Shown here one piece after another: positions 1 through 46,110 of a DNA stretch of 46,110 nt (within the stretch, counting starts at the first letter, position 1; each line of letters opens with the position of its first letter). A model generated the notes under the pieces. It worked only from the letters and a program-made list of their open reading frames with translations. It was not told where the DNA came from and made no database searches. The stretch comes from Sarea resinae (taxonomy: Eukaryota): positions 186,001 to 232,110 of the forward strand of contig JAPEUD010000036.1 in assembly GCA_026026165.1 (NCBI GenBank), written 5' to 3'. A program made the translations under genes and the position numbers.

Positions 1-284
1 ATCGAGGATTCAAAATGTTGTTGAGGTCCTGACCTGAGGAAGGGAGGGACTCGGAAGGTGGAGCAATCAATGGTAAAGTGGACTTGAGAGAAGATGTCAA
101 GTAGAGTAATGGTGATGATATTGGTGGGTCAGGCAGTTGTTCGACACAGCTGGAGTACCGGCCGCTGGCCACCTCGCTTAGTCATCATAATCCGAACGGC
201 ACTGCGACCAGCATGGAATCCGATCTCCCGCGGTCCGAATATCGAAGCAGACTCGGGCGTTGCTGTGAATGCCTTGACGCATTA

Positions 285-2042
285 ATGGCTTCCTCCATAG
301 GCACCGAAGACGATGTGAGCTCACAAGTCCCTTCTGACCTCCGGGAGCGGATTCATCTTGCAATTGACTTTTTGCTAACAGGCTGCAGGTCTTCGAGCAA
401 CTCAAAAAGCCCGTGGATCCTAAGCTGCAGGAGGAGCGCGAGCGGGCCATGAATGAGCGGATGCAGTCACAATACGAGAAGGCGCAAAAGAGATTGGCCG
501 AACTGGTATGCTTGCAATCCTGGTTACCCTGAGCTGTTGCAATTCTTGTCGGCGCCGGTTCACGGGCTAAAAGGTGTTACAGATTGATGTCAACTCGACG
601 TTGCCAGTGACAATCTCGTCAATAAGTGTTTTGAATGCGAAGCATACACGAAAAGGCTTCCTCCGACGGGTATTCGATCCGCTGTTGAGCATCAATCAGG
701 ATGGACCGTATACCTTGGCCGAGGCTTTGAAGGAAGTCTCTATCAGCGCGGATAAACTACACAGATTTGGTATGATATGGCCGATGGCCGATGCATGTTG
801 TATATTGCCTGGGGACTGACTGGTGTAGACATCTTTCATGCTCCTATATCTCTTTATATCGACAAGCCAACACCTACGGACCCGTCTTCTACGCCCACCG
901 ACATCGACGTTTTTCTTTCTGTCCGCGAAAAGTCGCGCTTGCTGCTCAAAACCGGTACAGATCTTGGCAATGCTGAGGGCTCGGCTTACGGCAACCTGCT
1001 CTGGCGTAACATATTTGGCGGTGCCGAGTCACTGAATCTTAATGCTTCTTTGGGAACTCGGACGAGATCAGCTTACTCGGCAAGCTTTGACACACCTGTA
1101 CTGAGCAACCCCGACCTGAGATGGGAGATTGGGGGTTTGGCAAGTGCCACGCAGAAGAGCTGGGCGAGCCACGAAGAAGTACTGAAGGGTGGAAGCACCA
1201 AACTCAAATGGATGACTGAGTCCGGCAGCAGACATGAGCTAGGATATTCGGGGGTCTGGAGGCAGATTACCGGTTTGGCTGGGAATGCGTCGCCGACGGT
1301 CAGAAACGATGCGGGAGATAGTGTCAAAAGCAGCATCACGCACACCTGGCTCAACGATCAACGAGACAATCCAATGCTTCCGTCAAGAGGATATTTGATG
1401 AAGACCGTATCGGAACTTGCAGGGTGGGGTCCGCTAAGAGGTGACGTCGCATTTTGGAAGTCGGAATTCGAGAGCCAAGCTGCTTTACCTATACCCATCC
1501 CAGGAATCAAAGGAGACAGTGGCGTGTCTTTCACTACCGGAATCCGAGCTGGACTCCTTTATCCTCTTACTCTAAGCGGCCAAGCACAGCCTCAGCCATC
1601 TCGTGTCAACGACCGTTTCCAGTTGGGTGGCCCTACCGATGTTCGCGGTTTCCGTCTTGCTGGTCTAGGTCCTCATGATGGAGCGGATGCAGTGGGTGGA
1701 GACGTCTTCGCAGCGGGCAGCGCGAATCTACTTTTCCCGCTGCCGCGCGTGGGTGCAGATAAGCCTCTTCGTCTACAAGCATTTGTCAACGGAGGCAGAA
1801 TACTTGCGCTGAAGAACGTGGCTAAGCAGGGCGGCATGGACGGCGAACAGGTCAAGGAGAGTGTTTCTGCTACGCTCGAAGAGTTGAAGAACGGCCTTCC
1901 AAGCATGGCGGCGGGAGTCGGGCTTGTCTATGCTCATCCAGTAGCAAGGTTTGAGCTGAACTTCTCGCTGCCGTTGGTACTGCGGAAGGGGGAGGAAGGC
2001 CGAAAAGGGTTGCAATTCGGAGTGGGCATTAGCTTTCTGTGA
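285..2042 (+). CDS. SAM50: Mitochondrial outer-membrane SAM complex beta-barrel subunit Sam50/Tob55 (Omp85 family); exons 285-314, 389-505, 583-769, 829-2042
   Basis: Three GT..AG introns with branch motifs join in frame. Omp85/Sam50 motifs NIFGGAESL, DRFQLGGPTDVRGF, DAVGGD, ARFELNF and C-terminal GLQFGVGISFL. Confidence 0.95.
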
Positions 2043-2439
2043 TTTTTTTCAATCTGTAGCATATGTAGAGGATCCATCAAGCAGACCATTGAACTACGAG
2101 CAGCCAAAATATGAAAGATCATACTCATAGGAGCACACGACTGCAAAAAATATCAACAGCGTACAGTATTGATTCGTGTTGATTGTTTGCTGACTAAGCT
2201 GAGGCGCCGGGAAATGGCGACGTTTACCAGAACACGCACAGATCACAGATCGAGGCAACCTCCCAGACAGCAGACAGACAACCGCCAACCTAATTGCCAT
2301 AGTAAATGCTAGAAGTGGGGTATTAAATATCTCGCCATCGCAACACCACTAATATATCTCATTCGAAGCATCGCAAAATTCCAAGGCAAGAGGAAGGACA
2401 TTTCTGGGCATCCCGGCTGCCGCCTCTCTATCGGCCACC

Positions 2440-2861
2440 ATGGCCCAGTTCTTCACCTCCCAGCAACAGCAGCCTTACTCCGCCTCAAACCTCCAATTCT
2501 ATCCCTCCTCCTACCCGGCACAGCCCGTATCTGGACACACGACACCCTCACAAGCCTACGGCAACTATGGCGCACAGGCCTCGAACCAAGCTACCGCGTA
2601 CCCAGGCATGGGCTTCGGGGGGGGCTTTGGGTCTACGCCTGGGGTCAGTGGGCGCATGGGCGACCAGGGAGGTTTACGCACAGGATGGCTGGCCGCATTT
2701 GGGACGGAGGGATATGATGGCGAACCACCGCTGCTGGAGGAGCTAGGGGTCAATTTCGATCATATCAAGCTCAAGGTAGGTCGAGCGCGTTGTCTTGGTC
2801 TGAAGGTCCTTCTTGCGATTCCTCCTACGGCGCACCGCCGCCTTGGTTTCCGTTTGGATCC

Positions 2862-2909
<48 letters not shown>

Positions 2910-3591
2910 CATGCACAGATACTGACTATTAACCATCTCAGACATTGACGGTGCTCAATCCTCTGGCGCGAGTAGACCAGCACATAATGGACGATTCGGA
3001 TCTTGCAGGACCAGTGCTATTCTTCCTTCTCTTCGGCACCTTTCTCCTCTTTGTAGGCCCCTCTATACCCTAATTCTCCCTTCATCAGGCTGACAATCTC
3101 CCTTACAGTCCGGCAAAGTCCACTTCGGCTACATCTACGGCCTCGCCCTCCTAGGCTCCTGCACCCTCCACATGATCCTCTCCCTCATGTCCCCACCCCT
3201 CGACCCCACGTCGCAGCAATCCGATCCCACTGCAGATGAACCCCCAAACCGTCGCTCAAGCACAGCCTCTCAATACTCCAGCTTCTCCTCCACGCTCACC
3301 TTTCCCCGCTCCGCCTCCGTCCTGGGCTATTGCCTGTTGCCCCTGGTTCTCACATCCCTGATCGGCATCCTGCTCCCCATGGACACCGCGCTGGGTTACG
3401 TGCTCACGATTTCGGCAATCGTCTGGTGCACTTATAGCTCTAGCGGCATGTTCTGCGTCGTGGGACGTATGCGCGGCATGCGCGGCCTGGTGGCGTACCC
3501 GCTTGCCCTTTTCTATGCCGGCTTCGGCATCATGAGCATCTTCAGTTCAAGAGGGAGTGGGAACCTGGCAGCCAAAACGGTGGGGGGTTGA
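2440..3591 (+). CDS. YIP1: Yip1 family ER-Golgi membrane protein; exons 2440-2775, 2942-3052, 3109-3591
   Basis: Spliced product reads EPPLLEELGVNFDHIKLK/TLTVLNP...MDDSDLAGP.../SGKVHFGYIYG...SVLGYCLLP...LVAYPLALFY, the Yip1 signature motifs. Introns are GTAGGT..CAG and GTAGGC..CAG. Confidence 0.95.
2863..2909. repeat. (GTT)15 microsatellite in YIP1 intron 1
   Basis: Perfect GTT run seen directly; it produces the spurious poly-V and poly-T ORF tails. Confidence 0.95.
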
Positions 3592-4118
3592 AGCGGACAG
3601 GATTCTAGGGAGCCACTTATCCAGTACGACCGTTTGCGCAGGGAAAGAATTCGAGGAATGGTAAAGGTTCCAGGTACGCTGCGATGGCCGGGAAGGAAAT
3701 AGGACGGGCCTGGCAGGGTAGGGCTGGGTTCACCAAACGGGGGCAAAAGATGCCTGTCTTCCGCAGCCATTGTAGCTAAGATTTTCATTCCGGTATTAGC
3801 GGGGCGTGGTGTGCATGACTGCATGTGTATATATCATCATTAAAAAGGACGTTCACATTTTCATTAAGATCGAGCTGAGGTGGGACTACATCCCGATTAG
3901 CGGAGGCCTTCTATAAAACAATCAACATCACAAGACTGAAACGCTTTCCCCGGAGAGAGCTAAGCCGCCTATCATATCATATGAGTTGAGTCTCAAAGCT
4001 CTTCAGTCATGTTAGCGCCAATGCCTTCTCATATGCTGGAATGGGGAAAGAAATAAAAAACGAAATTTCGTCGGGCGTTCAATTCAAATATTCATGCATT
4101 CAGTCCTTGGGGTTCATT

Positions 4119-6611
4119 TCACCGACCAGCCGCCTCCTGTCTCGTCGGCGCCCAGTTCTTCAACCACGTCTGAGCGCGGTCGAGATCCCCGCCCTCCGCT
4201 TCGAGCGCAGCGACGCACCATTCGAGCGCGTAGCCTCCGCTAGCACCAGCAGCAGCGCCGCCCTTCAAATGCATCTCGGGGTGCGCATCGCTCTTCTCAG
4301 CCGCTAGCATCTCCGCCAGCCCTCGGCGGCGCTGACTCGCCTCATCCACGCAGAAATGCAGCGGACTGCTCAGATCGCGCCAGGCGTCGACGGCGGGCTT
4401 GATAAGGGGTAGCACGTCTTTGGCGGACATTGCGACGGCCGCGCCCTCACTACCATCACCGCCACCACCACTTCCGTCGGGAACGATCCCCACATTCTTG
4501 CGCCCAGACTTACAAAATGCGTTCGAGCACCACGGCTTGCCGCAGCCGCTCATCATCTGCGCAAGATAGCGCCTCTCAATGCGGCGTTTCAGTGCTCGGC
4601 CCTCGGGGTCGTACATGCTGACGTACAGCGGCCCGAAGCAGATACTGCAGAGGCCGAGATCGTTGCCCGGGCCTTGGCCTATGCGGGCGCCCGCGCGCAC
4701 GTCGCCGTTCTTCCCCACACCGTCCAGCGTGCGTCCGCAGTTGACGTTCCGGCATATGCGCGGGGAAGGGCGCGACAGACGTTCTAGTGAGTGGTGCAGT
4801 AAGTGCGTGTGCATGTCGCGCAGGCGGACGCGAGCGCCGCAGAGGTGACACTCTGTTGTGCGGGCGCCATCGGCTAATTCGTGCGGTGTGAGATTCGAGA
4901 GAATGGATTCGGGGGGCGGAGAGGAGAGGGGATCGTCGGTGACGGGCACTTCGAGGTGGCAAAATTGGCATAGGTGGAGTTTGGATGGGCAGGTAGTTGT
5001 GCGGTGTTGGGCTAGAAGGGATAGGGAGGAGAAGACGGCGTGTTGGGGGCAGGAGGGGCAGGTGTGGGCAGAGTGCGATACTAGGGCGTGCTTGCTTTGC
5101 GACGTGCTTGTGTTGCCGAAGTTGCTGTCGTGGGGACAGTGCCAGTGATTGGTCCATTCTGGGGACGACTTTTTGAACACGAGATGGCAGTGCGGGCAGA
5201 GGATATTGTTGCGGAGACAGAAATTTTCGTGGAGCATCATCGTTCGCTGAGGGACTAATTGGTGGCAATTTTTGCAACGGACTTCGTCGGGGCTGGGGGC
5301 TTCTTCATCTAAGGTGGGGGAAGTGGATTCGGTGCTGGCTGAAGTGGGGTCAAAGGGTGTTGCGCGGATGTAATATGTTCTTGGTGGAGTCTTGCTGCTG
5401 GTGGAGTCATCTTCCGCATCTGTTGGATGTTGGTAGCCATGGACGGAGATCCAGATAGCTTCGGCATTTTCAAGTTCGATGTTAGTAGGCTGTATGCGGA
5501 TTCGTTTAGGATACTGGCTTGAGAAGTCGCCGAAGACGTGCTCGTCATCTCTTGGCTTTGCTCTCTGCCGTGAAGAGAAGGGACTGACGAACAGATCGAC
5601 CTCTTCTTCATCATCGACCCCGCTGATTTCGATCTCGAGTCCTTGAGATCGGTCCCACGAGGGTATCTCATAGTCGACGTATTCTCCCTCTTGCACTTGG
5701 CCCTGCTGACCTTCCCAGAGTTCCAGCTTCCCACCAACAGAGCTCCCCTCTCTCGTCCCCGGAGCTCGCTGAGACTTCGCTATATGACGCTTCAGCGTCT
5801 CTCTAGCCTGTTCTTCGTTCAAAGCCTCTATGTCGACTTCCAGATCGGTATCAACAACGCAGATCCCATCGCCTTCTGGTTTAAATCCGTCGATAAGAAA
5901 CCTGAACTCGTCTTTCTTCCCCCCTGTCACTCGGCCGCTAGGTACCAGTAGTATTTCGCCGTTCGTCAGAGTGGTGAAATTCGCTCGGAGATGCTGTTCG
6001 AGGAGAGACTTCCAGTCCTCCGGATCGTAGCCGGCTTCGAGTGGGCGCAAGCGCACGTAGGTGCCCTTGGGTAGCTGTTTCGCATGGACGGTGATTCTCG
6101 GGAGCGTTTCATCGTCCCCCGTGAGATCATATACGACATGTCCCCCAGGATTTTCCGTGTCCACCCCATTGCTTTGTGCAAGTTTCGAGTCGAGCACAGC
6201 CTTATTCTCCTCTAGCCCCAGTGATTGCCGCAAAAACGTGCTTAAGCCGATCTCGCTCTCTTCCGCCGAGAATTCGCGGATACCCGCATACACCACCCTT
6301 CCATTCTGTGGGTTCACCAACCGAAATGTCAGCGGATGTGGCAACTGCTGCTGCTGGTCTCTAAACTGTGCTCTTGCCCTCCGCTCAGCCGCATACGAGT
6401 GCGGGTTATATGGGTCAAATTCCGGCGTGTATGACTGTTGCTGATCTTGAGCGGGGACGTTGACTGTAGCAGCACTGAGGAGTTGCTCGAGGGCTGATGC
6501 AGGCAGTAGGATCTTATCGCCGGGTAGGGATCTGCTTGATGGTGAAGGCGGCGTTACGGAGAATTGAGCTGACCATTTCAGAGAGATGGCCTCTGGCATT
6601 GTCGTAGTCAT
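4119..6611 (-). CDS. UFD1-domain protein (non-canonical Ufd1 paralog, 830 aa) with multiple C2HC-type zinc fingers, an AZUL-like Zn domain and a C-terminal UBA-like helix bundle
   Basis: Intronless ORF. UFD1 UT3 motifs GDKILLPASALEQL, VYAGIREFSAEE, LPKGTYVRLRP, LRANFTTLTNGE. Repeated CxxC..H..C fingers. IERRYLAQMMSGCGKPWCSNAFC resembles the E6AP AZUL domain. Confidence 0.88.
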   Translation of the reverse strand: MTTTMPEAISLKWSAQFSVTPPSPSSRSLPGDKILLPASALEQLLSAATVNVPAQDQQQSYTPEFDPYNPHSYAAERRARAQFRDQQQQLPHPLTFRLVNPQNGRVVYAGIREFSAEESEIGLSTFLRQSLGLEENKAVLDSKLAQSNGVDTENPGGHVVYDLTGDDETLPRITVHAKQLPKGTYVRLRPLEAGYDPEDWKSLLEQHLRANFTTLTNGEILLVPSGRVTGGKKDEFRFLIDGFKPEGDGICVVDTDLEVDIEALNEEQARETLKRHIAKSQRAPGTREGSSVGGKLELWEGQQGQVQEGEYVDYEIPSWDRSQGLEIEISGVDDEEEVDLFVSPFSSRQRAKPRDDEHVFGDFSSQYPKRIRIQPTNIELENAEAIWISVHGYQHPTDAEDDSTSSKTPPRTYYIRATPFDPTSASTESTSPTLDEEAPSPDEVRCKNCHQLVPQRTMMLHENFCLRNNILCPHCHLVFKKSSPEWTNHWHCPHDSNFGNTSTSQSKHALVSHSAHTCPSCPQHAVFSSLSLLAQHRTTTCPSKLHLCQFCHLEVPVTDDPLSSPPPESILSNLTPHELADGARTTECHLCGARVRLRDMHTHLLHHSLERLSRPSPRICRNVNCGRTLDGVGKNGDVRAGARIGQGPGNDLGLCSICFGPLYVSMYDPEGRALKRRIERRYLAQMMSGCGKPWCSNAFCKSGRKNVGIVPDGSGGGGDGSEGAAVAMSAKDVLPLIKPAVDAWRDLSSPLHFCVDEASQRRRGLAEMLAAEKSDAHPEMHLKGGAAAGASGGYALEWCVAALEAEGGDLDRAQTWLKNWAPTRQEAAGR

Positions 6612-6823
6612 GACCGCGCAGAGTCTAATAACAGATATGCGCTATACTATGCGAACAGAGGAGAGAAGAAAAAGTTGAAGAAAATTATTCGATGTGCAAG
6701 GTGAATGCGAAGATCACTGGGCATGTTTGAGATGATTGAGATGGTCGAAATGGCTGTTGTTTTGCCATTTCTGGAAGCTTCCTACTGCTGCCTTAGGTAA
6801 GCTGGGAGGTTTCGTCATGAGGC

Positions 6824-6863
6824 GATAAGATCGATAGATAAGATTGATCGATAAGCTGATAAG
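6824..6863 (+). promoter_or_regulatory. Cluster of four GATAAG (GATA-factor-type) motifs in the divergent promoter between the UFD1-like and F-box-like genes
   Basis: GATAAG at 6824, 6837, 6850 and 6858, within the ~540 bp head-to-head intergenic region. Confidence 0.5.
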
Positions 6864-7149
6864 TCAGCAATCAAGATCGGCGGTGTGTCTCATATCTAAG
6901 GTTGATATCCACGAGTCATCTACAGTATTGATGTGTCATCCGTCATCCAGCACAACACAACGCTTTCATGCGGTGTGACCATCTCAACCTACAACATCAT
7001 CAACCTCAACATCACTGCCCGCAAACACACTCGACTTCTCACAGCCGCCTTGCAGCTTGATACTACTATTATGGGTCAATGAATCATTCAGGCCGTGCTG
7101 CTGCACTCGCCCTCTTACGTTCGCACCCCGCTGTCGCCTACAAACAAAC

Positions 7150-8544
7150 ATGGCACACGACATGCCAATTAATCTTCTTGACCTGCTATCTAATACCTTG
7201 ATTTTATACCATACCGTGCCCTATCTGCCCTTCTCCTCTTTGCTTAATCTAGGTGCTACCTCGACGTCTTTTCGATGTCTTATATATGATACTCCGAAGG
7301 TCTTTCGTTATCTTGATCTATCCACTGTTCGGACCGCTGCCGTCCCAATCGCCCCCATTGACTCGGGAGGTGAGGTGTGGCGTCGCGAGCAAATGGATGA
7401 GGCAGTGACCGAGGACGATTTCTACGCAGGTCCCCTTCGAGGTATCTTTGGCAAGCTTTCGCGGCAGAATATTCTACAGGGTGTGCAGACGCTCATCTTG
7501 GATGGACTATCTATTACCGCCGAGTTGATACGGGAGATCATTACCGACGAGCCGTACAATGTTCGAATTCTTTCGATACGAGAGGCAAAGAACCTCAATG
7601 AGCGAAAGCTGACGCAGGTTCTGAGATATGTGGTCCGCCCCTCAAGGCCAGAAGGTACACCAAAATTGAAGGGGCTATACGTCTTTGGACCCAAAGATCC
7701 ACCTCAGGGACCTATTAAGGCCTACTCGCCCCCTGCTGAAGCCGCCAACCGCAAACTGCCGTCAAGACTCGCTCAACGAGGGCCGCCTTCGTTTGGGGTT
7801 ATGGCTTCGGAGGGCGCGCAAATCGGGGCAGAGTGGAATCAAAAATCACAGCTCGCGCTTTCCCAAGATCTATCCAAGGATGGAGATGGCTGGTACCAAG
7901 CTTCGGGACGGATGATGAGAAGAGCTCCTCTGACGGAATGGTCCGAGACAATCAGAGCTTGCGAAGGTATCATTTCATTCGATGCTGTGCTTTGCCGCGG
8001 CCCAAGACATGATCCTATCACATATTCGGCCAACGACGATGAAGAAACCACAATACTCAAGCTGGAAGCATACTTGAACCCAACCATTGCAATCGTGGCC
8101 TTAGGCCAATCTGGTTGTAGTACCTGTCACACATCGCCTGAAGGTCCTGTACGTGCTGGTGTCTCGCCGTCTTCCCAACTGCCACTCTTAGCCCCACCTC
8201 CACTCCATTCTTCGACCGTCAAAGCCGCACAATGTCCGACGTCTTTTGGTAACGACCCGTCACCCCCTCTTTACATTCGCTGTGAAGATTGTCTCCGTGA
8301 CCGCTGGTGTGAGCGGTGTAACAAATGGTGGTGCGAAGCATGCTATCCGGCTATCCGAACCAGTACGCGAACGAATTTACAGCAAAAGGAGTTATCGCAG
8401 GATTTGATCTTGTCGGCGGGCGGCCCAGTCGGAGGACAGAAGGACACGGATGATAGCATAAAGGTACATCTTGGTCTCTGTGTTGAGGGATGTCTCGTGG
8501 GGCAAATGATGGCAGGCGCCGGGGCAGGCGGCATGTGGGGCTGA
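7150..8544 (+). CDS. F-box-like protein with C-terminal Cys-rich region; unspliced isoform ending ...GAGAGGMWG
   Basis: Long ORF; likely start ATG 7150 (ACAAACATGG context). N-terminal LLDLLSNTLILYHTVPYLPFSSLLNLGATSTSFR is F-box-like. CEDC, WCERCNKWWCEAC Zn-binding motifs. Confidence 0.8.
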   Translation: MAHDMPINLLDLLSNTLILYHTVPYLPFSSLLNLGATSTSFRCLIYDTPKVFRYLDLSTVRTAAVPIAPIDSGGEVWRREQMDEAVTEDDFYAGPLRGIFGKLSRQNILQGVQTLILDGLSITAELIREIITDEPYNVRILSIREAKNLNERKLTQVLRYVVRPSRPEGTPKLKGLYVFGPKDPPQGPIKAYSPPAEAANRKLPSRLAQRGPPSFGVMASEGAQIGAEWNQKSQLALSQDLSKDGDGWYQASGRMMRRAPLTEWSETIRACEGIISFDAVLCRGPRHDPITYSANDDEETTILKLEAYLNPTIAIVALGQSGCSTCHTSPEGPVRAGVSPSSQLPLLAPPPLHSSTVKAAQCPTSFGNDPSPPLYIRCEDCLRDRWCERCNKWWCEACYPAIRTSTRTNLQQKELSQDLILSAGGPVGGQKDTDDSIKVHLGLCVEGCLVGQMMAGAGAGGMWG

Positions 8545-8976
8545 AATTCGATGTCTGTCGTGCCTCGACGGAAATGTACGCATCCGCGTCATTTAAGATT
8601 CCTGTCTTGCCCTGGATGAGGAATCTTCTCCTGAGCTGTTTGGATTGATCTTGCGCTGACTCTTTTGACTGTGTAGCCAGTTCAGCGGGACTGCTGGGAA
8701 TGCGGACGTACTGTAAGAATTACCTCTCTTTCCACATCGTGCGCGGTAATAGAGAACAAAGCTGATGTTCATTTAGTGCATTGATTGCAAGCGATCCACC
8801 GAGCGAAAATGCCGGTCATGCAGCGGCGGCTACTGCATGGTTCATAATGAGGGGTCATCAGCGGCTACGGTACGTGCACGTTCTTGTCTTTCGATGCGCT
8901 TTCGAATGCGACTCTTACTTCCTCCCAGTGCGACTGGTGCATGAGTTCTGGACGTAGGACCCGGGAGCTCTATTAG
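7150..8976 (+). CDS. Alternative spliced isoform of the F-box-like gene with an extended Cys-rich C-terminus (exons 7150-8463, 8677-8712, 8777-8869, 8929-8976)
   Basis: Three downstream exons with canonical sites (GCTGAC..TAG; GTAAGA..GCTGAT..TAG; GTACGT..CAG) splice in phase 0 to PVQRDCWECGRT-CIDCKRSTERKCRSCSGGYCMVHNEGSSAAT-CDWCMSSGRRTRELY*. The donor at 8464 (GTACAT) is inferred. Confidence 0.7.
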
Positions 8977-9274
8977 TTCATCTGATCCTATAAGGCCGTC
9001 AGGGGAGAAGCCATGTCGGAGTTGGTTCCGGGGATAGCTATATCAACAGGCCGTTCAGGGAACATCTCTGCTCAATAATTCAGATACTTGTAATCGAAGA
9101 TGATACATGTAGGCTCCAAGATCAGAGCAAGGATAGATCTGGCGAACCCATCGCCAATGGTGTGAATTGAATTGATCCAGCAAGTATCTTCAACATACCC
9201 CCTCTTTCCGTATCGGCCACCATAATCAATGCCCCCACCGAAGGATGGGCGCTTAACAGGCACCCTGATCCTGC

Positions 9275-10348
9275 TGCTGCCTATCACTTTGCCGCATCTG
9301 CTACGCCTATTACAATGATCCTGCTCGCCGCCCACTTGCTGTTGCCTCGCTTGCCCTTGCTACTGATCACCTTGTGTAGCTCGGTATTCGGCGTGGGGGA
9401 GGGCTGTATCCTCCTTGCTGATTATACTGCTGCCATCTTCTGGAGATTTCTATCGCCTTCAATATCGTTGGAATTGATTCCTTGCCTCTCGCCGGTCTCA
9501 AGTGACAAATTCGGTGTTGGCCTATCACGCCGCTGCATTTACCGCTTCCCCAATGCTACGCCTCATCCAAGAAAAGGAACACCTTTTCTGCCTTCATGCC
9601 TCGTCTGGGCTTATCATGCGCCGGAATTCTCAGCCTTCTCAGCCACGATGGGAATAATTTCACTCATGCCTTCGATGCACTTGACTCTGTTGCCTGTTGT
9701 TCTATTGTATGGAGTACCCTGTCCGCATTTTCTTGTGCCTCTGCCACGCGTCGTCAGACGTGGATGGTGAATTTGCGCCCCCCCAACGCCTTGCCAAGGC
9801 TGAGGCATTGAGAGTCAGGAATAGACAATTTTCATGCTTGCCATCTCAAAATCGAAGCAATGACCTTCCACTCGAGATAAGAGGGGTGGCGGATCACACA
9901 TCTGCAATGCTGCAGATGATCCAGGGGTCTTTGAGATTAGCAGGTGATCTGGTCCGAGGGTCTGGACCATATGCGGACCAATGACAACACTGATCGCTAT
10001 AGTTGCCATTATCAGCCTTACAGATCTAATCGTACGGCGCTTATATATCGCTAGGTAGAATGCCTTCTTGGAGCTCTCTACAACGCTCTTCGAACTTCTT
10101 TATAATGAACCTACGAATTCCTTGTTTGTTGCATATGGCTATCAATTTTCATCGAATGTATCTAATTAAATGGCCATCGTTCACGTTCTCCGAGGCATTC
10201 GGTATCGTTCATGTCTGTTGTAAGACTGGTGGTGTGGCCTCCACTGCCAGAAACCGGGCGTTTAGCGCGTTTCAGGGTTGGCACAGACATCTGCGTGCTG
10301 CCTATCGTAATGCTGCCTATCGTAATGCTGCATTTGCTGCGCCTATTG
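9275..10348 (+). repeat. Dispersed diverged ~40-bp repeat (9275, 9517, 10311) plus a 15-bp tandem duplication TGCTGCCTATCGTAA (10296-10331)
   Basis: tgctgcctatcactttgccgcatctgctacgcctatt versus tgctgcctatcgtaatgctgcatttgctgcgcctatt, compared by eye. Confidence 0.6.
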
Positions 10349-11231
10349 CTGATAGATCAAGTTGCCGCTACTCTGCATTATTGTACTTGGTTTTGACGAC
10401 TTCTACTTTCGATCTCCTGCATCTTATGGTAGCGTTGGCCGTGGTGGACGGCTGTATATTGCCCTCGCAGATACGGTGTCGCCGTTACTTCACTTCTGAT
10501 CGGCGGACTTGAATGTGCAAATGGCTTTTGGCTTCTGTCTCTTTCGAATTGCCACTGGGTTAGAGTGCTGTCTTTCTCGTTGCTGAATTTGCTTCCTTGC
10601 GCCGAGGGTCGACGAGCGATGCCGGGGGAGTTGATGCCTGCTATTTTTAGGGGTCATGCTGCATGTCACCTTTTTGCTGTGCCGCGATATCTCAACTATC
10701 GGTATTCTGGGGCTCACTGTTCTTCCTATCTCTATGCATTTTCAGCCAATTGACGGACTACTGTCAAGGTATCCGCTAGGCACCCAGCATGACACCCTGT
10801 TGCTGTATATTATCTCATTGGATGTTCTTTTTTACCTACCCTCGTTCGTCATCATCTCTGCAGTAGCTTTCTTCATGGCTGAGCGTGCTGGAATCGTCAC
10901 ATATTCTCACTACGCCGCCATGACTTGGCCATTCATGGTCAATAGCTGATGTCTTTCCGTCTGCCTTGCTAGAGCAAGGAACTGCTCCGCCCTGCCACGG
11001 TATGTGAATTTCCATCCTCGATTTAGTATTTGAATCTTGCTGTTTGAGTAAAGGTCCTGCTGTTCTCAGGTGTCATATGCTATCATCAATCCAATCAATG
11101 CTTCTGTCCTAGACTTGTTTAGGTGATAGGATGGTTATGTGTTCTGAGACGGATCTGCATCATCTGCTGACGAATTCTAGGATTACCAGCATCTTAACGT
11201 CAAGAGTAACACCAACTCTACCCAATCCAAA

Positions 11232-12260
11232 ATGCAGCGAGATGCCTCTTTTCCATCCGATGCATATCCATCGAAAGTAAAATATGTACGGAAATCCAAA
11301 GACATCAATTGTGCGCTGGAAGAGCCATCAAACGAGCTGGGGGGCGGGGCCCTCAACGAGCTCACACAACGGCTGGCAGCAGTCTCAGTCTCGACTGAGA
11401 GTCACGCAGAGCCGTCTACTCCGCTGTCTCATAGCTCAGAGAAAGACAATGTCCTTCCAAGGAACCCTTCTGGTACCGCAAGCGAGGACGAACTTGCAGA
11501 CAGAGAAGCAGGCAATTCGCCCTCTTCCGTCATGAGCAACAATGATGCGGCAGAAGTCCGACGATCTCTCGCTTCAATGATTTCAGAGGCCTCTCAATTC
11601 GACTACGATACCTACCACAGGCGTCAAAATTCTGCTGGAAAGACATTTATTATCTACACCGTACCCGCTGCCATATATGAGCTTCCGAACCCAACAAAGG
11701 CAATCGCCCGGCTTGAGGTTGGCTCTTCATTTACGCCTGTGAGCGCAATAAGCGGGTGGAAGCACATGGAGGAGGGGCACTATGTTATCGATGCAGAATA
11801 CTGGACCGATCAAGTACTCAAGATCTCCAAGATTATCGGGCACGACCTTGAATCGAATACCACGAAAGACTGGGGGGTTTCTGGACGTTACCAGGCATGT
11901 CATGCGGAGAAGCAGTTGGTCGCGTACTTCATCAGAAAGCATGTATTTGAGGACGAGATGCGGAAGATGCAGATGAAAACTAAACATCTTCTCACAAATG
12001 CGTTTGAGGAATCGGCGACTCGCCAGGCATTTGAAGAGAAATGCAACGAGATCTTACCGAATGATTATATGAGGCTTTTAGGTCTCTGGGCGGACCCACC
12101 GCGATCTTCAATCCACCATGGTCTTATTTTTGTCAACTACAAGACGTGTCCGGATTGTTTTAACTTCATCAAAAAGGTGGAGCAGATGTACGGGCTGTCC
12201 TTTGACGTGCGATACCAGAAGCCCATCACAAATGGGACGACACCATGGTGTGTTCTCTAA
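11232..12260 (+). CDS. Zinc-dependent deaminase-fold protein, SsdA/DYW-like C-terminal domain; N-terminus may extend upstream via an acceptor at 11180 and a micro-exon at 10973-10999
   Basis: Intact 342-aa ORF. ACHAEKQLVAYF (HxE, 11901-11909) and KTCPDC (CxxC, 12147-12158), plus AISGW and GRYQACHAE context. In-frame GCTGAC..TAG acceptor at 11180 and GTATGT donor at 11000. Confidence 0.75.
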   Translation: MQRDASFPSDAYPSKVKYVRKSKDINCALEEPSNELGGGALNELTQRLAAVSVSTESHAEPSTPLSHSSEKDNVLPRNPSGTASEDELADREAGNSPSSVMSNNDAAEVRRSLASMISEASQFDYDTYHRRQNSAGKTFIIYTVPAAIYELPNPTKAIARLEVGSSFTPVSAISGWKHMEEGHYVIDAEYWTDQVLKISKIIGHDLESNTTKDWGVSGRYQACHAEKQLVAYFIRKHVFEDEMRKMQMKTKHLLTNAFEESATRQAFEEKCNEILPNDYMRLLGLWADPPRSSIHHGLIFVNYKTCPDCFNFIKKVEQMYGLSFDVRYQKPITNGTTPWCVL

Positions 12261-13255
12261 TGTCAAGCGATTCAACTTTCCGTCTGTCTTTGAACATTGG
12301 AGCTTCCCGAGGCGTGACCTATTGCCTGCCGATCAATTGCTCTCAATATTTTTTTCTTGTTTTTCGCATAGTTTTAGCAAAGTTAAGAGCTTTATTCGAA
12401 CTCAAAGTACCTCTGAGCTCCTGCGCTGCCTTCTGACATGTATTCCCATCGATGACAAACGCAAAATGAAAAGGACGAAGTCAAATCATCTACTTCTCCT
12501 AGCACATTTATATCTTGCTGTTCTGTCTCCGTCACAAAATCACTATATAATTGATTATCAATACTGATCTCTATATACTTAAAATCAAATAAGCAGGCCT
12601 TTTTGTTGCCAATTTCTACGACGAATTTCGTACGGTACGGCTCCCATCCGCTTGATTCGATTCATCAAACACAAAGACAATCAACGAGTCTTGACGACAT
12701 ATGACAGTGAATGATGTATATTCTGCCGCCCGCCTTATCCAAACTATTCACTAATCGCACAATTCACTTCTCGACGTCCTAGAGTATCACTGCTTTGAAA
12801 GTGCTCTGTGTCTTCCTACTTTTTGCTCTTCTTATTACCACCATGAAACCGATCATCATGACAGAGAATCGCACACCTAGCGAGCAAGGTCCTTTAGACC
12901 AAACCACTACCTCTTGGAAGCAAAAGCATATACTATAAGAAGAGATACTAGTATAAGCTAACCTAAGACATTTCCGAAATTATTAATAAGAGGGAAATTT
13001 AGTCTATATACTTATGATTGCAGAATGACTAGGACGGCGGAAAATTTACTATGAAAAGATAGGACACTAAGAAAATATAGACACTCCAGCAGAAGCTCTT
13101 AGAGGAGAGATAATTACCTACTAGACCGGGCGGAGAACCAGGTAGTCCTGGAGAACCACCTCATGGCAAGGGGGCAACCAGCAACAGGCGGGCTTCGAAC
13201 GTGGAACCTGGCTACCTCCAGTCGAGCATACTTCCCCAGTGTTTAAGGGAGAGTC

Positions 13256-13621
13256 TCAATCCATCGCGGTCCCTGTGAAACCGATCATCTCAATAGTATC
13301 GGTAATGGCACAAGTCTTGGGCCCCGCTTGGTAAGTTGGCCCGAAAGCCACTCTCGGGAAATAGCTCTGGTAGAGGAATTCCTGTTGATCGTCAAATGTA
13401 GAGAAGGCTCCCATATGGTCGTCCATAAATAACTCAAAAGTTGCCGACCCATTGTTGCCAATGATTGAGGCTATAGTCGCGACCTCTTTAGCAGCAGGCA
13501 TCGGTCCAAATACCATGTGCGAGAAACAAGCGTAGGTATGTGGCGCTCCTACTAATCCTTGCCCCATCCTCTTGTAGAGGTATTGGCCATGGGGAGTTAT
13601 AATTCCGGCTTTGAACTCATC
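13256..13621 (-). mobile_element. Ty3/gypsy-type reverse transcriptase fragment (catalytic region, FMDD)
   Basis: DEFKAGIITPHGQYLYKRMGQGLVGAPHTY...FELFMDDH...FPRVAFGP matches the LTR-retrotransposon RT motifs (KTAF/GxY/MPxGL/YxDD equivalents). Confidence 0.85.
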
Positions 13622-14757
13622 CCCTGTATTAGGACAACTCCGGCAACGGCCAGCTTTGCCTTCGCCGGCCCGACACCACTTCCCGCAGACATGTAGAGCT
13701 CGACCCCTTGGGTTATTAACGAATGAAGTACTGTATGCCATTAAGGATGCATACAGTCAATTAATATTTGCCGACTATTATCCAGGTCAAGTCCTTCCGG
13801 TAGCTGATCTATCGCCATTGAATTTCCGCCTGATAGCTAACTGCTGATTAGACGTCTTCATCCATCATGCCGATTACTCTGACGCAGCGCGCAGACACTA
13901 TCTGCAATCGTGGTACTGAGTCCACACCTTAGTGTGTCAAGTGTCTCGGACAAGCCCACCGTCCTAAGCTCCGAAAAGTCTTGCGTTTGCTGGGAGCGTG
14001 ATACCAGTCTCGGACGTGGCTGGGGGGGGGGGGGGGGGGGGGGGGGGTGGGGGGGGGGGCATAAAGAATGAGGCTAGAGATCTCAGAAGCACTTGAGAAC
14101 TACGCAGAAGTCCGGGGCCTCTCTGCAACAGCGGGAATAAAGGTGTAGAACATTACCCTGCAGAGGACAAAAGCCACCTCTAGCTTCGAATTTGCGGGTC
14201 CGATGCCACTGCCTGGCAACCGCAAATTCCAGACTTTTCCCGCGCTGGGTAAGGCGGTCCAAGAGCCTGGCCAGCTCAGTATCCTAGTGAGGGGCTTCGA
14301 TAGCCTCTCTGTGGATACTAATGTCTGGCTGGAGCTTGCGGGTCTCTTTACCCAGTGGGAGAAAGAAGTCATGCTTGTGTTCGTCCTAAGCAGAGAGTGG
14401 CTGGCGGAGGGATGTGGATTGCCAGGGGCTGCAGAAGTGGCATGGCATGACTATATTCACATCCCACTGCGACATCTCGCCAGGTGTCTCCATTTGATGG
14501 CACAGTCTCGGACGGAAGTGTGCCCAGTGTGTGCAGATCGGAAAGGAATGTTGAGCGGTAAGTATCCTTCCCTTGAACTGGCAGTTGACTGGCGTAGGCT
14601 AATGTTTGTACAGATCCCTGCTGACATGGACCATGAGCCATCGGGCATCCGCGCTATTTTTCGACAAGTTGTCGCCGGCACGAAGAACGTCGACGATCTC
14701 AGGCCCCTTGTCGACACTTCTTCTTCTAGGAAAGCTAGCGCTAGTGAACCTACATAG
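13611..14757 (+). pseudogene. Degenerate serine-recombinase (resolvase/invertase)-like gene, copy 1; interrupted by stops and a poly-G tract
   Basis: Reads ...VCQVSRTSP...[polyG]...EALENYAEVRGL...LSILVRGFDSLSVDTNVWLELAGLF...VMLVFV...WHDYIHIPLRHLARCL. Coding origin is supported by a paralog at 17341-17640; the fold assignment is inference. Confidence 0.5.
14022..14059 (+). repeat. Homopolymer G26-T-G11
   Basis: Seen directly. Confidence 0.95.
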
Positions 14758-15361
14758 AAAGTTAGCTCCCTCTCTTCCTATGTCTAGTATGCTCCTATTC
14801 GATAATATCGGAACAATATAGAAGATGTCTAGTATTATTCGAGGATAGCTTGCTATTAAGCAAAGATACCAGCTTATAGATACCTACACGCTGGTTCCAT
14901 AACAAATGTTAAGGTTTTAGGAGAAGGTATATTAAAGGGTACTTGCTAATTATAAGATATAATGCGATTCAGTGAATGCAGACTACCTATACAATATTCC
15001 CTTTCCAACTAATTCACCTATCTATACCTCAATTCATCTTACCCGCCTATACTAACATTATTGCCGCATTAGAACGCAGCCTTCTCTTCTACAACAATCT
15101 CTTTGCCTAATTCATTATTATTATATTATACCATTGTACTAACACTCAAGAAGACAAAGAATCACGGGACAAAGACACACAGAATTATCAGATACAGACA
15201 AGGAACTAGTCGACAAACAGGTAGAGCGGTCAAGAAGAAGCAGTCGAAAAGAACCTAAATTTCAAGTTTCTGTGAGTGAGTTGAGGTTGTTGAGGATAAG
15301 GTGATACCTATCTACCCTGACCTTCCTACAGGTACTAGCAATAACAATAATAGTGTGGTTA

Positions 15362-15670
15362 ATGCAAGGATCCTTCCTAATGTTTCTACAGGGCAAGAGC
15401 GCCTAGACTTTGGAAGAAGAAGGTTTAGGATAGTCCAACATCGCGCGGGATATCAGTCGCGTCTGGTTCAACAGCAGCGAAAACATCTTCGACAACCGTA
15501 AACAGGTGAGCGAGGTTATCGAGCTAATAAGGGGACATGTAGGGAGGGGAGCATCAATGCCCTTCAGGATCTCATCAGCCCCGTCACCACTCCGACTAGA
15601 CGACGATATGGATATGGACATGGATGAAGATGAAGATGAAGATGAAGATAAAGATGTTGGTGGAAGATGA
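15362..15670 (+). pseudogene. Possible HMG-box-like relic with acidic tail
   Basis: MQGSFLMFLQGKSA*TLEEEGLG*SNIARDISRVWFNSSE...DDDMDMDMDEDEDEDEDKD. FxxF and IxxxIxxxW spacing resembles HMG helices 1-2; weak. Confidence 0.3.
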
Positions 15671-16035
15671 GATACTGGATAATCATTTCCCCTGCCGTTG
15701 GCTTGGTGGTGACTGTGGCAGAGGCGCTTGTCTCGAAGAAAGAACTGGATATAAGTCGAACAGGCCACAGGCTTGCGGAACGGCGGAACTGTCGAACTGT
15801 ATTAGCTGACTGACACAACGAACAGACGCATATAAAGTCTCACCTGAGGGGCCTTGTCTCAAAGAGATGCCAATGGGAAGAGTGCAATACTAAGCGCAGG
15901 GGAAGGGAGAGGGGAGTTATAGCGTGGGATAGGCTGCCTAACACGACACCCTTAGTGACACACAACGCCTTGATTTGTCTCTGCAAGGGAGAAGTTTCTG
16001 CAAGACTAATCACTCGCAGTCTACAAATCCCGTGC

Positions 16036-16179
16036 GTCCTTTATAAAATCATACACTATTAGAAGACTGATAGGTTGCTAATACCTAAGGCTACCTTCTA
16101 TTATCTAGTCTATAAAAATATATAGGACACGCTCATAAAAGACCTCTCAACTGACTAGCTCAAGAAACTCAGGTACACG
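16036..16179 (+). pseudogene. Heavily C>T/G>A-mutated histone H3-like fragment (alphaN-alpha1 region)
   Basis: VLYKIIHY*KTDRLLIPKATFYYLVYKNI*DT aligns without gaps to H3 [32 protein letters not shown]: 12 of 32 identical and 8 more restorable by C>T/G>A reversal (TAT<CGT, AAA<GAA, TAG<CAG, CAC<CGC). Confidence 0.75.
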
Positions 16180-16391
16180 ACTTCCCAAGGCAGGCGAAAA
16201 GCGAGGTTGATCTGAGAATTCTTGCTGGATAGCTATATGATATCCTAGGAGCCAGAAAAAAAGCACGAGAACTAATATACAAACATACCTGCGCAACAAA
16301 GAGGCGCAGGGGAAAAAGAACCATGTGTAGGAGGAAAGTTTTAGGCTTCACCTCCCTGTTCGCGAGCTCTTAAGAAGATCTTACCGCGAGA

Positions 16392-17338
16392 TTGTTTGGC
16401 CGGTCTATCAAGTCAATGTGTGATAAGGAGAGAGAACGATTTATGCTGGACCAATTCATGCCCGGTCGACAAAGAGGTCTTGGCTACAAATCTAGAGAAT
16501 GGCGCAAATACAGTAACGCCAACCATCCTACGCTCGCTCCAGGGTCAATCTTTGCTTCTTTTTATATCCGGAACGTCGTTCGAAGTCTCACCCACGGATA
16601 TCAGCGCTTATATCATATCAACGCTTATATCGACATCGTACAGACTTCCAGCCAGTGGGACTCGATCCGGAAGGAGGAAGATCGCCCCGGCCTCTTGTAT
16701 TGCACGCATCTGCAGAGGATCTTCTTCGAGAAGGAGGTAGACGAAGAGCCCCTATGTGTCTCCTCCTTCACGTTCAACGAAAGATGGATTGTAAGAGAAG
16801 TTTTCGATCCTCTCCTGTTTGTACTATATTCTTTGATGAGTACCTAGAGGATCTAGCTAGAAATCTCGACCTAGACCTAGACAGACCGGTTGACCTCGCG
16901 ACTCGCGGATAGAGAGTTCGCATCAGCTGGGCGAGGCGCTTTAAGAGCCCGGCCAGCTGAACATTCCAAGCGGAACTCAACCAATGGGTGGCCGAGCAAG
17001 CGAAGTGGGAATCAAAGCTCATCGACGACCTCACTACCACCCCGGTACCTGGCCTTAACCTTATCACACTCGAGACGACAGAGCAGAAACTAGATCGATT
17101 GGCCACGATGGTAGACTCCATTCATACCATTGTCACTGCCCTCCAGGATAGTGTCAAAGACTATTCCGACGATCTCAAGAGCCACTCCACCCAGATCGCT
17201 CAGGTTGAAGAATCCGTGAACCGGAAAGCTGATGCTATCGACCTATTGGCGGGATCCATTGAAGCGATCTCTGATGACCTTCGTGACATAAAGAAAGACC
17301 TAGGTGCCACCATGCCAGCTAGCCATGGTCAATACTAA
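16392..17338 (+). pseudogene. Frameshifted relic of an unknown gene ending in a coiled-coil
   Basis: ORFs 16392-16847 and 16655-16912/16988-17338 read as one protein-like sequence across a frameshift and stops. Heptad pattern LDRLATMVDSIHTIVTALQDSVKDYSDDL. Confidence 0.4.
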
Positions 17339-17340
17339 GA

Positions 17341-17640
17341 GCATTATTACTTGTCCGAGGGTTAGACGGTCTCTCCGTGAGCGCCGAGGCATGGCTAGAG
17401 CTCGCAGCCCTCCTATTGGCACAAGACGTAATGCTTGTGTTTGTAACATGCACTGGGGCAGTAGAGGCCTTCGGGCTGGACGGGGGCCTAGTATGGCACC
17501 ACAGCAGCAAAGCAAAGCATCAACGCCTTACATAGAAATTACGAGGTAACAGCCTCTCAGACCCAAAAAGCTTACTTTATTCTACAGACATCGATCTCCT
17601 ACCTGCACATCGGGCTGCGCCAACTCGCCCAGTGCCTCGC
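17341..17640 (+). pseudogene. Degenerate serine-recombinase-like gene, copy 2 (truncated, frameshifted; not in ORF track)
   Basis: ALLLVRGLDGLSVSAEAWLELAALLLAQDVMLVFV...GLDGGLVWH (frame from 17341) and YLHIGLRQLAQCL (17600-17638) are clearly paralogous to 14284-14490. Confidence 0.6.
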
Positions 17641-17918
17641 TGGCGAGGCGCCTGCCTCGATGGCGGGGCGCCGGTCTCGCGGGTGGGCAGCCTCCTGCAG
17701 GCCGTCTGGGAAGAAGGTTTCGCGGGTTGCCGCGCTCTGGGGGCTAACCGGCAAAGAATCGCGACAGAGCAGAGGGGGAGACATGCCGCAGGGCGATCGA
17801 GATAATAGATGACACGACGCGATCCTCTCGCGCTGGAAACCAAGCTTAACTTTCCAAGACTAGGGATTTAATCTATGGCATTAAAGCTACTGATCTCGAA
17901 GACCCAACCAGAGGCACT

Positions 17919-18113
17919 TTCAGTCCAGTCTCTCAGACCGGAGAGAGATTCATGCTGGTAAGTGTTGACTATTCTATCCTCTTTCTAATCGCAGAACCAG
18001 TATCAAAAGCAACCTCAGCAGCGACACTCGATATATTCGAGCGGCGAGTTGTGAACACATCTGGTTGGCCAGAAACATTTTACACCGATAACAGGATCCA
18101 TTCTACTGGTTGA
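17919..18113 (+). mobile_element. LTR-retrotransposon integrase (rve) core fragment (not in ORF track)
   Basis: FSPVSQTGERFMLVSVDYSILFLIAEPVSKATSAATLDIFERRVVNTSGWPETFYTDNRIHSTG*: LVxVDY, GWP and YTDN(G) integrase motifs. Confidence 0.85.
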
Positions 18114-18661
18114 CTATTCCCAGCGAAGCTTCTAATGATTCTCACCTCTAGACCAGGCAGGAGATGTCTCTTGATTATGATATTCCTTTAATCAGACAGT
18201 TGAAATACACCTTGATTTCGAAATCCAATACATACCCAAACAAACAAAAGCTCCTTGAGGTCGCTTCCTTTGTTTCAGATAGTTTCGACCGTTAATCACT
18301 AAGATACCGTTTTTCTTAGAATACTGCAAGGAGATAGAATCATACAAGAGGCTTTTGATAGAAAGAGCGTCGCTTTAAAAAGAGTATCTGAGGCCTGAAA
18401 GGCGTTTGTTCTACTATGTTTTTTCTGGATATCTGGACTAATCAGAGGTGAATACCCTATTCACAACCTGATGCGTACTATAAGCAGAAGTCACTGGTCG
18501 GACCTGGAGTGAATTTGATGGGCTGCTCGCTACAGCATATATACGCAGCGTATGCTCGCTCTGCTCTATTCTCCTCTTGTCCCTACTATAGACAAAAGGA
18601 TCCAAAATGTACGCATTTAAAACTAAGAAAACAATCTTAGTGGCGCCATACCTGCTGATAT

Positions 18662-19018
18662 TATTACCAAGATCTTTATTAAGTAATTAGAGGACTCTGC
18701 TAGAAAAGTCAACCTAGATATATATAGGCAGTCCTACTACTCTACCTAGCAATAATAGGAACAAGCTAGTAACTAGGGAAACCTTTTTAGAGAGACTTAT
18801 TTAATAGAAGGTTAGCTACTACTTGCTATATGTTTTAAGACAATATAAGCAATTTACTGGCCTTAGACCTAGCTCGCTACCTAAATGTCGGCGATTTCGC
18901 ATTTATGACGCTCATTCTGCCGGCGCGCCTTGTCGGGGAGAACTGCCACGAAGAGGTCATTCAAGCGATGAAGAATCGTACCAAGGACTACCTACACAGA
19001 TAGCAGTAGTATGTATAA
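18662..19018 (+). pseudogene. TpA-rich degenerate ORF of unknown family
   Basis: One frame gives protein-like text (NLLALDLARYLNVGDFAFMTLILPARLVGENCHEEVIQAMKNRTKDYLHR) broken by TAG/TAA stops; no family recognised. Confidence 0.3.
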
Positions 19019-19531
19019 AGTAAATTTACTAGTGATTGTAAACAACGCTTATTTAACTATTGTCTACTAGGTACTATCTCACAATCTTGTATGTTGAGAA
19101 ACAAGATGTAGCCTATTAATACGACTAATTTAAAGCCTTGATCCCCTCTCAACCTATGAAGATCTATAGTTAAGCCTTAGAGTCTTCTTCTACAGGGTTG
19201 GCAGAAACAGCGTCGACCTCGAACAGAAAACCCTAACTAATAGCATACTCCTGAATTTGTTCGCATACCTGCTAATTAAAACTTACATAAATATAAGGAG
19301 TGTGTTTGGGAGGTTGGTAATCTCAGACGTCTTTAGGACACCTCATGTTCTCAAAGGCACATACAGCTACAAGTAGCAGGATCCTTAGAAAACTATTCCA
19401 CAGCAAGGTAAGTAGATACTTCTCTACAGAGACAGAGGCTGCGCCAAGGAATACTAAAGTTGTAAACATTGGCCGTCTGCAGGAGCTAATCTTGCGTTCC
19501 AGTCAATTAACAGCATTACAGCTTTGGGCCC

Positions 19532-20399
19532 TTGACTTATAATCCGCCACAAGTTCTGGATCGCTATCGAGATCGTGCAAACATCCTGATCGATAAAGCC
19601 GACCTGGTCAGAAGCTTCGACGTCGGGACGGACGAAAAGAAAATGGCACAGACAGAGATGAATCGCCTCCAGGGCGACTATACCATTCGGGTTGTTGAGA
19701 CCGATTTTTTCCCTTCAGGCAATCTGATTGCATTTTGCGTGCTCGGACTGGACTGGATGTGTATGTCTTGATCCGAGAGACAACTTTTTCAAACAGCTTC
19801 GCCTCCGCTTCGACAGTCTAGCAGGCAGACCGGTCAACTTCCTCCTGCTGGTCCTGCCGCTGCTCAGCTTCAGGCCGAGGCCGGATTTGACCAGTGAATG
19901 TAATAGATATAGATGACGACTGACCGCGTGGCTGCGGCTAAAACTTTTTGACGAATAGATCAGAATTTCCACAATAAAATTCCGAGAGGCATTTATACTG
20001 ATGGAGGAAGCTGAACGTGCCTATCGTGAGCGAAAGTTCTTTTCTTATTGCCGCGACTATGGGATACAGTTGCCTCTGACGACGATCTAGACTCTGAACT
20101 TACTGAAGTGGGATTGACGACTTCATCAGTCATGAATACTTTTATAGACACAATCACTTTAAGAGAGTGATTGCTTCGCCTTCGCCTTCAACTACGTTAT
20201 CCGCCGCCGCACTGCGGTTTCTATACTTTCGCTATGTCGTTACTTTCCTTGGCTGGAAGTTGCGCAATCCTAAGGGCGTCGCGGAGAAACTAGAGCATCA
20301 GGGAACGATCTGGGCGTCGCCAGGGCCGTATCTTGTAAGTACAACTCTGTAATAGTCGAGGGAACTGAATCAGGAGATCCTCAGTCTGCTGGGTCACTG
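19532..20399 (+). pseudogene. Relic of a fungal HNH (HNH_2-type) endonuclease-domain gene
   Basis: C-terminal block ALRFLYFRYVVTFL...IWASPGPYL resembles the RxLYFxY...WxSPGxYL tail of fungal HNH proteins. The HNH core itself is eroded or frameshifted. Confidence 0.45.
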
Positions 20400-20642
20400 A
20401 CGTTGCCAACTCGCGACGATAAGTAGCTGGTCTTCTGGTCGTAGGGAACCCAGTACTCCCTTCCCTGAACTCCTGTTCTTCTTCATGAACTATATTCGCG
20501 CTTGTCTCAGCCTATTCTTTCTTTGCTGTTGCCCGGACTGGATGAATGTGGTTGTTTTCCCCGACTCTGATGAGTTCACGACTTGTATCCGCGGGATCAG
20601 GAGGTTTCTTTATTCGTTTTGTCTGACGTTGAATGATTCTCA

Positions 20643-21167
20643 ACTGCTGACGTTTGGTTAGGCGATCATCCAATGACCAGCGATGAGCGTCAAAAGGCAA
20701 AACAACTGATTTTGACTTGGGTGGATCTGTTCGCGACAGACATCTGAGACATGCCCGCAACAGATCTAGTTGTCCATCGCATTCCTACGTATCAGGACAC
20801 AGTGCTAAAGAGTGCGAAGATTCCTCTCTATACGCCCGAGCAAATTCGATACATGAAGGACACGTTCCTAGCACTACTCTAATCAGGAGTCATTACGCAA
20901 TGCGAATCTCTACAGGCAGCAAAAACAAAGTCCCTAAGGAAGAAATCAGGGAAGCTAAGAATAGTACACATCTTCTGTCCTATCAATGCAGCAACAATCA
21001 AATCGTATTATCCAGTGCGACAGATCGAGCCGATTCTTTCTAAATTAAGCAAGTCAAATTTAAAGGTTTTCTTCCAGGCGGATGCAGCAAATAGCTATTG
21101 GGCCATGAAAATGCACCCATCTCATGCGTACAAGTCGGCTTTTCACCGGTCCGACCAGACATGTTAG
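20643..21167 (+). mobile_element. Ty3/gypsy pol fragment, N-terminal half of RT, with two in-frame stops (not in ORF track)
   Basis: ERQKAKQLILTWVDLFATDI*DMPATDLVVHRIPTY...LL*SGVITQCES...KKSGKLRIVHIFCPINAATIKSYYPVRQIEPIL...FFQADAANSYWAMKMHPSHAYKSAF. Stops TGA 20745 and TAA 20880. Confidence 0.9.
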
Positions 21168-22189
21168 CGAGGAAAATCTCAGATTATACACTTCCTAAGA
21201 CGTTTTATAGCCGAACTACGTTTAAAGAGCCTGCAGATCGTCTGCTAAGCCCTAGCAGCGATTCTAGAGAGAATGCGGGACTCGGCGAGGGTCTCGCTGC
21301 AGAGATTAGAGCTAAGATGTTCACTAAGAAGACTTCTGAAGATAATAAGGAGGCTAAAGACAGCGAAAATAGCATCGACGAAGTTGAATAGAGGCCTCTC
21401 AAGCACTGAGTTCTGCTGTCGCTCGCCAGATAATAGATGACTATATCATATACCTTTGTCAAGGAATTGGCCGAAAATGGGATTGATATTAAGAGGATCC
21501 TGCGCATTGGTGAATTTCACTTCGCTGCCTTCTGGGTCCTTGGCCATGGAAATATGGTGCTTTGTCCTCGTGGGCCGCGGGCTATTAAGTGCCGTTTTGC
21601 AAAGGGTGTTGTTGTCTGTAAGGCATCTATCTCTATTCAGATAGCAGAAAACTCCTGCCTTAATTTAAAGGAAGAGTACGGCTAACGTGGAGCAGATTAG
21701 ACTAGGTAAGTCAACCTGCGAGTCACAGCAAGTCAGCATTTGTGAAATATCTTAACAATTCAATTCACGCTTAGACTGAGTCGCAACTTTTCGGGAATAC
21801 CTATCACCACACGATGAGGATTTACTTTAACAGTTCCCATATTTGCTTCTATTCTTCAAATCTCATAGGCATATCCATGAGGGGGAGTAGCACCACGGCT
21901 CTTCGAGTCATATCAGACAGCTCTCTGCAGATATTGAGAGTGAGAGGGGACGATGCTTCTCTCAGAGATGGAGTGCGTGCCGTCTCAAACGCTTCCTATC
22001 TACCTTGTCGTCTATAGACTGCCAGCAAACGGTGTTCATTCCCGATGAGATCAACAGTGAGTGGGTCTTTCTCTACAGGCAGGGAGGGTACAAAGAACTC
22101 GTGTAACTTCTCCTTTCTTGCACTTTCGTGTATACCTAGCAGGCACTCTTTCCCTCTGCTTCCTCCTGCATACAAATAACGTACTTACT

Positions 22190-22662
22190 AAGTAGTTTTC
22201 GCAAAAATCGTCGAACGTCTCAGAATCACAACAACGTCTCACGACGATGTTTGTGTCCAGCCAGCCAGCAGCCAACAAGCACTTTTTGCCGTTGTTTTTC
22301 CATTTTGGGGTCAGTCAGAGCGCACGCACGAGCTCAACCTTCCTGCTTGTTAGAGAAAAAGCATTGCCTTCCCAGTGCACTCAACTTGCTTATTCTTGCA
22401 GACTGGTTGAGTATCTCTGCGACGCTTCTTTGGACATGACTTTGGCATTCTATTTCTATACCCTCCTAGCCCCTATTGTCTGTTATCCATCCTGTTTGTT
22501 GTTTTTTGTTCTTGATAAACCAATCTAATGTTCTCTGCACGTTCGTTTGTTTGGTTGTGCACAGGGACGGTACGCAAGGACTACTTAGAAAGACTGAGTG
22601 AGGACCACGTTAGGACGATGTAGCGAAGAAGTAGTTTTGGCAGAAAATCGTTGAACGTCTCA
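22190..22662 (+). repeat. Imperfect 33-bp direct repeat (22190-22222 and 22629-22662)
   Basis: aagtagttttcgcaaaaatcgtcgaacgtctca versus aagtagttttggcagaaaatcgttgaacgtctca (2 mismatches, 1 indel). Confidence 0.8.
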
Positions 22663-23401
22663 TCTAGTCAGTCGTAGAGCCCCCCGCCATATACATGCAG
22701 ACAGAGTGAGTGAGGTAAGTCGTAAACAAAGCTAAGCTACCACCTCATCAGGGCCAACTCTTATAGCCACGGCAGCTTTCTCTTTGGTAGAGGTGATCCG
22801 ATAGATAGACACTATCTTCAGCAAAGGAGGTAATGTTTACGAACGTAAGAGAGGCAACAAAGGCGCGAGGGGAGGGCGGCTCGGCGGCTTCCTTGATTGA
22901 CGCGGAAGCCCTTGTGCTAGGCAGCCATCCCATCCCGCCTTTCGCCGCGGGGATGCAGACCAACTAAACGCCCAAGCAGTCAATCCCAATTACCTTACCT
23001 ATGCCAACGTGTACATGAATGGATTCTTCTAAGCTCTTCGATCCCCAGCGTTCTGTCATCAGTGTGGAATCATAAGCTTGTCTCAACTGCGTCTCCCTCG
23101 TGCCTACCTTCAGTTCGTCGAATATTGCCATCGCGAAGACCCTGACAGAGATACTCACTCATGGATACCGAAGCCATCCAGGACGACTCTTTCTCTATGA
23201 CCCCTAACGACGGACCAGCACAAGCACCTGGACTAGGAATTGGGAGAAAGCTCCTCATAGCTGTGATCATTCTTGCTCTGTAGGTCATCCGAACACCGTG
23301 ATTGCTTTCGAGTACTATCTAACAAGCGCCTCAGAACCACCTACCTGGCTTATTCCACCTTTCCATCTTCGGTTACTGGCCGTCCAGTCAATATCGGGGA
23401 G

Positions 23402-23968
23402 ATGAAAACCCGTCCTGGCCCGGGCAGCTGCCCCCAAAATACATATGATACGCAGAAACGACTACGCTTCGGCCGGCAAGGTGCCGTTGTCTATGGCTGG
23501 CCTTCAGCCGGAGGGATGTTATACAGGAGCGTCGAGCCTTTAGAGCTCGAGTTCCTCGGGATAGACCGGTTCTCCGAATCTCAAAGGTCGCAGGACCCCG
23601 CCGAAGAAGATGCATTCTGTCGACAGCTCTACAAGATTGGAGCAAGGTGGTATGAGCACGAGCGGGAACTCCAAGATCTGATGCTTGGCGACAGAAAGTG
23701 GCCACCACGCCTTGAGTTTGGCTGGCCTGCGAATGGTGGAGTATGGGCGGTGAGAAAGGTCAAAGAACCTGACCTACGAAAACATCCCTTGGACCCTCCT
23801 TTGGTCGAGCGAAAGCCATGGGGCAAGCTCTACATGGCGCTCAACATGGAAGAGCGATGCCGGGTGATCGAGGAATTAGGCGGCACGTTTTTTCCTAACC
23901 CCGAGGAGTGCGACTATCTGACGGGCAAGGCATTCCTCGAAGCAGCGAGCGAGATTCGAGAGGAGTAA
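23402..23968 (+). CDS. Fungal hypothetical protein with a two-fold internal repeat (GWP.xGG...C..l..iG..f/w)
   Basis: Intact ORF with likely ATG at 23402. YGWPSAGG...FCRQLYKIGARWY and FGWPANGG...RCRVIEELGGTFF. Confidence 0.7.
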   Translation: MKTRPGPGSCPQNTYDTQKRLRFGRQGAVVYGWPSAGGMLYRSVEPLELEFLGIDRFSESQRSQDPAEEDAFCRQLYKIGARWYEHERELQDLMLGDRKWPPRLEFGWPANGGVWAVRKVKEPDLRKHPLDPPLVERKPWGKLYMALNMEERCRVIEELGGTFFPNPEECDYLTGKAFLEAASEIREE

Positions 23969-24387
23969 TGTAATGCTGTCACCCTGATGCAGGGATCCGT
24001 CTTGGTCAAGAGAGAAGCAACCCGGTGTAATTACCTGTTCCACGCCATTACCTTAGTAGTAGTTCTTTCAAGTGCTTGCACAAAAACATTGCGAAAAATT
24101 AAAGCTTGTAAATCACTGTACTTCATAGCTGAAAAGAAAGAGAAGTTCATAGGCTTCAAAGCAGCAGGAAGTCAGGTGCTAAAGCAAGCACGCTAAACCG
24201 TGAGAGGCAGCCACTGTCCCCGAGAGTATTCGTACCATCGTACTGTATGTTTTGGTTCGGAGTCTTCCGCTTGCTTTGTTTACATCCGTGTACCTACCTA
24301 CCTACAGCACCCGACACGTTGAACCATCTCGACACAAACATCATCCACCCGAATACTTGCACAAAACGCCCTGCTGCTATCCTGGAC

Positions 24388-26934
24388 ATGGACGAAATTA
24401 AGTCCCCCAGCTCCTTTGATATGGATCAACCATTGGGTATCCTCTCACCGTCCGCTCGAAATCTCCAATCCCCGCCGACCAGCGTCGTGCGCAACAACAA
24501 CCACAACAACAACAACAGCAGCCGCTACGAGTCGTCGAGTGTCTTCGAGTCGCGTAGCTATAAGAGCTCCGCTATCGATGTGATGGATGAGAGCTTGATC
24601 GATGATATTCCGAGCTCGCCGTTCGTGTCCAATGTGGGCAATGAGAATGTCTCTCCGCTCAGATTGAGGAGTCCTGGGATGAGTCTAAACAGGAGTCCTG
24701 CCAGAAGTCCTAACAAGAGCCCCAGCAAAAGTCCCAGCAAGACTCCAGCCAAGAGTCATAGCAAGAACAGCTCCCCAGACAAGATGTCCTCGCCTTTGAA
24801 AGAAGGAAGACTTTCTCTCCATGAGACTAGATCGCCGAGCAAGATGCCCTCGCCCACAAAAGATGAATCGTCGGCCCTCTATGAGAGCATTGCGCGCGAT
24901 CGCGAGCATGCCCACGCGCCCATTGCAATTTTCCAGGACGAAGATGATGATAGCATCATGCAAGATCGGAGCAATGAGAACGACACGTCTGCATCTACGT
25001 TCGAGGGGAAGTCTGGTTTCGGCGGCATGGACGACACATGCTTTAGCACTTTTTCGGCTGTCCATAACACCGATATGACTGCTTTTGCTGGACTGAGAAG
25101 ACAACGAGATGATCTGCTTGAGAGCAGCCCTGCGAAGCAACTTAGAATGGAGAGTAGTCAAGGTCACTACGATGATAGCGTACGTCTCCTCAAAACCTTT
25201 TGAAGGCCTGGTTTCTCACAATATGGATAGGCTCCCACCCCGCATCATGGAGCCCCATCAACGCCTGGCACAGTCCGACGAATGGACACCGAGGACACCT
25301 CTCCTTCACCTTCGCCTACACCGCGAAGAGCGCATGGGTCAGCAGACGGCAACACAACAAACCTCATCCTCGACTTTACGGAACAGTTCAATATGTTTGC
25401 GTCTCAATCACACCAGTCTCCGTCCAGAGGAGGCCGTATGTCACCAACAAAATCATACACCACGTCAGACCTAACGTCATTTCTAGCAGGACGCCGAACG
25501 CCTTCATCCGCAAAACAGGGACTACCGCCAGCAACGCCATCCGAGCAGCGAAATCTTTTAAACCTACTCGACTTTGACATTCCCCCGGCGCCGACCCCTC
25601 GCTCTGTCCCCAGCATCACCGCCCGTGAACTCGAGTCGCTGAAGTCAGATTACTTATCCCAGATCTCCTCCATGAAAGCCACTCTCAGTGGCCGCGAGGC
25701 CGAAGTGAACAGCCTCAAGGAAGCTGTTGGTGACGCCGAACGGCGTGTCGGCGAGGCTCTCGAGACTATTCGCGACGTCAAAGGCGCAAAGGAATCCCTC
25801 GAATCCGAGAAAGAGGATTGGGAGAAACGTGGCAGAGACATGGAGAGCGTGCTGCGTTCCGTGAAAGAGGAAATCATGCGCTCAGATCGCGAGCGGGAGG
25901 ATCTAGCCCGTAAACTCGACGAAACGGAAGCCAAGCGAGAGGAGGCCGAGACCAAAGCAGCGGAGGCGGAGAGCAGGGTTGCTAGCATGCGCACTGGGTC
26001 AGAAAGTGGCAATAGCAGCGGAGGCGACTCCTCGACTACCAAGTCCGGAGGAAATAACGCCAAAGAAATCGAGGCGGCCGTTGAACATGTAGCAAGAGAC
26101 TTACATGCGCTGTACAAATCTAAACACGAGACCAAAGTGGCGGCGCTGAAGAAGAGCTACGAGGCGCGCTGGCATAAACGGGTGTCCGAGCTGGAAAAGA
26201 GCATTCAGGAGTTGAACAAGGAGAATGAGGAATTGAGAATAGGAAGAGATGCTACATTTTCGGGAGTCATGCCTGGTACTCTTTTGTCTTCGCTATCATC
26301 CAACAAGGAGGACGAGTCTGTCGAGGCGGCACAGAAGGAGCGGGAAAGACTAGCCGAAGAAGCAAAGGCCAGAGAGGAGGAACTCGAGCGATTACGCGTC
26401 GAGGATGCTCAACGATCCGAGGAACAGAAGGCTCGAGTTGCAGCTTTGACCGCTGAGATCGAGGCCGTGAAGAAGGACAACGTTGAGCTTAGGGGACTGC
26501 TTGAGATGGAGAGGGTGGAGAAGGGCGAGCTGGTGGGCGCTGTGGAGGAGATGCTTTCGCTGAACGCTTCTTCTGCCACCGCCGCCGCCGCAGCAGCAGC
26601 GGCTTCGTCGAGTAACTCATCAACGATGCCAAACGACGCCCTCACTTCTGGCTCGGAGAATCTGAGAGGAAGCGTCTCGCGCGCCTCTTCTACGCATTCC
26701 TCCTCGGGACTCCGGGGTCCGGGATTCGGCTCGAGTCTCAGCTCTAGCATCGGCCCCGGCTCCGGCACGGCGGCCGCCGAGAGCAGGATCGGCCGTATGG
26801 GCAGTCTCGCCGGCCCGCCCGGCAGTCTCAGCCGCAGCGTCAGCTCCAGGAGCGGCATCATGAGTAGCATCGAACGCATGGGTCGCGGCGCCGGTGCGTC
26901 TGGCAGAGGAGGAGGCGTAGGCCATGCGGAGTGA
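24388..26934 (+). CDS. Fungal TACC-family (Slk19/Alp7-like) coiled-coil kinetochore/spindle protein; exons 24388-25179, 25231-26934
   Basis: Phase-0 intron GTACGT..TAG joins the two ORFs. S/T-P-rich N-terminus, long coiled-coil and VARDLHALYKSKHETKVAALKKSYEARW (Fungal_TACC motif). Confidence 0.8.
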
Positions 26935-27444
26935 TATGATTGTTGTTGTTGGGGTCGAGGACGCGTCTCATTGGAGGAAAGGGATAGGCCTAGGCGGTGG
27001 GTGGGTGGTGCTGCTTGTGGTGGGGGGTGAACAGTCGGTGGGACTGAAAAAAGAAAAGGGATGGATGCGGGAATAAATGAATGAATTGGGTCTTGGTTCT
27101 GGTGTTGGCATGCCGGCGTCTCTTTTCATTCGTCTTTCTTCTCTCCTTTCCTTTTTGTTCTGGTCTCTCGCTACTTGTTTCTTCTTTCCTCCTTCTTTTT
27201 CCCTTCAACTTCTTCTTCTTCTTGGGTCCATCCTGCCCGTACGCACGTCCTTGACGACATGCAAGACTTACCTCATGGGTATTTCTTCACACCCATCTCT
27301 GAGTTGAGTGGAGTAGAATAGGTAGCTCACGTCGTTGTCGTCGTTGTTGTTCCTGTTGTCGTTGTTCCTGTTGTAGCATAGGCAGGGGGGAGAATACTGG
27401 AATGTGATTTGTTTTGTGTCTGGTCCCTTTTGTGAGAATCATAA

Positions 27445-27474
27445 AGAGAGAGAGAGAGAGTGTGTGTGTGTGTG
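27445..27474. repeat. Compound microsatellite (AG)8(TG)7 in the convergent 3' region
   Basis: Seen directly. Confidence 0.9.
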
Positions 27475-27952
27475 CAGATTTTTCCATGAACAAATTTGTT
27501 TTCATCAGCGTCATCAGCGTCATGATTATGGTGTGTAAGCATCGTTGGTAAGCGTCGTGAATGTCTTGCTTGACTTGCGTGCTAGATTTATCAAAATGAT
27601 AAAAATTTATCATTGATTCATCGCATTGATTCATCTCTTTTATTGATTTAATTCATTAATTGGTCTAGGGTGTTACCTAGGTGGAGTACAAGATGTTAAA
27701 GGGGCCATTAGGGGCGCGAAAAGAAAAAGGGAAAGGGAGAAGGGAAAGGGTAAAGTGGAAAGTGGAAAAAGGTAAAGGGAAAGTAGAAGTGTGAAGGGCG
27801 GAATTCCCATACCGCAAAACAAGAACCAGAATCCCGAAAGCTAAAACAAAGGCAGGCAATGACATCTCACTCGCTCAATTAGCCTAAACACTCCCGGTGC
27901 TCCACTTCCGCTGGCTGCCTGAGAAGTGCTTCTCTGTCCCTCTCTCTCTACC

Positions 27953-29274
27953 CTAACGCCACTGCTGCTGCCCGCCATCAACCTCGTCATCAGCCTCGTC
28001 GTTGTGATCACCAGAAGCCAGCAGACCCGACGGTTGGACCCGAGGCCGACTATCGCTGCTGCCATTTCCGCGGCCGTTGACAGCGTCCGAGCCGGCGGCC
28101 AATCCGTCTTTGATGGCCGCGTCCGTGGAGTCGTGGTAGGGTTCGTGTTCTTGCTCGTCGGTGGCGGCGCGAGAGGGGCCTTCGTCGATGAGCCGTCTGT
28201 TGGGCGAGTCCTCGATGTCACCGCCGCCGCCGCCGCCGCCGTTCGTGTACTGTTTCAGCGAGCGATGCATCCAGCTTGTCAGGTGGGATGAGGTGCCGTT
28301 GGCGTTTTTGCTGAGCATGACGATCAGGATGATGGCCTGGTAAGTGCATTATTGATAAGTCTGAGGTTCAGCAAATGAATGTAATTTGCGAGGGCGGGGG
28401 GCAAGAAAAGTATCGTTTAGACCGCAGTGAGTACTTCAGTCCGTTCGTTCTCAGACGAGCCATGGGCTCATGTCTGGGAATTCCTTTATCGACATCGGCA
28501 ATGCTCACCTTCACCAAGAACACAACTGCCGCGACCAGAAAGAACAGGCCCGCATGCGTCTGCTCGGCCTGTCTCCACGGGCCGCCACAAGCCCGATTCC
28601 GGCCCTCGTACATCCTCTCGCACTGGTTCGGCCCGAACCCGTCTCCCGGTCTTCCGTGCGGGAACGGCCACGCGCGATCCACGCGGGTATTGAACCCACA
28701 GCACTGAAACCGGTCTTGGATCCTCCTGATGGCATCGCCGTCCTTGCTGCGGTACAGGTGCGACCATTGCGCTTCCAGGGCGCAGCCGGGCACCATGTAG
28801 GTCAGGGATAGAGTGGCGATGACGGTCTCGTAGATGAGTTGGACGGCGAAGATGCCGAGGCAGAGGAGTGTTGGTCGGGCCTGTTGGGGGCCCCGCCGCC
28901 GGGCGTCACGGAGGAGAAGCCGTGATGCCGTTTGTAGGGAGAGGCCGGTGATTAAGGGTAGAATCACGGTGAAGACGGCGAAGACCTGCGGGATGGGGAG
29001 AGAGAGGAGACGGATCTGGGAGTATGAGTACCTAGACAGCGGATCATGAGCAACAGACACAGCAATAGTGGTCGCCTTCCATCATTGCTTTTCTGCTATT
29101 GAATGATATCTATCGAGGAAACACCCACCCGGCAATAGCTGTCAAAAGAAGCAGTAACTACTCGTCACGAGACCGTATTCTCAGCTTCCAGTGTCATAGG
29201 TGCCTAGGCAGGCATTGAGAGAGGGGACTCACAATTGGAACACCAAATAGCACAATCTGTGTCGAGAGGGCCAT
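27953..29274 (-). CDS. TSP3: Tetraspanin Tsp3-like protein; exons 29274-29233, 29157-29129, 29031-28509, 28336-27953
   Basis: Four hydrophobic segments, EC2 loop IRRIQDRFQCCGF (CCG) plus AWPFP and further Cys, long cytoplasmic C-tail. Introns GTGAGT, GTGGGT and GTGAGC..AG keep the frame. Confidence 0.85.
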
Positions 29275-30278
29275 GATGGCGATGATTTTAGCTGAAGCTT
29301 GGATCTGGTAAACAAAGCTAGAGAAGCTAGAACGTTTAGTGACAGGAAGTCAGACGAAACGGTGATAGTAAGCGAAGACTCAAGAGGCGGGGGAGCCTTG
29401 CTGCGTTTTGCTGAGGGGTGGGGTTTTGTATCATGTACGTGCTTCCAGCTGTGTAACGATCACTCTGCGGCGCCAGGCAGCCAATCATATACCTCATCCC
29501 TGTATCTTGCCCGTTGCCCCTAGAATAGCCCTTGTTGTGCAGTATTGAAAACAAATAGTACAATTAAGCAGCTTAAGGCACTTTGGTCTATGACTCTCAG
29601 TTGTAATATTAATAATGCTAATGACCAGCTAGTAAATAATCCAGCAAACTGGTCTCTTTTCTGTAGCTCTTTACCGGGAGTCCGAACAGCCGCTAGAATT
29701 CGACGGGAGCTCGAGCATGCCCTCCTAATCCCGCGACTTCTCCCTCTTTCCAAATCCCCTCCAAATCGTCTGGTTGAAACTGGTACCCGGGAAGATCCTT
29801 GGAGGCTGAGTTCGAGGTGGAGTTGATGGTCGAGTTGATTGAAGAGTCAACAAGCCCGCATGGCAGATTGCTGATTGCTTGGTAATTTGCAACAGTACTA
29901 TGATGACTGAGGTGAATAGCAGGTTCGGCTACTCGGTAATGAAGACTGCGTTGCAGATATGTCTGTGATCTCCTCAGTTGATTGTCGAGGAAGAAAAGTC
30001 GAACAGTAGAGGGTTATACTTGGCTGGCGAGAGCAGATTCGCTTGGTTGTTGGGTTGGCGGAGTCTGATTCATTAGTGAAAGTTGAGATATGAAGGCATA
30101 CACAGTGGTGAATGTGTATCCAGTCCTTGCCCTTGAGGACGGTTGCTCTATGATTCCACGCTTGCTGACAGATGACGTGGTTGCCCAGTTGCTAGTCGCT
30201 TGACGGACAATTATGGACAGACGAGCTGATGGCCATTTGATGGTTGAGATGAACGTAGATGAGTGAGAACGGAGAAAT

Positions 30279-30824
30279 TCATCGCCTTCTTCGACCGCCT
30301 TTCTTTTCCTTATAGCCCTTTTTGGAGACCTGTAGCCAGCCTTGTTCGTCTTCGAGATTCAATCCATTTTCTTCCATCATCGTGATGAATTCTTCGTTCC
30401 TCTCGAGGTCCTTGGGCTTGATATCGAAAGCTTTCTCCATGATGGGCGCCATATCATGCGCGGCGCAAACTCGAAAGTCCCGACTCTCAACTCTCTTCTT
30501 CATCCGTCGATTGAGCCGTTCATCGAGTGTCTCTTGAATCAGTGTTTCCAAAGTCTTTTGCTCACGGATGTTCACCGTCGTCGCCTTCAACTGTGCGACT
30601 TCCTCTGGTTGAAAGTATGGTAGGCCGAGATAGGAAGCATCGACAACGCGCTCTAGTCGTGATTGTGACTCCACCTTCGAATCGAAATGGCGTAGATCAT
30701 AAAGAAAGACATGGATACGATACCATAGAGAGGAATTATCTTGCAGATACTGTATGGTGAGAAGCTCTGATGGAGGAATCTCAGTGCCTTCAACGGGCAG
30801 TGGTGGTGATGGACGTTCCGCCAT
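30279..30824 (-). CDS. Hypothetical protein (181 aa) with basic C-terminal tail
   Basis: Intronless ORF with good start context and protein-like composition; KKGYKEKKGGRRRR end (possible NLS). Confidence 0.7.
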   Translation of the reverse strand: MAERPSPPLPVEGTEIPPSELLTIQYLQDNSSLWYRIHVFLYDLRHFDSKVESQSRLERVVDASYLGLPYFQPEEVAQLKATTVNIREQKTLETLIQETLDERLNRRMKKRVESRDFRVCAAHDMAPIMEKAFDIKPKDLERNEEFITMMEENGLNLEDEQGWLQVSKKGYKEKKGGRRRR

Positions 30825-31439
30825 GATTATGGATGTTGCAGAAATGTGAAGCTGGGGGGGACGGCTTTATACCCTCAGAAGGCTGGCACCCATGGATGAC
30901 ACCACTTCCAACGGAACGATCACCATATGGTCTTCACGACCCGGTCTCTTTCTAAACAAGCCTCAGATAATTACTGCGTTGAGGTAAAATTCCCACTGGT
31001 CCTCGAGAAAGCAAAAGGTTCTCATGTGAATGTGCCCACTCAGGATTGGTATATTGCTGCTAGTCCGGCGCAAGCTGCCCAGGTGGTTACGACGTACAGT
31101 TTTACGATCCAATGTGTTCTAGTTTAGTACCGGTGGACGATGGAGTGGACGTTGCCTCAATTGAATGTGAAGTATTGTGTCCCAGATAGGGCAAGTACCG
31201 AGCCTAAGTCGACGTCGTCTCGATATCAATCTCTTGCGTTGGATTTGACACGGTCAATACAACAGCGCTCTCGGTTTGATCGGCGCCCATTTCCTCCGCT
31301 TTGCTTTCGCGTTGCTGCGCTACGATATAATGCTGCACAGTAGATACCTTAGTCGTCCGTTGCATCGTGGAATGAACAGGCTCGTACATAGTTCTTCCTT
31401 TACCTGAGGTCAGTAGTAATGATCATGAAACAGCGTGAC

Positions 31440-31680
31440 GGCTCTAAAGATAAAATACAAACATTATTCAAGAAAGACTTCTTCTATCAATACTTTATAT
31501 TATCGTGGTTTCATCTACATATTAAGCTAAAGATCTGTAAGGTTTCAAGACTTATGATTTAATTGATTATCTTTCTACTTTTCGAAACTAATAGAATAAT
31601 AGGATAGAAAAGTAATAGGATTAGAATATAGGAAGATAGGATCCCTGTCTTAAAGACAGCGTATTATAGACAACGACCCT
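31440..31680. repeat. AT/TpA-rich patch, probable small RIP-like repeat remnant
   Basis: Abrupt drop in GC with many TA dinucleotides between two genes; identity unknown. Confidence 0.35.
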
Positions 31681-31719
31681 AGCATGCCAACCTATCTCGA
31701 TCAACCTCATCACACCACT

Positions 31720-34119
31720 TCATAGTCTTTTGCCTTTCTTCCTTCCCGCCTCCGCCTCAGGCCGTTGCAGAACCTTTTTCATCTGTCTCAACCTTGTCAC
31801 AGCGAGTGAGTCACGATGTTTACTGAAATCAAACACGCGAACACCCCTATCATCAAGCGGCGGTAATTCTGGGGGCGGCTGGATTGCAAAACTGCTGTGA
31901 AGAAGATCCGGGATTGCGGAGCTGCGGCGTCGATGCGCGCTAATGCCCAGAGCGCTTCCAACCTGAAATCCACCTGGTCCGATGGTGGTGAACTTGGTGG
32001 GCAGACTTTGTACTGAGACACGTCTTGGGCGGTCATATTGAGTCTTGATTCGGAGGAGGGGCTCTGTCTCAGTCGGAAAAAGAGGATTGGCTGCTTCAAG
32101 ACCAGCGGCACTTCTGAGTACGGAAGACTTTCGGCGATTGCGATCATCGGGATGACTCAAAGCGTATTCGGATGGGAAAAGTATGTGAGCAGCTTCCAGC
32201 CCTGGTGCGCTTCTGAGGACGGAAGACTTCCTACGATCCCCAGCATCAGGTGGACTCGGGCCATACTCAGGATACAAGATATGCGCGGCCTTCAGCCCCG
32301 GGGCACTTCTCAAGACCGAAGAACGTCGACGCTCTTGGGAGCGCTCAGGAACGTTAGGTGGATCGATAGGGCTGGAAAGATTTTCGGTCTGCCACCCCTC
32401 TTGATCGACTCTGGTATCCAGCGCAGGGTGCCACACCTCGCCGCGAGTTGCAATAGAGCATGTCAGGTCTTTTCCAGATAGTTCGGGTGAAACGTGATCT
32501 TTCTTCAGCCAAGACCATCCCGAGAACTCGGTTGTGCCAACCCGCTTGATCTCATTAGCCCTCAAGACGTCCACACTGCCATGGCGGGATGTTGGTGAGG
32601 AATCCTTCGAGCTTGAGCTGATCGAGCCAGCCAGGATGGAACGGCTACTCGTAGAGCTCAGGTCTGCCTCGCTGGACTCGTAATATTCACGTGGTGTTGC
32701 TATACCGAGGCTGGTAGATTGATAGCTCATTCTTCTCGAGTCAGGCAGGCTAGAGCCCTCAGAGGTCCAGTCGTCTTTCCATATGATTTCGTATACACTA
32801 CTACGAGATTGAACTCTCTGAACAGTGCTGAGCCTTCGAGGACTGTGCCCCGAAAACTCTTGTGGCGAAAATGAGCTTGGCATTGAAGAGGCGACATGCA
32901 TATCCGTGTAAGTCAGTGTAGTTTCAGCTATTGTAGTCCGTGGCACCGAATCAATGCTAGCTTGGCTAGCTCTTCGAAGTTCCGCTTTCGCATTCTCTGT
33001 GCGCGCATGCTTGTCTGGTATATCGCTCCCCCAATCGTTCGTCCGATACAGTTCAATTGAGTACTTGAGCATACTTCCGGAATTAGAGCCTGCCTTTGGC
33101 TCTGTTGGCATCGGCGAACTTGCTAAGGTTGAGTCTATCATGGGTGTCTTGGGAGCGACAGGGACGGTGCTAGCTCTTCTCAGCGTGATTGATGCGGGTG
33201 TATCCCGGCGCACGAGCTTCCTTCGAGAAGGTATTCGAGCAATGTCTTTAACCCACTCCACCCTCCCCTTCATACTTGTTTCGATTTTCTTGGCGGTAGA
33301 TTGCTGTCCAGGAGCGTGGTGAAGACTGATGCCAAGTTCGGGTGAAGCATGTGATGCTGCATAGGATTGAAGTACCGGCGCTCCAACGGCTCCGACACTC
33401 CACCTACGGCCCGCTCGAGAAGAAGGAGGGCTTGCTTTGTCAAACTTAGCCCGAATGAGGCTCATGTTGCTACTCAAAGACATTGATCGGTGGGGCCACA
33501 CGTCAGGAGTAATTGGCGTATTCTGATGGCCGTCGTCAAACGGTGAGCAGTTCAATAAGCCTTTCTTTTCCGTGCTTAGCTCATATGACGTATCTGATCC
33601 GCTCGTGCTTTTGATTATAGTTCGAGCTGAGACATCAGAGGCCTCGTTGATCGCATCTAGCTGGTGTACGATGGCCTCAAATAAGTTAATGCGTCCATCC
33701 TGGCTATCGGTTGAAATTGGACGTCTTTGAACAGAATTATCTTTCATGCTATCGTGGCTATCTTTTTCGCTCTTCTGCTCCTCGGCGGAAGAAGCTCTGT
33801 CCAGCTCTACACTTAGTCGGGGCCTCCTGTACATACTGAGACTGAATTGATCATCCTCGAGCGGCCTGAAAGGAGGCAATTCATCGAGGGCATCCAGCAG
33901 AGGAGGTGTCAAAAATGGAGAGCGATGACTTAAGTCAAAGCTGGCTGGACTGCGTTCTGATGGACTCAATGGCCGAGCAGACTGAGGGTAGAGCGAGGGA
34001 GAACGAATAGTGCTAGGGCCAGGAGAAACTTGGCCCCCAGTATCGAGCCAAATTTGAGACAAATGAAGGGCCCTATCTGTGGCGGCTCTAGTAATGACCG
34101 GCTTGCTCGTCTGTGTCAT
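31720..34119 (-). CDS. Ser/Arg-rich, probably disordered hypothetical protein (799 aa) with a triplicated RRxSSVLRSA motif
   Basis: Long intact ORF with many RRxS motifs and three ~32-aa repeats. Confidence 0.75.
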   Translation of the reverse strand: MTQTSKPVITRAATDRALHLSQIWLDTGGQVSPGPSTIRSPSLYPQSARPLSPSERSPASFDLSHRSPFLTPPLLDALDELPPFRPLEDDQFSLSMYRRPRLSVELDRASSAEEQKSEKDSHDSMKDNSVQRRPISTDSQDGRINLFEAIVHQLDAINEASDVSARTIIKSTSGSDTSYELSTEKKGLLNCSPFDDGHQNTPITPDVWPHRSMSLSSNMSLIRAKFDKASPPSSRAGRRWSVGAVGAPVLQSYAASHASPELGISLHHAPGQQSTAKKIETSMKGRVEWVKDIARIPSRRKLVRRDTPASITLRRASTVPVAPKTPMIDSTLASSPMPTEPKAGSNSGSMLKYSIELYRTNDWGSDIPDKHARTENAKAELRRASQASIDSVPRTTIAETTLTYTDMHVASSMPSSFSPQEFSGHSPRRLSTVQRVQSRSSVYEIIWKDDWTSEGSSLPDSRRMSYQSTSLGIATPREYYESSEADLSSTSSRSILAGSISSSSKDSSPTSRHGSVDVLRANEIKRVGTTEFSGWSWLKKDHVSPELSGKDLTCSIATRGEVWHPALDTRVDQEGWQTENLSSPIDPPNVPERSQERRRSSVLRSAPGLKAAHILYPEYGPSPPDAGDRRKSSVLRSAPGLEAAHILFPSEYALSHPDDRNRRKSSVLRSAAGLEAANPLFPTETEPLLRIKTQYDRPRRVSVQSLPTKFTTIGPGGFQVGSALGISAHRRRSSAIPDLLHSSFAIQPPPELPPLDDRGVRVFDFSKHRDSLAVTRLRQMKKVLQRPEAEAGRKKGKRL

Positions 34120-35019
34120 GTTCGCAGCCCGACGTGCACCGGTCCAATGCAGATAGGATACTAGTTTGGCAGAGGTGATGATGATGATATAGAGATACAG
34201 GTGATCAAGGAAATATGCGAAGCACAGGTCGCATCAAAGATAACGAGACCGGATTGAATTAGTCTGAGCCGCGATCATACCAGGTAAAAGTCTGTAGGTC
34301 TGAGACTGTTCAAGGAGGATGAGGATAAAATGAAGATGAAGATGAAGATGATGAGGTTGAGGATGATCAAAGGGAAGCAGAGGAGAGTGAGATGATGGCG
34401 AGACAAGAGAAACACGGTCATCGTGTCCGCTATCCGAGACATATTACTCTGTAAGGAAAGAGGGAAGGACTCAGCCTGTCTCCACTCCGGAAGACGTCCA
34501 AGGACATCTTTGAGTTCTGCGACAATAAATCATTAAGCGTGATCATGAGCTATATGATCCATATAGGCTAGAAAGTTGGTGGGCTTCAAGGCTTGAGCTT
34601 TGATCCCAAACAGTCATGCCATTCGACTTCAAGATTGTATGCAGCTAGATTGAAGGGCCACTTCATCTGCCGTGGGTGCTCGAGTCATCTGAATTTGGTC
34701 CTTGAACTGAGGATGGAGTCCTCGAGGCCCATGGGGACTCCGCTCTCGGCATAATCAGTCACACGTAGATCCCTAACGATGGGAACAGGAAATGTAATGA
34801 AGCCTCGAGAAAGGGCACTTGAAGCAAAAGTCGTTGTGGCTGTTGCGGGCTACGATACCTACTGCCTGATTCGTCAGTGTTTGATGTGTTTGGTAGCAAC
34901 TCGTTTAGCGAGACGTGTCCGTAGCTCTCCCGCTCTCCAGCTTGTACTCCGTAGCTGCCAGAGCTATCGAGCCTCAATCGCCAATCGTCTTCACAAGGAG
35001 AGGAGAGAGTGATTCAACC

Positions 35020-36875
35020 ATGGCCATGCGATTCTTTGGTGCCTCACTCTTTGCCCTGGCGGCAGCAAAGGCTGCTGCTGGCGCTGAGTCGTCTCGGCCA
35101 CGGGGCGTAGGTCCAGAATGTATGTGATTGAGATCGATATCCCTCTGGGAGGGGCTTGGTTCCCTCCACCTGCTTCGACGACAACCACAGGCACTTGCTC
35201 ACTTACTAACCAAATCTCTTAGTCGCAAAATTCTATAAATCGACAGACGCTTTCACTTGTATATCGAATCCTTCAATCCATCTTTCCGTATCTCAGGTCA
35301 ATGACGACTTCTGCGATTGCCCCGACGGCTCTGACGAACCGGGAACCTCCGCCTGCGCACACCTCTCTCCATTGTCCCCCGCATCCCCTGCCGACGTCTT
35401 AGACAGGGACGTCAATACAACCTTTGCTCTCCCTGGATATTACTGCAAGAACAAGGGCCACCAACCCAGCTACATACCGTTCACGAATGTCAACGATGGG
35501 GTTTGCGACTACGAGCTGTGCTGTGACGGAAGCGACGAATGGCAGAGCGTAGGGGGAACTGCGTGTGAAGACCGATGCAAAGCCATTGGTAAAGAATGGA
35601 GAGCAAAGGACGAGCAAAGGAAACGAGCGCTGAGTGCGGCTCTCAAAAAGCGAAAGGAGCTTGTCGCGGAGTCGTCCAGGTTGCGGAAGGAGGTTGAAGA
35701 TAGGCTACAGTCATTGGGTACTGAGATAGAGGGAGCGGAGATGAAGGTTGCAGAACTTGAGAAGGAATTGGAAGAAGTCGAGAGGAGAGAGAAGGGTAAA
35801 GTCGTCAGGGTCCAAGGAAAAGCTAGCCGGATCAACGTACTAGCCGGCCTTGCCAAAGGGAGGATCGATGAGCTGAGAGAGAATCTCATCAATGTTCGGA
35901 AAGACCGTGATGCCAACAAGGCGAGATTGAAGGAGCTGGAGACGATATTGTCAACTTTCAAGGAAGAATATAATCCAAACTTCAACGACGAGGGCGTGAA
36001 GAGAGCAGTAAGGCGATGGGAGGAGTATGCCGCACGGGGATTGGAAGCAGACATCGATGCTGCTCACGAGAGAGATCTCGACGAAGTCACAAAGCCAGAT
36101 GGAGAGACTGGAGGCATTAGGTGGGAAGATTGGGAAGGCGAAGAAGAGGGTGATGCCGACGTTCGTAAGTTTTGAACCTCGTCTAACCTCCTCAAGTCGC
36201 TACCTATGCTAATTACAAGAAGTCTACAAATTCGAGGAGTATCTTCCCCATCCCGTACGCAACTGGATCGATCAGAAATTGCGGGACCTCCGAGTTCTGC
36301 TGATCGAAAATGGCATTCTGGCCGAATCCAGTTCCTCTTCTGCCGAGTCCAAGGCCGTCACGGCTGCACGTAGTGCATTGGATGCGGCAAGAAAAGTGCT
36401 GAGCGACCATAGAGAAGGCCTTACATCCCACCAGGCTGATCTCGACAAAGACTACGGCCCAGACGACATCTTCAGAGCCTTGAAAGGCCGATGCGTCGAG
36501 AAAGATTCCGGCGAATACACTTACGAGCTATGCTGGCTCGACCGCACCACCCAGAAGCCTAAGAAAGGAGGAGCTCATGTTGGTATGGGCAACTTTGTCC
36601 GCATCGACCGAGTGACGGTGGATGAAGATATCGGTCCGGACGGCAAGGGCCTAGGATCCGGTGAAAGAATTGCACTACGATATGAGAACGGGCAACACTG
36701 CTGGAACGGACCCCACCGAAGCACGACGGCCATCTTGGGATGTGCCGAGAAGGATGAGATCTGGAAGGTCATCGAGGAAGAGAAATGCGTCTACCGATTG
36801 GAGGTTGGTACGCCTGCGGTGTGTGACGTGGTCGCATCGAATGGCGCTGCGGGAAATGTCAGGGATGAACTATGA
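35020..36875 (+). CDS. GTB1: Glucosidase II beta subunit (PRKCSH/Gtb1); exons 35020-35119, 35223-36164, 36223-36875
   Basis: Signal peptide, RPRGVGPE/F, VNDDFCDCPDGSDEPGTSAC, coiled-coil, MRH domain (YTYELC..YENGQHCWNGPHRST..EEEKCVY) and C-terminal RDEL ER-retention signal. Confidence 0.95.
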
Positions 36876-39800
36876 AGTCGCCGAACAGGATGTTTTCTGA
36901 TTTGCCTTTCCGAGGCAGTCTTTGGTGGGAGTTTGTTTTGTTCCGAGTCCTTAGAAATATTAGCTCACGATCTCTGCTTGCGGGAAATTCTGGAATTTGA
37001 CAAGTCTTGATCGTCGAATGACTACTCAGTACATCGAGCTCTGGAGGCCCCTCGGCCCTTGTAAGGTCGGTCGCAGGACCTTTCGTCTATCACGCAAAAT
37101 GTATTTACCTATCAGCGGAGGCGAGATTGAACAAGCCCATGCGGGCTCCCGCAATATGACATAGCATCCCGGTTGACGCGTCTCCCATGACTCCATCACT
37201 GATATATCCCCGTTTGCAGACAAACGCGACGTGCATCCCGCAGTCATCACCGTAGTGTACTTTGCGTGAAGTCAGTCCTGCATAGGTTTGCGGCTCAGCG
37301 GCCAAACTCATCTGCGATATGCAGTCGACCTCATGCATAAGTAGGCCCGATGTATTCGTACATTTGGTTTGATCAAATCTCTTGTGCAGCATCGGACTAA
37401 GAATGCAGCGAGGCGCAAGCATGGGGCATACAAGTATGGCACTGCACCCTGCACCCATCAGATTCGCGCTCCTCATCTCCGAGATTAATAAGATGAAGCC
37501 TTCGTCATACCTCTAGCTACCAAGCTTGGTACTTCTGTGTGATCCATGACTGTTTTGTTTTTCCATTCGCGCGACATCGTTATGTAATTCCCTCCCTATC
37601 GCAGAGCTCCGTGAGTACTGGCACTACTATGAGTAAGTGAGGTCAATCTAGAGTAAGGTTGCTACTCTATCGATACCGGACCGCGGGCTTGCCTTCCAAG
37701 ACGGGTGATGGCGCGCGCGCGGGTGCATGGAAATGGAGAAGTGTGATCTGGCGGTTTTGCCCCGGAAATGCTCGTACTGCATTGGCGCAGTTGTCCAATT
37801 TCCGTGCTGCCGACTGGTTCCCAAGTTGGCGGCGTCATGGCGATGCAATAGTTCCTTTAGTACCTACCTTAGTAAGTAGTCTGAGTGATGTGCAGTGCCA
37901 AACATTTGCGGTACTCTACAATATCAATGGGCTATTCTTTTTTTCCTATTGGGTCAGTCTTCTCACATCTCACGGTACATTGTTTCGATCGCCTTTTGAC
38001 GCCCAAGCAATTTGCGAGACGGAGTCTTGTGCGACGCTCATCTTACCTGACACCCGACGTCTGCTGTTCTGCTCCATCGTCGACCGACCGTCTATGTGAT
38101 TTGGATTATTCACCCTTAGGTTCGTAGGACAGGACAGAGACCAGATTGGAGTAGAACGGAGTTCGTACTGCGTGCTGCGCAGTGGAGTCAGACCTCCAGG
38201 TTGATGATCTCCTTACCTCCATCACTTCACCTCTCACATACCATAGTACTCGTAGTATGAATGGCATAGTACGAAGTACCTGCTCTGATGCAAGGTACGC
38301 AGTACTCCGAGTACGCTGTCCTGCCGCTGACGGGAGCACTCGTACTGACTGGCCGAGTCGGCACCCAATGATCTAATCTCGCTTATGCTCGGCCAGCACA
38401 TGGCACCAAGACCAGACCGGGACACAGGCCAAGCACTTCAGTAAGTGCCAGGGCCATCAGGACCATCAGGGCAAAAGGGTAAGGGGCAAGGGGGTCCGCC
38501 TTAGCCCGAGGAAGCCTTCCCGAAGGCCGCTGTTGCTAGTTGGCCGGTCTAGGGTCGCGAACGGCAAAGTTCAGGAACCGGGCCCCCCTCGGGCAGGGAG
38601 ATCCGCCCAACCGTTCGTCCCATGAGAGTGGACGGTGGACAATTGGTCAAGTCATTCGTCGATGGGAAAGCCAGGGGGCGAGGTGCGACCGGGGCCAGAA
38701 AGTTGCTCGGCCGTGCAGTCTCGGTCTGGGGTGCGTATGCAAGCCGCGCGAGATACCTGCAGAACCGTTGCCTTGCCCCCCTTTCTTTGAGTCGACTTAT
38801 CCACGCCGGCCAGCTTCAGGGGCCACGATCTCAGGCGGACGGCGGCTTCGATTGATGACCTCGATCGATGTGGGCGCTCTCGTCCGTACTCTAGGAGTAC
38901 TCTACCGACCCTGCCTGCTTCTTCTCTCCTCTCCGATTCTTTGTGCACCAACCACGACTAGAATGATCCTCACAGTACTAGAGTATCGGATCCGAGAAAT
39001 TGGGAGGACGATAGCAGGCAGCACAGGCCAAGCCATGGTACAGAAGGACCGCCGGCCGCGTGCTCACCCCCATCGACCGATTCCCCCCGCCTAGACAAGT
39101 TTCAGATTCATGGGTCGGCTACTTGCGTCTTGTGCGGATTCGCCTAACCGGCATCCTTCTTCTCTTGGTAGAGACATTGGATGAGCTCCTTTGGGCGCGC
39201 CCAGAGGAGGATTCCCAATTGTGGCTGTCACGAGCCCTTGAACTTTCAACAGTAGTGGCGACTGATTTATTACTCTATTACTATGTCAGCTACCTATGTC
39301 AGTCAGTGGTGTACTCCGGAGTACTGCGTACGGACGATCGTGCGTTTATCGTGCCTCTGTCGCGCCCGAGAGGGAGCAGGGCTGCCAGACACGCTATCGT
39401 GCACGCTATCTCCTGGCCATCGTTTGTCGGGCAACCCCCTAACCGGCTGTAGCCATTCATTTGCCAACACCAGGGGAGATCCATTTGCCGGTGGGGACGA
39501 TACTGGACAAGGTGGTGAACTTAGGGCATACTCCAGAGTAGTGTTAGCCTCCTTGGTCTTGTCTGAATCTATCCGCAAGGAGAATCTCCCAGGTCCCCCC
39601 CTCCCAATCTTGCTATCGATCAAATTGCTGCTGGCCTTTTCGTTGAGCGAGAGGCTGCCACTTTATACCAACCAACTTATTCACTCTCTGGATACTACTC
39701 CTTAGCCTTACCAAGGAGAGCTTTGGACTCTTCTCGTAGTGAGCCCTGTACGCAGTAGGCCTCTCTTCCAGCCGGCAGGTCTTCGGGAAGCCTCACAGTC

Positions 39801-40693
39801 GCGACCGTGGCCATCAGAGTCGATTGTCGATCCTCTCTGATCATTACCGCACTCGTCACTCTTTTTCTTCCTTTCCCCCCACCCCCAGCGGCGATTCATT
39901 CTCGGTTTCTCCTGGTCCCCTTCATCGACGGCAGCCGGGCTGACTGATCTAATCGATCGAAAAGTACGAATTTTCCGGCACCCTACTGTCGACAATTCCT
40001 CAAGACACCGTTTCCGCGCCATTGGTGATGCGTACCCAAGCTTGACCTGAGAAGCTCCACCAATTCTCTCCGCACTGCTCTGGCCGATGAACATAACCCG
40101 CAGCACACAATCCATCGGAGCAAGCTTCTCAGCAGCACGTAATCTGGCCCAAGGAAAGCTTATCTACGCCATTCAATCTTTCCAGCAAGTCGACGACCAG
40201 TCCAACCATACAGGAGTCGACGTTCACATTCCAGGCGGAATTACCCTACACGCTCATTCATTCATTTCTTTGCCAATCCAACTTGATTCATCCTATTCAC
40301 TATTAGTAGCCTTGTTTGACCACGGCGCGTCTTCCAAGTGAATCGACCTGCTGTCTACAACGCAGTCGCGTTTTCTTCAGTATTTCTGGTATCGGCCACT
40401 CAACAACCTAGCGTTCACGACTATCTCTCATCGAACGAGCAATTCAAGCTCAGTCGCACACGGAACCATATCTGCGGATAGTGCAAATACAGTCTGAGTT
40501 GACGGACCAGCAGTGTGAAATCTTCATCATCGCGTGCCCTGGAGTGCGCTGCAGCACGGGGTGCTTGCTCAGCTAGAGCAACTCAGCACGGCTGTCCAAG
40601 TACGTCCATGAGTTCTTCCTCGATCAATGACTCGTCAATAAAACTGATGCCTTCTTGAATAGCTTTTCATCATTACCGACTCAAGTATTCATC

Positions 40694-43600
40694 ATGAATC
40701 GATTTCGTAAAAACAGAAAGGCGAAGGACTTGGCGGAGACACCAATGCGACTCTCAAATGACACCGATAGCCCGCGTTCTCCATCGTCCATTGTCAAGCC
40801 ATTCAAGAAGGGCAAGAAGGCGGCTCCCGAACCAGAGCCGAAACCGGTCGTTGACCTATCTACGGCCCTTCCTTCAACGGATGATTTCAGAACGAGTCTT
40901 CTGATGCCCAAGCTCTCGGCTCGCTTCAGTATGTTGAGGGAGCAGGATGATCCGACCTCGAAGTTAGGGAAAGCGAATGACGATAGCGTCCTGTTTCCCG
41001 ATAAACGACAGTCGAGGCTCGCGAACCATGGCTTTCTTGGGGGCGGACTATCCGATATCGATGAGGTGGCTTCGATCCGGAGCGCGGTACGCCCGCCATT
41101 TGCGTATAGCAGAACAGAGTCCTACGGCTCAGGCGAGGGATACGGAACTGATGATGATTCCTCACACAATGGCAGCATGATGAACCGGTCCAGGCCAGGC
41201 GAGGGCAACGTTTTATTTGGTGGAAGGCAAAAGGTTTACAAAATTCCCAACAAATCTGGCTCGGCCGAGGGCGAGGCCAGGGACTCTGGAAAGGGCATGG
41301 GCAGAGTCCTCTACGGAGATGACGTGAGCATGTCAAATTTCCAAAAGTTAAGAGAGGAAGAGAAGAGAGTCCAACGGGAAAAAGAATTAGAGGAACTTGA
41401 ACGCGAAGACGGCTTGATTGATCCGACGCAAGAGCGAGCTTCTTCGCCACTACCGTCCAGCTATAACAAGAACCGTGACACCTCTTCCTCGACTACTTCT
41501 GGCCCTTCAAATACTCGTACTTCGACAGCTGCAACTTCTATCGCGTCTCAGGGCGCTTCTTCTGTCAATTCTCCTACAACATCCGTGCCCATTAGCGCGG
41601 AAGCTGGTGCGCCTGGCCTCGATCGATCATTGACCAAATCCCGGAGGCTATATGAGCAAGGTCTGGATCAACACCTTCATGAGCAGCAGTCGTCGGCTAT
41701 GAGTAGGCTCCAAACTCTGCAACGTCAGCGAACCTTGAACGGGGGTTCTCCAAATATATCTCAGGCAAGGAGCGCATCGAATCTACATGATCGATTTCAG
41801 CGAAGTAGTCCACAATCAGGACCATCGGTCTCTGCGACGACTAGTCCTCCTCCATCCGCTCCGCTCATCGGCCCTGGAAATTTCGATCTCGGTTTTGGCG
41901 ATCCTAAACCAGCTAGGGATAGTCCAAGTCCAAGCGTTCAATCACCTCCTCTTAGTCCTCCAGTCAGCGAAGGCGAGGATACCTCTGCGCTATCCTCAGC
42001 CATCGAGCCCAAAGATCGAGGGAAGGCCACTGCTCTCGGAGCTTTCAATAAGCCTCAAAATAAATATGATGAAAAGCAATACTCACAGCGTCAGCTACAG
42101 ATGCAGCAAGGAAGGGAGAGCCCCTCGATAAGGAGATGGTCACCCCCAAGAGCCGCTTCGCGTACCGGCGCGGCTGGCCATGGACGTTTCCGCAATGAGT
42201 CAAACGCTTCCACGCGTTCTCGATCTGCCTCGGGGGACACGAAGAGGTCAGATCAAGACCACGGTGGCTATCAACGAGCCGCTGGTCATCTACCGTCTGG
42301 TTCGTCTGATAGGAAGGACGACAAATCTTTGGCGGAAACAACGGGAACTTTTCTGGCACCTATGAGCGGTAGCGAGAGTGAAGCAGAACCTGACGAAGAA
42401 TCACAGAGGTCTCGAATACAACCAACACCACAAGCCCCAGCTCCTACTGTAAAACAATCCAGGTCGACACCGCCGCCACTACAACCGGAATCACTGCACA
42501 TGGCTTCAAAAGCGCGAGAACCTCAGAGATCCGTGAATGAAACAGCTGATGATCATGAGGACCAGGCCAAAGCTGCTTCGGCACCACGAAAAGGATCCGC
42601 TGTGAGCTCTGCAAAATCTGCCGAAATCCAAGCAGATTCCCCCACTCTTGGACCAGCAGCCGGCTTGAGCGGCCTCATTCGTCAGCATCTCCGCAACGAC
42701 AGTGGTCAATCCTCTATTTATGATGCGCCATCGCCCGATTTCTCTTCCAATTTCTCCCAAGATGATTCAAATTCGGCCGACAAGGGAATGGCAGCACAGT
42801 TTGGATATGCTAGTGGTGATCCGTGGGATTACGATGTAGATGAATCGTATCCAGATGCCTCTGACTCTTCTCGATTGAACGGCCCAGTCCGTAAGAACTC
42901 TGCTGCACCGCCTCCACTGAGTGTCAGAACAAAGAAGGCTCCGGATCAAGAACCTCGTACGAGCGACGAGTCATCTAAGGGCAGATCATGGGAGGATGAA
43001 TTGAGGGGCCGACATACGCGTGATCCGAGCACAGGCACGCAGCAAGAGAGGGAAGACTTTGCAAATGAGTTGGCTCAGCGACGAAAGATGGTCCAGGAGA
43101 ACTTGAGGACTCTAGCTGAGAACGAAAGCCGTTCTAGTAGCCCGGCATCGGAAATGAGAGAACCCCTCAGAGCTGGAAGTGCACTGAGCGGCAGGCTCAG
43201 GCCAAAGTCTAGTCGGGGTTCTATCAACCCTACAAAGCCGGAGAACACCTCTAAAGCCATGAGAATGTTGGGTTTGGGTGGTGCCAGCGGGGCTAGCCCT
43301 GGCAGCGAAGAGCACCGCCGTAAGGAGGAAGAACGGTCGCTACGTGATATCGTCAAAGGCCCGAAGGTTCCCTCGCACCCAAAGCCATTCCAACGGGGCC
43401 CACAAGACATCCTCAAAGATTATGAGCAGCGCCAGCGTGGTAGCCGCGAGACGGATCGAGAGACAGTACTACCTGCTGGTCGTTCTTCTCCTTCAATAGT
43501 GAGCTCCAAGGACTCATCACGAGAGAGGTCAAGTTCTGAAGTTTCTAGTGGGCGTTCAAAAAGCAGGGCCGGAAAGAATAGTTACGACGTTCACCACACG

Positions 43601-44449
43601 CCTGAGGAGGCCATCGGGACTGCCGTAGGCGGCTACTCGGAGATTTCGAATCTTCGACAACGATCAGAATCTGCTCGACCTTCTCCGGATATCTTACAGC
43701 AACGCTTCAACAGTCGCAACCCCGAGCGTTCGCACTCCGACTCGTCCCCCCGACTCAGGAGCGATAGCCAATCTCGACTCCCTGGATACTTGGACAGTTC
43801 AGCTTTACGCCCAATCCAGACGAACACCAGTTTATCTTCTGCGCCATCTCCTCGCCCTTCGCCATCTACCCCTTTTTCCGCAAACTCCACTCCACCATTG
43901 GTTGATTCTCCTGCAATTTCATCGGCAGCAGCAGCTGCTACAACGGTCCCGCAGGCATTCCAAAACGGGATCCGTATCCCCAATCACCGGAAGAAATCCA
44001 TTCACAAATCAGACATCTCGGACCCTATTTTCCTCTCCTCCACCTCAAATGTCGACACAGTCAGTCTCCCTCCGACCGCTCGTAGCAAGAGTAGTGGCAG
44101 TCCTCCGCCTGTTCCTCCAATAAACCCACGGCGAAGACGGCCCGGGGCCACTCAGACACTGTTCAATGCGTTTGGTCGAGGTGACAAACCCGAGAGTTCC
44201 ATCACCCCGGGCGCATCATCGAGTCCTCCAAAGTCCTTGCACGAACGCAGCTTCTCACCCACGAACGACGGCGGCGACCGAGCTTCAAAGTTTCGACCAA
44301 AGCTGCGCAAGGCCACGAGTGACGGTGGTGAGATGAACGCAAGGGCTCGACAGCAAGCCATGATGGCGCCGTCACCGGCTATGCCCCAATTTCCGCCGGG
44401 TTTCGATCGACCACAGGAGCAGCTTTCTCATGATGGCTCGATGTTCTGA
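40694..44449 (+). CDS. Large fungal Ser/Pro-rich protein (~1250 aa) with motif-like N-terminal block and partial CRIB-like motif; probable 5'UTR intron 40600-40662
   Basis: Intact 3.7-kb ORF starting MNRFRK. Blocks LPSTDDFRTSLLMPKLSARFSMLREQDDP and RKKSIHKSDISDPIF. GTACGT..ACTGAT..TAG intron upstream of the ATG. Confidence 0.85.
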   Translation: MNRFRKNRKAKDLAETPMRLSNDTDSPRSPSSIVKPFKKGKKAAPEPEPKPVVDLSTALPSTDDFRTSLLMPKLSARFSMLREQDDPTSKLGKANDDSVLFPDKRQSRLANHGFLGGGLSDIDEVASIRSAVRPPFAYSRTESYGSGEGYGTDDDSSHNGSMMNRSRPGEGNVLFGGRQKVYKIPNKSGSAEGEARDSGKGMGRVLYGDDVSMSNFQKLREEEKRVQREKELEELEREDGLIDPTQERASSPLPSSYNKNRDTSSSTTSGPSNTRTSTAATSIASQGASSVNSPTTSVPISAEAGAPGLDRSLTKSRRLYEQGLDQHLHEQQSSAMSRLQTLQRQRTLNGGSPNISQARSASNLHDRFQRSSPQSGPSVSATTSPPPSAPLIGPGNFDLGFGDPKPARDSPSPSVQSPPLSPPVSEGEDTSALSSAIEPKDRGKATALGAFNKPQNKYDEKQYSQRQLQMQQGRESPSIRRWSPPRAASRTGAAGHGRFRNESNASTRSRSASGDTKRSDQDHGGYQRAAGHLPSGSSDRKDDKSLAETTGTFLAPMSGSESEAEPDEESQRSRIQPTPQAPAPTVKQSRSTPPPLQPESLHMASKAREPQRSVNETADDHEDQAKAASAPRKGSAVSSAKSAEIQADSPTLGPAAGLSGLIRQHLRNDSGQSSIYDAPSPDFSSNFSQDDSNSADKGMAAQFGYASGDPWDYDVDESYPDASDSSRLNGPVRKNSAAPPPLSVRTKKAPDQEPRTSDESSKGRSWEDELRGRHTRDPSTGTQQEREDFANELAQRRKMVQENLRTLAENESRSSSPASEMREPLRAGSALSGRLRPKSSRGSINPTKPENTSKAMRMLGLGGASGASPGSEEHRRKEEERSLRDIVKGPKVPSHPKPFQRGPQDILKDYEQRQRGSRETDRETVLPAGRSSPSIVSSKDSSRERSSSEVSSGRSKSRAGKNSYDVHHTPEEAIGTAVGGYSEISNLRQRSESARPSPDILQQRFNSRNPERSHSDSSPRLRSDSQSRLPGYLDSSALRPIQTNTSLSSAPSPRPSPSTPFSANSTPPLVDSPAISSAAAAATTVPQAFQNGIRIPNHRKKSIHKSDISDPIFLSSTSNVDTVSLPPTARSKSSGSPPPVPPINPRRRRPGATQTLFNAFGRGDKPESSITPGASSSPPKSLHERSFSPTNDGGDRASKFRPKLRKATSDGGEMNARARQQAMMAPSPAMPQFPPGFDRPQEQLSHDGSMF

Positions 44450-46110
44450 AGCCGCAATTAGCTTTGTGCAATCGAATTCTCCAATATGTTTCGCTCTTTT
44501 CTATCGTGGGCCGTTGATTTCTCTTCTACTTTTTCCATATATGCATCGAAAGATCAGGATAGGACTTGGGCGTTCTTTACCACGGGATACATTCAACGGC
44601 CTAATCGTTACGTTTCATACGAATAAAAAGTATCGGCGCCGTATCACAACACTTTACCATCGCATGGTCTCCCGACGCATTTCTCCTTCCTGTAACATAC
44701 TTGTTGTCTTCTTCGATTTCCTTCTTCTTCTCTTCAGTGTCTGCCCCAACTCCTCGACTCGGCGTAGCTGGTCTACTCATCCGTTCGCCCTCGGGACGTC
44801 CAAAGGGTGTCGAATCATGCGAGAGGGAGGAAAGCAGCGATATTCGCAGCGGGGGGTTGCTTCCAACGAGGCTCTCTCTCTCTAGCTCAGACAGAAATTT
44901 GATAAAAACAATCAAACATGACCACATCATGACCATCATTGACTACCTGACATCCGTAGTCCGCCCCCTCCCCTCCCCCCTCTTTTCTCTGAGAATCACG
45001 ATATCCGTCGGCCATCTCTCTCTCTCTCTCTCTGTGTCTGTGACTCTCCTGTCTCTTTTTGCCCCCCTCCCCCTCCCTCCTGGTGATCGCATGACATGAA
45101 TGATTCTAGACCCATGGCAGAAGATGGAACCGAACCGGACCGGAGCCTGGAAGGGAATTGATCCGTGTTTTAGGGCACACACCGCGGGCCCCTCGGCACT
45201 GTTCACTGCTAAGGTAGCCACTTGGGTAAAGGTCCTTACGGGAGGGAGGATAATGTGGGGATCGTGCTTTCTGTATGGTACTCTATGGGGAGAGAGGAGG
45301 AGGGGCTGCCCCGAGGGGGCCCCGAGGCGGCCGGTCGGACAAAATGGAAGTGAGGGTACGGGGTACGGGGTATGAAGTCACTGCCTAAGGTCAAGTAACT
45401 TCCAATAGAAATGTAAGGTAAGGTACAGAGCACGGACATCATGACGGACGGTACTACGTCAGGGCTCGTCAGGGCTCCGGGCTGGGCGGAGGACGGAGGC
45501 GTACCCGATGCGGACGGGCGGTGAGGCGACACTTGAAGGTATCCAAGGTACCCAAGGTACCTGAGGTACAGACGGGCATGGATTTCCGATCCTGTCAGCT
45601 GTCAGCAGTAAAGCTATGACTCTAACCCTCTTATCATTATTGCTCTGGCCAGCGTCCCTCGAGGATGCCTACCTACCTAAGTAAGGCTGAGGTGGTGAGG
45701 ACGGGCCTCTACATCATGCACTGCACGGCTTCGAATTGGAATGGAAGGCGAAGGGGAAGTACTACGTAGTTGATCCCATGGATTGATATGTTCTTCGACT
45801 ACTCCGACGGTGCTGCCTTTACCTACGAACGCGGAGTACTCGATGTCTCTGGGCGCTGGGCGTTTACGTAGTAGTAGTAGGCTGTACTTCGTCCCTAGGT
45901 AGGTAGGATCTATGGATTCGTAGCACGCGATTGATATGGGTAGATAGACAGACAGGAAAGAGAGGTCTATTGAGAAAGAAGTTCAAGAGGCTCCTCTCCA
46001 CGGCAGATCCGTGCATCGTCAGACTAGTAGGTAGGTAGGTGCGCTGTATGTTGGGCTTACGGCCTACCTCAGCTTGTACGACGTTGGTGGCGGAGAGCGG
46101 AGAGCGGAGA

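Follow-up and report, generated by a model that had tools for sequence, protein, structure and literature searches.

In Pyrenophora tritici-repentis, the H3-like gene H3L was transduplicated by a hAT element (Manning et al. 2013, PMC3538342). RIP-inactivated H3-like copies borne by hAT elements were described for Pseudocercospora fijiensis, P. musae, P. eumusae, Cercospora zeae-maydis, Sphaerulina musiva and S. populicola (Dhillon et al. 2019, PMC6710886). The genomes of these Mycosphaerellaceae contain 135-784 such copies each, with lengths of 71-100 aa and mostly corresponding to the third exon, and the RIPped copies share 51-55% nucleotide identity with the native gene. The element carrying them harbors a hAT domain, TIRs and 8-bp TSDs, and the copies are situated in large AT-rich blocks (PMC6710886). 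Full-text searches of the literature retrieved only these two reports on the capture of H3 into repeats.

The window analyzed here, i.e. the whole stretch of 46,110 nt from Sarea resinae, contains a short tract interrupted by stop codons that can be aligned with H3 when C>T/G>A changes are allowed for. Like H3L of P. tritici-repentis, this tract would represent H3-type sequence that an ascomycete carries in addition to its native histone loci. The P. tritici-repentis copies are intact, expressed, nearly identical to each other, present in tens per genome and little affected by RIP (PMC3538342), whereas the tract would be a broken fragment.

A tract collinear with histone H3

The translation of positions 16036-16179 in frame +1 reads VLYKIIHY*KTDRLLIPKATFYYLVYKNI*DTLIKDLSTD*LKKLRYT and contains three in-frame stops in 48 codons. 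The following features were assigned to this region:

16036..16137, + strand: 34-codon H3-like tract that corresponds in order to H3 residues 47-80 (from the end of alphaN through alpha1 to the start of loop 1)
16060..16062, + strand: in-frame TAG at the position of H3 Gln55, which is CAG in 65/73 fungal H3 sequences
16123..16125, + strand: in-frame TAG at the position of H3 Gln76, which is CAG in 48/73 and CAA in 25/73 fungal H3 sequences
16168..16179, + strand: letters LRYT, proposed to equal H3 LRFQ after a 9-codon insertion; no better than decoys

Natural H3 genes from IMG/VR contigs, retrieved by a degenerate search pattern based on a short H3 motif, served as H3 references; seven of the IMG/VR matches were confirmed as PF00125 and are sister loci of the reference L008. 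Codon usage was compared with 110 fungal-type H3 loci from metagenome contigs, which yielded 104 segments; 93 of these encode one 34-residue peptide and represent 73 distinct DNAs. A few minority peptides among the 104 fungal-type segments (L041 onward) end inside residues 47-80. Their breaks, some of which follow residue 68 or 71 or precede residue 57 or 63, may mark introns that vary between fungi.

The alignment of the tract with H3 is collinear, in frame and free of gaps. For the 32 codons from 16036 to 16131, comparison with the canonical H3 core L008 reproduced the 12 identities reported in the first-pass annotation. Eight positions revert to the exact H3 residue upon TpA reversion, two further positions are other C>T/G>A changes (A>V and R>H), and 10 positions lack any transition explanation. 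The substitutions that had been listed, namely R>Y three times (TAT), E>K twice (AAA), Q>stop twice (TAG) and R>H (CAC), are correct, and the differences attributable to transitions alone amount to 10 in total. Collinearity with H3 extends two codons beyond the segment originally delimited, to position 16137 (H3 residue 80), and 12/34 codons of the whole tract are beyond explanation by transitions.

The remainder of the histone was sought on both sides. No C-terminal part of H3 (residues 81-135) was found in 16138-16900 in any plus-strand frame, with or without reversal, as 129-196 of 500 decoys were equal or better. The letters LRYT are indeed present downstream of the alignment, but their proposed equivalence to LRFQ does not exceed this level of chance. 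Likewise, nothing better than decoys was found for the H3 N-tail in 15400-16035 (all plus-strand frames, with and without reversal). Overall, 129-489 of 500 decoys scored as well as H3 in the tests of the two flanks (630 nt and 760 nt). A relic of H4, as would be expected from a divergent H3-H4 gene pair, is not present in the window.

Scoring with reversal of RIP-type mutations

For RIP-aware scoring, each codon was given the best BLOSUM62 value among its possible pre-mutation residues, and all six frames were scored. No reversal is permitted in model 0. In model 2, the T of a TpA may be a former C and the A a former G, and model 3 permits only one change per TpA. Model 1, which permits any transition anywhere, was discarded as a scoring scheme because its scores drift positive, so that full-length H3 aligns anywhere.

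With the reversals of model 2, no other place in the six frames of the window matches H3 as well as the tract, which scores 86 versus 52 for the next best. Under model 3 it scores 70 versus 51, and its values range from 70 to 75 with one change per TpA; three of the rescued positions require that both bases of a CpG were changed. Without reversal (model 0), the composition-corrected z of the tract is 5.30, which is second to a z of 5.36 at position 43328, and 22/150 permuted queries equal the tract. Without reversal, the match is thus no more than chance.

The latter result favors an explanation by chance resemblance. The tract would then be an ordinary non-coding, TpA-rich spacer amid broken retrotransposons, one frame of which happens to contain TAT, AAA and TAG codons that revert to Arg, Glu and Gln, residues that are frequent in this part of H3. 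With 19 TpA in 102 nt the tract also has the greatest freedom for reversal in the window, and the match begins and ends exactly with the TpA-richness while the rest of H3 is not nearby. Furthermore, two TATAAAA boxes are located 69 nt apart in the tract, and the pseudo-repeat (L/V)REI...Q of H3 has the same spacing of 23 codons; the two (L/V)-TAT-AAA-A boxes alone contribute 29 of the 86 points. We regard a chance resemblance as a serious possibility, of somewhat less than even probability.

Against this explanation, all controls aimed at the tract remained far below 86. None of 1500 dinucleotide-preserving shuffles of the tract reached this score (mean 40, sd 5, maximum 63; Gumbel p 3-5e-6), and none of 200,000 permutations at fixed register reached the score of the tract. 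The best of 824 natural ORFs (159,158 aa) scored 68 against the tract, three Gypsy pol proteins of 1100 aa scored 57 at best, and a natural H4 scored 43 on the tract and no more than 47 in the window as a whole. Ten ORFs from the top-8 lists of two models were checked; none is a histone and none has a Pfam family. The notion of an H3-derived sequence hidden by C>T/G>A changes therefore passed the comparison with shuffled TpA-rich controls.

Natural DNA gave a corresponding result. This control comprised 308 kb around H3 genes of viral contigs with the true H3 masked, and it includes contigs of 26-30% GC in which hundreds of windows equal the tract in TpA content. With the 34-residue segment held fixed, z did not exceed 5.01 and the 34-codon sum did not exceed 48 at any of 525,507 offsets, as compared to a z of 6.92 and a sum of 86 for the tract, which again argues against chance. 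Local alignments in the contig of 26% GC reach 77-81; these extend over 80-111 codons at low density and lie over non-histone ORFs. Within the window the next-best z values are 5.11 and 4.96, and exponential fits to the tail predict 0.001-0.008 offsets with a z of at least 6.92. When all 34-residue segments of H3 were used, the best off-diagonal z was 6.02 versus 7.01 for the tract.

Window-wide nulls are heavy-tailed, which favors chance to some extent, as does the off-diagonal z. None of 300 shuffled full-length H3 queries reached 86 anywhere in the window, but 4/900 did so in a second set (maximum 92; Gumbel p 0.0025). These high-scoring decoys owe their scores to the Lys/Arg/Ala-rich tail, which gives low-complexity matches. 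When the 89-aa canonical core L008 was the query, the tract scored 91 and the decoys 55 +/- 5, with a maximum of 77 and 0/600 reaching the tract (Gumbel p 8e-5; 2.6e-4 under model 3). Depending on query and null, window-wide estimates of p vary from 8e-5 to approximately 7e-3, a modest significance. A match of this kind has a chance probability of about 1e-5 at the tract itself; for any place in the window, the value is about 1e-3 to 7e-3.

A further test considered only the mismatches. With the 12 identities taken as given, 8 of the other 22 positions are rescued by TpA reversal, compared to 3.3 +/- 1.5 expected from permutation (p 0.005); the corresponding p is 0.016 under model 3 and 0.003 when any transition is allowed. 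Such a rescue is itself improbable by chance, and the test supports the match independently of how the tract was noticed. Taken together, a collinear H3 match beyond composition-matched controls was found when C>T/G>A changes are allowed, which points to descent from H3.

Conventional searches

The tract remained undetected by ordinary searches, and this consistently negative outcome favors chance resemblance. A 120-aa read-through of the tract matched no Pfam family at E <= 10. A search of the PDB yielded no histone, the sole match being a dihydroorotase (E 0.56), and an exhaustive phmmer search against 1.84 billion representatives retrieved no histone and a single match, P0003. This match was rejected as an artefact, since P0003 is a 1424-aa tandem-repeat translation that was matched in 27 stretches. 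An H3 HMM built from the fetched genes gave the tract an i-E of 2.2 and -3.0 bits. In tblastn, the tract obtained E values of 0.9-39, poorer than a low-complexity match of the H3 tail elsewhere in the window. Thus, membership in PF00125 is backed by no significant profile match in Pfam, the purpose-built H3 HMM or tblastn, and no complete fold (alpha1-L1-alpha2-L2-alpha3) is present in one open frame. Rfam returned nothing, the search for tandem and inverted repeats around the tract returned nothing structural, and nine small ATG-initiated ORFs around it are absent from the protein collection.

Scoring by TpA reversal in combination with shuffles of the tract and natural AT-rich DNA separated the tract cleanly from the background where Pfam, HMMER and BLAST detected nothing, which shows that claims of this kind can be put to a test.

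Codon comparison with fungal H3 genes

Arg49, Arg69 and Arg72 are encoded by CGT in 66, 56 and 61 of the 73 fungal H3 sequences, respectively, and the tract contains TAT at all three positions. At Arg53, where 44/73 sequences use CGC, the tract contains CAC. The Arg codons of the tract therefore split between CGT and CGC precursors like those of real fungal H3 genes, which is evidence against chance. Glu50 and Glu73 show GAR>AAA, and Gln55 and Gln76 show CAG>TAG. Tyr54 is TAT in the tract and TAC in 72/73 fungal sequences. The tract codons AAG, TTC, GAC, ATC and GTC are unchanged. Accordingly, the fungal codons TTC (73/73), AAG (65/73 and 70/73), GAC (63/73) and TAC (72/73) are either kept in the tract or altered only in the direction of RIP. 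Other codons fit poorly. ATA at Ile62 differs from the usual ATC (67/73), CTA at Leu61 and Leu70 would have the RIP precursor CTG, which occurs in only 17/73 and 16/73 sequences, and ATA at Ala75 deviates in its third base from the usual fungal codons.

On average, the 102 nt of the tract comprise 47 sites identical to fungal H3, 25 differences in the direction of RIP, 7 reverse transitions and 22 transversions; nucleotide identity to the fungal segments ranges from 40 to 52%, for which the RIPped H3 copies of the Mycosphaerellaceae, at 51-55%, provide a precedent. A simple decay model fits best when half of the C/G sites are mutated and approximately 40% of the sites are randomised, with a log-likelihood ratio of 21 nats at fixed register. 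Codon detail beyond the amino-acid pattern adds about -1.9 nats, i.e. it is neutral to slightly negative. The non-fitting codons look random, with transversions at about half of their sites. Both the need to randomise approximately 40% of the sites and the random appearance of these codons count in favor of a chance resemblance.

The non-RIP differences (TDR, IPKAT) had previously been taken to suggest a divergent H3-like or CenH3-like variant. However, canonical H3 scores 86-93 on the tract and divergent natural H3 only 70-84, and many position-specific codons match canonical fungal H3 as well. A divergent variant is therefore not indicated. A word-based search with residues 33-80 revealed no H3-like family with TDR or IPKAT (60 candidates, none at E <= 10). 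From the sequence, these differences look like plain decay.

RIP signature and copy number

The tract has the highest TpA density of the window with 19 TpA per 102 nt, a value tied by 18.66-18.82 kb and 18.98-19.08 kb. Customary thresholds for the RIP indices are 0.89 and 1.03. TpA/ApT amounts to 19/13 and (CpA+TpG)/(ApC+GpT) to 6/10, and this TpA excess with CpA/TpG depletion places the tract on the RIP side. The RIP-like signal is limited to approximately 100 nt, and both flanks are of ordinary composition. Had the H3-homologous piece alone been repeated, a TpA peak in the tract between ordinary flanks is what one would expect. TpA-rich tracts, in which any RIPped relic has to lie, make up about 0.8% of the window. 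The repeat lengths on which RIP is known to act in Neurospora exceed 100 nt, and the tract would be a shorter substrate than these unless it was once longer, which counts against a relic. The RIP-like indices are patchy along the window, with signals at 14.5-15.5, 16.0-16.5, 18.5-19.5, 20.0-20.5, 22.0-23.0, 24.0-24.5 and 45.0-46.1 kb.

Genomic copies of the tract were looked for in the probable source run, in which 15664-16686 is covered by a single contig and has no paralogue at a likeness of at least 80%, a limit below which copies escape this comparison. Two further runs of the same study (X2 and X3) contributed no matching contigs. At the same likeness, contigs of the source run contain paralogous pieces over 14.0-14.4, 17.2-18.0, 18.8-19.2 and 20.4-22.4 kb. 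That the tract is single-copy and carries no TE signature counts in favor of chance resemblance. Between window positions 12000-24000 and the paralogous contigs, 163 transitions and 81 transversions were counted; this ratio of approximately 2:1 is below the expectation if RIP alone drove the divergence of the paralogues. The source-run contigs break at a 38-nt poly-G run (14022-14059) and at a GATGAA/GATATG microsatellite (15605-15656).

Transposon relics around the tract

The window contains ordinary fungal genes, among them SAM50/Omp85 (777-2042), a UFD1-like zinc-finger gene (4119-6641, minus strand), Fungal_TACC and the glucosidase II beta subunit. Protein taxa place the window in the Ascomycota, and its proteins fall into clusters of one. 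An ORF of 342 aa at 11232-12260 (plus strand) matches SsdA_C with an E value of 8.8e-21; it corresponds to an annotated NCBI nr protein in a cluster of one. SsdA_C, which forms the C-terminus of a bacterial toxin that deaminates single-stranded DNA, is an unusual domain in a fungal gene. The ORF borders a RIP-like region. No long open frame is present between about 12.5 and 23.5 kb, where the following relics were found:

13265..13624, - strand: Ty3/Gypsy-type pol fragment (reverse transcriptase), aa 251-370 of the relative P0004, 59% identity
14281..14448, + strand: protein-level repeat, copy 1 (the "recombinase-like relic"), no Pfam family
17323..17532, + strand: protein-level repeat, copy 2, 46% identity over 56 aa to copy 1
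17913..18110, + strand: Ty3/Gypsy-type pol fragment (integrase core), aa 810-876 of P0004, 37% identity
20589..21140, + strand: Ty3/Gypsy-type pol fragment, aa 71-257 of P0004, with a break (aa ~251-257) shared with the minus-strand piece at 13624

The reverse-transcriptase piece is 52-59% identical to proteins with RVT_1, RNase H, integrase zinc-finger and rve domains. Judged by protein likeness, the identifiable transposon relics near the tract are Ty3/Gypsy-type pol fragments. A derivation of the tract itself from Gypsy pol was considered and dropped, as no match was found. The shared break point in pol would be explained by a single inversion of 7.5 kb (13625-21140) with one break inside the reverse transcriptase; the H3-like tract is located inside this putative inverted segment. 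An open frame of 125 aa with coiled-coil character at 16961-17338 (plus strand) has weak Pfam matches only. A paralogous source-run contig skips 16887-17354, which indicates that this frame is part of a repeated unit.

It had been proposed that the tract is histone cargo of a DNA transposon, either hAT-like or recombinase-encoding, that carried a divergent or CenH3-like H3, was inactivated by RIP and now lies between two recombinase-like relics. H3-like genes on hAT elements do exist in P. tritici-repentis (PMC3538342) and in the six Mycosphaerellaceae (PMC6710886), and a weak protein-level repeat does flank the tract at 14281-14448 and 17323-17532. However, the recombinase-like nature of these relics could not be upheld: apart from their repeat likeness, they have neither a Pfam family nor a homologue, and the flanking 202-aa ORF (14149-14757), which had been termed recombinase-like, likewise has no homologue and no Pfam family. 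Both repeat copies sit in stretches with paralogues elsewhere in the source run, while the tract is single-copy at a likeness of at least 80%, and the identifiable neighboring elements are pol pieces. In the six-frame read-through of 12500-23500, Pfam detected no hAT, recombinase or other transposase domain, and no family at E <= 1 except a weak coiled-coil; none was detected in the single ORFs either. This silence of Pfam regarding hAT is weak evidence because Pfam also missed the Gypsy pol relics located there. Together with the better fit of canonical H3 and the lack of any H3-like family with TDR or IPKAT among the 60 candidates, these observations make a transposon-borne divergent H3 very improbable.

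Origin of the tract

The explanation that we prefer is that the tract is probably, though with little more than even confidence, a non-functional, RIP-type-mutated fragment of canonical H3 coding sequence that covers residues 47-80. The H3 copy could have originated as a retrocopy, by TE capture or by segmental duplication. Its partner in RIP may have been the native H3 gene or sister copies that were subsequently lost. The remainder of H3 would have been deleted, and the rearrangements that fragmented the neighboring elements would also have worn down and shortened the H3 piece. Because of the three in-frame stops in 48 codons and the absence of a histone fold, the tract cannot make a histone. 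It therefore encodes nothing and has no histone function, and nothing suggests a functional histone variant.

Several findings count against a relic of H3. The tract comprises only 34 codons, is single-copy, differs from H3 by approximately 22% transversions and has no other part of H3 nearby. In addition, no standard method detects it, whereas the published RIPped H3 copies were retrieved by plain tBLASTn. The 12 codons beyond explanation by transitions, the three rescues that require two changes in one CpG, the share of randomised sites in the decay model and the modest window-wide significance also weigh against a relic. RIP of captured H3 has been documented in six Mycosphaerellaceae only, so that the prior probability of meeting an H3 relic in a random ascomycete window, which we guess to be 1e-4 to 1e-3, is low. 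The likelihood ratio exceeds this prior by roughly 1- to 6-fold, and the posterior is soft because the prior is a guess. It appears unlikely that the tract is the last trace of an independent capture or retrocopy of H3 into transposon-rich DNA, without hAT and outside the seven documented species.

Comparison with described histone H3 sequences

If the tract is a decayed H3 fragment, it represents one more case in which a copy of a housekeeping histone gene entered repeat-rich DNA and fell victim to the fungal genome defence. It would testify to an earlier H3 duplication that this defence identified as a repeat and mutated. The case would be barely detectable and would lack the hAT carrier by which the published families are defined. 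An independent, hAT-free capture, if true, would mean that H3 is captured repeatedly and then hit by RIP, and it would imply that RIP-aware scanning recovers relics where ordinary searches go blind.

The tract resembles canonical H3 (PF00125) in its collinearity with residues 47-80 and, at many though not all positions, in fungal codon choice. It differs from canonical H3 in that it has no open frame, lacks the N-tail, alpha2 and alpha3, and has no Pfam match. The centromeric variants (CenH3, i.e. CENP-A/Cse4) share the same fold region with H3; their likeness to the tract was judged only via divergent H3-like loci, which fit worse than the canonical ones.

The closest counterparts are the hAT-borne copies of the Mycosphaerellaceae (PMC6710886). 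Unlike these, the tract has only 34 codons, is single-copy at a likeness of at least 80%, is invisible to tblastn, forms a TA-rich island of approximately 100 nt and has no trace of hAT. In both cases, H3 coding sequence would have become riddled with stops and AT-rich by C>T/G>A changes within repeat-rich DNA. About half of the nucleotides remain identical to native H3 (51-55% there, 40-52% in the tract), and allowing for RIP improves the recognition of both.
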